Part shown: one piece after another, positions 1 through 64,000 of the stretch
How the letters are laid out: every line of letters starts with the position of its first letter
Position numbering within the stretch: position 1 is the stretch's first letter
From: an uncultured Bacteroidales bacterium
GTDB taxonomy: Bacteria > Bacteroidota > Bacteroidia > Bacteroidales > UBA932
Reading direction: 5' to 3'
Assembly: GCA_900316955.1 (NCBI GenBank)
Contig: ONEX01000001.1
Coordinates: 630 to 64,629 of the forward strand
Length of the DNA: 64,000 nucleotides
Notes under the pieces: model-generated
What the model saw: only the letters and a program-made list of their open reading frames with translations
What the model was told of the DNA's origin: nothing
Databases searched by the model: none
Made by a program: the position numbers and the translations under genes

Positions 1-772
1 TGAAAAGCAGCCAGTAAACGGCTCCGCGTCCGAGGACCACACGGCCCACGCCCCTTCCCGTCAGAGTATCCGGCAGGGAGGCGAAACTGCGGTTCTCCTC
101 GCGCATCGTTCCTACGGACATGCCCATGCCATAGAACATCACCTGCTGGATGATCAGCATCAGGATGGCCGATATCAGGAAGATGCTGTAGGAGAAGGCC
201 CGGTTGTAGGGATTGACATCCTCGTACAGGACGGTGTTCACCGAGGCATCGGCCTCCTGGTCCGTGAGCCCGTCCAGGGACAGACGCTCGATCTTGATCC
301 CGTTGATTTCATGCAGCATCACGAACTCGGAGCCCATGAGGAGGTTCTTGTAGTAGAGGAAGCTGCTCATGTCGGCGTAGATGCTGAAGGTCGCTGTCTC
401 CTTCGCCGCCAGGCGGTCGCCGAAATCGGACGGGAAATACACGATTCCGTTCACCTTGCGCTGCTGCAGGAGAGCTTTCGCCTCCTCCATGTCGGCGCAC
501 CGCCAGGCGATGTCCATCTCCCGCGTCGCATCCATCTCCCGGATCATGCGCCGGCTGTCACTGCAGGCGGCGTCATCGACCACGGCGATGGGCGTTTCTT
601 CCAGGATGCCGTTCCTGTACACGAAATTGTACAGGATCGGGTACAGGAATCCGGCGACGACGAAAATGATCATGACACCGCCGTCATGGAGGATGTTCCG
701 CAGTTCCAGGTTGAAGATGCGGAGGGCGTCGCCCAGCCAGCGTCCGAGGTAGGTTTCTCTAATTCCTTTCAT
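1..772 (-). CDS. ABC-2 type transporter permease (runs off left edge, partial)
   Basis: Not in ORF track; manual translation from ATG at 772: MKGIRETYLGRWLGDALRIFNLELRNILHDGGVMIIFVVAGFLYPILYNFVYRNGILEETPIAVVDD..., the same TM + PIAVVD layout as the neighbouring permease; overlaps its stop by 14 nt. Confidence 0.85.
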   Translation of the reverse strand, partial: MKGIRETYLGRWLGDALRIFNLELRNILHDGGVMIIFVVAGFLYPILYNFVYRNGILEETPIAVVDDAACSDSRRMIREMDATREMDIAWRCADMEEAKALLQQRKVNGIVYFPSDFGDRLAAKETATFSIYADMSSFLYYKNLLMGSEFVMLHEINGIKIERLSLDGLTDQEADASVNTVLYEDVNPYNRAFSYSIFLISAILMLIIQQVMFYGMGMSVGTMREENRSFASLPDTLTGRGVGRVVLGRGAVYWLLF

Positions 773-1928
773 AATCCAGATAGGTATAGGCCCTGCCCAG
801 GCGCCCCATCACCAGGAAGGGCAGGAAACAGAATGACAGGAGGGCGATGACATGGATATACCACTGCCCGAAACCGCTGCCGAAAATCCCCACTTGCACA
901 TACAGCTCATAATAATGTCGGAGCGGGTACATCATCGTCAGGCCGCGGAGGCCGGCCGGGAGGGCTTCCACCGGCAGGGTGAAGCCCGTCAGGGACAGGC
1001 CCAGCACGCTGTACAGGGCGCCGATGCTCAGCGCGAAGCGGCACACCGGGACGCAGCCGATGATGAACACAGCCACGCTTTCGGAGGCGACGACCAGCAG
1101 GAAGCAGGCCAGGAGCATCTGCCCCAGCCGGCCCGCCAGCGGGAAATGCAGCCATTCGTACAGGATGACCTCGATGGCCCAGCCGATGAGGGTGAACAGC
1201 ACCGTATAGAGGGCCATTTTCCCGCTCACCGCAGCATACATGTCATGTCCGACGGTGTCCAGCAGATGCTGGCTGGTACCGTATTTCAGTTCCGCGCCCA
1301 GCGAATAGATCAGGACGATGACCACCACCATCTGCAACATGCCAGGGATCATCATGTTCGCCAGATAGGCGCCGTAGTTCATCGTCGCGTTGCCGATCTG
1401 GTGGACGTCGACGTCCACGGGGCGGAGCAGGCCGGTCATCTCGCTCTCCGGGACACCTTTCATCCGCAGGACTTCCCGCTGCACGGCGCCCGCTGTCAGG
1501 TTCACCATCGTCAGAATGTCCTTCCAGGCTAGGGAGCCGCCCAGAAAGTACAGGCCGTTGACGTAGAAACTGAACGTCGGCTGCCGCTGTGCCTGGATGT
1601 CCCGGTTGAATCCTTCCGGGATGACGCAGATGCTGGTCACGCGGCCGCCCTGCATGTCTGCCTGGGCTTCGGAGAAGGATCCGTAATGGATCACCTTTCC
1701 CAGCTGCGTGGCATCCAGTTGCCGACAGAAGTTCCGGGAGGTGGAACTGCCGTCCAGGTCCACGATGGCAATGGGCAGGTCCGAAGGTACGCCCTGCCCC
1801 AGGAAGGTCAGGTAGAAGACCGTACAGAATGCCATGACCGCGACGGAGCCCAGGAAATAGATGGGACGGCGCGCCCAGATCCGGATTTCCCGCCGGACGA
1901 CTTTGTCTATTTTATCGAAGAAGGTCAT
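759..1928 (-). CDS. ABC-2 type transporter permease (YhhJ/YbhS-like)
   Basis: 389 aa; N-terminal TM, LPIAIVDLDGS periplasmic domain, C-terminal multi-TM with LSLTGFTLP motif; operon with HlyD/TolC. Confidence 0.9.
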   Translation of the reverse strand: MTFFDKIDKVVRREIRIWARRPIYFLGSVAVMAFCTVFYLTFLGQGVPSDLPIAIVDLDGSSTSRNFCRQLDATQLGKVIHYGSFSEAQADMQGGRVTSICVIPEGFNRDIQAQRQPTFSFYVNGLYFLGGSLAWKDILTMVNLTAGAVQREVLRMKGVPESEMTGLLRPVDVDVHQIGNATMNYGAYLANMMIPGMLQMVVVIVLIYSLGAELKYGTSQHLLDTVGHDMYAAVSGKMALYTVLFTLIGWAIEVILYEWLHFPLAGRLGQMLLACFLLVVASESVAVFIIGCVPVCRFALSIGALYSVLGLSLTGFTLPVEALPAGLRGLTMMYPLRHYYELYVQVGIFGSGFGQWYIHVIALLSFCFLPFLVMGRLGRAYTYLDYERN

Positions 1929-2908
1929 TTTACCACAAGGACAGTCATACCGGGACGGAGTCCCTCTACGCGCTCCTCGGGCACGGCGCGCACCTCGAAT
2001 GTCTTGGCGTCATACTGGTCGGTCTCCTTGGTGGCCTTCCAGGTGGCGTAGGATTCACGGACGGCCATGTAATTGACCCGGGCCTTCAGCGTCCGGCCGT
2101 CCAGGGCGGGCACTTTCACGGTCAGCGCATCGCCCGTCTGCATGCTGTGAAGTTCGTCTTCCCGGATATTGAAGGTGAACCAGATGTCGGAAAGGTCCGT
2201 CACGGTCGCGACCGGAGAGCCCTGGCCCACCAGTTCGCCCTGCTTGGGATAGACGCTGGAAACGATGCCGTCCGCCGGGGAGACGAGATAGAGTTCCTGC
2301 AGGTAGGAATCCACCTCCTGGATGGCGCCGTCGGCCTGATGGACCAGGGCGGCCGCAGCGGCGCGGTCCTCGGCCCGAGCGCCGTCCAGGGCCATGTCAT
2401 ACTGGCTCTTGGCGGCCTTCGCCTGCGCGACGGCTGCATCGTACTGCGCCTTCGTCTCGTCATATTTCTGGGCGGAGATCACTTTTTGGTCGTAAAGCGT
2501 TTTTACGCGTTCGAAGGATTTTTTCATCACGTCCTCCTGCACCAGAGCCTGCTGCCAGAGTTCATAGGCGCCGGCAATCTGTTCCTTGCGGGCTCCGTTG
2601 CGGGCCTTGGCGCTCTGCGCCTGGGCCGCACTGCGCGCAGCCTGCGCCTGGGCGAGTTTCGCCCGAACCTGCGGCGAATCAATGAACGCCACCGTATCGC
2701 CTTTATGGACTTGCTGTCCTTCCCGGCAGTAAAGTTCCGTCACATGGCCGGGAACCATGCAGGAAATGCGATATTCCGTCGCTTCGGCCTCGCCCTGGAT
2801 CACCCGGGGACAGGGTTTGCTCACCAGATAGCCCACCAGGGCGATCAGGAGCACTACGCCCACCAGGGCGCCCACTCCGATGAGGAGATTGTAATTTTTC
2901 TTTGCCAT
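1925..2908 (-). CDS. HlyD family efflux membrane-fusion protein
   Basis: 327 aa; single N-terminal TM, lipoyl-like halves (VPGHVTELYCREGQQVHKGD; SPADGIVSSV), Ala/Gln coiled coil, GLRPGMTV end. Confidence 0.92.
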   Translation of the reverse strand: MAKKNYNLLIGVGALVGVVLLIALVGYLVSKPCPRVIQGEAEATEYRISCMVPGHVTELYCREGQQVHKGDTVAFIDSPQVRAKLAQAQAARSAAQAQSAKARNGARKEQIAGAYELWQQALVQEDVMKKSFERVKTLYDQKVISAQKYDETKAQYDAAVAQAKAAKSQYDMALDGARAEDRAAAAALVHQADGAIQEVDSYLQELYLVSPADGIVSSVYPKQGELVGQGSPVATVTDLSDIWFTFNIREDELHSMQTGDALTVKVPALDGRTLKARVNYMAVRESYATWKATKETDQYDAKTFEVRAVPEERVEGLRPGMTVLVVK

Positions 2909-2927
2909 GTTGCTTATTTCTTTTGTT

Positions 2928-4517
2928 TTATTTCATTCCTTCGGCCTTGCGGAGCGCGGCCGCGGCCATCTGCAGTTCGGTGCCCGCATCCAGGCAGTCG
3001 CTGTGGGCGGAAAGCCATGCGGTCTGGGCGGAGAGGACCGTGCTGGTGGAGATGACCCCCGCCTCGAAACCGATGGTGGCCGTACGGAGGTTCTCCTCGG
3101 CACTGTCGAGATTGGCCTGCGCCATGGACAGTTTCTCCCGCGCTTCGCCATAGGCCTTGCGCTCACGGGTGACCTGGAGTTCGATCTTTTCCTTCGCATC
3201 CTCCAGCTGGGTGCGGTACAGGGAAGCCTCCGCCTGTGCCTTGCGGTACTTGTTCGTGTTCTCGAGCCCATGGAAGAGTGGGATGTTCACCATCACGCCG
3301 GTGCTCAGCATCCCCCCGTTCCAGGTCTTCTGGATACCGTTGAAGGGATTCGGGTTGGAAACCAGCCAGTTCGCCGTCAGGGCAACCTTGGGAAGGCCGT
3401 CGGCGCGGATCACCTTTGCCTTGGCGTCATAGATGCGGGAGGCAAGCTCCAGGCTACGGGTTTCCGGCCGGTCGGCATAGATGTCATCCAAGGATTTGTC
3501 CCGGGGGCATTCCGGGAGGGGGACCATATCCAGGTGTTCGTCGGCCAGTTCGATGTCGCTGTCCAGCGGCAGGCCGATTCGCTGGCACAGCAGCATCTTC
3601 GCCAGGGTAAGGCCGTTCGTGGCCTTGGTCCGGAGCATATCGGCCTCATTGGCCTTGACCTTGATCTGGAGGGCGTCGGATTCGGTCATGACGCCAGCCT
3701 TCACGGAAGCGTTCACGTCGGATTCAAGCGTGTGGAGAAGGTCCGCATAGGATTCCGAGAGGCGTTTCTTGCCGGCGATGGAGACGATCTGCCAGTAGGC
3801 CTGTTCCACGTCCAGGACCACCTGCGACTCTTCCATGTCATACTTGGACTGCGCCAGGTCCTCCCCCAATGCGGCCATCTTGTTGGAATACAGGATCTTT
3901 CCACCCACGAACACGGGCTGCTGCACCGTCACGGCCCCCATCCAGATGTTGTGCAGGTCGGGATGAAGCGCCTTGTCGATGTCCGCACCGATGGCGTTCA
4001 CCGGCTCGGAAATATCCGGAAGCTGAAGTTGTACAAGGGAAGAAGGGTCCATCTTCTGAAGCATTCCGAGAACCGTCTGCCACATGGGGCTGGACATATA
4101 TTCCTGTGCCAGCGCCGGATTGGTCTGGATGGCCGTCATGAGCTGGGTCATCGTACCGGTCATGGCCTGCGACATGGCCCCGGAGAGCTGTTCCTCCATG
4201 GAAGCGGCTGCACCCTCCATGACGCCCTGCATGATCGATCCTGCGCCCTGGAGCATCGAAGACTGGAATTCATCGACAAGGGCGATGTCCCGGTTGTTAT
4301 ACAGATAGGCGCCCGTGGCGCTGACGGTGGGGAAATAGTTCGCCAGGGCGATTTTCCGGTCAAAGCCGGCCATTTCGATTCGGGTGCGGGCCTGCTGGAG
4401 ATCCTTGTCGGCCTGGAGGGCCATTGCACGACAGTCATCCAGTGTGAGTCGCTGCGGCTGGGCGGTCAAGGGAAGGACCGGCAGGAGCAGGGCAAGTATG
4501 AGCGCTTCTTTTTTCAT
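2928..4517 (-). CDS. TolC family outer membrane efflux protein
   Basis: Start moved to MKKEALIL (4517), giving a clean signal peptide; ANYFPTVSATGAY and LPKVAL..VNIPLF OEP repeats. Confidence 0.9.
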   Translation of the reverse strand: MKKEALILALLLPVLPLTAQPQRLTLDDCRAMALQADKDLQQARTRIEMAGFDRKIALANYFPTVSATGAYLYNNRDIALVDEFQSSMLQGAGSIMQGVMEGAAASMEEQLSGAMSQAMTGTMTQLMTAIQTNPALAQEYMSSPMWQTVLGMLQKMDPSSLVQLQLPDISEPVNAIGADIDKALHPDLHNIWMGAVTVQQPVFVGGKILYSNKMAALGEDLAQSKYDMEESQVVLDVEQAYWQIVSIAGKKRLSESYADLLHTLESDVNASVKAGVMTESDALQIKVKANEADMLRTKATNGLTLAKMLLCQRIGLPLDSDIELADEHLDMVPLPECPRDKSLDDIYADRPETRSLELASRIYDAKAKVIRADGLPKVALTANWLVSNPNPFNGIQKTWNGGMLSTGVMVNIPLFHGLENTNKYRKAQAEASLYRTQLEDAKEKIELQVTRERKAYGEAREKLSMAQANLDSAEENLRTATIGFEAGVISTSTVLSAQTAWLSAHSDCLDAGTELQMAAAALRKAEGMK

Positions 4518-4568
4518 CTTTATACCTTTTGACATTTTATCAGTCATTTTCATTTCGTTGAAAGCGAG

Positions 4569-4681
4569 TGCAAAGATACGGCCATTTTACGCCAAATTAT
4601 GTATAAAATAGCCACTAATAATTATCTTTTGGTCGAAATATGCGAATTTTTGCAAATATCCAAAGAAAATCCTTATCTTTG
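4569..4681. promoter_or_regulatory. Divergent Bacteroidetes -7 promoters (efflux operon / AraC)
   Basis: TATCTTTG(CA) on minus strand at 4569-4578 and on plus strand at 4674-4681, matching TAnnTTTG. Confidence 0.65.
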
Positions 4682-4704
4682 CAAAAAGCGAAAAAAGAAT
4701 AATT

Positions 4705-5637
4705 ATGGCTGAAGCACCCCAGACCATCGACCTCCAGCGGATCAAGGCACTGGCCCCTGTCATCGAAGAAATGAGCATCGACGACGACTTAGTCATCGGC
4801 GAAGTGAGCGGAAAGCGCGTAGAAAAGAACGAAGCTATCCTGCGGATGCTCCAATATCCCGTCCGCTTCGACGGGTTCATCATTTTCTATCTGAAAAAAG
4901 GACATTTCACGGTGGACGTGAACCTCAATTCTTATGAAGTACGGGAGAAATCCCTCATGATCCAGGCTCCAGGGAATATCGTAAAAGTGTCCCAATACGA
5001 TCAGGAACGGATCGGTGACATGGAAATGATCTTCGTCCTGATCTCCAAGGCTTTCATGTCCGGCATCCGGTTCGACATGCTGAAAGTCTTCCAGGACAGC
5101 CTGCGTCTGCTGGACAATCCGTGCATCACCCTGGACGAATTCCAGATGTCCCTGGCCAACGACTACTTCAACCTGGCCCGGAAAATCGTCGGCGCCCCTT
5201 TCACGAACAAAAAGGAAATCATCGGCTCTCTCCTGACTTCCCTCACCTATCTGTCCACCGACGTATGGGCGCAGCAGGTGGACGAAGCCCGGAAGAATTC
5301 CGATTCCCAACGCTCCGCCCGTCTGAACCAGATCTTCGAACGTTTCATCGCCCTGGTAAACGAGTACCACTGCTCCGAGCGAGGCATGGCCTTCTATGCG
5401 GACAAACTGTGCCTGACCCCTAAATACCTGTCCACGCTCATCAAGCAGGCCTCCGGCCGCTCCGCTCCCGACTGGATTGACGACTTCGTCATTCTGGAAG
5501 CGAAGAATCTATTGAAATACACCGACTTGGCCATCAAGGAAATCGTCTATAAGCTCCATTTCCCCAACCAGTCCGTCTTCTTCAAGTTCTTCAAAGCCCA
5601 TACCGGCCTCACTCCATCCGAGTACCGGAACGCCTGA
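4705..5637 (+). CDS. AraC family transcriptional regulator
   Basis: 310 aa; C-terminal FYADKLCLTPKYLS...IKEIVYKLHFPNQSVFFKFFKAHTGLTPSEYR double HTH. Confidence 0.95.
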   Translation: MAEAPQTIDLQRIKALAPVIEEMSIDDDLVIGEVSGKRVEKNEAILRMLQYPVRFDGFIIFYLKKGHFTVDVNLNSYEVREKSLMIQAPGNIVKVSQYDQERIGDMEMIFVLISKAFMSGIRFDMLKVFQDSLRLLDNPCITLDEFQMSLANDYFNLARKIVGAPFTNKKEIIGSLLTSLTYLSTDVWAQQVDEARKNSDSQRSARLNQIFERFIALVNEYHCSERGMAFYADKLCLTPKYLSTLIKQASGRSAPDWIDDFVILEAKNLLKYTDLAIKEIVYKLHFPNQSVFFKFFKAHTGLTPSEYRNA

Positions 5638-5855
5638 CAGTCCACCGCCGACCGATTGGATTGTCATTATCATTGAAACCCTCGTCATGACCGCGGCGTT
5701 CACGGCCATGATCCTCATTCCCCAGCCGGGAAGGGTGCGCGACGTGTCCTATGGTATTCGATGCGCAAAGGATTCGATGGTGGTTCCCGGGTCGGAGCAA
5801 GGCACATAACAAACGGGCGAAGGAAAGAGATCCAGAGTAATCGCCCGGAAGGACG

Positions 5856-6311
5856 CTAATTGTCTGTAGGCGTGAGGATCAGATTGCCGCTGAGCCGGTA
5901 TTCTCCACGGACTGTTGTGAAACAGGCATCTTTGAATTGGAGGATGAGCCGGTTGCTTGACTTGTCTTTCAAGTAGATGTGTCCACTTGTCAGTTCGCTT
6001 GCATAATCTTCCGAATTGCTGGAGAGGGAGAGGCCGAAGTGGCAGTTTTGCAAAGCGATTTCTTCTCCAACGCTTGTTTTTTTGTCAAAAAGGAAAAACA
6101 GCGTGATGCAATCACTCACCTTCTTCCCTCCGGTAAAGGCGATGACGTCGTACTGACCACTCCCGTTATCGGCAAACACGTGCGTCGAGAAAGTGAGGTT
6201 TCCCGCATCCGGCGTAGTCATGACAAGAGAATTCACCGAAGGTAACCGCTCACATCCGGACATCATCAAGAGTGCGAGACAGGCAAGGAACAGGTGGACG
6301 AATCTTTTCAT
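5856..6311 (-). CDS. Hypothetical lipoprotein
   Basis: 151 aa; lipobox-like LMMSGC after hydrophobic stretch. Confidence 0.65.
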   Translation of the reverse strand: MKRFVHLFLACLALLMMSGCERLPSVNSLVMTTPDAGNLTFSTHVFADNGSGQYDVIAFTGGKKVSDCITLFFLFDKKTSVGEEIALQNCHFGLSLSSNSEDYASELTSGHIYLKDKSSNRLILQFKDACFTTVRGEYRLSGNLILTPTDN

Positions 6312-6400
6312 GGCTTAATCTGTTAATTTAGCGACTTCTACTTGGACGTCAATGACCTCCGATTGCAAAGATAACAACACACACATACAAATCCAACAAT

Positions 6401-6538
6401 ACGTTGACCAGCTTGCCTTTTTTATCAAACTTGAGTTCCAGTCCGCTGGCAAGTTCAATCCCATGACCCAAAGTCTCTTTGTCAATCTTGACGATGACCT
6501 GGCCCGGGAAACTCTGCCGGACATAATCGGCGATGGCG
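6401..6538 (-). pseudogene. Orphan 138-bp copy of the 3' part of the PepSY-like gene at 17242-17685
   Basis: 136/138 identical to 17252-17389 by manual alignment, same orientation; lacks 5' part and stop codon. Confidence 0.85.
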
Positions 6539-6547
6539 TCGGCTTTG

Positions 6548-8152
6548 CTAGTGTCTGAAGTTGAAGCGGATATCTGCCGGAATCCTCTCCAGGCCCAGAT
6601 TCAGGCGGTCGGATTCGTAGTCGGAACAAGGCTTGGCGTACCGGGCCTCGAACTGCTCGGCATAGGTTCTGTCACCGGTCGCCTGCGTCTTGAGAACAAG
6701 GGCGGTAAGGTTTGAAAGGGCCTTTTCCATCTTCTTGAAATCCAGGGAATACTTTCCCGAAGCCTTGCGCTGGAAGGCACCGGCCTCCGCCAGGTAATTA
6801 TAGATGATGATATTGGCCCGGCCCAACGCGGAACCCTCTCCGAAGCGCTCCGAACGTACCAGGGAGGCGAAGAACGTGGCCAAGGCGTCTTCTTTCGTGA
6901 ACAGATGATGGATGTCGAAATGCTCCTGCAGCATACAAACCAAAAGGACTCCGGCGGCATTGGCCTTCACTTCCTCTAGGGTGGCGGCCATACCGCCCAG
7001 CGCCTCTTCCACGCTGCCTTTTCCGTTGACGGTTTCCTTGACACCCAAACCATGGGCGACCTCCCGGAAACCGATGTTCCAGAAGAAGGCGTTCGCCGAC
7101 AGATGCTCGGCGTAATCAGGTTCGAGAAGGACGATTCCGCTCGGGCTGACGATGAGGTTGTACTTGGTGCGGATGATGTTTTCCAGCAGGATAGTGCGAG
7201 TGCCGCGGCCCTGCTGGACCTCTTTGTCAAAGGGCAGGTTCAGGGCGATGACCTTTACGCCCGCATTGGCCTTGCCGGCATAGTAGAGGGCATCGCAGGC
7301 AAAGATCTCGGAGCCGGCACCGGGCTGGAAGGTCTTGTAGGCGGGATCTCCGGGGAATTTCTCCTGGAATTCAGCGATCCGGGATACATACTGCATCAGT
7401 TCCCGGGTGTGCGCCTCATTTTTCAGCAGGACGAACGCCTCGTAGGATCGTTTGATGCCCATCAGCTGATCATCCGTCACTTCGTTGGGGCCGATAACCA
7501 AGTCCATCTTACTGTCTTCCATATCCAGCCAGGCGAGAGAACTCTCATAATAACGGTCTGTCCTGAGGGCTTCCGCCTTGCTGAGCAGATAGGCCGCCAC
7601 GCTGGGCTTGATGGTAATGTCGGCCGCAGCCTTCAGATAATCACCGATCTTGTCGATATGTTCCTTGTAGGCGTCGTGGTACCACAAAGTCTTCAGGGAC
7701 CCGTCCGGAGCGCGGCGGATCAGGGTATAAGGGCTGTTCTTGTCCGGGTTGTCCCAGGCATCGAACTCCTCCCTGGTCATATCCGCCGGGTAAAAACCGG
7801 CACCGGGAAGACGGTCGGCATAGCCTTTCACGAAAGATTTTCCCGTGGCCCGGTCCCAGGGACCGTAATTGATTTCGGCGAAAGTCTTTTGGACGGGATC
7901 CGTTATCCCCTCCAGAAGGTCCTCCCTGCTTCCGAAATACTGTTCCCAGTAGATGGCGTCTACCTCGTCCGCCGCAAAGCGGTAGAGGTTGAGGACTTCC
8001 TTACCGTTGTCGGAAATACCGCTGAGGTCCGGAGCCTTGATGTCAACGACGGCATATTTCGCCACGTCCCAGGCGAACGGCGATTCCGTATTTTTGCACG
8101 CCACTGCGGAGAGCAGGGCGAGAATCGTTAATGCTGCTGTACAATTTTTCAT
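6548..8152 (-). CDS. Peptidase M49 (DPP III)-like Zn-dependent hydrolase lipoprotein with atypical REVAH motif
   Basis: 534 aa; lipobox LSAVAC; GAGFYPADMT, IALNLP, GTRTILLENI, FREVAHGLG...LEEVKAN match the family layout. Confidence 0.8.
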   Translation of the reverse strand: MKNCTAALTILALLSAVACKNTESPFAWDVAKYAVVDIKAPDLSGISDNGKEVLNLYRFAADEVDAIYWEQYFGSREDLLEGITDPVQKTFAEINYGPWDRATGKSFVKGYADRLPGAGFYPADMTREEFDAWDNPDKNSPYTLIRRAPDGSLKTLWYHDAYKEHIDKIGDYLKAAADITIKPSVAAYLLSKAEALRTDRYYESSLAWLDMEDSKMDLVIGPNEVTDDQLMGIKRSYEAFVLLKNEAHTRELMQYVSRIAEFQEKFPGDPAYKTFQPGAGSEIFACDALYYAGKANAGVKVIALNLPFDKEVQQGRGTRTILLENIIRTKYNLIVSPSGIVLLEPDYAEHLSANAFFWNIGFREVAHGLGVKETVNGKGSVEEALGGMAATLEEVKANAAGVLLVCMLQEHFDIHHLFTKEDALATFFASLVRSERFGEGSALGRANIIIYNYLAEAGAFQRKASGKYSLDFKKMEKALSNLTALVLKTQATGDRTYAEQFEARYAKPCSDYESDRLNLGLERIPADIRFNFRH

Positions 8153-8228
8153 GATAAGCGATTTTTAAAAGTGAATTCAAATTCCTGAAGCGCAATAAAA
8201 CAAAAGCCTGGGTAACCCATCGCAGTCA

Positions 8229-9914
8229 TCAGCCGAAAGAGATCAGGATCAGCAGCTGAGCCACCAGCACGCGCAAAAACATCGACAGCGGATAGACTGT
8301 CGCGTAATTGACGGAGGTGTAGTCGCTTCCGTACATCCCCTGCGCAAAGGCGAGCACGGGCGGATTGGTGCAGGAGCCGGAAATGAGGCCGCAGATCTGG
8401 TAGAAGTTCAGATGGCACAAGGCCCGGGATACGATGAACGTGATGCAAAGCGGGACGATGGTGATCAGCGCGCCGTACAGGATCCACCAGTAACCGCCGT
8501 TCACGATGGAGCTGACGAAGTTCTCGCCGGCGCCGAGGCCTACGGCGGCGAGGAACAGGGAGATGCCGATTTCGCGGATCATCAGGTTGGCACTCATGGT
8601 GGTATAGGTCGTGATCTTGTATTTCGGCCCGAAATGGCCGAGCAGGATGGCGATGATGAGCGGGCCGCCGGCCAACCCCAGTTTGATAGCCTGCGGGATA
8701 CCCGGGAAACGGATGGGCACGGAGCCGAAAATGATGCCCACGACGATACCGAGGAAGATCGGCACCAGATTGGGGTTGTCCAGGGCGCTGCTGGCGTTGC
8801 CAACCGTCCCGGCTACGCGCTTGATGTGATCCTCGGGGCCGACACAAATCAGGGCGTCGCCCATTTGCAGGTACAGGTCGGGACGGGCGACCAGTTCCAC
8901 ACCGGAGCGGATGACGCGGGTCACGCTCACTCCGTATGCGCCGCGGAAATGCAGGTCCTTGAGCTTCTTGCCGGTCATGGAAGATTTCGTGACGGTCACG
9001 CGGCGGGTGACGAGATGGTGGTCTTTCTGAACCCAATCCTGTACATGCATGGGCACTTCCTGGCCAAAGAGGATGCGGATCTTGTCCACCTCGCCCTGAG
9101 AGGTGACCACCAGGATCTTGTCACCCTCGTCCAGGACGGTTTCCCCGGTCGGGAAGATGACTTCGTCGCCTTTCATGATTCGGGAGACGACGAAATCGTC
9201 GCCGAACTTTTGCAGGATGTCGGACAGTTTCTTGCCGAAGATGGCCGGATTCTCCACGGCGAGGTGCATACGCCGCGCCTGGCCCGTACTGCCTTCCCGG
9301 GACTCCAGTTCGGCGAGTTCCCTGGCCGGGTCGATCTTGAAAAGGCTCTTCCCGAAGATCAGGACCAGGATGACGCCGAGAACGCCGATTGGATAGGCGA
9401 CGGCATAGCCGGATGCAAGGTCGGAAGCAATCTGTGAGGCGGCTGCGGGGTCCATGCCGCCGGAAGCGGCCACGTCGATGAAGGTCTGCTGGGCGGCGCC
9501 AAGACCCGGGGTGTTGGTCACAGCACCGGACATCACACCCACCATGGTCTTGAGATCTTCCCCCGTGACGGCCGACAGGGCCAGGGTAACTCCGACGGCG
9601 AGGAGTATGTTCATCATGGCCAGGAGATTCATCTTTACACCTCCGGACTTGAACGAGTGGAAAAAGCCGGGACCGACCTGAAGGCCGATGGAGAAGACGA
9701 ACAGGATGAGGCCGAACTCCTTGACGAAATGGAGGATCTCCGGGTCTGCACGCAAACCGAAATGACTCAGGAGGATACCGATGAACAGGATCCAGGTTGA
9801 CCCCAGGGAAACGCCCTTGACCTTGAACCTGCCCAGGTAGATGCCGACGCCGATCGTGAGGGCGAGCAGCAGTATGGAATGGGCAATCCCTTGCCCGATG
9901 AAAAGTTCCTGCAT
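8229..9914 (-). CDS. AspT/YidE/YbjL family antiporter with two TrkA-C domains
   Basis: Start moved to MQELF (9914); GLQVGPGFF, GAVTNTPGLGAA, GGPLIIAI, GSCTNPPVLAFA, YATVYPL motifs. Confidence 0.92.
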   Translation of the reverse strand: MQELFIGQGIAHSILLLALTIGVGIYLGRFKVKGVSLGSTWILFIGILLSHFGLRADPEILHFVKEFGLILFVFSIGLQVGPGFFHSFKSGGVKMNLLAMMNILLAVGVTLALSAVTGEDLKTMVGVMSGAVTNTPGLGAAQQTFIDVAASGGMDPAAASQIASDLASGYAVAYPIGVLGVILVLIFGKSLFKIDPARELAELESREGSTGQARRMHLAVENPAIFGKKLSDILQKFGDDFVVSRIMKGDEVIFPTGETVLDEGDKILVVTSQGEVDKIRILFGQEVPMHVQDWVQKDHHLVTRRVTVTKSSMTGKKLKDLHFRGAYGVSVTRVIRSGVELVARPDLYLQMGDALICVGPEDHIKRVAGTVGNASSALDNPNLVPIFLGIVVGIIFGSVPIRFPGIPQAIKLGLAGGPLIIAILLGHFGPKYKITTYTTMSANLMIREIGISLFLAAVGLGAGENFVSSIVNGGYWWILYGALITIVPLCITFIVSRALCHLNFYQICGLISGSCTNPPVLAFAQGMYGSDYTSVNYATVYPLSMFLRVLVAQLLILISFG

Positions 9915-10047
9915 AGCCTGTAACAAATAAATGTACAAAGATAGTGGAAATCTTGCGCTCTTTCTATTGATGAATCGAGTTTCTTTCAATAAAAATTATA
10001 GTTATTATCAATAAATATGACTATATTTGCTTGCGGATCGGACCGGT

Positions 10048-10950
10048 ATGGAATTGCGTCAGCTGAAATATTTCGTGACCGTGGGGCGGTTGGGAAGCTT
10101 TTCCCTGGCGTCCAAAGCCTTGTTTATCACGCAGGGAACCATTTCCCAGCAGATTCAGAAACTGGAGGAGGAGTTGGGGGTGGAACTGCTTACGCGCGAT
10201 ACGCGGCATGTGGCTCTCAGCGATTATGGCGAGCAGTTCTATCCCTGTGCCGTGCAAGTCCTGGAGGAAGCCCGTGCCGGGGTTGAAAGGATCCAGGATG
10301 TAAAGGCGCTGAAAGTCGGCACGCTCAGCATCGGTGCAACCTATTCCTTCGGACCGCTGTTCAGGCGGACGGTTCAGGATTTCTACAAGCAGTTTCCCCA
10401 CATCCGGCTGAATCTGGTCATCACATCCAAGGAGGAACTCCTGGAAAAAATGCTGGACCGCGAACTGGACCTGGCGCTCACGTACAGGTCGCCGCTCGGG
10501 GACGACCGGATCGAGTCACACCTGCTGTTCCGGAGCAGGCTCTGTCTGGTGGGGCGCGAGGACGAACTGATGGGAGCAGGCAACGAAGTGTCCGTACGGG
10601 ACCTTTCAAAGTTCCCGTTGGCCTTGCCGTCCAGGGGCCTTCAGGCGCGGGACACCCTGGAAGACGTCCTTTTCGCCCAGGATGTCAATCTCGATATCCG
10701 CCTGGAAATCAACAGCGTACGAACTCTGCTGGACCTGGTGGCAAATACCCCGCTGCTGACCATACTCTCAGAAGAATCCATCCATCAGGTGCAAGGCTTC
10801 GATGCCGTTCCCATCGCCCATCCCGACGGGCGCATGGACGGCTGCTACCATTATTTGAAAGGTTCCTACCTCAAAATGACCGCCCGGAAGTTCATCGAAC
10901 TCCTCAAGGAGAACAACTCATTCAACAAGACTTTCCTTGCGGGACTCTGA
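10048..10950 (+). CDS. LysR family transcriptional regulator (CynR-like)
   Basis: MELRQLKYFVTVGRLGSFSLASKALFITQGTISQQIQKLEEELG LysR HTH; divergent from the transporter. Confidence 0.95.
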   Translation: MELRQLKYFVTVGRLGSFSLASKALFITQGTISQQIQKLEEELGVELLTRDTRHVALSDYGEQFYPCAVQVLEEARAGVERIQDVKALKVGTLSIGATYSFGPLFRRTVQDFYKQFPHIRLNLVITSKEELLEKMLDRELDLALTYRSPLGDDRIESHLLFRSRLCLVGREDELMGAGNEVSVRDLSKFPLALPSRGLQARDTLEDVLFAQDVNLDIRLEINSVRTLLDLVANTPLLTILSEESIHQVQGFDAVPIAHPDGRMDGCYHYLKGSYLKMTARKFIELLKENNSFNKTFLAGL

Positions 10951-11099
10951 ATAATCCTTGCGGACGGCTCGAAGCCGACGACCCCTGGACCGGTGGACGG
11001 GTAGGGTATTTGCAGGAGACTTGAATCAGATCAATAATTTGCTGTGAAAACGATGAAACTGCTTACAGGACTTCAAACACCAAGTTATTCTCTGACAAA

Positions 11100-11181
11100 C
11101 CGGCTCATTTTGTGCTCAACAACGACGATTCACGGCTCAAGAGTTTGGAAATTGAGCCGTATATGCTTTCTTATGAGCCGG
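11100..11181. repeat. Nested inverted repeats of CGGCTCA (4 copies)
   Basis: ccggctcat 11100-11108 / atgagccgg 11173-11181; acggctcaa 11132-11140 / ttgagccgt 11152-11160. Confidence 0.7.
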
Positions 11182-11262
11182 AAGAATAAGACGTTATAGA
11201 TTCCGCCCGTGAAAGGATTGGGGAGGAGGTGGCTTGATTTGAATTTTAGCCTCTAACAGATG

Positions 11263-11685
11263 CTATTGCTTAGGGAGACCCGTTTGAACCACCTTGACTG
11301 ATTCCGTCTTTGAGAAAGAACTTATCAGCACGATCGCTTCACGCTTGGACGTGGTCTTATTTGGCTCAATAATCAGGACTACACCAGATGTCCAAGATAA
11401 AAGATCCCTGGTCTGAGGGTAGTCTTCGATTACTTTGGAGACACTGATCCAAGGCGTTGCTGGCGTGCGATCCCCATTGGCCGGATCGGTATTCCATCTA
11501 TCTGAATAGCCAAGTTTTATAGTTACATCATCAATTCCCGTTGACGTGACTGGAATGGTGATTTCTCCACCATTAGAATCAACCAAATACTCTTCTTGGG
11601 CTACTGATATGGCTGGAGTGTCCCACTTTGCGCATGACAAAACAATAGTTGTCAAGGCCAAAAAAACGATAGCGTGTATTTTCAT
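11263..11685 (-). CDS. Lipoprotein with BACON/Ig-like domain
   Basis: Start MKIHAIVF; lipobox IVLSC; GGEITIPVTS...PWISV...IIEPNKTTSKREAIVLIS...VKVVQ BACON-like pattern. Confidence 0.7.
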   Translation of the reverse strand: MKIHAIVFLALTTIVLSCAKWDTPAISVAQEEYLVDSNGGEITIPVTSTGIDDVTIKLGYSDRWNTDPANGDRTPATPWISVSKVIEDYPQTRDLLSWTSGVVLIIEPNKTTSKREAIVLISSFSKTESVKVVQTGLPKQ

Positions 11686-11889
11686 AATAATCGTTTTAAT
11701 TAAAGGTGAATTCAATTTAGAAGTGCAACACACTTCAAAAGTCAAAAATAAACAATTGTTTACGGCATCTTGTAACCGAAAAACTCATGGGGATAATACA
11801 TTATTTCCGCCCGTGTATGGATTGGAGTGGAGTGGAGGGAATCTCCGAGATACTCTATCTAGTGATACTGATAGAAGAAGAAAGACAGG

Positions 11890-12366
11890 TCAATAGATAA
11901 TATCGTCTCCTTCGCAGATTTGCACCTGAAGATTCATCTCCTGTTGCCATCCCTTTTCTTTTGCATGGGCATTCCAGGCGGCACCGGGAGCGTGGTCCCA
12001 AGTTATATGGACCATATAACCGGGGAAACAGCCTTCCCTTTCCACATTCGTCGCTCTGTACAGGACGCTTCCGGTGGCAGGATCGGACAAGGTGAAACCG
12101 TCCTTTGTGAATTGACAGGAAAGATGTTCCTCGTCGGTGTCGATATACTGATTGTCAAGATATCGACACATTCCTGAGCGGACCAGTGCGGGAATCGTCT
12201 CGTCTTCGGGAATCCAGATCCACATCTGAAACTTGTTCTCTCCTTGATTGCCGGCGTATAGATATCGGACAGGAGGGAATGTCTCAGTCTGTTCCTTTTG
12301 GCAGGCACTGGCCCCAAAAAGAAGGGCGGTTGCGACGAACAAGCGGAGAATGGTTAACGGTTTCAT
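11890..12366 (-). CDS. Hypothetical lipoprotein
   Basis: MKPLTILRLFVATALLFGASAC lipobox; TATCTTTG -7 box upstream (12392-12399, minus). Confidence 0.7.
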   Translation of the reverse strand: MKPLTILRLFVATALLFGASACQKEQTETFPPVRYLYAGNQGENKFQMWIWIPEDETIPALVRSGMCRYLDNQYIDTDEEHLSCQFTKDGFTLSDPATGSVLYRATNVEREGCFPGYMVHITWDHAPGAAWNAHAKEKGWQQEMNLQVQICEGDDIIY

Positions 12367-12446
12367 AAAAGGGTTCATTTACAATGATATACAAAGATAC
12401 ACTTTTTCATACAATCCCGATAACTGCTTATTCTTGCATCGTGGAC

Positions 12447-12825
12447 GAAAGAAAAAAGGACCGGAGCATAGTCCTGGCCCTTTCTCCATAGCGTTACTTC
12501 ACAATCTCATATTCATCGACACCCGGGATAAGAGCGATACCGGTTTCTTCGAGGTGAATCTGTCCGGCGGAGTCAATGAAGCGATGTACAAGTCTCGCTC
12601 GTACGTCAAAATGCGCATCTGGCCGAGGTTTTCTGCTCAAGCCTTCCGGAATCAGGCGGATAATCGACCAAATCGGCGAGACTTGTACATGGAATCGCCG
12701 TTCTGCCGATGCTTTCCTGTACAAGCCAGACTTGTACAGGAGCCGAGCAGCGCAAACGAGCCAAGCCAGGACATAACAAAAACGCCCCGCATTCCCGCGA
12801 GGCGTTTGGAGCGGAAAACGAGACT
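12447..12825 (-). repeat. Islet-end module copy 2 (att + terminator + TGTACA motifs + gene tail + terminator)
   Basis: Nearly identical to 23162-23541; contains 15-bp IR 12584-12598/12676-12690. Confidence 0.9.
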
Positions 12826-12933
12826 TGTCAAATACAAGCACCGATAATGGGCGGAACGGGATTATTTAATTTTAGATTATTTAATCTTGCATAATTCAAT
12901 CCTGAATATTATCTTTGCCTAAAACGAGAAACG

Positions 12934-14067
12934 ATGCTGCAGCCGAATCCTTTCATCATTACCGCCGATTACTACGGCCCTGAGTATTTCTGTGACAGGC
13001 AGGCCGAGACGGAAGCTTTGGAAAGCAATATCGCAAACGGGCGGAACACGGTGCTGATTTCGTCCCGCCGTATGGGGAAGTCCGGACTCATAGCCCATGT
13101 GTTCAACAGAGCGTTCGTGAAGTCGAACTTCAAAACATTCTCCATCGACCTGTATCCGACTTCTTCTTTGGCGGAATTGATTCTGCTGCTTGCCAAAGAG
13201 ATTACCGGTCCGTTGAAAAGCAAGGGGCAATCGCTATTGGAGTCTTTCCTGGGCATCGTCAAGTCCCTGCGGCCTGGTTTCAAGGTGGATCCGCTAACCG
13301 GCCAGTTCGTTTTCGACCTCTCGCTCGGAGAAATCGTCAAGCCGGTCGATTCACTGAGGGAAATCTTCCAATACCTGGAAGGCAGCGAGGTCCCCTGTCT
13401 TGTGTCGATGGATGAGTTTCAGCAGATCGCGGAGTATCCGGATAATAACGTGTTGGAATTGCTGCGCACCTATGTCCAGAAATGCAAGCACACCTGGTTC
13501 ATCTTTGCCGGCAGTGACAGGCGCATGATGGAAAAACTTTTCAACAATCCATCGGAGCCGTTTTATATGAGTTGCTCTCCCTTGTACCTGGATGCCATTC
13601 AGTATGAAAACTATCTGGCTTTTGCCCGACATCACTTTGAGGCGGCCGGGAAAAGCCTTCAGGAAGAGAGTTTCAAACAAGTGTACGAACTTTTTGATGG
13701 TCACACCTGGTATGTGCAGCGCTTGATGAACGAGTTGTACGCATGGACAAAACCGGGAGAGGCGGCCGATGCTCAGATGGCGTCCGATGCGCTCACTTTT
13801 GTGATCAAAACCTATGCGCGCACCTTCCAAGAGCAAATGAGCACTTATCCGGAGGCGCAAAAGCAGTTGTTGATCGCCATTGCCAAAGATGGGCAGGCGC
13901 AGCAGGTTACATCCGTAGCCTTCTGTAAAAAACACTCCATGAAAAGCCCGAGTACGGTACAGAGCGCCCTGCGCGTCCTTCACGACAAAGGAATTGTCAG
14001 AAAAGACGGAACAACCTATTCTGTGACGAACCGGTTGTTCGGCATCTGGCTTGCTATGGAGTATTAG
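12934..14067 (+). CDS. AAA+/archaeal-type ATP-binding protein with C-terminal winged helix
   Basis: N-terminal NPF...PEYFCDR, Walker A ISSRRMGKS, Walker B VSMDEFQ, FIFAGS. Confidence 0.85.
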   Translation: MLQPNPFIITADYYGPEYFCDRQAETEALESNIANGRNTVLISSRRMGKSGLIAHVFNRAFVKSNFKTFSIDLYPTSSLAELILLLAKEITGPLKSKGQSLLESFLGIVKSLRPGFKVDPLTGQFVFDLSLGEIVKPVDSLREIFQYLEGSEVPCLVSMDEFQQIAEYPDNNVLELLRTYVQKCKHTWFIFAGSDRRMMEKLFNNPSEPFYMSCSPLYLDAIQYENYLAFARHHFEAAGKSLQEESFKQVYELFDGHTWYVQRLMNELYAWTKPGEAADAQMASDALTFVIKTYARTFQEQMSTYPEAQKQLLIAIAKDGQAQQVTSVAFCKKHSMKSPSTVQSALRVLHDKGIVRKDGTTYSVTNRLFGIWLAMEY

Positions 14068-14179
14068 CGGTTTTCCAACGATAAAACCAGGGAACGCATC
14101 CCTGCGTTCCCTGGCCGTTTCCGGTAACCAGCCGGAAGAAAGTAGTCCAATTAGCTGTCGGTTACACAGTATTAATCCA

Positions 14180-15262
14180 TCAGAGTACTCCCGGTTGTGC
14201 AGGGCGGTCTCCTCGGAGATACTTGCCGATGATGGAATCAAGAATCAGGTCATCGTACCCCCAGAAGTTCCGCAAGAGGATGGTTCCGTCCGGTCCGAAA
14301 AGGATCATGTCGGGAATCCGGCGCACGCCGTAGGTTTCCAGGGGAATGCTTTGGGCATTGACAATCAAATTCCAGGTGATTCCCATTTCCTTTGCCGCAG
14401 CCAGTGAATTCTCGGGAGTGTCGGAAACGGCGATGCTTACGATATCGAAATCGTCTCCGTGATATTTTTCATAGATGTTCTTCAGTCCCGACATTTCTTT
14501 CCGGTTCTCTTCGCACCAGGAGGCCCAGAATACCAACAGGATGGTCTTTCCTTTGCCGACATAGTCGGACAGTTTCACCGCGGAGTGCGGATTGGCGGGA
14601 TCCTGCACCACTTCGAAATCGGTGAACATGTCGCCGATGGATGTACGGGCGCGTGCTTCCAGGGTGGGCAAAAGGGCCTGAACCGTGGCATTCTGTTTCA
14701 TCTCTTCTGAGAGCGTACTCGCCAAAGACAGAGCGACTTTGGGGTCGAGGCTTTCCAGCGCCGACAGCGCCATGGCTCCCGTAATATTGTCCGGATTCTG
14801 CTGGATGGCGTTCCGGTGGATGGTGACAAGCCGCTGGTGGTATTCCTCCTGCACATATTTCTTTTGGACGGCCTCCTGTTCAAAATCCAGCCATTCCTGT
14901 CGCCAGGCATTGAAACGGCTTTGGACGCCATCGGGGTTGGAAGATGTGACTTGGTGCGTTTCCATGTCGATGGCAAGCGTGGAGCCATCGGCAATGAACG
15001 CTACGATATCCCCCGGAATGAGCACTTCCGAGAATTGTGTGACGCGGGAGGAAATCTCGGCCTCGAACCGGCGATTGGTCACGGGGATCCTGATGGTCTT
15101 GATCGGCGATTCATCGGGGGTTGTCCAGTATTGGATGTCGACGGAATCGGGGACGTTCTCCCCGCTGAAAGTGCCGGATATCCGGGTTGTGCGAATGTTT
15201 CCGTGGGAACAGGAAAGGAGCGCCGCGCCGAGCGCAAGGATGGCAGCGATTGTCTTATTCAT
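14180..15262 (-). CDS. TlpA/AhpC-TSA family thioredoxin-like lipoprotein (monothiol CEEN site)
   Basis: Lipobox LLSC; SDYVGKGKTILLVFWASWCEENR...YGVRRIPDMILFGPDGTI. Confidence 0.8.
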   Translation of the reverse strand: MNKTIAAILALGAALLSCSHGNIRTTRISGTFSGENVPDSVDIQYWTTPDESPIKTIRIPVTNRRFEAEISSRVTQFSEVLIPGDIVAFIADGSTLAIDMETHQVTSSNPDGVQSRFNAWRQEWLDFEQEAVQKKYVQEEYHQRLVTIHRNAIQQNPDNITGAMALSALESLDPKVALSLASTLSEEMKQNATVQALLPTLEARARTSIGDMFTDFEVVQDPANPHSAVKLSDYVGKGKTILLVFWASWCEENRKEMSGLKNIYEKYHGDDFDIVSIAVSDTPENSLAAAKEMGITWNLIVNAQSIPLETYGVRRIPDMILFGPDGTILLRNFWGYDDLILDSIIGKYLRGDRPAQPGVL

Positions 15263-16373
15263 GGCGCACCCGGTTAATCTTCAGGAGTCCCACTTTCCGG
15301 AGTTCGTCCTGCAGCTGTTCCGCGCTGCCCGCCGGTGCCTCAGGGGAGGCATCGACCTGGATGGCCATCGGCGGGTAAACCCGGTTACCGATCATACCGC
15401 GAAGATATGGGCCCACCCGTTCGACCTCGAACCCATAGCCCGGGCCATTGACATAGACGAGCCCGTCCGCGTTCAGGTTCAAGACGACCGCGTTTTCGGG
15501 TCGAATGGGCAAATCATCATAGACGGTCTGCGTCTGCAGGCCTATGCACATGCACATAAGCGGAATAAGCCATAATACCCGCAATCCTCTAGTGAGTGTG
15601 GATTTGGTTTTTGACATCATAGTAATTCGGTTTTTAAGGATACTATGGTTGAAACTATTGGCAACTGAGTAGCCGCTCTTGCCGACAGCTTTCTTGACAA
15701 GCAGGTATTGATATTCCTTGAGATTGGCGCCACTCCGGAGCACGGCGTCGTCGGCTTCATACTCATGGAGTTCCTGAAGATCCATACGGAGCACCCAAAT
15801 GGCAGGATTGAACCACTGGAATGCCGAGAGGATGTCTATCAAAAGCAGATCGATGGAGTGTCTATAATGGATATGCGCTTTTTCGTGCGTGATGATAGAC
15901 TCGTGGGGACTCGCCCAGTCTTGCCTGGACAGAACGATATATTTCATCCAGCTGAACGGACCGACATCCCGGTTTGTGATGATGATTTTGCATCCGTCTT
16001 CCTCCTGCACACATTCGCCCTGCCGGATAATGCGGAGGACGGATAGGATCGACACCAACTCGCGGGCGAGCACGAAGACAACGCCGACGAAAAACAGGAT
16101 GGACAAAGCCATCGGCCACCAGGCTCCCGATGCGGTTCCTGCGATTCCGGCTATTGACGAGACCTCTTCCGGAATCTGTTGCGACGCCATCTCCATCGGC
16201 TTATGGATGGTGATGACGCACATCGGCAGCAGGAAGCTGACGAGCATCATCCCCACCAGAACCACCCGGTTCAGTCGATGGAAAGATTCCCTCTTCAGCA
16301 GGAGCCGATAGAACAGGGAGAAGACAGCCAGAACGATGGCGACCTTGCCTTCGTATATGAGGAAGGGAAGCAT
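15255..16373 (-). CDS. M56 family (BlaR1/MecR1-like) metallopeptidase
   Basis: PFSWMKYI, HEKAH, FQWFNPAIW, HEYEAD, LKNRITMM; short C-terminal periplasmic domain. Confidence 0.92.
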   Translation of the reverse strand: MLPFLIYEGKVAIVLAVFSLFYRLLLKRESFHRLNRVVLVGMMLVSFLLPMCVITIHKPMEMASQQIPEEVSSIAGIAGTASGAWWPMALSILFFVGVVFVLARELVSILSVLRIIRQGECVQEEDGCKIIITNRDVGPFSWMKYIVLSRQDWASPHESIITHEKAHIHYRHSIDLLLIDILSAFQWFNPAIWVLRMDLQELHEYEADDAVLRSGANLKEYQYLLVKKAVGKSGYSVANSFNHSILKNRITMMSKTKSTLTRGLRVLWLIPLMCMCIGLQTQTVYDDLPIRPENAVVLNLNADGLVYVNGPGYGFEVERVGPYLRGMIGNRVYPPMAIQVDASPEAPAGSAEQLQDELRKVGLLKINRVRHE

Positions 16374-16375
16374 GA

Positions 16376-16735
16376 CTATTTCCCTTTTTCAATCAGGTCG
16401 ATGAGTTCCTTCAGCTCATCCACCGAAACCTTGTCTTCTTTCACCAGGGCAGAGATGGCGTTGATGAAGGAGTTGTCAAAATACTTGTCGATAAGCCCGA
16501 CGAGCGAACGGCTTTTGTACTCTTCCCTGGTCACCTTTGCGAAATACTGATAAGTGGGCCCGTAATCCTTGTGGTCGATGAACCCTTCTCCCTCCAGTTT
16601 GCGAACCTGCGTGGAAAGCGTAGTGAATTGCGGTTTAGGTTCCGGGTAAAGATCGCGTAACTCCCTGACAAACAAGGGCCCTTTCTCCCAGAAATGGTTC
16701 ATGATAATCTCTTCTTTCTTCGTGAGTCGTTTCAT
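16376..16735 (-). CDS. BlaI/MecI/CopY family repressor
   Basis: MKRLTKKEEIIMNHFW...TTLSTQVRKLEGEGFI...LIDKYFDNS. Confidence 0.92.
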   Translation of the reverse strand: MKRLTKKEEIIMNHFWEKGPLFVRELRDLYPEPKPQFTTLSTQVRKLEGEGFIDHKDYGPTYQYFAKVTREEYKSRSLVGLIDKYFDNSFINAISALVKEDKVSVDELKELIDLIEKGK

Positions 16736-16755
16736 GACGGGAAATTCTTTTTTTT

Positions 16756-16780
16756 GCAAATATAACTAAAATTTTTAGTT
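16756..16780 (-). promoter_or_regulatory. -7 promoter with adjacent BlaI-type operator
   Basis: TATATTTG (minus, 16756-16763) abutting perfect palindrome AACTAAAA-T-TTTTAGTT (16764-16780). Confidence 0.7.
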
Positions 16781-16985
16781 GTACAACAATTTTATATAGT
16801 TTTACGCCGATTTGTTATAGTTGTTCCAACGGAAGGCGCTTGGATTTGTACGCTGCCGATGTGTACAAAGAAGACGGTTTCTAAGAAGGGATTCGTGTAC
16901 ACTGCTGCAGTGTGCAAGCCTGGCCGGAATGAATTGACTGGTGCGAGTTGGCCCAAACGCATAGACCAGCACCCGGCCACAAACA

Positions 16986-17038
16986 AAAACGCCCCGCATT
17001 GCTGCGAGGCGTTCGGAGCGGAAAACGAGACTTGAACT
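16986..17038 (-). repeat. att-like copy of tRNA-Gly 3' end plus terminator
   Basis: 17016-17038 matches 23525-23547 at 22/23 nt; hairpin AACGCCTCGCA-GCAA-TGCGGGGCGTT plus T-tract follows on minus strand. Confidence 0.88.
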
Positions 17039-17241
17039 ATTTCTTGTAATATATTGACAATCAATGATTTATGAGAAACCGAAAAGACATCAGGTGAAAC
17101 ATAGGTGAAACTTTCGTGGCTTTTCAGGACGTATAGGGAAAGCGACATAAAGAGACACAAGGCAAAGGAAAAGACGCCATGAACTGCCCCAAAATGTATT
17201 TATGCCGGAGGTCATGGACGATAGAAAGCCTGGTGCCAACG

Positions 17242-17685
17242 CTAGTCATCAACGTTGACCAGCTTGCCTTTTTTATCAAACTTGAGTTCCAGTCCGCTGG
17301 CAAGTTCAATCTCATGCCCCAAAGTCTCTTTGTCAATCTTGACGATGACCTGGCCCGGGAAACTCTGCCGGACATAATCGGCGATGGCGGCGGGAATCAG
17401 TGCGGCAGGTACGGCCGTCCGTTTGCAGTCGATTTTGTCCCACTGTCCCTTGCCGTCGAATTCAATCTCGGTACCGTCCTGAAACACGACCTCATAGGTT
17501 GTTTTGGTGAGTTCACTGTCTTTTTTGACATAGGAGACGGTATTCTCAGGAAAGTATTCCTTTATGAAGGACTGAGCCGCTTCGGGCAGTTTGTCGGTGG
17601 TCATAATGGCGTCTTTGCATGAAACGAGTAATGTGGCGGCGGACACGAGGGTCATGACCGCGAAAAGATTTGTAAACATTTTCAT
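17242..17685 (-). CDS. PepSY-like (BLIP-like) domain lipoprotein
   Basis: LLVSC lipobox; LPEAAQSFIKEYFP...YEVVFQDGTEIEFDGKGQW...IPAAIADYV...HEIELASGLELKFDKKG two-repeat pattern. Confidence 0.85.
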   Translation of the reverse strand: MKMFTNLFAVMTLVSAATLLVSCKDAIMTTDKLPEAAQSFIKEYFPENTVSYVKKDSELTKTTYEVVFQDGTEIEFDGKGQWDKIDCKRTAVPAALIPAAIADYVRQSFPGQVIVKIDKETLGHEIELASGLELKFDKKGKLVNVDD

Positions 17686-19364
17686 GATTTGGTTGCTTTA
17701 AGTGATTTGATTGATTTGGCAATATTGATCATATGGTCAGCGATACGCTCTGCATTGGAGGAGAGTTCCAGATACTGCGCCCCGACGGAAGGTGTACAGA
17801 TGCCTTTCTCCATACGGGCGATGTGCCCGTCTTCCATTTCTTTGGTGTAGTCGTCGATTTCCTCCTCTATGAAGTTGGCTTCGCGCAGGGACTCCAGGCT
17901 TTCATTCTGATACGCATCCATCGCATGGGCATACAACTGGTGCAGCAGCTTCTTCAACTGGCTGATTTCGTATTTGGCCTCGTCGGAGAACTGCTGGGAC
18001 GTATCGGCCAGAACGGTCGCATATTCGACGATGTTCTCGGCATAATCCCCGATCCGTTCCAGGTCCCGGATGCTGCGGTAAGTGCCGGAGAGGTACGTCC
18101 TGTCCTTTTCGCCCAGACCGCTCCGGCCGCTGAGCCGGACGACAAAACCAACCAGCTCGCGGTTGATGAAGTCCAACTGCCGTTCGTCCCGGTCGAAAAG
18201 GTTTTTATCGGCAAAGTCCAGCTGCACGGCCATATCCAGCGCGCGGTCCACGTTTTCCAGGGCGATATCGGCCATCCGCAGAATCTCGCGTTTGACCTGG
18301 GAAACGGCCACAGGAGGGGTCCGGAGCATATTCTCGTCCACATAACGGAGGGAGAACTCGCGATCCTTGGGGACGGTGCGTTCCGGGATCATCCGGATCA
18401 CCAGCGCGACCAGCGCGCCCGTCAGGGGCAGCATCACGGCCACCGTCACGACGTTGAAGAATGTATGGAACATCGCCAGCTGCACCTGGGGAGCCGAGGG
18501 GAACAGCCGCTCGAACAGGCCTCCGTAAGAGACATCGAACCACCCCAGGACCAGGGCTGCCAGCAGGAACAGGACCACGCCGGAGCAGTTGAACAGCAAG
18601 TGGATGAGGGCGGTGCGCTTAGCATTCGTTCCGCTGGTGACGCCCGCGATGACCGCGACCACGCAGGAGCCGATGTTGGAGCCCATCGTCAGGTAGATGC
18701 CCTGGTCGATGCCGATGAGCCCGGTCACCACCATCGCCAACGCGATGGAGGTCATCACGGAGGAACTCTGGATGATGGCCGTGAAGACAGCGCCCAGCAG
18801 GACGAGCAGGAGGGGATTTCCGATTCCGGCGAGGAATGTTTTGACGCCGTCCAGGGCGGCGAACTGTTCCATTGATCCGCTCATGAGTTCCAGGCCCACG
18901 AACAGAAGGCCGAAGCCGGCCAGGATGCCGCCCAGGGTCTTGGAACCGCTCTTTTTGGCAAAAATGCTCAGGAAGGCGCCCAGGCCGGCGAAGGCCGAGA
19001 AGATGACGCTCGTGGACAGGGAATTGCCCCCGAACATACCCAGGGCGACAATCTGCGCCGTCACTGTGGTACCGATGTTGGCGCCATAGATGATGGTCGC
19101 GGCCTGCGCCAGGGAGATGATACCGGCATTGACAAAGCCGATGGTCATGACCGTGGTGGCGCCGGAACTCTGGATGGCCGCCGTCCCCAGCGCGCCGATT
19201 CCGACACCCATCAGTTTGCTGTTGGAAGCTTTCGAAAAGAGCAGTTTCAGTTTTTCCGAGCTCGCCGCTTCTAGATTCGAGCTCATCATCTGACACGCAA
19301 TCAGGAATACACCGATTCCTGCAAGGAGTGTCAGCAAAGAGGTGATGATTGCTGTTAAATCCAT
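17682..19364 (-). CDS. Na+/Pi cotransporter family protein with PhoU domains
   Basis: Duplicated IQSSGATT / IQSSSVMT and GANIGTT / GSNIGS motifs; C-terminal DLERIGDYAENI / NAERIADHMINI. Confidence 0.95.
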   Translation of the reverse strand: MDLTAIITSLLTLLAGIGVFLIACQMMSSNLEAASSEKLKLLFSKASNSKLMGVGIGALGTAAIQSSGATTVMTIGFVNAGIISLAQAATIIYGANIGTTVTAQIVALGMFGGNSLSTSVIFSAFAGLGAFLSIFAKKSGSKTLGGILAGFGLLFVGLELMSGSMEQFAALDGVKTFLAGIGNPLLLVLLGAVFTAIIQSSSVMTSIALAMVVTGLIGIDQGIYLTMGSNIGSCVVAVIAGVTSGTNAKRTALIHLLFNCSGVVLFLLAALVLGWFDVSYGGLFERLFPSAPQVQLAMFHTFFNVVTVAVMLPLTGALVALVIRMIPERTVPKDREFSLRYVDENMLRTPPVAVSQVKREILRMADIALENVDRALDMAVQLDFADKNLFDRDERQLDFINRELVGFVVRLSGRSGLGEKDRTYLSGTYRSIRDLERIGDYAENIVEYATVLADTSQQFSDEAKYEISQLKKLLHQLYAHAMDAYQNESLESLREANFIEEEIDDYTKEMEDGHIARMEKGICTPSVGAQYLELSSNAERIADHMINIAKSIKSLKATKS

Positions 19365-19415
19365 ATAAGTTGTTTTGAAAGAATGACTTGAATCCTCCTG
19401 AAAGTAGGATTCAGT

Positions 19416-19700
19416 CTATAGCCGAAGCAGACACGCTTTCAGCCATTGCCTTTCAAAACAGAAATGGATGAGATGAAATGTGAGATTCTGAATGGATGCG
19501 GGCTTGATCTCCGGGGAAAAGGCATCGGTTGCCGTGAGAATCTTTTTCGGAATCCGTTGGGGAATACGAATGACGGCCTCCTCTTCCACATCGTCCACCT
19601 CTTCAAGACAGATATCCTGTCCCTGGGAATAACTGACAAAAGGAGCACTTTCCGGCAGCAAGGTCAGAAACAGCGCAAGGAAAAGTGTCAGAATCTTCAT
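19416..19700 (-). CDS. Small signal-peptide protein ending CLLRL (candidate leader peptide of the Na/Pi transporter)
   Basis: 94 aa; hydrophobic N-terminus, acidic linker, ...ERQWLKACLLRL*; 51 nt upstream of the transporter ATG. Confidence 0.7.
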   Translation of the reverse strand: MKILTLFLALFLTLLPESAPFVSYSQGQDICLEEVDDVEEEAVIRIPQRIPKKILTATDAFSPEIKPASIQNLTFHLIHFCFERQWLKACLLRL

Positions 19701-19787
19701 CTGCCAGAATCCACTGCAATTTTTATTCCGCAGATATTCCGGGAACGCCCAATACTTTTTTGCGCGTTTTTGCTATCTTTGCACTGC

Positions 19788-20192
19788 ATGAAACTCGTTG
19801 TACTCATATTATCCTTTCTACTCTCCTTCCTCTCCGGAGGAAGAACAGAGGTAGTTAATACGAGTTCACAGGATAATGGGCGGTACAGTGTATCCGAAAG
19901 TCAGTCAACAGAGAAGACTGCAGATTATACCCAAAACAGGGAGCTCTGCATAACGGCTGCGCAAGGATATACTTTTGCAGGAGGTGGCAATTCTAATTCT
20001 GTTTCGATCCGTGTCACCCAGTCCGGAAAACGGACCTCACCTCAGGTACGCTCCACTTTTCGAATCATCAAAGGTGGAAAAATCATTGATAACAACCATT
20101 TACATCCATTCCTCGCCCAATCAATCGTGCATCAGGCGGGAATGTATATTTCTGATAGATACCTGTTTTCCATTTGCAGCCTCCGGCTATAG
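19788..20192 (+). CDS. Small signal-peptide protein ending CSLRL (candidate leader peptide of the Ca/Na antiporter)
   Basis: 134 aa from MKLVVLILSFLLSFLSGG; TATCTTTG -7 box ends 6 nt before ATG; ...SDRYLFSICSLRL*. Confidence 0.7.
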   Translation: MKLVVLILSFLLSFLSGGRTEVVNTSSQDNGRYSVSESQSTEKTADYTQNRELCITAAQGYTFAGGGNSNSVSIRVTQSGKRTSPQVRSTFRIIKGGKIIDNNHLHPFLAQSIVHQAGMYISDRYLFSICSLRL

Positions 20193-20250
20193 CAGATTGT
20201 CAATGCTCTTTTGACAATCGGACAGTTATCTAATAATCAGAACAACCATC

Positions 20251-21201
20251 ATGACAATTATCTGGCTGCTGGTCGGCCTGGGGCTTATCGTCCTGGGTGC
20301 TGACTGGCTTGTTGAAGGCGCCTCCTCCATTGCCCGGAGGGCCGGCGTCAGTGAATTTGTAATCGGCCTTACTATCGTGGGCTTCGGAACTTCGTGTCCG
20401 GAACTGGTGGTAAGCCTCACGGGCGCATTGGAGGGGAATGCCGATATCGCCGTCGGCAATGTTATCGGCTCCAATATCTTCAATGTCCTGTTTATATTGG
20501 GCCTTACGGCGTTGTTATGCCCGGTCACTATGACTCAGGACAACCGCAAGAAGGATATCCCGCTTACGCTTGCTGTTACGGTTCTCTATCTGGCGATAGG
20601 CCTGAACCGCACACTTTGGGGCATCGGCCAGGCCGACAGTCTTTCCCGCTGGGAAGGTGCGCTGCTCCTTGCCATTTTCGCTGGCTATATCGTCCATTCA
20701 TTCGTAACCGGCAAACCCGCAGAAGATGCAGCTGAATCCAAGCCCCGGAAACTGTGGATAGCCATTCTCATGGTCCTTGCCGGGCTCTCCGGACTGATAT
20801 TCGGAGGCAATCTGTTCGTGAATTCTGCCACGAATCTAGCTCGGATGCTCGGTGTCAGCGACAAGTTCATCGCCGTTACGATCCTGGCCGGAGGCACATC
20901 ACTCCCGGAACTGGCCACCAGTCTCGTGGCCGCCCTCAAAGGACGGGACCAACTGGCCCTCGGCAACATCCTTGGTTCTAACGTCTTCAATATCCTCCTG
21001 ATTCTGGGCTCATCTGCCCTCATTACACCGCTTTCCTTAGCATCTGTGACATATGTCGATGCTTTGGTTCTCACGCTAAGTATGATCCTGTTGCTCCTTT
21101 GGGCTTACACAGGCCGAAGAGAGCGGATCGACCGCTGGGAAGGCGCACTGATGCTCCTGGTTTTCGGAGCCTATTACACTTATTTGTTTATCAACTTATA
21201 A
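20251..21201 (+). CDS. Calcium/sodium antiporter (CaCA, YrbG-like)
   Basis: Duplicated alpha motifs GFGTSCPEL...GNVIGSNIFN and AGGTSLPEL...GNILGSNVFN. Confidence 0.95.
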   Translation: MTIIWLLVGLGLIVLGADWLVEGASSIARRAGVSEFVIGLTIVGFGTSCPELVVSLTGALEGNADIAVGNVIGSNIFNVLFILGLTALLCPVTMTQDNRKKDIPLTLAVTVLYLAIGLNRTLWGIGQADSLSRWEGALLLAIFAGYIVHSFVTGKPAEDAAESKPRKLWIAILMVLAGLSGLIFGGNLFVNSATNLARMLGVSDKFIAVTILAGGTSLPELATSLVAALKGRDQLALGNILGSNVFNILLILGSSALITPLSLASVTYVDALVLTLSMILLLLWAYTGRRERIDRWEGALMLLVFGAYYTYLFINL

Positions 21202-21203
21202 TC

Positions 21204-21642
21204 ATGCAAATCAAATTCAAAAAAGGTTCACACCAAAAAGGACCTAATCATATCTGCCATTGTACTGGCCGCCGGCATCGGCCTCTATTTCATCAACGCC
21301 GGACTCGGAATTCTCCTCGCCTTCTGCGGCATCCTGATGCTGCTGTTCTTTAAAGGCGGCTATAAACGCGAAGGAGAAGACATCGTCCTTCAGAAGAAAG
21401 CCCTCGATGTGGCACACTCCTGCAGGGACTCCCTCAAAGGCTTCCTGGAGGGCAAAGATGTCGAACCCGATGTGAATACCAGCATCAACGGTGGCATCAT
21501 CCGCCTGGAAGTTTACTACAATGCGGCCGCGCCCGTCGCCTACGCTCAACTCTTCGACTTCTCCAATTACACCTATGAGCCCGCTACGGGCATCGTTGAA
21601 TTACGCGGCCCGAAAGCCGATCAAATCATCACTAAACTATGA
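21204..21642 (+). pseudogene. Frameshifted membrane protein, paralog of the next gene
   Basis: ATG at 21204 is out of frame with the 21337-21642 ORF; removing one A from the A6 run at 21219-21224 gives MQIKFKKVHTKKDLIISAIVLAAGIG... Confidence 0.6.
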
Positions 21643-22097
21643 AAAACCCGCAGGTAAAGAAAACGTTCCTGCCGCAGGACATCGCCGTCCTGGCGGTTAT
21701 CTTTGCGGCAGGAGCCGCCTGCTTCCTTCTGGGAGAAGGATGGGGCGGTCTGGGAGTCGTGATTCTGCTTTGTGGCGCGATGATGCTTCCTTTCTACCGA
21801 CACGGTTATCGGCTTGAAGACCGCAAAGGCCTCTATCGGCTGCAGGAAATCTCTCTTCCCCGGGACAACAAAGCCGAGATCCTTGCCTATTTGGAAGGAA
21901 AACTGGAAACCCTCGACCTGCATTCCCCGCAGCCGGGCGGCGCCCTTGTGGAAGTCTACTATCGTAAAGATGAAGACCTACGGCTTGCCCGATTCTTTGA
22001 TTATGCCGACTTCTCGCAGGGAATCGAGTATCCTCTCCATGAAGTCACTCGGGAGCAGGTCTCCACGCTGGAATCCTTTGCAACAGACAAGAAATGA
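21639..22097 (+). CDS. Hypothetical membrane protein (two N-terminal TM)
   Basis: 152 aa; ATGA overlap; resembles the upstream gene (GY..E, EVYY, LFD(Y/F) motifs). Confidence 0.75.
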   Translation: MKNPQVKKTFLPQDIAVLAVIFAAGAACFLLGEGWGGLGVVILLCGAMMLPFYRHGYRLEDRKGLYRLQEISLPRDNKAEILAYLEGKLETLDLHSPQPGGALVEVYYRKDEDLRLARFFDYADFSQGIEYPLHEVTREQVSTLESFATDKK

Positions 22098-22104
22098 TTA
22101 AAAT

Positions 22105-22150
22105 GGGCAAGTCTGGCAGGAGGCCAGATGACCTCCTGCCAGACTTGCCC
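22105..22150. terminator. Perfect 19-bp hairpin between convergent genes
   Basis: GGGCAAGTCTGGCAGGAGG-8 nt-CCTCCTGCCAGACTTGCCC; no T-tract. Confidence 0.5.
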
Positions 22151-22401
22151 CAAGACGACGTGACGGAATTACTTCAAAAGCGAGGATTAAGCCGGCGGGG
22201 ACTTTGCACTACCCTGTGTCCATCCGTATCACGTTGTCTTCTTTGATTTTCCGGCCTAAATATAGCGATTATCTCCCAATCACACTATATTGCTCAATCT
22301 CTTTCCCTTCACGATAGAGTTTCCGCCCGAGAATGGATTGGGGTCGAGGGGCTTTACTTTTCTTGCCGGAGTTGGTGAGAGGCCGATAAAGTAACTCGAA
22401 T

Positions 22402-23112
22402 TTACTTGAGGCCTTTTTCCTGCGAAAAAAGCCATTTGAGACGCTTTGAAGTAAATGCATTATCACACGCATCGCGATGACGCTGCCCGAGAAGAACATC
22501 AAATTGAACCATCCCTCCGGCCTTTTCAATTTCTGACGAAAACCACTTCAGGGCCTCATAACTCCTCTCCTCCGAGCCCACGGTGACATATAGCGGAATC
22601 CCGGTGTAGTCTGAAGGATAGGCACGCTGCGCCTGACCGGAAGCAATGATTGCCGCTGTGAACAGTTTGGGATTATCTTTCAGGAGTTTCCAAACGCCGC
22701 AGGCTCCCATTGATGCACCGCAGATATAGATTCGGGACACATCGATGTACTTTGTTTTCATATACAGGGTGATCAGGTCCTCCACACTGTCCGTATATAC
22801 GGCTTTGCCGTCACGTCCATCCCACTCTCGGTCTTCCGGACATTGAGGAACGAGAAAATAGGCAGAAACGTGATTCTTTTTAAGATAGCGGGCAATGGCC
22901 TGAACGCCTGCTTGAGAAAGTTGTTTCCGGTTATCGTCCCCGCTGGCATGCCTGCCATGAAGATAGATTACCATGGCTGCGTCTTCTTTATCTATGACAT
23001 GGCTTGCCAACTCCTGATAAAGCATCCCATTATACTCTTTGGGCTCAAACTCCTGTGCATTCATACACAAGCATAGGAGAAGGCATATAAGGGTGCTTTC
23101 GTATCGTTTCAT
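22402..23112 (-). CDS. Secreted alpha/beta hydrolase (phospholipase/carboxylesterase-like)
   Basis: Signal peptide; IYLHG, FLVPQCP, IDVSRIYICGASMG nucleophile elbow, C-terminal H. Confidence 0.85.
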   Translation of the reverse strand: MKRYESTLICLLLCLCMNAQEFEPKEYNGMLYQELASHVIDKEDAAMVIYLHGRHASGDDNRKQLSQAGVQAIARYLKKNHVSAYFLVPQCPEDREWDGRDGKAVYTDSVEDLITLYMKTKYIDVSRIYICGASMGACGVWKLLKDNPKLFTAAIIASGQAQRAYPSDYTGIPLYVTVGSEERSYEALKWFSSEIEKAGGMVQFDVLLGQRHRDACDNAFTSKRLKWLFSQEKGLK

Positions 23113-23161
23113 ACTCAGGCGGGAATTACGATTTATCGGTGTAAAGATAAGTCAATTGGCC

Positions 23162-23598
<437 letters not shown>

Positions 23599-23683
23599 AG
23601 TATTTCAAAGATCCGTTCTTGCTGAACGGGACTGCAAAGATACGGCAAAATTCTGAAACTCCAAATATTTTTGCAATTTTTTT

Positions 23684-23741
23684 AGATTCCTCGACTTCGC
23701 GGCGCTCCGCTCGGAATGACAAGGGCGCTCCGCTCGGAATG
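23684..23741. repeat. REP-like element (AGATTCC...CGCTCGGAATGACAAG) with partial tandem copy
   Basis: Shares TGTCATTCCGAGCG/GGAATCT with 53007 and 56001, and ends with 55364. Confidence 0.65.
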
Positions 23742-23748
23742 CCGGATC

Positions 23749-24954
23749 CTACCCGATATACTTCGCAATGAGCCGGACGAGGAGGTCGTTGAGGGGTTCG
23801 ACTTGGAAGTCGCCGACGGAGGCTTCGAGGTGGTCGCCGCCGACACCGCTGTCGTCGGTGAGGAAGACGTAGGTGCCGCCGGTGAGGACGGAGAAGAAGC
23901 GGCACATGAACTCGCATTCCTTGGAGGGGCTGCTGCAGAAGACGGGGATGAGCTTGACGCCTTGCTTGGCGTATTCGCGGATGGAGGCCTGGAGGCTTTC
24001 CACGACGCCCTGGTGGTCCTGATGGGCGGGAGCGTCCAGGACGAGGAAGGCGATGCGAGCGCGGGCGGAGGTGTTCCAGGCGAGGTTCTGGAGGCCGGCT
24101 TCCAGGGCCGTGTGGACGGCTTCCGGAAGGTCGCCGCCGCCGTCGGCATACTGCATGGAGATGTACTGGATGGTCTTGCGGTAATCGTCCGTGAAGGGGG
24201 AGAACTTGGTCACGTACTCATCCTGCTCGTCGCGGTAGAAGACGGCGGCGGTGCGGAGTTCGACTTCGCCCACGCCGCCCTTGGCGCGGTCCAGGATGTC
24301 CACGAGGTCCTTCTTGAGGAAGTCGATCTCGTCGCTCATGGAGCCGGTGGCGTCTACGATGAAGGCGATGTCGGCGCGCTTTTCCGCCGTATGGGCTTTG
24401 TCGATGATGTAGAAGTTCACTTCGGCCTCCTCCTGCTGGACATTCCAGGGGGAGAGCTTCGGGGCCGATGCCTGGGGCTTTCCGTCGATGGTGAGGACGA
24501 GGTTGTCCGTGCCGGCCTGGGCGTGGAACGGGTCGATCCAGAGGTCCGCCTCACCCTGGTTGTCGGTGAGCGTGCTCCAGAGGACCTTCCGGTCCTGTTC
24601 CAGGGTGATGCGAAGGGCGGGGAGCCGCTTGCCGGCGGCGTCCGCGACGCGGACGGCCACCCGGCGCGGCGTGTACATCCGCCAGTACGCCGACATCCCG
24701 CCGTAGTCCTGCGACCCCATCAGTCCGCTCCAGAAGTCCCAGTGGTCCAGGTCGTTCCATTCGCCGGCCGTGAGGACGCCGGCCTTGCCGCCCGGCCGGC
24801 CCTGGCCGCCGTTCGACATCCCTGCCGGCCCGGCGCCCGCCATCTTGTCCATGGAATACATCCCGTCGACCTCGCCCATTCTCACGTCGTAGACCGAGCA
24901 GGAAACCAGGCCCAGCAGGCCCGTAAGTGCAAGAAGTATCGTCTGTTTCATCAT
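23749..24954 (-). CDS. von Willebrand factor A domain lipoprotein
   Basis: LVSC lipobox; DIAFIVDATGSMSDEI MIDAS, GGGDLPEAV, TGGTYVFLTDDSG. Confidence 0.88.
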   Translation of the reverse strand: MMKQTILLALTGLLGLVSCSVYDVRMGEVDGMYSMDKMAGAGPAGMSNGGQGRPGGKAGVLTAGEWNDLDHWDFWSGLMGSQDYGGMSAYWRMYTPRRVAVRVADAAGKRLPALRITLEQDRKVLWSTLTDNQGEADLWIDPFHAQAGTDNLVLTIDGKPQASAPKLSPWNVQQEEAEVNFYIIDKAHTAEKRADIAFIVDATGSMSDEIDFLKKDLVDILDRAKGGVGEVELRTAAVFYRDEQDEYVTKFSPFTDDYRKTIQYISMQYADGGGDLPEAVHTALEAGLQNLAWNTSARARIAFLVLDAPAHQDHQGVVESLQASIREYAKQGVKLIPVFCSSPSKECEFMCRFFSVLTGGTYVFLTDDSGVGGDHLEASVGDFQVEPLNDLLVRLIAKYIG

Positions 24955-25102
24955 TTTCAATCAGTTATAAACCGATAAGATAATCCGGGATTGGCCCGAA
25001 CCTTGCATCAAACGAAACGAAAAATTTGCGGAAAACCGAAAAAAACGATAATTTTGAACGATTAAACGAAACGGCAATAACCATTTAAACCATTTATCTG
25101 AT

Positions 25103-25786
25103 ATGAAGAAATTCGTTCTGATGTTCCTCTGCGGAACCATGTTTCTGTCCGGCTGCGGCATTTCCAACACCGGTAAGGGCTCCCTCATCGGCTCCGGCGC
25201 AGGCGCCGCCATCGGCGCCGGCCTCGGCTATCTGATCGGCAAGGACGGCAAGGGCGCCGCCATCGGCGCGGCCATCGGTACCGCCGTGGGCGGTGGCACC
25301 GGCGCCATCATCGGCAACAAGATGGACAAGAAGGCCGAAGAACTGGCCGCCCTCGAGAACGCCCAGGTCGAGACCGTCGAGGATGTGAACGGCCTCAAGG
25401 CCATCAAGGTCACCTTCGACAGCGGTATCCTCTTCGACTTCAACAAGGCTACCCTCAAGGCCGACGCCAAGAAGAACCTCGACAAGTTCGCGGCTGAGAT
25501 GGCCGACCTGCCCGACACCGACATCACCGTCCTGGGCCACACCGACAACGTCGGTTCCGCCGAGGCGAACCAGAAGGTGTCCGACAACCGCGCCAACGCC
25601 GTGTCCAACTACCTCCAGAACAAGGGCATCGCGAAGAGCCGCATCGTCGCCGAGGGCCACTCCTTCAACGATCCGGTCGCTGACAACAGCACCGCCGAAG
25701 GCCGCGCCCAGAACCGCCGCGTCGAGATCTACATCTCCGCCAACGAGAACATGATCAAGGCCGCCGAGAACGGCACGCTCAAGTAG
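25103..25786 (+). CDS. OmpA family lipoprotein with glycine zipper
   Basis: LSGC lipobox; GAAIGA repeats; FDFNKA, GHTD, NRANAV, GRAQNRRVEI. Confidence 0.95.
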   Translation: MKKFVLMFLCGTMFLSGCGISNTGKGSLIGSGAGAAIGAGLGYLIGKDGKGAAIGAAIGTAVGGGTGAIIGNKMDKKAEELAALENAQVETVEDVNGLKAIKVTFDSGILFDFNKATLKADAKKNLDKFAAEMADLPDTDITVLGHTDNVGSAEANQKVSDNRANAVSNYLQNKGIAKSRIVAEGHSFNDPVADNSTAEGRAQNRRVEIYISANENMIKAAENGTLK

Positions 25787-25805
25787 GGTTCCCCTTCAGA
25801 TCCAG

Positions 25806-25837
25806 AGCCCGGGCTCGAAAGAGCGCGGGCTTTTTTT
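25806..25837 (+). terminator. Rho-independent terminator
   Basis: AGCCCG-G-GCTC-GAAA-GAGC-G-CGGGCT followed by T-tract. Confidence 0.85.
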
Positions 25838-26023
25838 GTGCTCGGCCCCACCGCTAATTAATTCAATAATAAATTAATGAATCAATATAAACAACATAAA
25901 ATGTAAAAATATTTTGTATTTGATTGAAATATGTATAAATTTGCCCCGAATTACTGCGACATAAGAATAAATAAGGCGCGCACGGAACGTGGAACCACTT
26001 ATCAATCAAATACCTCAACAACT

Positions 26024-29000
26024 ATGATGAAACCTACTGCAGTTAGATCTTCCTTGCTGGGACTGCTCCTCGCCTGCCTGGCCTTGGCCGGGCAGGACCT
26101 GAGGGCGCAGGCCCCGGTCACGGGGACTGTCCGGGATGGGTTCGGAGAGCCGCTCATCGGAGCCGGTGTCGTGATCGCCGGCACCAACCGGGGGACGACC
26201 ACCGACCTGGACGGCCGCTACGAGATCGTCGCGGCGCCGGACGCCGTCCTGGAGTTCTCTTACATCGGCATGGCTTCCCAGACCGTCCCGGTCGGAGGCA
26301 GGTCCGTCATCGACGTGGTCCTCACCGAGGACACGGACGTCCTGAACGAAGTCGTGGTCACGGCGCTCGGCATCAAGCGCGCCACCAAGGCGCTCAGCTA
26401 CAATGTCCAGAAAGTCGATTCCGGCAGCCTGACCACGGTCAAGTCCACGAACGTGATGAGCTCCCTCGCCGGCAAGGTGGCCGGCGTGAACATCAACACG
26501 TCCTCCGCGGGCGTGGGCGGCGCCACCCGCGTGGTGATGCGCGGCCCCAAGTCCATCGAGCAGTCCAACCAGGCCCTCTATGTGATCGACGGCGTCCCTG
26601 TCACGAACCGGAACAACGGCGAGACCGGCAGTATCTATTCCAATCCTCCGGGATCGGAAGGCATCGCGGACCTGAACCCCGAGGACATCGAGTCCATCTC
26701 CGTCCTCTCCGGCCCGGCGGCCGCCGCCCTGTACGGCTCCTCCGCCGCCCAGGGCGTGATCATGATCACGACCAAGAGGGGGCGGGAAGGCAAGGTGACC
26801 GTGAACCTGTCCAACAACACCTCCTTCTCCCATGCGTTCATCATGCCGGAGTTCCAGAACACGTACGGGAACCGCCCGGGCGAAACGATGTCCTGGGGCG
26901 CGGAAGGAACCGGCACCGGTTTCGACCCGCGCGGTTTCTTCCAGACGGGCTACGACATCCAGAACAGCGTCGCTCTCACCACGGGCACGGAGAAGAACCA
27001 GACCTACCTTTCCCTGGGCACGGACAACGCGCGCGGTATCATCGCAGGCAACACCTATGACCGCTACAACGCCGCGTTCCGCAACACGACGTCCATGCTG
27101 GACGACAAGCTCACGCTGGATTTCTCCCTGAGCTTCACGAAGGAGAAAGACGCCAACATGATGGCCCAGGGCCAGTATTTCAATCCGCTGACCGGTCTTT
27201 ATCTCTTCCCGCGCGGGGAGGATTTCAACGCGGTCCGGACCTTCGAGATCTGGGATTCCTCCCGCCAGATCCATGTCCAGAACTGGAATTACGGCAACGA
27301 CCTGTACAAGCAGAACCCCTACTGGGTGGCCCTGCGGATGAACCGCACGAACGACAAGCGCCGCTACATGGTGTCCGGCTCGCTGAAGTACCAGCCTGCC
27401 CAGTGGCTGGACATCACCGGCCGCGTCCGCTGGGACGACGCCGTCTCCAAGGGCGAGAACCAGCGCTACGCTTCCACCCACACCCTGTTCACGGCCGGCT
27501 CCCCGTACGGCTTCTACGCCTGGACCCGGACCGACGACCGGTCATTCTACGGCGACGTGATGGCCAATGTGAACAAGACCTGGGAGGACTTCTCCCTTTC
27601 CTCCAACCTGGGCACCTCCTACGCCTTGACCAATTATGAGGTGAACGGCTTCCAGGGCGGTCTCCGCGGCCCGTCCAACATCTTCTCGCCGACCGCCATC
27701 GACCACCGGACGCCGCACAACGACAACCGGCCGTCCTATACGCTCACGCTGCACAACACCATCGCGGTGTTCGCCAATGTGGAACTGGGCTGGAAGAGCA
27801 TGCTCTACCTGACCCTCACCGGCCGCGAGGACTGGGATTCCGCCCTGTCCAACACGTCCAACTACGCGTTCTTCTATCCGTCCGTGGGCCTTTCCGCCAT
27901 CCTGTCGCAGATGTTCCGCCTCCCCGAGTGGTGGAGCTACCTGAAGGTGCGCGGCAGCTGGGCTTCCGTCGGTTCCCCGATCCCGGTGAACGTGTCGTCG
28001 CCCTGGAACTGGAGCTATTCCTCCAGCAACTACGATTACCAGGCGTCCACGACCAAGTACCCGGAGACCTTCCTGCCGGAGCGCACCAACTCCTGGGAGG
28101 CGGGTCTCCAGTCCCAGTGGCTGGGCGGCGACCTGACCCTGGACGCCACCTGGTACAAGTCCAACACCTACAACCAGACGCTGTACCGGCCCGTTTCCGC
28201 GGGCACCGGCTACTCCCAGGAGCTGTATCAGTCGGGTAACGTCCAGAACATCGGCCTGGAGCTCTCCGTGGGCGTCCACAAGAAATGGGCGCGCTTCGGC
28301 TGGGATTCCAACTTCACCTATTCCATGAACCGCAACAGGATCGTCACCCTGGACCCGGAGAATCCGGACAAGATCATCGCCAAGGGCGGCCTGAACGGCA
28401 TCGGCGTGATCCTGAAACAGGGCGGCACGATGGGCGACATGTACGATTACACGACCTTCGAGCAGGACCAGGAAGGCAACGCCGCGCTGGACGCCAACGG
28501 CAACATCATCCGGAAGACCCTCAGCGACAATCCCATCTTCCGCGGGTCCGTCCTGCCCAAGGGCAACCTGGGCTGGAACAACGAATTCACCCTCGCTGGG
28601 GTGAACCTCGGCTTCCTGGTGAGCGCCCGGCTCGGCGGGATCGTGATTTCCCAGACGCAGGCCATCCTGGACGCGTACGGCGTGTCCAAGGCGTCGGCCG
28701 ACCTGCGCGCCGCCGGCGGCTATCCGGTGAACACCGGCACCATCACCGCCGAGCAGTTCTATTCCGTGGTGGGCGGCGAAGCTCCCATCTGGCAGAACTA
28801 CATCTACGACGCGACCAATGTCCGCCTGCAGGAGGCCCACATCGGCTACCACTTCCCGGCCAAGTGGCTGGGCGGCCGGAACCTGTACGTCGGCCTGACC
28901 GGCAACAACCTCCTGATGATCTACAAGCGCGCTCCGTTCGATCCCGAGTCGGTGGCCTCCACAGGCACCTACTACCAGGGCGTGGACTACTTCATGCAGC

Positions 29001-29044
29001 CGAGCCTCCGCTCCTTCGGTTTCAATGTGAGAATGAAATTCTAA
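26024..29044 (+). CDS. susC: SusC/RagA TonB-dependent transporter (PUL 1)
   Basis: Start MMKPT; CarboxypepD_reg N-terminus, EVVVTALGI, DLNPEDIESISVL..AAALYG..GVIMITTK, C-terminal F. Confidence 0.95.
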   Translation: MMKPTAVRSSLLGLLLACLALAGQDLRAQAPVTGTVRDGFGEPLIGAGVVIAGTNRGTTTDLDGRYEIVAAPDAVLEFSYIGMASQTVPVGGRSVIDVVLTEDTDVLNEVVVTALGIKRATKALSYNVQKVDSGSLTTVKSTNVMSSLAGKVAGVNINTSSAGVGGATRVVMRGPKSIEQSNQALYVIDGVPVTNRNNGETGSIYSNPPGSEGIADLNPEDIESISVLSGPAAAALYGSSAAQGVIMITTKRGREGKVTVNLSNNTSFSHAFIMPEFQNTYGNRPGETMSWGAEGTGTGFDPRGFFQTGYDIQNSVALTTGTEKNQTYLSLGTDNARGIIAGNTYDRYNAAFRNTTSMLDDKLTLDFSLSFTKEKDANMMAQGQYFNPLTGLYLFPRGEDFNAVRTFEIWDSSRQIHVQNWNYGNDLYKQNPYWVALRMNRTNDKRRYMVSGSLKYQPAQWLDITGRVRWDDAVSKGENQRYASTHTLFTAGSPYGFYAWTRTDDRSFYGDVMANVNKTWEDFSLSSNLGTSYALTNYEVNGFQGGLRGPSNIFSPTAIDHRTPHNDNRPSYTLTLHNTIAVFANVELGWKSMLYLTLTGREDWDSALSNTSNYAFFYPSVGLSAILSQMFRLPEWWSYLKVRGSWASVGSPIPVNVSSPWNWSYSSSNYDYQASTTKYPETFLPERTNSWEAGLQSQWLGGDLTLDATWYKSNTYNQTLYRPVSAGTGYSQELYQSGNVQNIGLELSVGVHKKWARFGWDSNFTYSMNRNRIVTLDPENPDKIIAKGGLNGIGVILKQGGTMGDMYDYTTFEQDQEGNAALDANGNIIRKTLSDNPIFRGSVLPKGNLGWNNEFTLAGVNLGFLVSARLGGIVISQTQAILDAYGVSKASADLRAAGGYPVNTGTITAEQFYSVVGGEAPIWQNYIYDATNVRLQEAHIGYHFPAKWLGGRNLYVGLTGNNLLMIYKRAPFDPESVASTGTYYQGVDYFMQPSLRSFGFNVRMKF

Positions 29045-29056
29045 ACGGGCACGATC

Positions 29057-30571
29057 ATGAAAAAGATACTTGTTTTCGCACTCTCCCTCCTCGCCCTCGC
29101 GGGCTGCTCGGACCTGTTCGAGCAGATCAACCGCCCCGGCGGCCGGACCAATGACGAAGAGATGAACCGGGACGGCTGGGTCCTGATGTCCCAGATCCAG
29201 GCCCTGGAGGACCAGGCTTTCCCCGAGCAGGAGAACACCTGGCAGATGAACGTGGACCTGATCGGCAACTACTGCGGCCGGTACATGACCCATACCCAGC
29301 CCAACTGGAACAACAACTTCCAGCGGATGAACGCGCCGGAAGGCTGGGCGGCCTATCCGTTCCGCGACTGCCTTCCGAAGGTTTCCACCGCGATGCGTGA
29401 ACTCGCGCGCCGGGTGGAGAAGGATAACCCCTTCTACTGCTGGGCCCAGATCGTCCGTGCCGCGGCCCTGCTGCGCCTCACCGACACCTACGGTCCCTTC
29501 CCGATCAGCGACGACGGGACCTATGCTTCCCAGAAGGAAGTCTATTCCAGCCTCCTGGCTGACTTGGACCACGCCCTGGGCATCCTGGGGCCGATGGTGA
29601 AGGCCGATCCCGCTCTGGTGATGGGCGTCGCCGCCAAGGACCGCGTGTACGGTGGCCGGATGGCCCAGTGGGTGACCTACGGCCACTCCCTGCGGCTGCG
29701 GATGGCCGTCCGCATGCGGTTCGCCGATCCCCAGACGGCGAAGGCCGTGGCGGAATCCGCCGTCCAGGAGGGGGTGATGACCGCCAACGCCGACAACTGC
29801 GCGACCGATTTCCAGCCCAACGGCCAGTACAAGACGTCCGTGGAGTGGGGCGACAGCCGCGCCTGCGCCGATATCGAATCCTACCTCACCGGCTTCGGCG
29901 ACCCGCGCCTGACGCTCTATTTCAAGCCCACGGCGACAGCAGGCCCCCGCGCCGTGATCGGCTGCCCGGCCTCCGCCACCATCGGCGACAACTCCGTGGC
30001 CAAGGGCCTGTATTCCGCCGCCAACGTTGAAGCGTCCACCCCGGGCGTGTGGATGACCGCCGCCGAAATGTACTTTTGCCGCGCCGAGGGAGCCCTCGCC
30101 GGCTGGAACATGGGCGGGACCGCCCAGCATCTGTATGAGGAAGGCGTCCGCGCCTCCTTCGAGCAGTGGGGCGCCTCCGGCATCGACGCCTACCTCGCCG
30201 ACCAGACCTCCCTGCAGGCGAATTATGCCAATGCCGACGGCGGCTTCGGCCGCTCGGCCTACTCCCGCGTGAGCGACATCACCATCGCCTGGCGCGAAGG
30301 TGACACCGACGAGCGCAAGCTCGAGCGCATCATCACCCAGAAGTGGCTGGCGATGTTCCCCTACGGCGACGAGGCCTGGGCGGAACTCCGCCGCACCGGC
30401 TATCCGAAGGTGTTCGCCCTTTCCCCGGCCGCCGTCACCGGCGCCGACGTCCCGAACCGCGTCCCCTTCGACCCGAAGGAAGCCGTCAACAACCGGGACA
30501 ACTACCAGGCCGCCCTGGCGCTGCTGGGCGGGGCCGACGACTACATGACCAAGATGTGGTGGCAGCGTTAA
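29057..30571 (+). CDS. susD: SusD/RagB family lipoprotein (PUL 1)
   Basis: LAGC lipobox; TDTYGPFP, HSLRLRMAVR, ERIITQKWLA, EAWAELRRTGYP. Confidence 0.93.
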   Translation: MKKILVFALSLLALAGCSDLFEQINRPGGRTNDEEMNRDGWVLMSQIQALEDQAFPEQENTWQMNVDLIGNYCGRYMTHTQPNWNNNFQRMNAPEGWAAYPFRDCLPKVSTAMRELARRVEKDNPFYCWAQIVRAAALLRLTDTYGPFPISDDGTYASQKEVYSSLLADLDHALGILGPMVKADPALVMGVAAKDRVYGGRMAQWVTYGHSLRLRMAVRMRFADPQTAKAVAESAVQEGVMTANADNCATDFQPNGQYKTSVEWGDSRACADIESYLTGFGDPRLTLYFKPTATAGPRAVIGCPASATIGDNSVAKGLYSAANVEASTPGVWMTAAEMYFCRAEGALAGWNMGGTAQHLYEEGVRASFEQWGASGIDAYLADQTSLQANYANADGGFGRSAYSRVSDITIAWREGDTDERKLERIITQKWLAMFPYGDEAWAELRRTGYPKVFALSPAAVTGADVPNRVPFDPKEAVNNRDNYQAALALLGGADDYMTKMWWQR

Positions 30572-30589
30572 TCCCTTAATCGACAGCGT

Positions 30590-31708
30590 ATGAAAAGCAT
30601 ACATCGAATCATTCTGACCCTGGGCGCCTGCCTCCTGCTGCTGAGCGCCTGCGAGAAATGGACAGAAACCCGGGTACAACACCCCATCCAGCTCACGGAG
30701 CTGGTCAAGAGCGAAGCGTATTATGAGGCGCTGCGTGCCTACAAGGGTTCCGATCATTCAGTTGCCTTCGGTTGGTTCGGCAACTGGACCGGCACCGGCG
30801 CCTCTTTGGAAAACTCGATGATGGGCCTGCCCGACAGCGTGGACTTCGTGTCCATGTGGGGCGGCTGGGCCGGTCCGAGCGAAGAGAAGCTGGCCGACCT
30901 GAAGAAGGTCCGGGAACTCAAGGGCACCAAGGCCCTGGTGTGCTTCCTGGTCTTCGACATCGGCGACCAGATCACCCCGCCCGCCCCGGCGGACTACGCC
31001 GGCGAAAACTGGCGCCACGAATTCTGGGGCTGGGGGACCACGATGGACGAGCATGTGGCCGCGACGCGGAAATATGCCCAGGCCCTGCTGGACACGATCG
31101 CCAAATACGACTATGACGGCTTCGACCTGGATGCCGAGCCCAGCTACGCCCAGCCTTTCCCCACGGACAAGGAACTGTGGCGGGCCGGCCCCGAGGTCAT
31201 GGAAGCGTTCGTGAACACCCTCGCGACCGAGCTTGGCCCGAAGGCTGGCAAGGGCAAGCTCCTGGTGATCGACGGCGAGCCCGAGGCCATGGACGCCAAA
31301 TATGCGGAATACTTCGACTACTTCATCCTCCAGGCCTACGGGTCGTACAGCGAGGACGGCCTGAACAACCGCTACCGGAACCAGGTGCGCCACTGGACCC
31401 AGACCAATCCCGAAACCGGCGCGCCGTACCTCACGGCCGAGCAGGTGGCGAACAAGCTCATTGTCTGCGAGAATTTCGAGGCCTATGCCCAGAAGGGTGG
31501 CTCCGAGTTCAAGCGTCCCAACGGCGACTCCGTCCCTTCCCTGAAGGGCATGGCCCTGTGGCAGCCCACCGATGCCGACGGCAACGTCTATCGCAAGGGC
31601 GGCGTCGGGACCTACCACATGGAGTATGAATACAAGGTGCCCGGCAAGGAAGGGACCTATCCCTGGCTGCGCGAGGCCATCCAACTAATGAATCCCCGTA
31701 TCTATTAA
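30590..31708 (+). CDS. GH18 endo-beta-N-acetylglucosaminidase-like lipoprotein
   Basis: LSAC lipobox; LPDSVDFVSMW and intact DGFDLDAE catalytic motif; follows SusD. Confidence 0.88.
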   Translation: MKSIHRIILTLGACLLLLSACEKWTETRVQHPIQLTELVKSEAYYEALRAYKGSDHSVAFGWFGNWTGTGASLENSMMGLPDSVDFVSMWGGWAGPSEEKLADLKKVRELKGTKALVCFLVFDIGDQITPPAPADYAGENWRHEFWGWGTTMDEHVAATRKYAQALLDTIAKYDYDGFDLDAEPSYAQPFPTDKELWRAGPEVMEAFVNTLATELGPKAGKGKLLVIDGEPEAMDAKYAEYFDYFILQAYGSYSEDGLNNRYRNQVRHWTQTNPETGAPYLTAEQVANKLIVCENFEAYAQKGGSEFKRPNGDSVPSLKGMALWQPTDADGNVYRKGGVGTYHMEYEYKVPGKEGTYPWLREAIQLMNPRIY

Positions 31709-31720
31709 TCCCTTACGACG

Positions 31721-32935
31721 ATGAAAAAGCAACTGATCCAGCTCATCGCGGCGGCGTCCGTCCTCGTCTCCGTGGCCTCCTGCCACGAAGCCGTGTACAC
31801 CCCGCTCTCCGGCACGGGTACGGGCGTGGCCTTCATTGCCCAGACCCAGACCCTGTCCTATGCCTCCCAGACCGTCACGCTGGGCAACGAGGAGGTCTTC
31901 GTGGACGCCAGCATCCGCCTGTCCGACCCGGCGGCCGAGGACTGCACGTTCTCGCTCCGCAAGGACGAGCCCGGCCTCACGGCCTTCAACAACCGCAAGT
32001 CCACCACCTATGTCCCGCTTCCGGAGGGCTTCTATTCCCTGACCGATGCGGAGGACAATCCCATCACCGAGGTCACCGTGGCGAAGGGGCAGTCCATCTC
32101 CCCGTCCGTCCGGGTGCACGTGAAGCCCCTGACGGAGGAGATGGTCCTCTCCGGCCAGAAATACGCCCTCCCCATCGTCGCAGACAGCCGGGACGGCAAG
32201 GTGGAGATGCTGCGCTCGGCCTCTTCGATGGTCTATGTGCTGGACCGCATCCCCATCCAGGACGTTCCCGTGATCAACTACGACACCGCCGTGTACGGCC
32301 TCTTCAACGGATCGGCCGAGAGCTTCACCCAGTGGACCTGGGAGACGAACATCAACATGGACCGGCTCGGCGAAGGCCTCGGCCAGCTGAACAACCAGTA
32401 CATCTTCAACATCGCGGCCGACCAGGAGATCTACATCCGCTTCGGTGACGCCCCGATCGACGGCCGCGTGCTGCAGATCAAGACCCAGGGCACCCAGATG
32501 AACAGCCAGACGATGTTCTCCCAGAACACCTGGTACCACATCGCCTTCGTGTGCGACGGCTCCCAGGTGGCCCTGTACGTGAACGGCCAGCTGGACAACA
32601 CACTGGACGTGGAGGGCCGCACCTACACCCTCTCCGCCCCCTCCGGCGACCGCCCCGCCAACTTCAGCATGTGCCGCACGACCTACTTCAGGGCCAACGC
32701 CATGTTCGCCGAGATGCGTTTCTGGAAGGTGGCCCGCAGCCAGGCCGAGATCCAGAACAACATGTATTCCTGCGACCCTTCCACCGAAGGCCTCCTGTGC
32801 TACTACAAGTTCAACGAGGGAGAAGGCGGCGACTTCGCCGATTCCTCGATGGGCGGCGAGGCGGGCCTGGCCCGCGCCCATGCCTGGGACGGCGCCCCGC
32901 AGTGGCGGAAGGACGTCCGGATTGACGGTAAATAA
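31721..32935 (+). CDS. DUF1735 + LamG/concanavalin-like glycan-binding lipoprotein
   Basis: VASC lipobox; YVPLPEGFYSL, YALPI; WYHIAFVCDG...LYVNG, EMRFWKVARSQAEI, YYKFNEGEG. Confidence 0.85.
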   Translation: MKKQLIQLIAAASVLVSVASCHEAVYTPLSGTGTGVAFIAQTQTLSYASQTVTLGNEEVFVDASIRLSDPAAEDCTFSLRKDEPGLTAFNNRKSTTYVPLPEGFYSLTDAEDNPITEVTVAKGQSISPSVRVHVKPLTEEMVLSGQKYALPIVADSRDGKVEMLRSASSMVYVLDRIPIQDVPVINYDTAVYGLFNGSAESFTQWTWETNINMDRLGEGLGQLNNQYIFNIAADQEIYIRFGDAPIDGRVLQIKTQGTQMNSQTMFSQNTWYHIAFVCDGSQVALYVNGQLDNTLDVEGRTYTLSAPSGDRPANFSMCRTTYFRANAMFAEMRFWKVARSQAEIQNNMYSCDPSTEGLLCYYKFNEGEGGDFADSSMGGEAGLARAHAWDGAPQWRKDVRIDGK

Positions 32936-32949
32936 ACGAGACCTGCCTT

Positions 32950-34734
32950 ATGAAAAAAGCGATATCGATCCTGTTGTCCGCCTGCGTCGCCTTCGTGTCC
33001 TGCCAGGAAGAGCTGCAGCCCGGAACGCCGCTTTACCCCGTCGGGGAAGAGAACTTCGACGCCGTGAAAGTGTACGTGAACGAACTGGACAACAACAACG
33101 TTTACAAGAGCTATTACAACTCCACGCCCCTGTTCGTGGAGATTCCCGAGGATACGGCCTCCTTCCACGTGCAGCTGAATAGGGCGCTGTCGGAGGATGT
33201 CGTCGTGAAAGCCTCCCTGGAGGGCCTTCCGGACGGGACCTGGAAGTTTGTCGACGGGCATGGACAGGTGACCGTTCCCGCCGGTTCCAAGGTGTCCTCC
33301 TCGGACATCCGGCTGGTGCTGCTGGAGAACGAGACCCTCATCCACCAGCCCGAGTACACCGACGCCAAGGTCCGCCTGGAAGTGGTGAGCGGGCCTGCCG
33401 AAGTGGGCGCGAACCTGAACACGTTCACCTGGAACATCCGCAACCGGTACACCATCATCCACCTGGTGCAGGTGGCCGACGCCGACCTGGACCAGTCCAC
33501 CCGGTACATCGCCTCCGACGTGGACATCATCACGACCTTCGACTATCCGGACCGCGTGATGGACGGCCTCTTCACCGGCTATGTGTACGGGTCGAAGGCG
33601 ACGTTCGACGGCAGCGGGAAGCTGACTTACGATCAGTACCTGATCTTCGACCTGCGGGAGAAGACGCAGCTGGACGCCGTGGGCTTCGTGCCGTACCTGA
33701 CTTCGTCTAACTATTCCCGCTACTGGATCTCCGAGGCGGAATGCTTCATCTCCAATGACGGTGAGAACTGGACGAGCGTGGGGACGCTGAGCTTCGGCGA
33801 ACCCGCAGAAGGACAGTGGGCCCTGGTGACGTTTTACGAGCCGGTCGTCACCCGTTTCTTCAAGATGCGCCCGCTCGGGAACTATGGCCACTACTACTCC
33901 AGCGTCTTTTTCTCCGAGGCCGCTCCGTTCGGCCCGCTGTCGATGCGCGGAATCCGGATCACGCCGGAAGATGCCACGGTCCGCGTGGGCAAGACCATCA
34001 CCCTGACCGCCACCAAGGTGCCGTCCAACGCCCCCGAGGAGGCCGTGATCGCCTGGAGCTCCGACAATCCTTCCGTGGCGACGGTCGATGCCGAAGGCAA
34101 TGTCACCGGCGTTTCCGAGGGTATCGTGAAGATCTCCGCCAGCGCCAACGGGTTCGCCCGGACCATCGAGGTGGCCGTGAAGCCGTACGCCGAACCGGCG
34201 TTCTTCGGCAGCTATACCATGCACGCCTCCACGAGCAACTCCTCCACCTCCACGACGGAGCGCCACTTCGAGTTGCTGAAGGTCGATGAGGACCATGTGT
34301 CCGTCCGCTTCTCGGACGAGAGCCAGATGCGCGTGATCGACGGCAAGGAGGCCTGGCTCGTCGGCACGTTCCCGCTCACCAAGGTGGACGGCGATCACTA
34401 CCGGCTGACTTGGAACGCGGGCGCCGTGTTCAGCGAGAACTTCCTGACGGCCAGCGGCCAGAAGGTGACCCTGGTGAGCGCCAGCTTGTTCCGCGGCGGA
34501 TACACCGGCAACAGTTACCGCAGCCTCGACCCCGAGACCTCCGTGGACATCGACTTCGTCTATGACGAGGCCAGCGGCAAGTTCAAGGGCTCGTTCGGCG
34601 AGTCCCACTGGGGGACGAACGAGGTGACGGCGATCGGCCTGTACTACGAATACCTCAACAGCTCGGGCCGTACCGTTTCCGGCAACTGGCTGCTGATGTG
34701 CAAGAACGCGCTCTTCGAATGGTCGCGTGATTGA
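32950..34734 (+). CDS. Surface lipoprotein with discoidin (F5/8 C)-like and Big_2 Ig-like domains
   Basis: FVSC lipobox; LIFDL, ISNDGENWTSVG, VVTRFFKM; ATVRVGKTITLTAT..WSSDNPSVATVDAEGNVTGV. Confidence 0.75.
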   Translation: MKKAISILLSACVAFVSCQEELQPGTPLYPVGEENFDAVKVYVNELDNNNVYKSYYNSTPLFVEIPEDTASFHVQLNRALSEDVVVKASLEGLPDGTWKFVDGHGQVTVPAGSKVSSSDIRLVLLENETLIHQPEYTDAKVRLEVVSGPAEVGANLNTFTWNIRNRYTIIHLVQVADADLDQSTRYIASDVDIITTFDYPDRVMDGLFTGYVYGSKATFDGSGKLTYDQYLIFDLREKTQLDAVGFVPYLTSSNYSRYWISEAECFISNDGENWTSVGTLSFGEPAEGQWALVTFYEPVVTRFFKMRPLGNYGHYYSSVFFSEAAPFGPLSMRGIRITPEDATVRVGKTITLTATKVPSNAPEEAVIAWSSDNPSVATVDAEGNVTGVSEGIVKISASANGFARTIEVAVKPYAEPAFFGSYTMHASTSNSSTSTTERHFELLKVDEDHVSVRFSDESQMRVIDGKEAWLVGTFPLTKVDGDHYRLTWNAGAVFSENFLTASGQKVTLVSASLFRGGYTGNSYRSLDPETSVDIDFVYDEASGKFKGSFGESHWGTNEVTAIGLYYEYLNSSGRTVSGNWLLMCKNALFEWSRD

Positions 34735-34760
34735 TACACAACAACTTAAACTATGAACGG

Positions 34761-34800
34761 AGGAGGCCGGCCCCGAAACAATGGGGTCGGCCTCCTTTTT
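34761..34800 (+). terminator. Terminator between convergent PULs
   Basis: AGGAGGCCGGCCCC-loop-GGGGTCGGCCTCCT plus TTTT. Confidence 0.8.
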
Positions 34801-34817
34801 GGTCGTTTACGACGGAA

Positions 34818-35630
34818 TCAGTCCAGCGTGCACTTGATGTACTGGTAGTCGCCCGTCAGGTAGGGAGCCTCCGTGACGCCCACCATGAACGCGATCACGT
34901 CCTTTTCCGTACCGGTGTAGCCGGACGACTTGGGCGTGGGGCCATAGTGCGGGGCGCCGGTGAAGAGGGCCCAGGCGGCCGTGCTGTAGTCCGTGTAGAA
35001 CGTGGGCGTGATTCCCGCGAAGTGCTCCTCCAGCCGGTCGTTGTAGTCGTCCAGGACCGACTGGACAAAGTCGGGATCCGAGGGGCTGCCGGCCGAGGCG
35101 GGCACGGTGAAGTAGCCGTAGTACCCGTCGACGGTGTTGGCATAGTAGTAGCCGCTGTAGTACTGGAAACGCCAGTCGGTCCGGCGGTTGGGCACGATCT
35201 TGCGTTTTCCCACGAGGACGGAGAAGGCCAGGTAGTGCCGCACCATGTCGTAGCGCGAGGCGTACTGCGGATCCTCGATCCGGAGGTCGAAGGTCTGTTC
35301 CACCTGCTCTTCGATGTTGGGGAAGCGGACCGTGAAGCTGGTTTCCGCCTGTCCCGCCTCGAAGCGGATGGGCTCCGCCTCGAAGGCGGACGGGGCGTTC
35401 ACGACCACCGGAACGGTGATGGCGTCGTCCGTGCGCGTCCGGGCCGCCTTGAAGGTGAATTCGTGCGGCGCGGAAGGGCGCACCAGGAAGGAACCGCCCT
35501 GTCCCTCCGGGAAATAGACCCCGTAGCAGCCGGCCGGATCGGCCTCGCCGGGAACATAGGCTTCTTCGCGCGCGCATGAAAGGGCGAGCGCACCGAGAAG
35601 GAATATCCAAAAGCGCTTTTTCATCATCAT
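34818..35630 (-). CDS. Hypothetical PUL lipoprotein
   Basis: True start inside the 534-aa ORF: MMMKKRFWIFLLGALALSC; CYGVYFP Ig-like N-domain; C-domain shared with 42469-43863. Confidence 0.8.
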   Translation of the reverse strand: MMMKKRFWIFLLGALALSCAREEAYVPGEADPAGCYGVYFPEGQGGSFLVRPSAPHEFTFKAARTRTDDAITVPVVVNAPSAFEAEPIRFEAGQAETSFTVRFPNIEEQVEQTFDLRIEDPQYASRYDMVRHYLAFSVLVGKRKIVPNRRTDWRFQYYSGYYYANTVDGYYGYFTVPASAGSPSDPDFVQSVLDDYNDRLEEHFAGITPTFYTDYSTAAWALFTGAPHYGPTPKSSGYTGTEKDVIAFMVGVTEAPYLTGDYQYIKCTLD

Positions 35631-37288
35631 TCCGTCCAAATGGTTAACGTATTGCTCGGGTCGGGATTGTTGTATCCCTGCAGGACCGGGTTGCCCTGGA
35701 TTTCGGCCCGGGGGATCACGAAATTCCAGGTCGGGGAAATGCCCTCCACGTTGTACCGGTACTTGGCCAGGGCGTTGGTCCCGGAAAAGCCCAGGCGGAA
35801 GCCGGTTCCGAGCCGCTTGCAGTCGAAGAAGATCAATCCTTCGCCCCAGAGCTCGACCCGCTTCTGGAAGAAGACCTCCTTCTGGAAATCCGCGGCCGTG
35901 GCGATGTCGTCGCAGGAATACTGCGGGTTCCGGGTGGAGACGAGGGAGACGAGCGCCTGCTTGCCGCCCGCGAGGTCGCCGGCCATCGCCAGCGCTTCGG
36001 CGCGGATCAGGTACATCTCCTCCATCCGCATCAGCGGAACGTCCACGGCGCCGCCTTCCTTGTAGCCGGCGCAGTCGCCGCCGGCCGGGCGGAACTTCAG
36101 GTTCGCATAGGGCGGCAGGCCCTTTTCGGTGCTGTTCTGTTCCCCGTCGATGGCCCGGTTCACCTTGTACGCGTAGTACCGGTTGTAGAGCGGGTCGATC
36201 CAGGAGTGCTTGCGCCAGTCCGTGTCCGGAATCCGGTTGTACACCGTCTTGTTGATACCGCGGGCGGAGCTCCAGCCGTAGGAGGTCCAGGTCTCTTCGT
36301 TGGACATATGGGAGACGAAGCTGCCCAGGTTGTGCACGTGGTCCACGTCTACGGGGACGTACCACATCCAGGAGTTGCTGTTGGCCGTGTAGTTGTTGAA
36401 CCCGGCCGTGGGGCTCTCCCACTGGTCCTGCGTGAGCGGCGAGCCGCCGAACGCGGTGAGGGCCCGCAGGGCGTACTCGGCGGCGTTGTCGAAGGCGCCG
36501 GAGACCCCGGCGGAACCCCGTTCCAGCCAGGCCCGCGCCTTCAGGCCGTACACGACGGCGATGTCCGGGAACACCCCGTTCCCCTTGCCCTTGTCCGCGA
36601 GCATCTCCTCGGCCTTGTCCAGGTCGGAGAAAATCTGCGCGTAAATCTCCTCCACGGAGGCGCGCGGGTTGTTCCGGGCCTGGTCGACGCCCATCCCCTC
36701 CACGACGATGGGCACCGTCTGGCCGGAGAGGTCCTTGTCGCTGCGGTAGGAGGCGCTCACCGACGGGTCCGTCACGGGCTTGAACTCATACATCCGGGCG
36801 AGGTTCAGGTAGCAGAACGCCCGGTAGGCGAGCGCCTGGCCCAGGATGGTCTGGCTGGTGTCCCGGTCGGGCTTGTAGCCGATGATGCTCACCAGGTTGT
36901 TGCAGGTGCGGATGTACTTGTACAGCGTCACCCAGGGGACGGAGGCGATGTCGGAGCCTTCGCCGATGGAATAGACGTTCCGGATCCAGTACATGAACCA
37001 GTCGTAGTTGTCCTTCCCGTTGAGGACCAGTTCGCCCGCGAGGGTGTCGAACATGATCATCAGGCCCGGGTAGGAGAAGTCGTAGTCGTTGGAGTTGCGG
37101 GTGCCGTTCCGCGAGAAGTACGGCGTCACCATCTGGGCGGGAATGCCGTTGAGCATTCCCTGCAGGGCCTCGTCGGACTCGGCCAGCATCTGCTCGGTGG
37201 CCACGGTCGTGGGAATGTCTTCCCGGAGGCAGCCGGTCGCGGCCAGCAGGGCCGCCGCGAAAGCCAGTATGTATCTTCTTGTCTTCAT
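35627..37288 (-). CDS. susD: RagB/SusD family lipoprotein (PUL 2)
   Basis: ATGC lipobox; GQALAYRAFCYLNLARMY, RMEEMYLIRAEA, KRVELWGEG. Confidence 0.93.
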   Translation of the reverse strand: MKTRRYILAFAAALLAATGCLREDIPTTVATEQMLAESDEALQGMLNGIPAQMVTPYFSRNGTRNSNDYDFSYPGLMIMFDTLAGELVLNGKDNYDWFMYWIRNVYSIGEGSDIASVPWVTLYKYIRTCNNLVSIIGYKPDRDTSQTILGQALAYRAFCYLNLARMYEFKPVTDPSVSASYRSDKDLSGQTVPIVVEGMGVDQARNNPRASVEEIYAQIFSDLDKAEEMLADKGKGNGVFPDIAVVYGLKARAWLERGSAGVSGAFDNAAEYALRALTAFGGSPLTQDQWESPTAGFNNYTANSNSWMWYVPVDVDHVHNLGSFVSHMSNEETWTSYGWSSARGINKTVYNRIPDTDWRKHSWIDPLYNRYYAYKVNRAIDGEQNSTEKGLPPYANLKFRPAGGDCAGYKEGGAVDVPLMRMEEMYLIRAEALAMAGDLAGGKQALVSLVSTRNPQYSCDDIATAADFQKEVFFQKRVELWGEGLIFFDCKRLGTGFRLGFSGTNALAKYRYNVEGISPTWNFVIPRAEIQGNPVLQGYNNPDPSNTLTIWTE

Positions 37289-37294
37289 GGCCGT

Positions 37295-40200
37295 CTAGAA
37301 CTTTAAGGTGATACCGAGGGACACGGTCCGGACCGGGACGAAATTCGCCGTGGACGGGCTTCCGGTGAAGGAGCCGCGCGGGTCGAATCCCTTCCGGGCC
37401 GACCAGTACCAGACATTCTCGCAGGACCCGTACAGCCGGAGCGACTGGAGGCCGATCCGGGAGACCCGGGCGGACGGGAACGTGTACCCGATGTTGATGT
37501 TCTCGATGTTCAGGTAGCTGGCGTCGGTGATGAAGCGGTCCGACGTGGAGGCCGCGTACGTGTCGCCGAACACCCACCGGGGGATGTCGCTGCCGGTGTT
37601 CTCCGGGGTCCACGCCTTCAGGACGTCCTTGTGGAAGTTGGCGCCCGTCGTGGTGCCCGGAGGCGTCATCAGGGAGGAATAGCCGCTGTCGTAGGCCTTG
37701 CCGCCCAGCTGCCAGGAGGTCTGGACGGACAGGTCGAAGCCCTTCCAGGCGAAGCTCGTCCCCAGGCCGCCGTACAGTTCCGGGATCGGGTTGTTGCCCA
37801 GGTAGTAGGTCGCCTCGGAATACACGGACGTGGGCTCCTTCCCGGTCACGTTCCCTTCGGCGTCCTTGATGTCCTTCCACCAGCGGGAGACGCCGGTTTC
37901 CGGGTCGGGGCCGGCATAGGATTTCAGGTACCGGGTGTAGAGCGGAAGGCCCTCGCCGTAGAAGTAGGAGCCGCTCGCGTAGCCGCCATACCCTTCCACG
38001 ACCGCCGACTTGTGCTGTTCGTGCAGCTTCGTGATCCGGTTGCGCACGCGCGTGGCGTTGAAGTCGGCGCTCCAGCGGAAGTCGTTGCGGTCGATGATGT
38101 GATACGTCAGGGCGAACTCCACGCCGTAGTTCTTCATGTCGCCCACGTTGTCGTAGAAGCCGCTGTAGCCGTTGGACGGGGCCACGGAGAAGAAGAACAG
38201 CATGTCGGAGGTCTTGCGGTCGAACCATTCGAAGGAGCCGTCCAGGCGGCCCTTGAACAGGGTGAACTCCAGGCCCGCATTGATGTTCATGTTGGTTTCC
38301 CAGGTGATGTTCTCGTTGCCCACCTGGTACTCCGGCGTGGACAGTTCCCCGCCCGCCGTGGTGATGGAGTACAGGTTCGCATACCGGAACGAGCCGATGG
38401 AATCGTTGCCCTGGGAGCCGACGGACGCCTTGACCTTGAGCATGTCCAGCCAGGGCGCCTGCGGGAACCAGGGCTCCTTGTTCAGGATCCAGGCGCCGCC
38501 CACGGACCAGAAGGAGCCCCACGCGTGCTGGGGATGGAAGCGGGAGCTGCCGTCCCGGCGGAAGGAAGCGCTGGCGAAGATGCGCGACGCATAGTCATAC
38601 TGGACCCGCGACAGGAAGCCTTCCGTGTTGTAGGTCGACGTCTGGGACGAGGCGGCCTGACCGTCGATGAGCGCCCCGTCCAGCTCCAGGTTGTCGGCGG
38701 AGAACATCTTGGTCTTGTATCCGTACAGGTACGCGTAGTCGTACCCGTAGTACTCGTGGCCCACGAGGACGTTCAGGTTGTGCTGGCCGAACTGCTGCGT
38801 GTAGTTCAGCAGCTGCTGGGTGTTCAGGGTGGTGGTCCGGGAATGGGACTTGGTCACGGAACCTCCGGAGGGAGCGAACTGCCCGTAGAACATGTTGGAC
38901 ACGTACGTGGTCCGGTACTCGTCCACGTTCAGGGCGGCGTTCACGGTGAACTTGAAGTACTTCAGGAAGGTGAAGTCCGCCGTGCCGTTCATGTTGAAGG
39001 CGTTGCCCTTGTGGTTGTTCGTGTTCAGCTGGTTGGCCATCAGCGCGTTTGCGTTCGGGAGGATGGGCCGGGTGAGCCCGGCGTTCATCCCGTCGCCGTA
39101 GTCCATCATCCGGAAACCGTTCCCGTCCACCATCACCTGGCCGGAAGCGTCCCGGACGTACAGCGGATAGATGGGCGCCACCCGGGAGGTGAAGGCCCAG
39201 ATGTTACCCGTGCTGGTGGAGTTCCCGTTGTTCGAGAGCGAGTTGTACTCGTAGCCCGTGTAGGCCATGTTCCCGGTGAGCTTCACCCACGGTTTGGCCT
39301 GCCAGTCCAGCCGGAGGCGGGACGTCAGGCGCTCCATGTCGGAGTTGAAGGTGATGCCCTGGTTGTCCAGCCAGCCGAGCGACGCGTAGGCGTTCATCTT
39401 CTCGGAACCGCCCATCGCGCTCAGGTTGTATTCCTGGCGGATGGAGTTGCGGTAGCCGGCCTTCATCCAGTCGTCCGGGAGCAGGAGGTAGTCCTGCCCG
39501 CCATGGTTCGCGAAACGGCCCAGGGTGGCCCTGGGATTGAGTTTTCCGTTCTCGCCGATGAGGGCCTGACCCTGCGGGACGGTGTACACCAGGTAGCCCA
39601 GGCTGCCGTTGGCGCCCGGTTCGGTCATGGCCGCGTTCGCGAGCAGCCAGGCTTCGCCCGGGTGGTTCCCCTGGTCCACGAAGTAGTTCTTCAGGGCCGC
39701 ATAGTGCGTCTGGTAGTACTCCGCCGGGTTGGTGATGTAGTCGTAGTTCTGCAGGGCGCGGGTGTTCAGGCCCACCTTCGCGTCCAGCGAGATGACGGCG
39801 TCCTTCTCGCGGGAGCGCTTGGTCGTGATGATGATGACGCCGTTCGCGCCGCGGGCGCCGTACAGGGAGTTGGAGGCGGCGTCCTTGAGGACGGACATCG
39901 ATTCCACGTCCTGCGGGTTGATCATGTTCATGTCCTCGACGGGCATGCCGTCCACGATGAACAGCGGACTCTGCCCGGCGTTGATGGAACTGAAACCGCG
40001 GATGCGGATGGAGGGCGTGTCGCCGGCGGCGCCGGAGGTGGTGCTCATCTGCACGCCCGCCACCTTTCCATACAGGGCGGAAGTGACGGCGGTGACCTGC
40101 GACTTGGCGAGTTCATCGGCCTTCACCACCTTCGCGGAGCCCGTGAAGGACTCCTTGGTGGAGGTGCCGAAGGCCACGACGATGGTCTCGTCCAGCATCT

Positions 40201-40501
40201 GGGCGTCTTCCTGGAGGATGACGTCGATGACGGCGCGTCCGCCCACGGGAACGGTCTGTTCGGCATAGCCGATGGAGGAGAACACGAGGACGGCGTCGGC
40301 GGGGACGGAGAGGGAATACCGTCCGTCCACGTCCGTGACGGTGCCCTGGGTCGTGCCCTGGACCATCACGCCGGCGCTGATGACCGGAAGCCCTTCGGGG
40401 TCGGTCACCGTGCCCGTGACGGTCTGCGTCTGGGCCGCGGCCGTCCCGGCGACGACGAGCGCCGTCAGGAGGCAAAGGAATGTCGATAGGATTCTTTTCA
40501 T
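37295..40501 (-). CDS. susC: SusC/RagA TonB-dependent transporter (PUL 2)
   Basis: 1068 aa; [44 protein letters not shown], C-terminal F. Confidence 0.95.
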   Translation of the reverse strand: [1068 protein letters not shown]

Positions 40502-40508
40502 GGCGCGG

Positions 40509-42464
40509 TTATCTGACGGTTTTGTCCCGGAGAGGGTCGTAGTTGCCGCCGACGGCGAGGTCGGCGTCCAGGAAGGTTCTCAGGTCGGCAGGGTCGGCCA
40601 CCACGTCGAAGGACGGGTCGGCGCCGGACATCTGCATGATGCGCTGGTAGATGAGGGCGCGGTCCCAGGTCCCGAAGTAGGGACGGAGGTCGTTCATCGC
40701 CCCGGCACGCTCAGGCCGCCATACGCCGCTGAAGTACTTGGCATAGCCGCCCTGGTAGTTGCCGATGCGGCCGTAGCGCGGGTCCCGGGCCATCAGTTCC
40801 TCCCGCATCTCCAGGAGGGCCTTCCACGGCGCGTTCTCCGGCGTGGTCGTCAGGTTGAGGCCGCGGGGCGGGGTCATCGTCTGGCCGGGCACCGCGCTGC
40901 CGGTATAGGCCGTGGTGCTGAACCAGTACTCGTCCTGCAGGCGTCCGATGCCGTGTCCGCCGCCTTCGTGCAGCAGCGTGTTCTTCCAGCTTCCCAGGTA
41001 TCCCCAGCTGCTGCCGGCGTAGTTCATGTAGCCCAGTTCCCGGAAATCGGTCTCCGACAGGGTATAGGTGTAGGTGTTCCCGTTCGCATCGGTCCGGGCC
41101 TCCAGGGGGCCGGTCGACGTGTTGCCGCCCCACTGGGCGGGGATGACGCCCACCGGCAGCGAACCGTACTGGTACGCGCCGGTGTAGTCCAGGACGGCGA
41201 TGAACCGGCCTTCGTTCCGGGACTCCGGTTCCGACCATTCGCAGACGGCGCCGTAGTTTTTCCGTCCGTTCACCAGCAGGAAGATGCCCATGTCCCGGGG
41301 CTCGGTGACCCCTTCCCGGATTTCGGGGCAGATTGCCTCGGCGAAGTCGCAGATATCCTGTCGCGCCTGCGCGCGCAGGCCCAGGTAGTTCTCATACCAG
41401 ACCCCGAGCTCCGCGCCGAACGTCGTTCCGACACCGGCTTCCGCGGCGGCTTTCCAGGCTACGTACACCGTGAAACGGTCGCAGTTGGACTTGAACGGCT
41501 CCACGTTGAAAATGTAGGCGGCCCCTTCCCGGCAGGCTTTCACATATTCCTCCCGGGAGTTCGCGCCGGTCCCGTCCACGAAGCCGTCGGGGACGAACAT
41601 CAGGACGATGGGCTTCGGGCCCCGGGTGGCGGTCATGATGGGGAAGAGGTCCCCGCTTTCGACCAGGGACGGGCCCAGGTACAGCGTCCCGAGGTCCGTG
41701 ATGTCCCCGGCGCGGAGGGAGACGTGCTCCACGGGGATGGTGTGCTGGTGGCCGGCCGCGTCTTCCAGGGTGACCAGGACGGTCATGTCCGAAGCGCCCG
41801 GCACGGCCGCGGCATAATAGACGCCGCCGGAGGAGAACCGGCCGTCCATCTGGATGTAGTTGGACGGGTTGGCTTCCGCGCCGGGCGTGTCGTAGAAGGC
41901 GCTCTGGAGCGTCTCCGCGTCATAGAACACGATGGATCCGGACAGGGGCGCCGAGCCGGAGAGGGTGACCTTCGTCACCGTTTCGGCGGCGCCGCCCAGC
42001 AGGGTGAAGCGCACCAGCGCCACGAGGGGCCGCAGCCGGACCGTCTCGTCCAGCCCGCCCGACCGGCCGGCCGAGAGGAACAGGTCCGGGGCGAGCGCCC
42101 CAGCCACCGGTTCCTGGGACACGGGAACCGTAGCCCGGATGCCGTCGCCGGCCATCGTGACCGAGCCGTCCGCCGGGTACAGGAAACGGTAGTCGGTGGT
42201 CTCCACGACCCCGGTGGGGCAGAAGAACTCCGTTTCCTTCCCCCGGCCGGACGCCGTGAAGATGTAGGACGAAACGGGGCGCGTCCCGTCCATCGCAAAG
42301 GCGGACACCCGGTCGCCGTCGGCCCACCGGGTCTTGACCGCATTGTCTTCCAGGACGATCTTCACGCGGGTGTCGCCCAGCATGCTGTCCGGCTCGTAGA
42401 GCGAGCAGGAAGCGGCCAGCCCCGCGGCGAGAGCGCCTAGAAGAAGGAGGCTTCTCGGTCTCAT
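40509..42464 (-). CDS. Lipoprotein: fimbrillin-like N-domains + M64 (IgA peptidase-like) metallopeptidase
   Basis: Start MRPRSLLLL..AASC; KTRWADGDRVSAF, YRFLYP; C-terminal VLMFVPDGF, VEPF, LLHEGGGHGIGRLQDEY, YQGG..GVWRP. Confidence 0.75.
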   Translation of the reverse strand: MRPRSLLLLGALAAGLAASCSLYEPDSMLGDTRVKIVLEDNAVKTRWADGDRVSAFAMDGTRPVSSYIFTASGRGKETEFFCPTGVVETTDYRFLYPADGSVTMAGDGIRATVPVSQEPVAGALAPDLFLSAGRSGGLDETVRLRPLVALVRFTLLGGAAETVTKVTLSGSAPLSGSIVFYDAETLQSAFYDTPGAEANPSNYIQMDGRFSSGGVYYAAAVPGASDMTVLVTLEDAAGHQHTIPVEHVSLRAGDITDLGTLYLGPSLVESGDLFPIMTATRGPKPIVLMFVPDGFVDGTGANSREEYVKACREGAAYIFNVEPFKSNCDRFTVYVAWKAAAEAGVGTTFGAELGVWYENYLGLRAQARQDICDFAEAICPEIREGVTEPRDMGIFLLVNGRKNYGAVCEWSEPESRNEGRFIAVLDYTGAYQYGSLPVGVIPAQWGGNTSTGPLEARTDANGNTYTYTLSETDFRELGYMNYAGSSWGYLGSWKNTLLHEGGGHGIGRLQDEYWFSTTAYTGSAVPGQTMTPPRGLNLTTTPENAPWKALLEMREELMARDPRYGRIGNYQGGYAKYFSGVWRPERAGAMNDLRPYFGTWDRALIYQRIMQMSGADPSFDVVADPADLRTFLDADLAVGGNYDPLRDKTVR

Positions 42465-42468
42465 AGGC

Positions 42469-43863
42469 CTAGTTCCAGGTGATGGTGATGACCGCGTAGT
42501 CTCCGGTGAGCTTGACACCGCCGTCGACGCTCACGCCGGCCATGAACACATAGTAGTTGTGGTCGGCGTCCGCCGCGCCGCTGGAGCAATAGTAGGGCGC
42601 CGTGGTGTAGCGGGCCTGGCCGGAGAAGATTTGCCACTTCTTGGTGTTGGTGGCCGTGGTGGCGTCCACGCTGCCGTCCGAACCGGCGGCGAGCTTCGCG
42701 CCGAATTCGTCCAGCGTCGCCTTGACGAACGCTTCGTCGGAGAGGTCTCCGCCCGAGACGGGAACCGTCCAGAAGGCATAGTTGCCGGCGGCCTTGTTCA
42801 CATAGAACCATGCGTTGTAGTACTGGAACTTGAAATCGGCGGTGACAGCGTAGGTGACGCCGGGGTCGTCATCGCCTCCGGCGACCTTCGTCATCGAGGA
42901 TTCGCCGGTGCAGTACATATAGAACTTGGAGGAGCCCCACTTGCTGGTGGTGTAGTCGTACGGGCGCGCGTAGAAATAGCTGTAGTTCGCGTCCGCCGCG
43001 GTGAAGGAGGCGCTTTCCCCGCCCTCGTCCAGGGAGGCGGTCAGGATCAGGGACCCGTCGGCCGGATCGGGCGAGAGGCGCTTGTTCTCGGGCGTATACA
43101 GGTTCAGGTAGTAGGCCACTTCCTGGTTGCCGCCGAGGCCCCGGTACTGGGGCATGTACAGGAGGAGGTTGCCGGTTTCCGCGTCGAAGGTGAACGGAAC
43201 CTGGACATACACGCCGTTGTCGTCCTTCCAGTTGAGGTACACCTTTCCGTCGGCCTCGGTCAGGAGGACGTCGAAGGTGTTGTCGTATTTCCAGTTCCCC
43301 AGCCAGTCTTCGAGGGTGGCCTTGGGCTTGTCGTCGCCGCCGGGTTCGTCACCGCCCGGTTCGTCGCCGCCGGAGCCGCCCTTGAGATTGATCCGGACTT
43401 CGGTTCCGTCGATGAGCACGAGCACGAGGAAGTCCCCGTCCAGGGTCACGTTCTGGAAGAAGGTCTCGCCGCTGGAGGCGGAGCCGATCTTGGTCCAGGT
43501 CGTCCCTTCGTCATAGGTGACGTACCAGTCGCCGTCTTCGATCTTGAAGTCGGGCGTGACGCCGTCCGTGCCGTCCTCGCCTTTCGGGCCTTGGCCGGCG
43601 ATGAGGGTGACGGGCGCGGTTCCGTCGGCGAAGTAGATGGTGAAGGTGCCGTTTCCGTGGTCTTTCACCTCGGAAATGAGCCGGCTCTTGTCCAGAAGGG
43701 TCTTGTAGGCGTCCAGCGCGTTCACGCTGCTCTGCAGGTTCGCGACCTGGGCCTTGAGATCCGCCAGTTCTTCTTTGATCCAGGCGTCGTCGTAGGGCTT
43801 GCACTGGACCAGTGCGCCCACCGCCACCACAAGGGCGGTCAAAACGGTCAGGAATCTTTTCAT
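42469..43863 (-). CDS. DUF4988-like surface lipoprotein with collagen-like/low-complexity linker
   Basis: LVQC lipobox, coiled coil, YTIYF-type (FTIYFADG), GPKGEDGTDGVTPDFKIEDGDWYVTYDEG; GGDEP repeats. Confidence 0.75.
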   Translation of the reverse strand: MKRFLTVLTALVVAVGALVQCKPYDDAWIKEELADLKAQVANLQSSVNALDAYKTLLDKSRLISEVKDHGNGTFTIYFADGTAPVTLIAGQGPKGEDGTDGVTPDFKIEDGDWYVTYDEGTTWTKIGSASSGETFFQNVTLDGDFLVLVLIDGTEVRINLKGGSGGDEPGGDEPGGDDKPKATLEDWLGNWKYDNTFDVLLTEADGKVYLNWKDDNGVYVQVPFTFDAETGNLLLYMPQYRGLGGNQEVAYYLNLYTPENKRLSPDPADGSLILTASLDEGGESASFTAADANYSYFYARPYDYTTSKWGSSKFYMYCTGESSMTKVAGGDDDPGVTYAVTADFKFQYYNAWFYVNKAAGNYAFWTVPVSGGDLSDEAFVKATLDEFGAKLAAGSDGSVDATTATNTKKWQIFSGQARYTTAPYYCSSGAADADHNYYVFMAGVSVDGGVKLTGDYAVITITWN

Positions 43864-43905
43864 GGGATTGAAGGTATTGGTTATCAGGAATTATTGAAAC
43901 GAGTG

Positions 43906-45081
43906 TCAGCCTTCGAACGGTTCGCCGATGTAGCGGCTGCGGGCGATCAGGCAGGTGCCGATCAGGCCGGCGTCCATCCCGAGGGCGCTCCGGCAGATGC
44001 GGGTGTCCTGGCTCACGAGCTGGATCGCGTGCTTGTTCACGGCCATCCGCATGGGGTTGAGCAGGTAGTCGCCGGTCATCGCCAGTTCGCCGCCCACCAC
44101 GACGAGTTCCGGGTTGAACAGGTTGATCAGGCCGGTGGTCTTCTCGCCGAGCTTGATGCCGATCTGCTCGATGGCGTCGATGCAGAGGACGTCCTCTTTG
44201 GCGACCGCGTCCATGATTTCCCGCAGCAGGAGCGGCTTGTCGGAGGAAAGGACCCGCTCGGACAGGATGGAGGATTCCCCGTTCCGGATGCGCTCCACGA
44301 GGTTGCGCTGGAGGGCCTGTCCGGAGATTTCCGTCTCGTTGCAGCCGCGCTTGCCGCAGCGGCAGATGATCTGGTTGTCGAACCCGTACATGTGCCCGAA
44401 CTCGCCGGCGTAGCCGGATTTCCCGCCATAGAGATGCCCGTTCCCGACGATGCCCAGGCCGAGGCCCCAGTTCACGTTGAGGAACAGCATGTCCCGGCAC
44501 CCGACGCCGGCGCCCTGCAGCAGCTCGCCGTAGGTCATCGCGCGCGTATCGTTGCACAGGCACAGCGGCAGTCCCGCCTCGGCCTGCAGGAGCTCGGACA
44601 GGGTATGGTCCGCCTGGACGAAGACCGAATGGCTCTCGCCGGTTTTCGTGTTCACGCGTCCCGGCAGGGAGACGCAGACGCCCTTCACGTCCCTTCCGAA
44701 GCTGTAGCAGTCCTGGAGGGAGATCTTCAGGATGCGGACCAGCCGCTCGTAGGCGTCCGGGGCGTACAGGTCATAGTCGTCCAGCATCCGGGTCCGCTGC
44801 ATCCCGCCCCGGAAATTGATCAGGCCCACGTTCACGAACCGGTCGTTGACGTCCAGGCCCAGGAAGTAGCCGGCCTCCTTGCGGAGTCCGTACAGGTGCG
44901 GTTTCCGGCCGCTGGCCGATTCGGCGGCACCCAGGTCTTCCACATAGCCTTCGTCGATCAGGGATCCGACATGCTTGGTGACCGTTCCGATGCTCAGGTC
45001 CAGCCATTCCGCCGCCTGGGGGATGGTGCAGGTCCCCTTCCGGGTGAGCAGGGTCAGGACCGGGTTCTTAAACATTTCCAT
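43906..45081 (-). CDS. ROK family transcriptional repressor (NagC/NanR-like)
   Basis: N-terminal HTH (LDLSIGTVTKHVGSL), GLGLGI, GYAGEFGH, CRCGKRGCNE zinc motif. Confidence 0.93.
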   Translation of the reverse strand: MEMFKNPVLTLLTRKGTCTIPQAAEWLDLSIGTVTKHVGSLIDEGYVEDLGAAESASGRKPHLYGLRKEAGYFLGLDVNDRFVNVGLINFRGGMQRTRMLDDYDLYAPDAYERLVRILKISLQDCYSFGRDVKGVCVSLPGRVNTKTGESHSVFVQADHTLSELLQAEAGLPLCLCNDTRAMTYGELLQGAGVGCRDMLFLNVNWGLGLGIVGNGHLYGGKSGYAGEFGHMYGFDNQIICRCGKRGCNETEISGQALQRNLVERIRNGESSILSERVLSSDKPLLLREIMDAVAKEDVLCIDAIEQIGIKLGEKTTGLINLFNPELVVVGGELAMTGDYLLNPMRMAVNKHAIQLVSQDTRICRSALGMDAGLIGTCLIARSRYIGEPFEG

Positions 45082-45107
45082 AGTGTATTGGTAGGTTGGT
45101 TCCGGGA

Positions 45108-45220
45108 CAAATATAAGTATTATTATTCAAATATAAAATAAATTCTTCTATTTTTGAATAAATAAATAGGCTGTTTTTGTGAAAAATATTTGATATTCCC
45201 GAAATTTTTCCATACTTTTG
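45108..45220. promoter_or_regulatory. Divergent promoters and candidate ROK operator
   Basis: Plus: TTTG 45189-45192, 20 nt, TACTTTTG 45213-45220; minus: TATATTTG 45108-45115; TTATT-N9-AATAA at 45123-45141. Confidence 0.65.
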
Positions 45221-45276
45221 GCAATGTACCCCTGTCTAAGCCTAAAACAACACCATTAACCAATATAACCAAACTT

Positions 45277-48200
45277 ATGCGTAAAACACAGAAACTGCTT
45301 GCAGCGTTCTCGCTGCTCGGCATCCTGCTGCTGGGCGGAGGTTCCCTCTTTGCCCAGAACCGTTCCTGCCAGGGTACGGTGAAAGACGCGCAGGGCGAGC
45401 CCGTCATTTCGGCCTCCGTCCTGATTAAGGACGCCCCCGTCTCGACGGGTACGGTGACCGACATGGACGGTAATTTCGTCCAGCCCAACGCCAAGGTCGG
45501 TGACGTCCTCGTGGTTTCCTCCATCGGTTATGAGACCGTCGAGGTGACCTGGAACGGCTCCCCCCTGACAGTCGTCCTCCGCGATGACTACAATGTCCTG
45601 GACGAGGTGGTCGTCACCGGTTACGGTGGCACCCAGCTCCGTTCCAAGCTAACCAACTCCATTGCCAAGGTGGACGAGAAGGCCCTCACGGTCGGTACTT
45701 TCACCAATGCGGCATCTTCGCTGGCCGGTGCTGTTTCCGGTCTCCGGGTCATCCAGACTTCCGGTAACCCTTCAGCTGCGCCTTCCGTCGTCCTCCGCGG
45801 CGGTACCAACCTCGACGGCACCGGCTCTCCGCTGGTGGTCGTAGATGGCCAGCTCCGGGATGACATGGGTGAGATCAACAACGATGACATCGAGTCCATC
45901 GACGTCCTGAAGGATGCCGGCGCGACGGCCCTCTACGGCGCCCGCGCCTCCAACGGCGTTATCCTGATCACGACCAAGCGGGGCAAGGTGGGCACGTCCG
46001 AGATCCGCTTCAAGGCCAAGGCTGCCTTCAACTTCATGAACCAGCCTTTCGAGTACTGCGACGCGGGAGACTACATCTACTGGATGCGTTCGGCCTACAA
46101 CAATTCCCATTGGGCCAACAAAGCCACCCTCTCCGCCGTCTATCCGTACGGTCTCGGACAGACTGAGGTCACCAACTCCACCGTCTGGAACATCCTCCGG
46201 AAGACGGACGCGAATTCCTACCTCCTGCAGAAAGGCTGGTCGGAAATGACCGACCCGGTGGACGGGGCGACCAAGATCCTGTACAAGAGTACCAACCCGG
46301 CGGACTATAACATCAACAATCCCACGCTGACCCAGGATTATACGGTGTCCATGTCGGGCGGCAATGACAAGGGCCGTTACTACGCCTCTATCGGCTACAA
46401 TGATGCCAAGGGTCTGCCTGTCAGCACGTTCTACAAGCGGCTGTCCTTCCTGTTCAACGGCAGCTACAACTTGAACCGCTGGCTCACCTCCAACTCCTCT
46501 GTCAACTTCGTGCGCGCCCTGTACCGCGACATGCCGGGCTCCTTCTCCGGAGCCGGAACCGGTTACGACGGTTACTACTTCGGCCGTATCATGGGTACGC
46601 CGCCTACGGTGCGTTTCGAGGACGAGGACGGCAACCCGCTCTTCGGTAACTCCCGCTCCGACGGTAACCAGAACTACCAGCCCGAGAAGTACATCCGCGA
46701 CAACGAGAACAACAAGCTCACCCTGAGCCAGGGCTTCAGCGCCAAGCTCTCCCGTACGCTCACTTTCAACGTGAACGCCACCTGGTACTATGACCAGTAT
46801 GTCAACGAGGCCTTCAACAAGGACCTCCAGAACAACCAGGCCGGTACCGCTTGGGTCCGCACCCGTTCTTCCTCCGCGTCCTACTCCCGTTACTTCAACC
46901 AGACGTACAACGCCACCCTTCAGTACAAGAACACCTTCGCGGATATCCACAATGTGGATGTGATGGTGGGCGCCGAGGCTTACGACCGGGCTTACAAGGC
47001 ATTCTCCGCCCAAGGCCAGGAGGCCGCCACGGACGATTTCCAGGATCTCGCCCTCACCTCCAAGGAGGAGAACAAGCGGAACATCGACTCGTCGCATTCC
47101 CAGTACCGCATCAGCTCCTTCTTCGGCCGCCTGAACTATGATCTGGCCGGGAAGTACCTCGCCTCCTTCACCTTCCGCGAGGATGGCTATTCCGCCCTTC
47201 TGGATAACCGCTGGGGCTTCTTCCCGGGCGTCTCCCTGGGTTGGATCTTCGGACAGGAGGATTTCATCAAGAACACCATGCCCGTCCTCTCCTTCGGCAA
47301 GCTCCGTGCTTCCTATGGTGTGAACGGTAATGCTTCCGGCATCGGCGCGTACGAACTCCAGGGCGCCTACTCCGCCCAGACCGCCTATGACGGCAGCGTC
47401 GGCTTCCTGATCGGAACCCTTCCGAATCCTTCCCTCCGCTGGGAGAAGACCACCACCTTCGAGGTGGGCGCTGACCTGAGCTTCTGGCAGAACCGCCTGA
47501 ATGCGAACTTCACCTTCTATAACCGTCTCACCGACGACAAGTACGCCGCCCTCAATCTCCCGCAGACGACCGGTTTCTCCTCCGTGACGAACAACAACGG
47601 TAAGTTCCGCAACCGGGGTATCGAACTGGAGCTTTCCGGCAAGATCATCCAGAACCGCGACTGGCGGTGGGTGGCGAGCGCCAACATCTCCTACAACAAG
47701 AACATCATCGTGAAGCTTCCTGACAACGGTCTTCCGAGAAACCGTCAGAACGGCGTAGAGCTGTACACGGGCAACGGCAACGAGACCGAGTGGTACGGCG
47801 GCTATCAGGAAGGTCAGGAGCCCGGCATGGTCTATGGCTATGTCGTCGAGAAGATGGCCCGCTCCGAGAGCGACTTCCCGGCCGGTTACTATGTGACCAG
47901 CGGTCACTGGAACGGTTTCTGGCAGTATGCTCCCGCAGACTATGACAAACTGGAGAACAAGAGCAATGCTGTCCGTCTCCAGGGCGGTGACTTCATTTAC
48001 AAGGACATCAACGGGGACGGCCACATCGACGTCCACGACCAGGCGGTCCTGGGCAATACGATCCCGCACTGGACCGGCGGTTTCAACACCACGCTCTCCT
48101 GGAAGGGGCTCTCCCTGTACGCCCGCTTCGACTATGCGCTCGGCTTCTACCTCCAGGACTGGTACAACTCCAACGGTATGGTGTGGATGCTCGGCTGTAT

Positions 48201-48564
48201 GCAGGGTACCTATAACATGCCTACCCTCGTGAAGGACACCTGGACGCCCGAGAACCCGAATGCGACCTTCCCGCGCTATGTCTTCGCCGACCAGCTGGGA
48301 CCTGGCAACTACTATAAGCTGAACAGCTTCTGGACGCACCGGGCCGATTATCTCGCCATCCGCGAGATCTCCCTCTCCTACTCTTTCCCGAAGGCGCTTA
48401 TGGACAAGATCCGCTGCAAGGGCCTGACTCTTTCCGTTACCGGCCAGAACCTCGGTTACATCACCGCTGCGAAATGGGTGGCCAGCCCTGAAACGGGTGG
48501 TACCCGCGGTGTCGGCTACGGTCTTCCCCGGACGATCCTGTTTGGCGTTGACGTAACCTTCTGA
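45277..48564 (+). CDS. susC: SusC/RagA TonB-dependent transporter (sialic acid operon, NanO-like by context)
   Basis: Start MRKTQK; DEVVVTGYG, INNDDIESIDVLKDAGATALYGARASNGVILITTK, C-terminal F. Confidence 0.95.
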   Translation: MRKTQKLLAAFSLLGILLLGGGSLFAQNRSCQGTVKDAQGEPVISASVLIKDAPVSTGTVTDMDGNFVQPNAKVGDVLVVSSIGYETVEVTWNGSPLTVVLRDDYNVLDEVVVTGYGGTQLRSKLTNSIAKVDEKALTVGTFTNAASSLAGAVSGLRVIQTSGNPSAAPSVVLRGGTNLDGTGSPLVVVDGQLRDDMGEINNDDIESIDVLKDAGATALYGARASNGVILITTKRGKVGTSEIRFKAKAAFNFMNQPFEYCDAGDYIYWMRSAYNNSHWANKATLSAVYPYGLGQTEVTNSTVWNILRKTDANSYLLQKGWSEMTDPVDGATKILYKSTNPADYNINNPTLTQDYTVSMSGGNDKGRYYASIGYNDAKGLPVSTFYKRLSFLFNGSYNLNRWLTSNSSVNFVRALYRDMPGSFSGAGTGYDGYYFGRIMGTPPTVRFEDEDGNPLFGNSRSDGNQNYQPEKYIRDNENNKLTLSQGFSAKLSRTLTFNVNATWYYDQYVNEAFNKDLQNNQAGTAWVRTRSSSASYSRYFNQTYNATLQYKNTFADIHNVDVMVGAEAYDRAYKAFSAQGQEAATDDFQDLALTSKEENKRNIDSSHSQYRISSFFGRLNYDLAGKYLASFTFREDGYSALLDNRWGFFPGVSLGWIFGQEDFIKNTMPVLSFGKLRASYGVNGNASGIGAYELQGAYSAQTAYDGSVGFLIGTLPNPSLRWEKTTTFEVGADLSFWQNRLNANFTFYNRLTDDKYAALNLPQTTGFSSVTNNNGKFRNRGIELELSGKIIQNRDWRWVASANISYNKNIIVKLPDNGLPRNRQNGVELYTGNGNETEWYGGYQEGQEPGMVYGYVVEKMARSESDFPAGYYVTSGHWNGFWQYAPADYDKLENKSNAVRLQGGDFIYKDINGDGHIDVHDQAVLGNTIPHWTGGFNTTLSWKGLSLYARFDYALGFYLQDWYNSNGMVWMLGCMQGTYNMPTLVKDTWTPENPNATFPRYVFADQLGPGNYYKLNSFWTHRADYLAIREISLSYSFPKALMDKIRCKGLTLSVTGQNLGYITAAKWVASPETGGTRGVGYGLPRTILFGVDVTF

Positions 48565-48587
48565 TGAACTTAATGATGGACAATCGT

Positions 48588-50186
48588 ATGAAAACAATGA
48601 AGTATATTCTGGCGGCCCTTCTGTCCGCCATGGCGCTGGTCTCTTGCAACGACTGGCTGACCCTCAGCCCGATCGACTACTACGGCAGCGAGTCGTACTG
48701 GAAGACGGAGGCCAACTTCGACTCCTATATCGACGGCATGCACAAGAACATGCGTGACCAGGCCTGGACGCACACCATCATCGCCGGCGAGCTCCGCGGC
48801 GGAACCCATATCGACGGAACCAGCTCCGACGGTTCCTCGGTCTCCTATGCGGACATCATCACGCAGACCTTCGACGAGGACCACACCGGTCTGAGCAACT
48901 TCGGCGGCTACTACGGCCCGATCACCAACGTGAACCTGTTCATCGCCCGCCTCAACGCGACGGACGTCGTTCCGGAAGCGAAAAAGGCCACGTATCTGGG
49001 TATCGCCCACGGCCTGCGCGCTTTCTACTATTTCGACCTGTTCCGCCTGTACGGCACCGTTCCGCTCCGCCTGACCGCCGACGTGGTGGAAGGTGAGCTG
49101 GATCCGCTCAAGCTGTACATGGCCCGCAGCGAGGCCGCGGACGTGATGGCCCAGATCAAGGACGACCTCCAGAAGTCCCTCGACTACTTCGGCAGCGCCA
49201 ACACGATCCCTTACGGGAAGTCTTACTGGTCCAAGGCCGCGACCGAGGCCCTCGCGGGCGAGGTGTACCTGTGGAGCGCCAAGGTGGCGACCGGAAACCA
49301 GAGCGCCGGCGGCGCCGCGGACATCGCCAAGGCCAAGACCTATTTCACGAACGTGATGAACAACTACGGATTGAGCCTGCAGGGCAATTTCGCCGATGTG
49401 TTCTCCGTGACGAACAAGCTCAACAGCGAGGTGATCTTCGCCGTCCATTATGGAGAGGGCGAAGCCACCAACGCCCTGTCGGACTACACCTACATGTCCG
49501 ATGGCCGCGGCATTACGATGGAGCAGCTCGACGCAACCGGGCATCGCTTCGGCGATCCGTTCGGCCTGAACGCAGCCGGCATCCAGCGCTACCAGTATCT
49601 TGACGACATCTTCCTTTCCTTCGATCCCAACGACACCCGCCGGGACGCCACGTTCAAGGCTTCCTACAGCAAATCCGTCTATGAACAGACCGGGAAACTC
49701 GAGATGGTCGGCACCCATGTCCACAAGAACATCGGCTACACCAACGACGCCGGCGTGCACCAGAACATCGGTGACTTCATGTACTACCGCCTGCCGCTGG
49801 TGTACCTGAGCCTGGCAGAAATCGCCAACTACGAAGGCAACGGCGCCGACGTGGCCAAGTACGTCAACCTCGTCCGCAAGCGCGCCTACGGAAGCAATTG
49901 GAACGAGGCGACCTACGGATACACCGCCGGCAGCTTCACGGCCAACGAGCTTGCCATCCTCGGCGAGAAAGACCGGGAGTTCCTGCAGGAAGGCCAGCGC
50001 TGGCACGACCTGCGCCGCATGACCCTCACCAAGGACGGCAAGCACCTGGTGTTCTGCCCGGAGGCCAATCCCAAGAAGAACGGCCGTCCGATCCTGGATG
50101 AAGCCCAGTCCCACAAGCTGCTCTGGCCCATCGACAAGAATGTCATGAACAGCGACAAGGAGCTGAAGCAGACCCCGGGCTATTGA
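48588..50186 (+). CDS. susD: SusD family lipoprotein (NanU-like by context)
   Basis: LVSC lipobox; GLRAFYYFDLFRLYGTVP, EFLQEGQRWHDLRR. Confidence 0.92.
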   Translation: MKTMKYILAALLSAMALVSCNDWLTLSPIDYYGSESYWKTEANFDSYIDGMHKNMRDQAWTHTIIAGELRGGTHIDGTSSDGSSVSYADIITQTFDEDHTGLSNFGGYYGPITNVNLFIARLNATDVVPEAKKATYLGIAHGLRAFYYFDLFRLYGTVPLRLTADVVEGELDPLKLYMARSEAADVMAQIKDDLQKSLDYFGSANTIPYGKSYWSKAATEALAGEVYLWSAKVATGNQSAGGAADIAKAKTYFTNVMNNYGLSLQGNFADVFSVTNKLNSEVIFAVHYGEGEATNALSDYTYMSDGRGITMEQLDATGHRFGDPFGLNAAGIQRYQYLDDIFLSFDPNDTRRDATFKASYSKSVYEQTGKLEMVGTHVHKNIGYTNDAGVHQNIGDFMYYRLPLVYLSLAEIANYEGNGADVAKYVNLVRKRAYGSNWNEATYGYTAGSFTANELAILGEKDREFLQEGQRWHDLRRMTLTKDGKHLVFCPEANPKKNGRPILDEAQSHKLLWPIDKNVMNSDKELKQTPGY

Positions 50187-50203
50187 TCCTTCTTTTTCTG
50201 ACG

Positions 50204-50233
50204 GGAGGTGCGGTTTTTGCAGGCCGCACCTCC
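50204..50233 (+). terminator. Intra-operon hairpin between susD and nanA
   Basis: GGAGGTGCGG-10 nt-CCGCACCTCC; no T-tract, so possibly a stability/processing element. Confidence 0.5.
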
Positions 50234-50264
50234 ATATTCACATAACACTGAAACCTTTATGACC

Positions 50265-51182
50265 ATGGAAAAGATCATCGGCCTTATCGATGCGCCGTTC
50301 ACCCCGATGAAACAGAGCGGGGACATCAACCTGGAGCCCATTCCGGCCTATGCCGCGATGCTGGCGAAGAACGGCCTCAAGGGCGTTTTCATCAACGGAT
50401 CCTCCGGCGAGGGGTACATGCTCACCACCGACGAGCGGAAGCAGCTGGCGGAGGCCTGGATGGCCGCCGTGCCCGCGGGCTTCAAGGTCATCGTCCATGT
50501 GGGCAGCTGCTGCCTGCGGGAGTCCGTGGAGCTGGCGAAGCATGCCGCGGCGATCGGGGCGTGGGGCATCGGCGCGATGGCGCCGCCCTTCCCGAAGATC
50601 GGCCGCGTGGAGGAGCTCGTCAAGTACTGCGAGACCATCGCCGCCGCCGCGCCGGAACTGCCGTTCTACTTCTACCATATTCCCGCCTTCAACGGCTGCT
50701 TCCTGCCCATGCTGGACTTCCTGAAGGCCGTCGACGGGCGCATCCCGAACTTCGCGGGCATCAAGTACACCTTCGAGAGCCTGTATGAGTACAACCAGTG
50801 CCGCCTGTACAAGGACGGCAAGTTCGACATGCTCCACGGCCAGGACGAGACCTATCTCCCGTCCCTCGCGCAGGGCGGCGCCCAGGGCGGCATCTGCGGC
50901 ACGACCAACTACAACGGCCGCGAGCAGGTCGCCATCGGCGAAGCCTGGGCGGCCGGCGACCTGGAGCGCGCCCGCGAGCTGCAGAACTTCTCGCAGGAGG
51001 TCATCAACGTGATCTGCCACTTCCGCGGCAACATCGTGGGCGGCAAGCGGATCATGAAGCTCATCGGCCTGGACCTGGGCCCGAACCGGATTCCCTGGCG
51101 CAACATGACCGACGAGGAAGAGGCGGCGATGAAGCGCGAGCTGGAGGAAATCCATTTCTTCGAACGCTGCAACCGCTTCTAG
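50265..51182 (+). CDS. nanA: N-acetylneuraminate lyase (Bacteroides NanL type)
   Basis: MEKIIGLIDAPFTP, FINGSSGEG, FYFYHIP, GIKYT Schiff-base Lys. Confidence 0.92.
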   Translation: MEKIIGLIDAPFTPMKQSGDINLEPIPAYAAMLAKNGLKGVFINGSSGEGYMLTTDERKQLAEAWMAAVPAGFKVIVHVGSCCLRESVELAKHAAAIGAWGIGAMAPPFPKIGRVEELVKYCETIAAAAPELPFYFYHIPAFNGCFLPMLDFLKAVDGRIPNFAGIKYTFESLYEYNQCRLYKDGKFDMLHGQDETYLPSLAQGGAQGGICGTTNYNGREQVAIGEAWAAGDLERARELQNFSQEVINVICHFRGNIVGGKRIMKLIGLDLGPNRIPWRNMTDEEEAAMKRELEEIHFFERCNRF

Positions 51183-51186
51183 GACC

Positions 51187-52362
51187 ATGACAGCGGAGCA
51201 GATCGACTATTTGCGTTCCTGCCGGCAGCGTGTCGGTATGGACATCGTGGCTGACATTCTCCCGTTCTGGCTGGAAAACGGCCTGGACCGGGAGAATGGC
51301 GGCATCTTCACCTGCCTGGACCGGGACGGAACCCTGATGGACACCACCAAGTCCGTCTGGTTCCAGGGGCGGTGGGGGTATATCGCCTCCCTCGCGGCCA
51401 TTCAGCTCGGGAGCGAGGAGTGCCTGGACGCGGCGGCCTCGGCCATCGACTTCATCGAGGCCCATTGCTTCGACAAGGACGGGCACATGTTCTTCTCGGT
51501 GACGGCCGACGGCAAGCCGGTCCAGAAGCGTCGGTACGTGTTCTCCGAGTGCTTCGCGGCCATCGCGATGGCGGAATACAGTCTCGCGGCCGACGATCCG
51601 GAATACGCGGAGAAGGCCGTGGCCCTGTTCAAGAAGATCCAGTGGATGCTCGCGGAGCCGGGATTCCTGCCGCCGAAGTTCGACTTCGACGCCCGGGGCC
51701 ACTCCATCACGATGATGCTGATCAACGTGGCGAACGTCCTCAAGCAGGTGTCCGACGACCCTTGCCTGGACGAGCAGATCGACAAGAGCATCCACGAACT
51801 CAAGACCTACTTCATGAAGCCGGAGTTCGGGACCGTCCTGGAGATGGTGGGGCCGAATGGCGAGTTCATCGACACCCTCGCGGGGCGCGTCATCAACCCG
51901 GGCCACTGCATGGAGACGGGCTGGTTCATCCTGGACATCGCGAAATCGCGCGGCTGGGATCCGGACCTCGTGAAGATGGGCACGACCATCATCGACTGGG
52001 CCTGGAAATGGGGCTGGGACGAGGAGTACGGCGGAATGATCAACTTCCGCGACTGCAAGGGCTTCCCGCCGCAGGACTACTCCCAGGACATGAAGTTCTG
52101 GTGGCCGCAGTGCGAGACCATCCTCGCCGGCCTGTACGCCTACCAGGCCACGGGTGACGACAAGTACCTGGAGATGCACCGGAAGGCGTTCGACTATGCC
52201 TACCGCGTATTCCCGGACGAGCAGTACGGCGAATGGTACGGCTACCTGCACCGCGACGGCACCGTCGCCCAGCCCGCGAAGGGCAACCTCTTCAAGGGTC
52301 CCTTCCACATCCCCCGTATGATGCTCAAGGCGGCGGCTTTATATGATGAGATCCTGGGTTAG
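51187..52362 (+). CDS. nanE: N-acylglucosamine 2-epimerase (AGE family, Bacteroides NanE type)
   Basis: KSVWFQGR, INPGHCMETGWF, KFWWPQCE, KGNLFKGPFHIPR. Confidence 0.92.
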   Translation: MTAEQIDYLRSCRQRVGMDIVADILPFWLENGLDRENGGIFTCLDRDGTLMDTTKSVWFQGRWGYIASLAAIQLGSEECLDAAASAIDFIEAHCFDKDGHMFFSVTADGKPVQKRRYVFSECFAAIAMAEYSLAADDPEYAEKAVALFKKIQWMLAEPGFLPPKFDFDARGHSITMMLINVANVLKQVSDDPCLDEQIDKSIHELKTYFMKPEFGTVLEMVGPNGEFIDTLAGRVINPGHCMETGWFILDIAKSRGWDPDLVKMGTTIIDWAWKWGWDEEYGGMINFRDCKGFPPQDYSQDMKFWWPQCETILAGLYAYQATGDDKYLEMHRKAFDYAYRVFPDEQYGEWYGYLHRDGTVAQPAKGNLFKGPFHIPRMMLKAAALYDEILG

Positions 52363-53404
52363 TTTGATCCTGGCGGCGGGCCTGGTGGCCTGCCATACGG
52401 AAATGATGAAAGTAACTGAACTGAAAGCCATCCCCGACGCGGCCTATGCGAAGGGGGTGTCGGCGCCGTTCTGCGGCGTCGTGGGAGACGCGCTGATCGT
52501 TGCCGGTGGCGCGAACTTCCCGGACAAGAGCCTCCTCGACGGGGGCGCCAAGCGGGTGTATGCCGATATCTGGGCCCAGGCCGATGGGGAATGGGTCCAC
52601 GCCGGCGTCCTGCCGGACTCCACGGCGTACGGGGCCACTTTCGCGGTGGACGGCGCGCTGGTGCTGGCGGGCGGCAACGTGTGCGGCACGACTACGGACA
52701 AGGTCTATGATCTGACGTTCCGGGACCGCGCGGCGGTCCTCCGCGCCCTGCCGCCGCTCCCGGTACCGATGGAGCAGTGCGGCTGGACGCGTGACGGCGA
52801 CCGGCTCTACCTGGTGGGCGGCGTCGGCACGACCGGCGTCTATGCCTGCACCGTCGGCGAATATGTCTGGACCAAGCTGGCGGACCTGCCCGAACCCCTT
52901 GTCCAACCCGTAGCCTTCGCCTCGGGCGGTCGCCTCTACGTCTGGGGCGGCTTCAACCCCGAGACCCTGGAGGTGAGTGACAAGGGACTTGTCATCCCAA
53001 CTGATTCTTCTGTCATTCCGAGCGAAGCGAAGGAATCTCCCTGGGCCGAAGCCCCCGCCATCCCCGACGGCGGCACCTTCGTCGGCGCCACCGGCGCAAC
53101 CCTGCCCGACGGCCGCCTGGTCGTCGTGGGCGGCGTGAACCGCGCCATCTTCGCCCGCGCCCTGCACAACACCCCGGAGGACCGCATCCCGTACCTCTCC
53201 AAGGAACCGGCTGAGTATCAATTCCGGCAGGCCGTGTACGCCTTCGACCCGGCTGCCGGCGCGTGGACCCTCCTAGGCTCCGACCCGGCTTGCGCCCTCG
53301 CCGGTCCCGGCGTCGCCGTCCGCCCGGCGGGCGGACTCTACGTTGCCGGCGGCGAGCTCAAGCCCGGCGTTCGCAGCCCCAAGCTCTTCTCCCTGGCCTG
53401 GTAA
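52343..53404 (+). CDS. Kelch-repeat sialic acid mutarotase-like lipoprotein (NanM-like)
   Basis: LVAC lipobox; IVAGGANFP, LVLAGG, LYLVGG, LYVWGG, GGELKPGVRSP. Confidence 0.85.
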   Translation: MMRSWVSLILAAGLVACHTEMMKVTELKAIPDAAYAKGVSAPFCGVVGDALIVAGGANFPDKSLLDGGAKRVYADIWAQADGEWVHAGVLPDSTAYGATFAVDGALVLAGGNVCGTTTDKVYDLTFRDRAAVLRALPPLPVPMEQCGWTRDGDRLYLVGGVGTTGVYACTVGEYVWTKLADLPEPLVQPVAFASGGRLYVWGGFNPETLEVSDKGLVIPTDSSVIPSEAKESPWAEAPAIPDGGTFVGATGATLPDGRLVVVGGVNRAIFARALHNTPEDRIPYLSKEPAEYQFRQAVYAFDPAAGAWTLLGSDPACALAGPGVAVRPAGGLYVAGGELKPGVRSPKLFSLAW

Positions 53405-53486
53405 CAACGCTACTTAACCTGTTTATTGATAGCGCTTTACAAAAACTGCTTTACGTAAAAAAGCAGAAAGCGCTTTCCGGAAACGA

Positions 53487-55364
53487 TTGATGCTCAAAGG
53501 ATTCGCAAAAACGCTCTTGGCGGCGGCGCTGCTGGTTTCCTGCGCGAAGGCGCAGGAACCGGCGCTGTTGCCGCTGCCGAAGCAGGCCGAGTTCACCGGC
53601 GGGAGCATCCGGGCCGGCTCGCCCGAGACACTCTCGTTCGTGGAGTCCATTCCGGAGGCCGCCCTGAATGAGAACGAGGCGTACCGCCTGACCGTCGACA
53701 AAACGGGCGTCCATATCGAGGCCGTGACGGAGCGGGGCGTCTGGAACGCCCGGCAGACGCTCCGGCAACTGGCGCAAAAGGGCCGGATTCCCTGCTGCCG
53801 CATCGTGGACTGGCCGAGCTTCCGGGTGCGGGGATGGATGATGGACGTGGGGCGGACGTATGTCAGCCTCGAGGAGCTCAAGCGGGAGGTGGAGATCTTC
53901 TCGCAGTTCAAGGTCAATGTGTTCCATCTGCATCTGACCGAGCACGAGGCCTGGCGGCTGGAAAGCAAGCGGTTCCCGCAGCTCAATGCCCCCGAATCGA
54001 TGCTCCGGCAACCCGGGAAGTACTATACGCAGGCTCAGATGCGGGAGTTGGACGCCTTCTGCCGCGAGCGGGGCGTCATGCTGGTGCCCGAGATCGACAT
54101 GCCGGGCCATAGCCGCGCGTTCGAGCGGGCGCTTGGTTACGGGATGCAGACCCCGGAGGGGAAGGAGACCGTCAAGGCGCTGCTGGACGAGCTGATGGAC
54201 ACCTTCTCAAGCCCTTACATCCACATCGGCACGGACGAGGTCGGGTTCACCGATCCGGATTTCGTGCCCGAGATGGTGGCTTGGGTCCGGGCCCATGGGC
54301 GCAAGGCCGTGTCCTGGAACCCGGGCTGGAAGTACGCGGCCGGGGAAATCGACGCGACGCAGCTCTGGAGCTACCGCGGCAAGGCCCAGCCGGGGATTCC
54401 CGCCGTGGACTGCCGGCTGCATTATGTCAATCATTTCGACCTCTTCGGCGACATCATCGGCCTGCACACCAGCACCATTTACGGGCAGCAGGAAGGATCC
54501 GACGACATCGCCGGTTCCATCGTCGCTCTTTGGAACGACCGTTATCTCACGAACGAGGAGAACATCCTCAAGGAGAATAACTTATACGCTTGTGTCCTGG
54601 CCCTGGCGGACCGCGCCTGGCGGGGCGGCGGCTATCAGTACTTCGATGATTTTGGTACCGTCCTGCCCGATGAGGGGCCGGCCCGGGAAGACTTCCTGGA
54701 CTTCGAGCGGCGGATGCTCGCTTACCGGGAAACGGCCTTGAACGACGCGCCGATGGCCTATGTGGCGCAGGGGCAGGCCCGATGGGCCATCTCCAAGGCG
54801 TATTCCAACGACGGTGACTTGGCGCAGGCCTTCCCGCCGGAGCAGGGCGAATGGGAGACCGACCGGGTCGTCACCGGTTCCGGCATCTATTTCCGTCACG
54901 TCTGGGGACCGTCCATCGTGGCGGGCTACTATAAGGAGCCCCAGCCGAACCAAACCGTTTATGCCCGGACGCGGGTCTGGTCCCCGAAGGAGCAGACCGT
55001 GGGCCTTCTCTTCGAGACCCAGAACTACAGCCGTTCCGAGCGCGACCCGATGCCCCCGCAGGGGCAGTGGGATTATCGGCATAGCCGCCTTTGGGTCAAT
55101 GGCGCCGAAGTCCTTCCTCCCACATGGGAAGGAAACACGGAACTGGCTGATTACCAAGAGCCTTTCGGCGATGCCAATGCTTCCGGCCGCCCGCCGCAAC
55201 CCGTGAAGCTAGCCAAAGGCTGGAACGAAGTGCTCGTGAAGCTTCCCGTCGGCGCCTTCTCCACGAAGGAGAACCGCCTCACCAAGTGGATGTTCACCTG
55301 CGCTTTCACGACCCCCGACGGCCGGGCGGCCGCCGAGGTCAAGTATGAAACAACGTTTGAATGA
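53487..55364 (+). CDS. GH20 beta-N-acetylhexosaminidase
   Basis: DWPSFRVRGWMMDVGR, VFHLHLTE, VPEIDMPGH, intact HIGTDE. Confidence 0.93.
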   Translation: MMLKGFAKTLLAAALLVSCAKAQEPALLPLPKQAEFTGGSIRAGSPETLSFVESIPEAALNENEAYRLTVDKTGVHIEAVTERGVWNARQTLRQLAQKGRIPCCRIVDWPSFRVRGWMMDVGRTYVSLEELKREVEIFSQFKVNVFHLHLTEHEAWRLESKRFPQLNAPESMLRQPGKYYTQAQMRELDAFCRERGVMLVPEIDMPGHSRAFERALGYGMQTPEGKETVKALLDELMDTFSSPYIHIGTDEVGFTDPDFVPEMVAWVRAHGRKAVSWNPGWKYAAGEIDATQLWSYRGKAQPGIPAVDCRLHYVNHFDLFGDIIGLHTSTIYGQQEGSDDIAGSIVALWNDRYLTNEENILKENNLYACVLALADRAWRGGGYQYFDDFGTVLPDEGPAREDFLDFERRMLAYRETALNDAPMAYVAQGQARWAISKAYSNDGDLAQAFPPEQGEWETDRVVTGSGIYFRHVWGPSIVAGYYKEPQPNQTVYARTRVWSPKEQTVGLLFETQNYSRSERDPMPPQGQWDYRHSRLWVNGAEVLPPTWEGNTELADYQEPFGDANASGRPPQPVKLAKGWNEVLVKLPVGAFSTKENRLTKWMFTCAFTTPDGRAAAEVKYETTFE

Positions 55365-55392
55365 GATTCCGGGTCAAGCCCGGAATGACAAG
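55364..55392. repeat. REP-like element AGATTCCGGG-TCAAG-CCCGGAATGACAAG
   Basis: Palindromic core; same AGATTCC and CGGAATGACAAG ends as 23684. Confidence 0.65.
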
Positions 55393-55399
55393 GTAAGAT

Positions 55400-56659
55400 A
55401 TGGCAAAGAAACTTGAAAAGATTTATCCCTGGATCGTGGTGGCCCTCCTGTGGGTGGTGGCCCTGCTGAACTATATGGACCGGCAGATGCTCTCGACGAT
55501 GCGGGAGTACATCGCGATGGACATCGCCCAGCTGCAGCAGGCCGAGGCGTTCGGCGTGCTGATGGCCATCTTCCTGTGGATCTACGCCATCGTGAGCCCG
55601 TTCGCGGGCACTGTGGCCGACCGGCTCAGCCGTAAGTGGCTGATCGTGGGCTCGCTGGCCGTGTGGTCGGCCGTGACGCTCCTGATGGGCTACTGCACGA
55701 CCTTCACCCAGCTCAAGTGGCTCCGCGGCCTGATGGGCGTGAGCGAGGCCCTGTACATCCCGTCCAGCCTGTCGCTCATCGCCGACTACCATACTGGAAA
55801 ATCGCGCTCCCTCGCCGTGGGCATCCATATGACCGGCCTGTACCTGGGCCAGGCCCTCGGCGGCTTCGGCGCCAACCTGGCCGCGGCCCTCACCTGGCAG
55901 CAGACCTTCCACTGGTTCGGTATCATTGGCATCGTGTATGCCGTGGTCCTCATCTTCTGCCTGAAGGAGGCCCGTCCGGCCGCTGTCAAGACGGGCGACC
56001 CTTCTGTCATTCCGAGCGCAGCGAAGGAATCTCCTGCCAAGGCCTCCGTCTGGAAATCCTTCGGCCTCATCTTCTCCAACATCGCCTTCTGGGCCATCCT
56101 GTTCTTCTTCGCGTCCTCGTCCATGCCGGGCTGGGCCACGAAGAACTGGCTTCCGACCCTGTTCCAGGGCAGCCTGGACATCCCGATGGAAAAGGCGGGC
56201 CCGATCGCGACGATCACCATCGCTTTCGCCTCTTTCATCGGCGTTCTCATCGGCGGTCCCCTGTCTGACCGCTGGGTCAAGAAGAACCTCAAGGGCCGCA
56301 TCTACACCAGCGCCATCGGCCTTGGGATGATGATCCCGGCCCTCGTGCTGATCGGCCTCGGCCACGGCATCGTCGCCGCCGTCGCCGCCGGCCTCATCTT
56401 CGGCATCGGCTACGGGATGTTCGACACGAACAATATGCCTATCCTCTGCCAGTTCGTCCCTTCCCGCCTCCGCGCCACGGCTTACGGCTTTATGAATACG
56501 GTGGGCGTGGCGATGGGCGCCGTCTGCACGCAGGTCCTCGGCCGGATGCAGGACGGCGGCCACCTGGGCGCGGCCTTCGCCGTGCTGGGTGTCGTCACGG
56601 CCGCCGCCCTCCTTGTCCAACTTGTCGTCCTTAAACCCGTTACCGATGACATGGCGTAA
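55400..56659 (+). CDS. MFS transporter (sialic acid transporter-like by context)
   Basis: LNYMDRQ, GTVADRLSRK motif A, ~12 TM segments. Confidence 0.9.
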   Translation: MAKKLEKIYPWIVVALLWVVALLNYMDRQMLSTMREYIAMDIAQLQQAEAFGVLMAIFLWIYAIVSPFAGTVADRLSRKWLIVGSLAVWSAVTLLMGYCTTFTQLKWLRGLMGVSEALYIPSSLSLIADYHTGKSRSLAVGIHMTGLYLGQALGGFGANLAAALTWQQTFHWFGIIGIVYAVVLIFCLKEARPAAVKTGDPSVIPSAAKESPAKASVWKSFGLIFSNIAFWAILFFFASSSMPGWATKNWLPTLFQGSLDIPMEKAGPIATITIAFASFIGVLIGGPLSDRWVKKNLKGRIYTSAIGLGMMIPALVLIGLGHGIVAAVAAGLIFGIGYGMFDTNNMPILCQFVPSRLRATAYGFMNTVGVAMGAVCTQVLGRMQDGGHLGAAFAVLGVVTAAALLVQLVVLKPVTDDMA

Positions 56660-58745
56660 TCTGCTCGTCGGCGCCCTCGCCCTGACGCTCGTGTTCGTTC
56701 CGGCCGATGCGCGCCGGAAACCCAAGGTCGAACCCAAGATCAAGGTCTCCTGCGTGGGGAACAGCATCACGTACGGGATGCGGCTGGACGACCGGGAGCG
56801 CGAAAGCTATCCGGTCCGGCTGCAGGAAATGCTGGGGGACCGCTATGAGGTGGGGAACTTCGGGAAGTCGGGCGCCACGCTGCTGCGCCACGGCCACCGG
56901 CCGTATTTCGAGCAGGAGGAGTTCCGCCAGGCGATGGAGTTCGCCGGGGACATCGTCGTGATCCATCTGGGGGTCAACGATACGGACCCGCGCAACTGGC
57001 CGCATTTCCAGGACGAGTTCGTGGGGGATTACCTCGCGCTCATCGACAGTCTCCGGAGCGTCAATCCCAAGGCGCGGTTCCTGATCGCGCGGATGACGCC
57101 CATCGGCAGCACCCACAGCCGCTTCATCTCAGGTACGAAAACCTGGCATGGACAGATCCAGAAGGAGATCGAGACCGTGGCCGATGTCGCCGGAGCCGAG
57201 CTCATCGACTTTTACGAGCCGCTGTATCGTTATCCCTGGATGTTCCCGGACGCCGTCCATCCGAATGCGGAGGGCGCCGGCATCCTCGCCAAGACGGTCT
57301 ATCAGGGAATTACGGGCAACTACGGAGGCCTGCGGGTCTCGCCGATGTTCTCCGACCACATGGTCCTGCCCCGGGACAGGGACTTCCTGATCCGGGGGGT
57401 GGCCGATGCCCGCGAGAAGGTGACGGTAACGGTCGATGGCGATGTCCTCGAGGCGGTGGCCAATAACCGCGGCCAGTGGTGCGTGCTCGTCCCGCACCGT
57501 CCGGCGAAGGTGGGTGCCGAGCTCCGCATCGAGACGGCCAAGTCCTCGCTGGTGTACCGGGACGTCGCTTTCGGCGACATCTGGCTGTGCTCCGGCCAGT
57601 CGAACATGGAGTTCGAGGTGCGGCAGAGTTCCGACGCCGTGCCGCGGCCCGACGCGGGCCTGCGCCTGTATGACATGAAATGCAACTGGCGGACGGACAA
57701 TGTCGCGTGGTCCGCTTCGGCGCTGGATTCCGTGAACCATCTGCAGTACTTCGCCCCCACGCGTTGGATGCCGGCCTCGGACGCCGCCATCGCCCGCTTC
57801 TCGGCCGTCGGCTACGCCTTCGGCCAGATGCTGCGAGACAGCCTGCGGGTTCCCATCGGCCTGATCTGCAACGCCGTGGGCGGTTCCACGACCGAAAGCT
57901 GGGTGGACCGCGAGACCCTGGAAACCCGCTATCCGGCCTTCCTCCGCGACTGGCTGCACAATGACCTGATCATGGAATGGGCCCGCGGCCGGGCGGAGAA
58001 GAATCTTTCCAACCGGCCCGCCTCCGTCGAAGGTTACGGCATCGTCCCTACCCGCCACCCCTACGAACCCTGCTACAACTTCGAAGCGGGCATCCTGCCG
58101 TTGGACCATTATCCGATTACGGGCGTCATCTGGTACCAGGGCGAGTCCAACGCGGAAAGGGTGGAGGTCCATGAGGAACTCTTCCCGCTGCTGGTGGACT
58201 CCTGGCGGAACTACTTCTCTGACGTTCCTTTCTACTACGTCCAGCTCTCCTCCCTCAACCGCACCTGCTGGCCCATCTTCCGCGACTCCCAGCGGCGCCT
58301 GCTGGCAAGCCGCCCGGGCCTTGGGATGGCTGTCACATCCGACCTCGGCGACCCGACTGACGTGCACTATCGGCAGAAACGGCCCGTCGGCGAGCGCCTC
58401 GCGCTGCAGGCCCTGGAGAAGTACTACGGACACGCCGTGAAGGCCGACGGCCCGTTGGCCAAGGAAGCCGCCCGCGCCGGGCAGGACGTTTACGTCGATT
58501 TCTACCCGCAGGATGCGCTTCGCTCCGCGGACGGCGGCCCCATCGTCGGTTTCGAGGTCCAGGACGCCGCGGACGGGCTTTTCCACCCGGTCGCGGCCGA
58601 GGTCTCAGGCGGCCTGGTCCGCCTGGACTGCGCCGCGATCCGCGCCCCCAAGGCCGTCCGCTACGCCTGGCAGCCCTACACCCGCGCCAACCTCGTGAAC
58701 GCCACCGGCCTCCCCGCCTCCACCTTCCGCCTCCCGGTGCGTTGA
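56646..58745 (+). CDS. Two-domain sialate O-acetylesterase (GDSL + SASA)
   Basis: Start MTWRNLL; GNSITYG, GVND, DAVHP; then GDIWLCSGQSNM, WYQGESN, DVHY. Confidence 0.9.
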   Translation: MTWRNLLVGALALTLVFVPADARRKPKVEPKIKVSCVGNSITYGMRLDDRERESYPVRLQEMLGDRYEVGNFGKSGATLLRHGHRPYFEQEEFRQAMEFAGDIVVIHLGVNDTDPRNWPHFQDEFVGDYLALIDSLRSVNPKARFLIARMTPIGSTHSRFISGTKTWHGQIQKEIETVADVAGAELIDFYEPLYRYPWMFPDAVHPNAEGAGILAKTVYQGITGNYGGLRVSPMFSDHMVLPRDRDFLIRGVADAREKVTVTVDGDVLEAVANNRGQWCVLVPHRPAKVGAELRIETAKSSLVYRDVAFGDIWLCSGQSNMEFEVRQSSDAVPRPDAGLRLYDMKCNWRTDNVAWSASALDSVNHLQYFAPTRWMPASDAAIARFSAVGYAFGQMLRDSLRVPIGLICNAVGGSTTESWVDRETLETRYPAFLRDWLHNDLIMEWARGRAEKNLSNRPASVEGYGIVPTRHPYEPCYNFEAGILPLDHYPITGVIWYQGESNAERVEVHEELFPLLVDSWRNYFSDVPFYYVQLSSLNRTCWPIFRDSQRRLLASRPGLGMAVTSDLGDPTDVHYRQKRPVGERLALQALEKYYGHAVKADGPLAKEAARAGQDVYVDFYPQDALRSADGGPIVGFEVQDAADGLFHPVAAEVSGGLVRLDCAAIRAPKAVRYAWQPYTRANLVNATGLPASTFRLPVR

Positions 58746-58827
58746 GGCCCATCGTAAGAAACGCATAAAATACCCCCTGAAACAACACAAGTTATCAACA
58801 GCTTGCGTCGTTTCGGGGGTTTTTCGT

Positions 58828-58877
58828 GTAACTTGTGAAGAAAAACTTGCAGGAATGTCATTTATAAGTTACATTTG
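58828..58877 (+). promoter_or_regulatory. TA promoter/operator
   Basis: TACATTTG -7 box at 58870-58877 overlapped by imperfect palindrome TGTCATTTATAAGTTACA (58856-58873); extra half-site TGTAACTT at 58828. Confidence 0.5.
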
Positions 58878-58879
58878 CG

Positions 58880-59227
58880 ATGGGAAGTAAAGTGCGGCAA
58901 GTCGTTGTCTACAAGGATTGCTTTCAGTCTTTCTTTGCTCAGCAAGACAGAAAAGTACAAGACAAGATTATCAAGATTCTTGACATAATCGAGCAGTTGG
59001 AGCGGGTACCGGAATCTTATCTGAAATATCTTTCAGAAACAGATGGGCTGTATGAGATAAGGGTGCAATTGGGAAGAAGAATATTTCGGATATTTTGCTT
59101 CTTCGATGGAGAAAGAGTCGTCATTCTGCTCTGTGGCTTTCAAAAGAAGACACAGAAAACGCCTTCCAGCGAAATTCGGAAAGCGCAGAGATTGAAAAAA
59201 GAGTATTTTGAAGACAAAAACAAATAG
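58880..59227 (+). CDS. RelE/ParE-superfamily toxin (HigB/Gp49-like)
   Basis: YLKYLSETDGLYEIRV, RIFRIFCFFD, LLCGFQKKTQKTP..EIRKA. Confidence 0.9.
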   Translation: MGSKVRQVVVYKDCFQSFFAQQDRKVQDKIIKILDIIEQLERVPESYLKYLSETDGLYEIRVQLGRRIFRIFCFFDGERVVILLCGFQKKTQKTPSSEIRKAQRLKKEYFEDKNK

Positions 59228-59228
59228 A

Positions 59229-59516
59229 ATGGATATCAAAACATTAGATCAGATTAAAGATCAATTCTACGGTCCCGAAGGAACACCGGAACGGGATAGG
59301 ATCGAGAATGAGTTACAAGCGCTGCGAATCGGCCTCAAGATACGGGCGGCCCGCGAGAAGATGTGCCTGACGCAGGAAGAACTGGCCCAAAGAGTGGGCA
59401 AGAAACGCAGTTTCATTTCAAAGGTAGAGAATGACGGTGGCAATATAACATTGAAGACCTTGTACGAAATTGTCGAGCACGGCCTTGGACGAAAACTCCA
59501 CGTCGAGGTTGTTTAG
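59229..59516 (+). CDS. XRE-family HTH antitoxin (HigA-like)
   Basis: IRAAREKMCLTQEELAQRVGKKRSFISKVEN; downstream of the toxin. Confidence 0.9.
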   Translation: MDIKTLDQIKDQFYGPEGTPERDRIENELQALRIGLKIRAAREKMCLTQEELAQRVGKKRSFISKVENDGGNITLKTLYEIVEHGLGRKLHVEVV

Positions 59517-59605
59517 ACATTGATTAAACCTTCCTCAAAGAAAACCGAGTGCTCGTACAGGCCCATCGACGCAGCAGGGCAGGTCGTGGCCGGTCGCGGG
59601 CCGGT

Positions 59606-60100
59606 CTAGAAGGCGTAGACGAAGATGTAGAAGAGCATCAGGCCGGCGGCGACGAGTTTGGCGCCGGTGCCGAATAGGAAGCCCAGGAAGGCGCCGAGGG
59701 CCGATTTGATGGAGGTGGCGGTGTCCTTCTGCGCCACGACGAGCTCCGCGATGAAGGCGCCGAGGAGGGAGCCGACGATCATCCCGACGGGCGGGACGAT
59801 GAGGCCGGCGAACAGGCCGATGATGGCGCCCCAGCCGCCGGCCTTGGAGCCGCCGGTGAGTTTCGTGAAGTAGGCCGGGACTACATAGTCGAGGATGGTG
59901 ATGACGATGGTGACCGCCAGCCAGACGAGGAGGAAGGTCAGGGACATCTCGTTGCCGGCGCCGTCGGTGCCGCCGCCCCAGATATAGATGAGCAGCAGGC
60001 CCACCCAGCTCAGGGGCGGTCCGGGCAGGCCGGGAGCGATGCTTCCGACGATGCCGACAACGCCCAGCAGGAGGGCGAGTATGGCGATAAAGGTTTCCAC
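59606..60100 (-). CDS. DUF456 family membrane protein
   Basis: GSIAPGLPGPPLSWVG, KLTGGSKAG.WGAIIG, GSLLGAFIAE. Confidence 0.88.
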   Translation of the reverse strand: METFIAILALLLGVVGIVGSIAPGLPGPPLSWVGLLLIYIWGGGTDGAGNEMSLTFLLVWLAVTIVITILDYVVPAYFTKLTGGSKAGGWGAIIGLFAGLIVPPVGMIVGSLLGAFIAELVVAQKDTATSIKSALGAFLGFLFGTGAKLVAAGLMLFYIFVYAF

Positions 60101-60147
60101 TTTGCAAAAGTATTGATTATATTTGTGGGAAACAAAAACCTTACCAT

Positions 60148-61545
60148 ATGTTTGCGAAAGACGTATATGTGAACCGCCGCCGGACGCTCCTTGAGAAGAT
60201 GCGCGGAGCGGGCGAGAGCGGGGTCATCCTGCTGGTGGGCAACGCCGAAGCCCCCGCCCAGTACAAGGACAACTGCTACAAATGGCGCCAGGACAGCACC
60301 TGGCTCTACTATATGGGCCTGGACGACCCGATGTACGCCGCCATCCTGGACATCGACAGCGGCGAGGAGACCATCTATGCCGACGACGTCGAGATCGGCG
60401 ACATCATCTGGATGGGCCCGCAGCCCACGGTCGCGTCCAAGGCGGCCCTCGTGGGCGTTGCCAGCTCCGCCCCGTACGCGCAGGTGGACAAGGCCGTGAA
60501 GGCTGCCATCAAGGCCGGCCGGAAGGTCCATTACATCGCGCCTTCCCGCTACTTCAACAAGCTCCGGCTGATGGAGATGATCGGCCGCGCCCGCATCGAC
60601 CTGGGCGTCTCCGAGCCCCTGACGAAGGCCATCATCTCGATGCGCCTCATCAAGGAGCCGGTGGAGATCGCCGCCATCGACGCCGCGTGCGACCTGGGCT
60701 TCAAGATGCATTCCGTGGCCCGCGACAGCATCCGCCTCGGCATCGTCGAGCAGGACATCGTGGGCAAGATGGAAGGCGTGGCCCTCGCCGAGGGCTGGGG
60801 CGTCTCCTTCCCCACCATCCTCACCCAGCACGGCGAAACCTTGCATAACCACCTTCACGACAAGGTCATCGAACCGGGCAAGCTGATGGTCATCGACGCG
60901 GGCGTGGAGAGCAACGAGCACTACGCTTCCGACTTCACCCGCACCTATCCCACCTCCGGCAAGTTCACCCCGAAGCAGCGCGAGGTCTATCAGATCGTCT
61001 GCGACTGCAACGAGCTGGCTTTCAGCCTCGTAAAGCCTGGCATCACCTACCGGGAGGTGCACCTCGCGACCGCCCGCAAGATGCTGGAAGGCCTCTCCGC
61101 CCTCGGCCTCGTGCACGGCGACCTGGACGAGATGGTCGCCCTCGGCATCGCCGGCCTCTTCCAGCCGCACGGCCTGGGCCACAACATGGGCCTGGACGTC
61201 CACGACATGGAGGACCTGAACGAGAACTGGGTGGGCTACGATCCGGACCAGACCCGGGCAAAGCAGCTGGGCCTCGGCAGCCTCCGGATGGCCCGCCGCC
61301 TGCAGCCCGGCCACGTCATCACCGACGAGCCCGGCATCTACTTCATCCCGGCCCTCATCGGGCAGTGGAAGCGCGAAGGCACCGGCAAGGGCTTCGTGAA
61401 CTTCGACAAGCTGGAATCCTACTACGACTTCGGCGGCATCCGCCTGGAAGACGACGTCCTCGTGACGGAGAACGGCGCCCGCCGGCTCGGCGCCCAGCGC
61501 CTCCCGATCTTCCCCGACGACGTCGAAAACGCGATGGCCCGATGA
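60148..61545 (+). CDS. Xaa-Pro aminopeptidase (M24B)
   Basis: DAG..YASDFTR, PHGLGHNMGLDVHD, TDEPGIYF, GGIRLEDD. Confidence 0.93.
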   Translation: MFAKDVYVNRRRTLLEKMRGAGESGVILLVGNAEAPAQYKDNCYKWRQDSTWLYYMGLDDPMYAAILDIDSGEETIYADDVEIGDIIWMGPQPTVASKAALVGVASSAPYAQVDKAVKAAIKAGRKVHYIAPSRYFNKLRLMEMIGRARIDLGVSEPLTKAIISMRLIKEPVEIAAIDAACDLGFKMHSVARDSIRLGIVEQDIVGKMEGVALAEGWGVSFPTILTQHGETLHNHLHDKVIEPGKLMVIDAGVESNEHYASDFTRTYPTSGKFTPKQREVYQIVCDCNELAFSLVKPGITYREVHLATARKMLEGLSALGLVHGDLDEMVALGIAGLFQPHGLGHNMGLDVHDMEDLNENWVGYDPDQTRAKQLGLGSLRMARRLQPGHVITDEPGIYFIPALIGQWKREGTGKGFVNFDKLESYYDFGGIRLEDDVLVTENGARRLGAQRLPIFPDDVENAMAR

Positions 61546-62105
61546 ACCGCGAGTCCCTCTTCTCAGGCTTCCTGATCGGCCTGGGGGCCACCGGCTACCT
61601 GGCGCTCGGAGGGATTCCGGGCGCCGTGATCTTCGCGTTCGGGCTCGTGTGCGTGGTGCTGTTCGGCGTCCCGCTCTATACGGGAAAGGCCGGCGTCACG
61701 AACGACATCCCGGCCCTGGTACGGATCTGGCTCTTCAACATCATCGGCTGCGCCCTGCTGGGTCTGCTGGTGTTCTCCCTCGGCGGCGCCCCCGTGGAGC
61801 GCGCGCAGGACATGGTGGCCGGGCGCATCGCCCAGGGCCCTTGGCGCAGTTTCCTGCGGGCCGTCGGCTGCGGCCTCATCATCGACATCGCCGTCTGGCT
61901 ATACAAAAACAAGGGGTCCATCCTCCCGATCCTGTTCGGCGTCCCCTTGTTCATCGTTTGCGGCTTCTACCATTCCATCGCGGATGTGACCTACATCGTC
62001 GCCGCCTGGAAATGGAGCCCCGCGCTGCTGTGGTATTACCCGCTGATCGTGCTGGGCAACTACGTCGGATGCAACATCCGGCGCGTTACTCTGCGTACTT
62101 CTTAA
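61542..62105 (+). CDS. Formate/nitrite transporter family protein (short)
   Basis: Start MNRESLF with ATGA overlap; LYTGK, NIIG, FIVCGFYHSIAD, GNYVG. Confidence 0.75.
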   Translation: MNRESLFSGFLIGLGATGYLALGGIPGAVIFAFGLVCVVLFGVPLYTGKAGVTNDIPALVRIWLFNIIGCALLGLLVFSLGGAPVERAQDMVAGRIAQGPWRSFLRAVGCGLIIDIAVWLYKNKGSILPILFGVPLFIVCGFYHSIADVTYIVAAWKWSPALLWYYPLIVLGNYVGCNIRRVTLRTS

Positions 62106-62523
62106 GCTGGTCCATCCACTTGTTGAGTTCGTTGCCCTTCAGCCCCAGCACGCTCTGGAGGAAGTCGGACACGGCCCCCACATCCTGCTTGAGCAGATCG
62201 AGCAGGCCGCCGGCATAGGCGCCCAGGCTCCCGAGGAAGCCGATTCCCTTCTTGATGCCGTGGTCCACCAGGATGCCGTGATAGCGGCCGATGGCGGCCA
62301 TCGCCTGCTGCTTCTCGGCGATGGAATACATGCGGTAATTGTCCACATACTCCCGGAGCAGGGCCTCATACTGCCGGTTCACGCGGTCCCACTGGTACGG
62401 GCGGTAGCGGTCGGCATTGCGCTCGACGCGGTCCACGAAGCGCTCCAGCTTCGCAGGCGCCCGGAGCGTGGCGCAGCTGGCGGCGGTCAGGGCCACCAGG
62501 AGGATAACGAGATATTTACGCAT
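62086..62523 (-). CDS. Hypothetical lipoprotein
   Basis: MRKYLVILLVALTAASC lipobox; helical body. Confidence 0.7.
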   Translation of the reverse strand: MRKYLVILLVALTAASCATLRAPAKLERFVDRVERNADRYRPYQWDRVNRQYEALLREYVDNYRMYSIAEKQQAMAAIGRYHGILVDHGIKKGIGFLGSLGAYAGGLLDLLKQDVGAVSDFLQSVLGLKGNELNKWMDQLKKYAE

Positions 62524-62569
62524 AGTCATTCAGTGTTTTCAGCCAAAGATAGCAAAAAATCTGCCAAGG

Positions 62570-63796
62570 TCAGATCTCTTTTCCGCCGATGAAGACGCGG
62601 GAGACGGTGACGGTGTCGTCGAAGAGGACGATGTCGGCGTCGCAGCCGGGGGCGAGGCGGCCCTTGGCGGGGAGGCCGAGGATGCGGGCGGGGGTGGCGG
62701 TCATCATCCGGACGGCGTCCGGGATGCCGGCGGCGAGACTCGAGGCGGGGGCCGAGGCGGCGCCTGAGGCGGGGCCTGAGGCGGGGCCCGCGGCGCCCGC
62801 GATGGCGCGCGCCATCGTGCGGACGAGGCGGTCCGTCGTGGCGACGGAGCCCGCGAGGCCGCCGCGGTCCGGCCGCAGCGCCACGCCGTTCTCCACGACG
62901 AACTTCAGGCCGTTCTCCAGGCTGCCCTGGATGTATTCGCCGTCGGGCAGGCCGGTGGCGCGGATGGAGTCCGTGCAGAGGACCACGCGGTCCGGGCCCT
63001 TGAGGCGGTACACCATCCGGAGAAGGTCGTCCGGCAGGTGGACGCCGTCCGCAATTACTTCAATGTCAAAGTCTTGCAGGTAGCCGGCCTCCACGGCGCC
63101 GGCGTAGCGGCTGTAGCCGCGCTTGGTCACCGTGGACATGGCGCAGTAGAAGTGCGTCATCAGGGAATAGCCGTGGCGGAAGGCCTCTTCGCACACGGCG
63201 CAGGAGGCGTCGGTATGGGCGACGGCGGCGACGATGCCGCGGCGCTTCAACTCCTCGCCCAGCCCGAAAGCGCCCTCCACTTCGGGCGCGGCGCTGATGC
63301 GGACGATTTCGGGATAGGCCTCCAGCAGCGGAAGATAGTTCTCCGGCAGGGGAAGCTTCAGCAGCGACGCGTCCTGCGCCCCCGCCTTGGCCGGCGAGAA
63401 GAACGGCCCTTCGAAATGGATGCCCGCGAACCGGGCCCCGGAGACGTTCAGCGGCAGGGCTTCCCGGTAGGCGCGGACCGCCCGCTCGTAGTCGGGGTAG
63501 GAGGCCGTCGCCAGGGAGGGCGCCATGGTCGTCGTCCCGTGCAGGGCATGCTGCCGGGCCGGTTCCAGGTACGCCTCCACGGTTCCGTCCAGGAAATCGT
63601 GCCCCCAGCCGCCATGGACGTGCATGTCGATGAATCCCGGGGAGACGAACTGGCCCCCGGCATCGACCCGGAGCCCTTCCGGGGCCTCGGCCTCGGGGAC
63701 GATGGCGTCGATCCGGCCGTTCCGGACCACCAGCGCGAGCCCGGTCCGGACGCCTTCGGGCAGCAGGAACCGCCCGCCCGTGAATACCGTCGGCAT
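62570..63796 (-). CDS. nagA: N-acetylglucosamine-6-phosphate deacetylase
   Basis: PGFIDMHVHG, GIHFEGPF, THFYCAM, IADGVHL, VLCTDS, LAGS, TPARILG. Confidence 0.9.
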   Translation of the reverse strand: MPTVFTGGRFLLPEGVRTGLALVVRNGRIDAIVPEAEAPEGLRVDAGGQFVSPGFIDMHVHGGWGHDFLDGTVEAYLEPARQHALHGTTTMAPSLATASYPDYERAVRAYREALPLNVSGARFAGIHFEGPFFSPAKAGAQDASLLKLPLPENYLPLLEAYPEIVRISAAPEVEGAFGLGEELKRRGIVAAVAHTDASCAVCEEAFRHGYSLMTHFYCAMSTVTKRGYSRYAGAVEAGYLQDFDIEVIADGVHLPDDLLRMVYRLKGPDRVVLCTDSIRATGLPDGEYIQGSLENGLKFVVENGVALRPDRGGLAGSVATTDRLVRTMARAIAGAAGPASGPASGAASAPASSLAAGIPDAVRMMTATPARILGLPAKGRLAPGCDADIVLFDDTVTVSRVFIGGKEI

Positions 63797-64000
63797 TATT
63801 CCTTGACTTTCAGGACCTCACCCGCCTCGCGGGCGACCGTTTCCTTCCAGAGCTCGGTGTAGCCCGGCTGCTGGACCTTCGCGGGCTGACCCTGGGTGTA
63901 TTCGGAGTGCTGGAAGGAGCCGTCCTCGTTCTGCGGCTTCACGTTGCCGTCGATGAACTTGACGAGGAGCTCCTCTTCCAGGGAAACCCAGCTGTCGAAC
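63796..64000 (-). CDS. C69 family dipeptidase, C-terminal part (partial)
   Basis: Manual translation ...ELLVKFIDGNVKPQNEDGSF...QPGYTELWKETVAREAGEVLKVKE*; TAATG overlap with nagA. Confidence 0.7.
   Translation of the reverse strand, partial: FDSWVSLEEELLVKFIDGNVKPQNEDGSFQHSEYTQGQPAKVQQPGYTELWKETVAREAGEVLKVKE

Follow-up and report, generated by a model that had tools for sequence, protein, structure and literature searches.

A rumen Bacteroidales genome carries two small open reading frames, F1 and F2, that are conserved and have in common a C-terminal tail, C-x-L-R-L, followed by a UAG stop codon. We found that the codons with which the longer conserved tail begins make up the 5′ arm of a long-range helix, P1, which is conserved and newly described. 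This helix closes a three-way junction with compensatory changes, which holds the remaining tail codons, the stop codon, and the post-stop hairpin. The 3′ arm of P1 covers an A-rich stretch located about 10-30 nt upstream of the start codon of a transporter gene, and the junction links the codons of the motif with the region where the next gene is initiated. We give a little better than an even chance to the reading in which each unit is composed of a first-cistron leader ORF and an mRNA switch that would gate the translation of the cation-transporter gene behind it. The whole stretch of DNA that we analyzed, hereafter the window, is 64,000 nt long, and the positions of the features are collected in Table 1.

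Table 1. The two leader ORFs, their predicted RNA elements, and the neighboring genes and boxes, in window coordinates.
Feature	Position	Strand	Remarks
F1 leader ORF, 94 aa	19416-19700	minus	precedes the Na/Pi-PhoU cotransporter (ORF list)
Conserved box TAAAAATTG (within GGAATAAnAATTGCAG)	19717-19725	minus	17-25 nt before the F1 start
F1 P1 5′ arm, GUUUUGAAAG	19450-19459	minus	within tail codons Cys-Phe-Glu-Arg (RNAfold, RNAalifold)
F1 candidate P2	19416-19448	minus	Gln-Trp-Leu codons (CARUGGCU) versus Arg-Leu-stop codons (CGGCUNUAG)
F1 P3 hairpin, UGAAUCCU ... AGGAUUCA	19389-19413	minus	begins 2 nt past the stop
F1 P1 3′ arm, CUUUCAAAAC	19372-19381	minus	8-17 nt upstream of the Na/Pi cotransporter ATG (19364)
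Na/Pi cotransporter with PhoU domain, 560 aa	17682-19364	minus	Pfam PF02690 2.3e-47, PF01895 2.3e-20
Bacteroides-type -7 box, TATCTTTG	19774-19781	plus	ends 6 nt before the F2 start codon
F2 leader ORF, 134 aa	19788-20192	plus	precedes the Na/Ca exchanger operon (ORF list)
F2 P1 5′ arm, UUCUGAUAGAUA-CUGUUU	20150-20168	plus	tail codons Ser-Asp-Arg-Tyr-Leu-Phe (RNAfold)
F2 P2	20175-20194	plus	Cys codon UGC pairs with G of UAG + CA; encloses hairpin AGCC-UCC-GGCU
F2 P3 hairpin, GAUUGUCAA ... UUGACAAUC	20195-20219	plus	begins 2 nt past the stop
F2 P1 3′ arm, GGACAG-UAUCUA....UCAGAA	20220-20242	plus	9-31 nt upstream of the exchanger ATG (20251)
Na/Ca exchanger, 316 aa	20251-21201	plus	first gene behind F2; Pfam PF01699 4.3e-70
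Two 2-TM protein genes, about 145 and 152-155 aa	21204-22097	plus	follow the Na/Ca exchanger

An earlier note on this DNA had drawn attention to F1 and F2, whose lengths and endings are as it gave them; every item that it listed is present in the sequence. F1 ends in TGT CTG CTT CGG CTA TAG (ACLLRL*) and F2 in TGC AGC CTC CGG CTA TAG (ICSLRL*). The transporter ATG lies, as described, 51 nt past the F1 stop and 58 nt past the F2 stop, and Pfam confirms the two genes as Na_Pi_cotrans plus PhoU and as Na_Ca_ex. The window has 1435 stop-to-stop frames that reach 20 aa or more, of which only F1 and F2 end in C-x-L-R-L, and CGGCTATAG is found nowhere else in the window than at their two ends. The common ending is thus real and more than chance, and it is the comparative evidence that is decisive. 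C-x-L-R-L is nevertheless only part of the true motif, which is longer (ER-x5-C-x-LRL).

The two frames are built in a similar manner. F1 runs from a hydrophobic N-terminus (MKILTLFLALFLTLLPE) through an acidic patch (QDxCxEEVDDVEEEAVIR) and a variable linker to CFERQWLxxCxLRL and TAG, and F2 runs from a hydrophobic N-terminus (MKLVVLILSFLLSFLSGG) through a variable stretch and a conserved basic Ser/Arg/Lys-rich region to S(E/D)RYLFSICxLRL and TAG. In both, a strongly conserved hydrophobic stretch of 13-15 residues follows Met-Lys and is modeled as a helix by AlphaFold2; no obvious cleavage site appears in F1, and SGG|R is a candidate in F2. The segment described earlier as signal-like is hydrophobic and appears targeting-like in both families. 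It is separated from the tail by a spacer of about 75 aa in F1 and 115 aa in F2. On the other hand, the two ORFs cannot be called otherwise dissimilar, since hhalign finds an alignment of their N-termini as well (E = 2e-5 and 1.3e-6). In the same comparison of the F1 and F2 profiles the tails do not align, and hhalign leaves their common descent undemonstrated.

Both frames recur in rumen Bacteroidales, with 102 homologue clusters for F1 (mostly 94-97 aa) and 99 for F2, and the tails are the best-conserved part of these roughly 100 clusters each. Codons vary synonymously at conserved residues along the whole of F1 and F2, and dN/dS values are low in F1 for the N-terminus (0.09), the acidic patch (0.20), and the tail (0.28), and in F2 for the N-terminus (0.19), the core (0.14), and the tail (0.15). 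Because of this synonymous variation over the full length and of the values of 0.09-0.28 at the N-terminus and tail, the alignments show that F1 and F2 are translated and that their N-terminus and tail are under purifying selection. The linker of F1 evolves almost neutrally (dN/dS 0.69) and yet keeps a fixed length, F1 as a whole staying at 94-96 aa. F2 is conserved along its full length.

The selection on the tail seems to act on the peptide. Synonymous changes are found in its codons for Leu (CTN/TTR), Cys (TGY in F1), and Arg (CGG/AGG/CGC/CGT/CGA), and its x position is free, which is why we read the tail as conserved at the amino-acid level, running exactly to the stop codon. Distant relatives of F2 keep a hydrophobic-(R/L)-hydrophobic end with other codons, and in the superfamily of 126 clusters to which F2 belongs, almost every full-length representative has its C-terminus at this same point. 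The stop is TAG in 22 of the 23 distinct F1 DNA sequences and in all 47 distinct F2 sequences (69/70), as compared with 63 of the 292 long ORFs (250 aa or more) that these loci contain (21.6%). The identity of the last three codons, CGG CTA TAG, in the two ORFs is real, but it is partly explicable by RNA pairing, and the P2 pairing alone could explain part of the conservation of CGG and UAG. F1 and F2 form related families of small upstream ORFs; a wider Bacteroidota family, as the earlier note had suspected, did not turn up in searches of low power. A regular expression for a third family with this tail returned F1, F2, and one chance match over 98 sources (97 fetched loci and the window, 541 kb), and a chimeric profile joining N-terminus and tail returned only F1 fragments from 5.8 billion proteins. 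Such a result is a weak negative: against so large a database, a match to some 13 residues cannot become significant.

The RNA of the F1 leader is unusually stable, with a minimum free energy of -42.3 kcal/mol and z = -6.1 (RNAfold), and none of 500 shuffles matched the observed pairing value on all five measures. In P1, 95.8% of cells are paired and compensatory changes occur at 3 pairs (RNAalifold and pair counts), a covariation that rests on few sequences, both arms being nearly invariant. In two leaders, L019 and L024, the 5′ and 3′ arms have changed in concert. The codons of the 5′ arm are without synonymous variation (TGT 18/18, TTT 21/21, GAA 21/21, AGR 21/22). P3 has 78.6% paired cells, and across 19 leaders 6 of its 7 pairs change on both sides; RNAfold extends this hairpin to about 19385-19416. 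P2 can pair in 93% of cells and shows no covariation; its pairing agrees with CGG and UAG being conserved, and we keep it only as a candidate helix. The hairpins noticed earlier behind the two stop codons fold as described (RNAfold) and are real, but each is an inner arm of a larger three-way junction, of which P1 is the telling element.

The F2 leader is organized in the same way. Its P1 is predicted in 17 of 21 short-spacer relatives (RNAfold) and is 79% paired, versus 37-42% with slid partners (pair counts), and a pair change is seen between the window (GAU/AUC) and four relatives, L012, L070, L075, and L067 (GAA/UUC). Within P2, the helix joining positions 34-36 with 51-53 is 98% paired in 17 leaders, and the tail Cys codon is TGC in 47/47 sequences. 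In many relatives P3 is replaced by a palindromic repeat element at the same position; repeat-element insertions of 40-80 nt are found in the F2 spacer, and several such loci have no predicted P1. Pairings like those of the F2 P1 junction are also found in distant F2 members. A covariance model of the F1 leader detects every F1 leader tested and no F2 leader, so that no common RNA core is recognizable; judged by sequence, the F1 and F2 RNAs have a common architecture and no detectable homology.

From these features we infer how the units could work. Bacteroidia do not use Shine-Dalgarno (SD) pairing, and in SD-blind Bacteroidetes the structure of the initiation region tunes translation (PMC6847099), so that a closed P1 would leave the transporter start poorly accessible. 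A ribosome on the last 14 or so leader codons would have to melt P1, and the transporter would then be translated in step with the leader; in other words, the transporter is probably translatable only while a ribosome finishes the small frame. With less certainty, the invariant C-x-L-R-L and the almost invariant UAG might slow down termination, and a ribosome dwelling on the stop codon, or a second one queued on the P1 5′ arm, might keep P1 open longer. The length of such a pause could be set by the export or insertion of the hydrophobic N-terminus, or by an ion sensed by the Cys and acidic residues, and its control would follow the logic of SecM, VemP, MifM, and CruR. That the F1/F2 tail acts as a termination-pausing (arrest) peptide is plausible, and we put it forward tentatively. 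The same low confidence goes to the more specific proposal of a new arrest class, in which a tail of the form (aromatic)-x(3-4)-C-x-L-R-L would block RF1 termination at UAG and the wait would set the unmasking. A ribosome on the stop codon would cover about -18 to +15 nt, a geometric estimate and not a measurement, and both P1 arms lie outside this footprint (-41 to -32 for the 5′ arm and about +36 to +45 for the 3′ arm); the idea that a pause keeps P1 open therefore rests on steric and queueing arguments. The interpretation offered earlier, that of arrest or attenuator peptides tuning transporter expression, is thus borne out in part, namely for the upstream ORFs, the tail, the tight spacing, and the conserved mRNA structure.

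The two ORFs could also be ordinary small exported or membrane-anchored proteins acting in trans, the tail being a binding helix and P1 an ordinary coupling of cistrons; their partners could be the transporters or the conserved pair of downstream 2-TM proteins. This we consider doubtful. In its favor, the F2 superfamily comprises 126 clusters at 50% identity of constant length (about 130 aa), with residues conserved throughout (C, AQ, F.G, GRR, K.GK.ID, SG), and the low dN/dS of the F2 core fits with a functional protein body. Some members have a lipobox-like LxxC end of the signal segment, and F2 is kept where Na_Ca_ex is deleted or absent, in which case it directly precedes the 145-aa gene. 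Tail residues 122-133 of F2 are helical in the AlphaFold2 model, which is itself of low confidence. Against this explanation, AlphaFold2 predicts no globular fold for F2 from 31 and then 100 aligned sequences (pLDDT 47 and 63, pTM 0.19-0.21, and 0.19 despite the 100-sequence alignment), and the linker of F1 is nearly neutral at fixed length. Neither the near-invariant UAG nor the exact C-terminal end is explained by a trans-acting protein, and the same tail sits on two otherwise unrelated bodies. Moreover, neither ORF matches a family in Pfam, NCBIfam, or the PDB sequences, where nothing scores below E = 0.03 and the scores are far under the curated cut-offs. Since it combines full-length conservation, membership of a broad superfamily, lipoprotein-like ends in some relatives, and persistence after the deletion of Na_Ca_ex, F2 may also, or instead, act as a mature protein. 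The downstream proteins of about 145 and 152-155 aa likewise have no significant match in Pfam, NCBIfam, or the PDB sequences.

If the RNA is considered on its own, the three-way junction could be a riboswitch-like element that senses a ligand or an ion and controls the transporter start, its overlap with the end of the ORF being incidental. The conserved and unusually stable structure (z = -6.1), the frozen synonymous sites of the P1 arm, the covariation in P1 and P3, and the downstream ion transporters, which are common riboswitch targets, all speak for such an element. However, it leaves unexplained the peptide-level conservation of the tail and N-terminus, conservation is lacking in the nucleotides of the junction and loops, P3 is free to vary and can give way to a repeat in F2, and the covariance model built on F1 leaders does not find those of F2. 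In Rfam 15, with a cut-off of E <= 10, the stretch 17000-22000 matched nothing but two snoRNA models by chance (E 3 and 9.9), far below their gathering scores. Taken together, we regard a riboswitch as improbable. Finally, the common ending might be put down to coincidence, the two ORFs being unrelated, or spurious products of intergenic DNA that is richer in AT. The lower GC of the F1/F2 region (0.44-0.50 vs 0.55-0.64 in the flanking genes) and the lack of any known family for either ORF might lend themselves to this notion, but it is refuted by the homologues (about 100 clusters for F1 and for F2, in which length, N-terminus, and tail are conserved), by purifying selection on both ORFs, and by the same downstream gene in many contexts, and its probability is negligible.

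The reading as leader ORFs with an mRNA switch can be placed among known systems. Three of the four criteria of a published search for monitoring-type arrest peptides (PMC10987492) have a counterpart in F1 and F2: the N-terminal segment appears targeting-like; each is a short ORF without annotation that lies immediately before the presumably regulated gene and runs in the same direction; and the C-terminus is conserved, with a spacer of more than 30 aa past the targeting segment. The fourth, a Sec or YidC component downstream, is replaced by Na_Pi_cotrans plus PhoU and by Na_Ca_ex. The Bacteroidota NSP/NAP-stop ORFs of that study are close in kind, by their phylum, their small size and upstream position, their N-terminal signal or TM segment (a putative one in F1 and F2), their spacer of more than 30 aa, and a conserved motif at the extreme C-terminus, and toeprinting has placed the ribosomes stalled on Bacteroidota upstream ORFs with the A site at the stop codon (PMC10987492). 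However, their motifs end in Pro or Lys (NSP, NAP, DGMK) and they lie upstream of secA or secDF, whereas F1 and F2 end in C-x-L-R-L plus UAG and precede Na+-coupled ion transporters.

SecM-secA, VemP-secDF2, and MifM-yidC2 have, like F1 and F2, an N-terminal targeting segment (a putative one in F1 and F2), a conserved C-terminal peptide, co-transcription with the next gene, and an mRNA helix hiding its initiation region; for F1 and F2 this helix is P1, predicted and conserved, with its arms outside the estimated footprint. In the three known systems, elongation is arrested before the stop, the stalled ribosome sits on the inhibitory stem, and the targets are Sec or YidC components. In F1 and F2, on the contrary, the motif reaches the stop, the targets are not export machinery, and there is no SD sequence to unmask. 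The aromatic/Arg spacing of the F1 tail (F..xW L..C.LRL) recalls SecM FxxxxWIxxxxGIRAGP. In classical coupling, such as that of the phage MS2 coat and replicase genes or of the ermC-type leader, upstream ribosomes melt a helix that blocks downstream initiation. F1 and F2 differ from it by a dedicated and conserved export-type ORF, an invariant tail and stop, and hosts without SD-driven initiation. CruR (DUF2946), from the bfrG copper operon of Bordetella pertussis (PMC9426467), is also the first gene of a transporter operon and a nascent protein with conserved Cys residues and a conserved C-terminal arrest motif (a candidate one in F1 and F2), and it serves ion or metal homeostasis rather than secretion. 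It differs by its RAPP motif, its CXXC copper sensor, and Rho-dependent termination. A C-terminal R-A/G-P-P/G motif, as in the RAPP-like ApdA, ApcA, ApdP, and CruR, is absent from the tails of F1 and F2, which have no proline and are indeed, as proposed earlier, unlike RAPP; nor does Pfam find DUF2946 in either ORF, and their structure points to control of translation initiation.

Almost all the known regulatory nascent peptides with a targeting signal (SecM, VemP, MifM, and the Bacteroidota NSP/NAP-stop ORFs) control the secretion machinery, and CruR and CutF hint at the same logic in metal homeostasis. If our reading is true, such switches would include a proline-free, stop-linked motif that gates transporters for Na/Pi and Na/Ca, and would thus be broader in sequence as well as in the physiology they serve. 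If the tentative arrest class exists, bacteria without SD initiation would possess a force- or ion-sensing translational switch for ion homeostasis. Our reading would further explain the activation of an internal cistron in Bacteroidia, which ignore SD sequences and where the accessibility of the A-rich initiation region is the sole apparent handle. Even in its minimal form, that of an obligatory coupling through a conserved three-way junction, it offers two clean and testable cases with natural compensatory mutants. In any case, the cation-transport operons of Bacteroidales gain a superfamily of unannotated proteins with 126 clusters or more.

F1 and F2 are arranged divergently in the window, and this twin layout, emphasized before, holds here but is incidental, F1 adjoining F2 in only 7 fetched loci. 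The F1 unit and the F2 unit are independent modules, and each keeps its own transporter in separate genomic contexts. Indeed, the Na/Pi cotransporter is directly behind F1 wherever the downstream gene is readable, with or without F2 nearby, and its ATG follows after 50-53 nt (cleanly called starts); the spacer between F2 and Na_Ca_ex, or the 145-aa gene, is 55-135 nt. TAnnTTTG, the Bacteroides -7 consensus cited in PMC4747536, stands where the F2 box lies in 36 of 41 distinct upstream sequences. Upstream of F1, TAAAAATTG is conserved in most sequences and is not an exact TAnnTTTG; it is possibly a variant -7 promoter box. Together with the absence of any evident promoter box in the spacers between F1 or F2 and the transporters, these boxes suggest that F1 and F2 are each the first cistron of their own operon, with their own promoter box, a putative one for F1. 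A scan of 19000-20600 found no intrinsic terminator, and we therefore dropped transcription attenuation by the post-stop hairpins. In the rumen RNA runs, for which assembled contigs only were used, F2 and the exchanger have contig depths some 10-fold apart, a figure that is unreliable and could mean a separate transcript. The contig breaks at 20192 and 19766 were rejected as transcript ends, for they coincide with strain-variable points, namely the repeat insertion site and a rearrangement breakpoint. Both F1 and F2 are covered by these RNA contigs.

Two small leader ORFs, F1 (94 aa) and F2 (134 aa), lie in divergent orientation in the interval that separates a Na/Pi cotransporter-PhoU gene from a Na/Ca exchanger gene in a rumen Bacteroidales MAG. 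The species representative closest to this MAG is 'Bacteroidales bacterium RGIG1532', and Candidatus Cryptobacteroides is among its relatives. The earlier note on this DNA, in which a model read the sequence alone, had described for both ORFs a common C-x-L-R-L ending, a hairpin after the stop and a transporter ATG shortly downstream, and we confirmed these three features. Indeed, F1 ends in TGT CTG CTT CGG CTA TAG and F2 in TGC AGC CTC CGG CTA TAG, each is followed by the hairpin, and the ATG stands 51 nt past the F1 stop and 58 nt past the F2 stop. A collection of 5.8 billion proteins contains 102 clusters of F1 homologues and 99 of F2 homologues, all without annotation and mostly of equal length; no relatives of either were found in Pfam, NCBIfam or PDB. 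The best-conserved part is in both cases the tail, i.e., the C-terminal end with its UAG stop (CFERQWLxxCxLRL in F1, S(E/D)RYLFSICxLRL in F2), with ER-x5-C-x-LRL-stop as the common pattern. The two ORFs had been called otherwise dissimilar, which does not hold for their N-termini (MKILTLFLALFLTLLPE versus MKLVVLILSFLLSFLSGG; hhalign E = 2e-5, or 1.3e-6 when the F2 profile is deeper). Run with HMMER against the full set of 1.84 billion cluster representatives, the F2 profile matched 126 clusters at 50% identity, almost all of 120-140 aa and almost all ending at one point, after R-Y-[IL]-[YFH]-x-[IL]-[CR]-x-[LI]-[RL]-[LI]; the search for further tail-bearing families was of low power. All carriers are uncultured. 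F1 leaders of Bacteroidales type also occur on three contigs (L018, L025, L033) whose MAG labels in the record titles are Treponema, Lachnospiraceae and Clostridia, most likely mis-binned short contigs.

Coordinates of the features in the window (P1, long-range helix; P3, post-stop hairpin)
Feature	Position	Strand
PepSY-like protein gene	17242-17685	minus
Na/Pi cotransporter-PhoU gene	17682-19364	minus
F1 P1, 3' arm	19372-19381	
F1 P1, 5' arm	19450-19459	
F1, 94 aa	19416-19700	minus
F2, 134 aa	19788-20192	plus
F2 P1, 5' arm	20150-20168	
F2 P3	20195-20219	
F2 P1, 3' arm	20220-20242	
Na/Ca exchanger gene	20251-21201	plus
~145/~155-aa paralogous genes	21204-22097	
Frameshifted ~145-aa gene	21204-21642	
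Site of the frameshift	about 21213-21219	

A putative RNA switch overlapping the tail is a new finding relative to that note. From the tail codons of F1 to the transporter start, the RNA is predicted to fold into a three-way junction (MFE -42.3 kcal/mol versus -23.6 ± 3.1 for shuffles; z = -6.1). Its closing helix, P1, pairs GUUUUGAAAG, i.e., the codons Cys-Phe-Glu-Arg, with CUUUCAAAAC, located 8-17 nt upstream of the ATG. In a set of 19 distinct leaders, 95.8% of P1 cells pair, a share that falls to 39-61% in slid registers. Few sequences contribute to the covariation in P1, since both arms are nearly invariant: L019 changes U-A to A-U, and L024 changes A-U to U-A and G-C to U-A, its peptide carrying FVV in place of FER and its stop being the sole TAA. 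The P3 hairpin shows both-side changes at 6 of 7 pairs, and none of 500 column shuffles reached the observed value on any of five measures. Within the 5' arm of P1, four codons show no synonymous variation (TGT 18/18, TTT 21/21, GAA 21/21, AGR 21/22), and the adjoining codons vary freely; read at the codon level, this freezing is a signature of an RNA-level constraint atop coding. A further pairing, of the F1 segment CARUGGCU with CGGCUNUAG, is possible in 93% of cells, with no covariation, both sides being conserved anyway. A covariance model of the F1 leader matches every F1 leader tested, including two outside the seed.

The F2 leader has the same architecture as that of F1, with no detectable RNA sequence homology between them, the F1 model matching no F2 leader. 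Here, P1 pairs UUCUGA-N-AGAUA-CUGU with ACAG-UAUCU...UCAGAA, 9-31 nt upstream of the ATG. Of 21 short-spacer relatives, 17 have it in their predicted fold, with GAU/AUC in the window and GAA/UUC in L012, L067, L070 and L075, and comparable long-range pairings occur in distant relatives (AGAUAC with GUAUC; AUUUGC with GCAAAU). The helix P2 is short and joins the Cys codon UGC to the G of UAG and the next two bases (98% paired). In many F2 loci (e.g., L018, L041, L046, L058, L066, L076, L088; also L011), a palindromic repeat of ~45-80 nt, AGATTCTTCGTCGGCC..GGCCTCCTCAGAATGACA....TGTCATTCTGAACGAAGTGAAGAATCT, directly follows TAG CAG in place of the P3 hairpin. It resembles a miniature mobile or REP-like element, and related sequences lie elsewhere in the window, near 5486, 53010 and 56005.

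Several synonymous codons are in use at conserved residues throughout both ORFs, which shows that F1 and F2 are translated. A crude calculation by region, in which dS is saturated (~1), gave dN/dS values of 0.09 (N-terminus), 0.20 (acidic patch), 0.69 (linker) and 0.28 (tail) for F1, and of 0.19 (N-terminus), 0.45 (variable part), 0.14 (core), 0.50 (pre-tail) and 0.15 (tail) for F2. The F1 linker is thus almost neutral in sequence, yet the ORF is held at 94-96 aa, i.e., its length is fixed and its sequence free. AlphaFold2 gave no globular fold for F2 with either 31 sequences (pLDDT 47, pTM 0.21) or 100 (pLDDT 63, pTM 0.19), and only three elements: an N-terminal helix, a small hairpin (92-101) and a tail helix (122-133). 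On the tail, codon usage indicates that peptide and RNA constraints are both present, although they are not fully separable in the three final codons. Six codons encode the last Leu and four or five the Leu at -3, the penultimate Arg is chiefly CGG with AGG, CGC, CGT and CGA too, and the F1 Cys is either TGT or TGC; the x between Cys and Leu is free in nucleotide and residue, and distant relatives end in LLI, IRI or LRI with unrelated codons, all of which argues for selection on the peptide. On the RNA side, the UGC:GCA pairing of F2 would favor TGC (47/47) and the G of TAG. The TAG stop is found in 22/23 distinct F1, 47/47 distinct F2 and 3/4 distant relatives, against a background of 63/292, a constancy that cannot be inheritance alone since synonymous sites are saturated.

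Ribosomes of Bacteroidia initiate without Shine-Dalgarno pairing, and this initiation is tuned by upstream adenines as well as by secondary structure (PMC6847099). P1 would hide the A-rich stretch before the transporter ATG, so the transporter start should be closed without leader translation. It would open only while a ribosome translates the last ~14 leader codons, and translational coupling through the leader would be obligatory. On balance we lean toward such a leader coupling device, which is based on the anatomy shown here plus one step that we infer. The earlier note had further proposed a stall of the ribosome on the tail, at or close to termination, with export of the N-terminus modulating the stall. 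Three of four published criteria for such peptides fit (PMC10987492), as do the neutral F1 linker with its fixed length, the exact end of the C-terminus and the preference for UAG, and there is a precedent: upstream ORFs on which ribosomes stall with the A site occupied by the stop codon are known from Bacteroidota. However, the targets are not secretion genes, and by our own estimate a ribosome at the stop would cover neither P1 arm, so that it could act only by steric hindrance or through a second, queued ribosome. F2 also looks like more than a leader, being conserved throughout and kept without the exchanger. We hold arrest to be possible but rather doubtful. An ordinary small exported protein with coupled expression is likewise only a tentative explanation, and a ligand-sensing RNA is improbable. 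Chance, for which comparative evidence is the real test beyond the count in the window (the ending occurs in 2 of 1435 frames, F1 and F2 only), can practically be dismissed.

Among described systems, F1 and F2 come closest to the upstream ORFs that precede secA and secDF in Bacteroidota and end in NSP-stop, NAP-stop or DGMK-stop (PMC10987492); the classical relatives are SecM, VemP and MifM. CruR, which heads a copper-regulated transporter operon, is the nearest analogue with a non-secretion target (PMC9426467). The tails of F1 and F2 lack proline, and both ORFs hence fall outside the RAPP class. Their targets are not Sec/YidC components either. Neither ORF should be counted among the monitoring substrates, although both may act in a similar way.

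F1 and F2 are independent modules. The 'twin divergent' layout of the earlier note is thus not general: F1 loci are mostly without F2 nearby, and adjacent divergent copies occur in only 7 fetched loci. F1 precedes the Na/Pi cotransporter by 50-53 nt wherever the downstream start is cleanly called. A promoter-like box precedes each leader separately. For F2, a box TAnnTTTG, the Bacteroides -7 consensus (PMC4747536), ends 6 nt before the start codon in 36/41 distinct sequences (window 19774-19790), which would make the F2 mRNA leaderless or almost leaderless; for F1, a conserved TAAnAATTGCAG-like box lies 13-25 nt before the start. Neither a promoter nor a terminator consensus was detected in the leader-transporter spacers, which makes the leaders first cistrons. 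Many F2 relatives start with GTG, unusual for leaderless translation. A strain-level breakpoint separates the two promoters (window ~19755-19766; L036-L040): metagenome contigs with 99-100% identical F2 carry another upstream sequence (...AAAGAGAGCAGTAGAGTTGAATCGCCGGTG) instead of F1. This junction also occurs in RNA contigs, assembled contigs being the form of all our RNA evidence, and the T-run 19755-19758 has 1-nt length variants.

Downstream of the Na/Pi cotransporter, the next gene encodes a PepSY-like protein (PF11396, 1.2e-29), which probably belongs to the F1 operon since the order is the same in L005 and L006. The F2 operon consists of F2, Na_Ca_ex and the genes for a pair of paralogous 2-TM proteins (~145 and ~155 aa), occasionally with a Na/H exchanger-TrkA_C gene; at ~10 loci, where the exchanger gene is missing or a remnant, the 145-aa gene comes right after F2. 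The paralogues always follow F2 and Na_Ca_ex (e.g., L008 6425-7326, L104 795-1693, L012 2517-5001), each with two N-terminal TM helices and a soluble domain and with no Pfam, NCBIfam or PDB match. As a group, the genes of this operon look like an uncharacterised cation-homeostasis module. In the window, the ~145-aa gene is frameshifted at an A-run in ATGCAAATCAAATTCAAAAAAGG: relatives read MEIKFKKVHT..., and the window MQIKFKK, then KKVHTKKDL... in another frame. At 21219, the RNA contigs of three rumen runs are one base shorter, and the frameshift is either an assembly error or a length variation of the poly-A tract.
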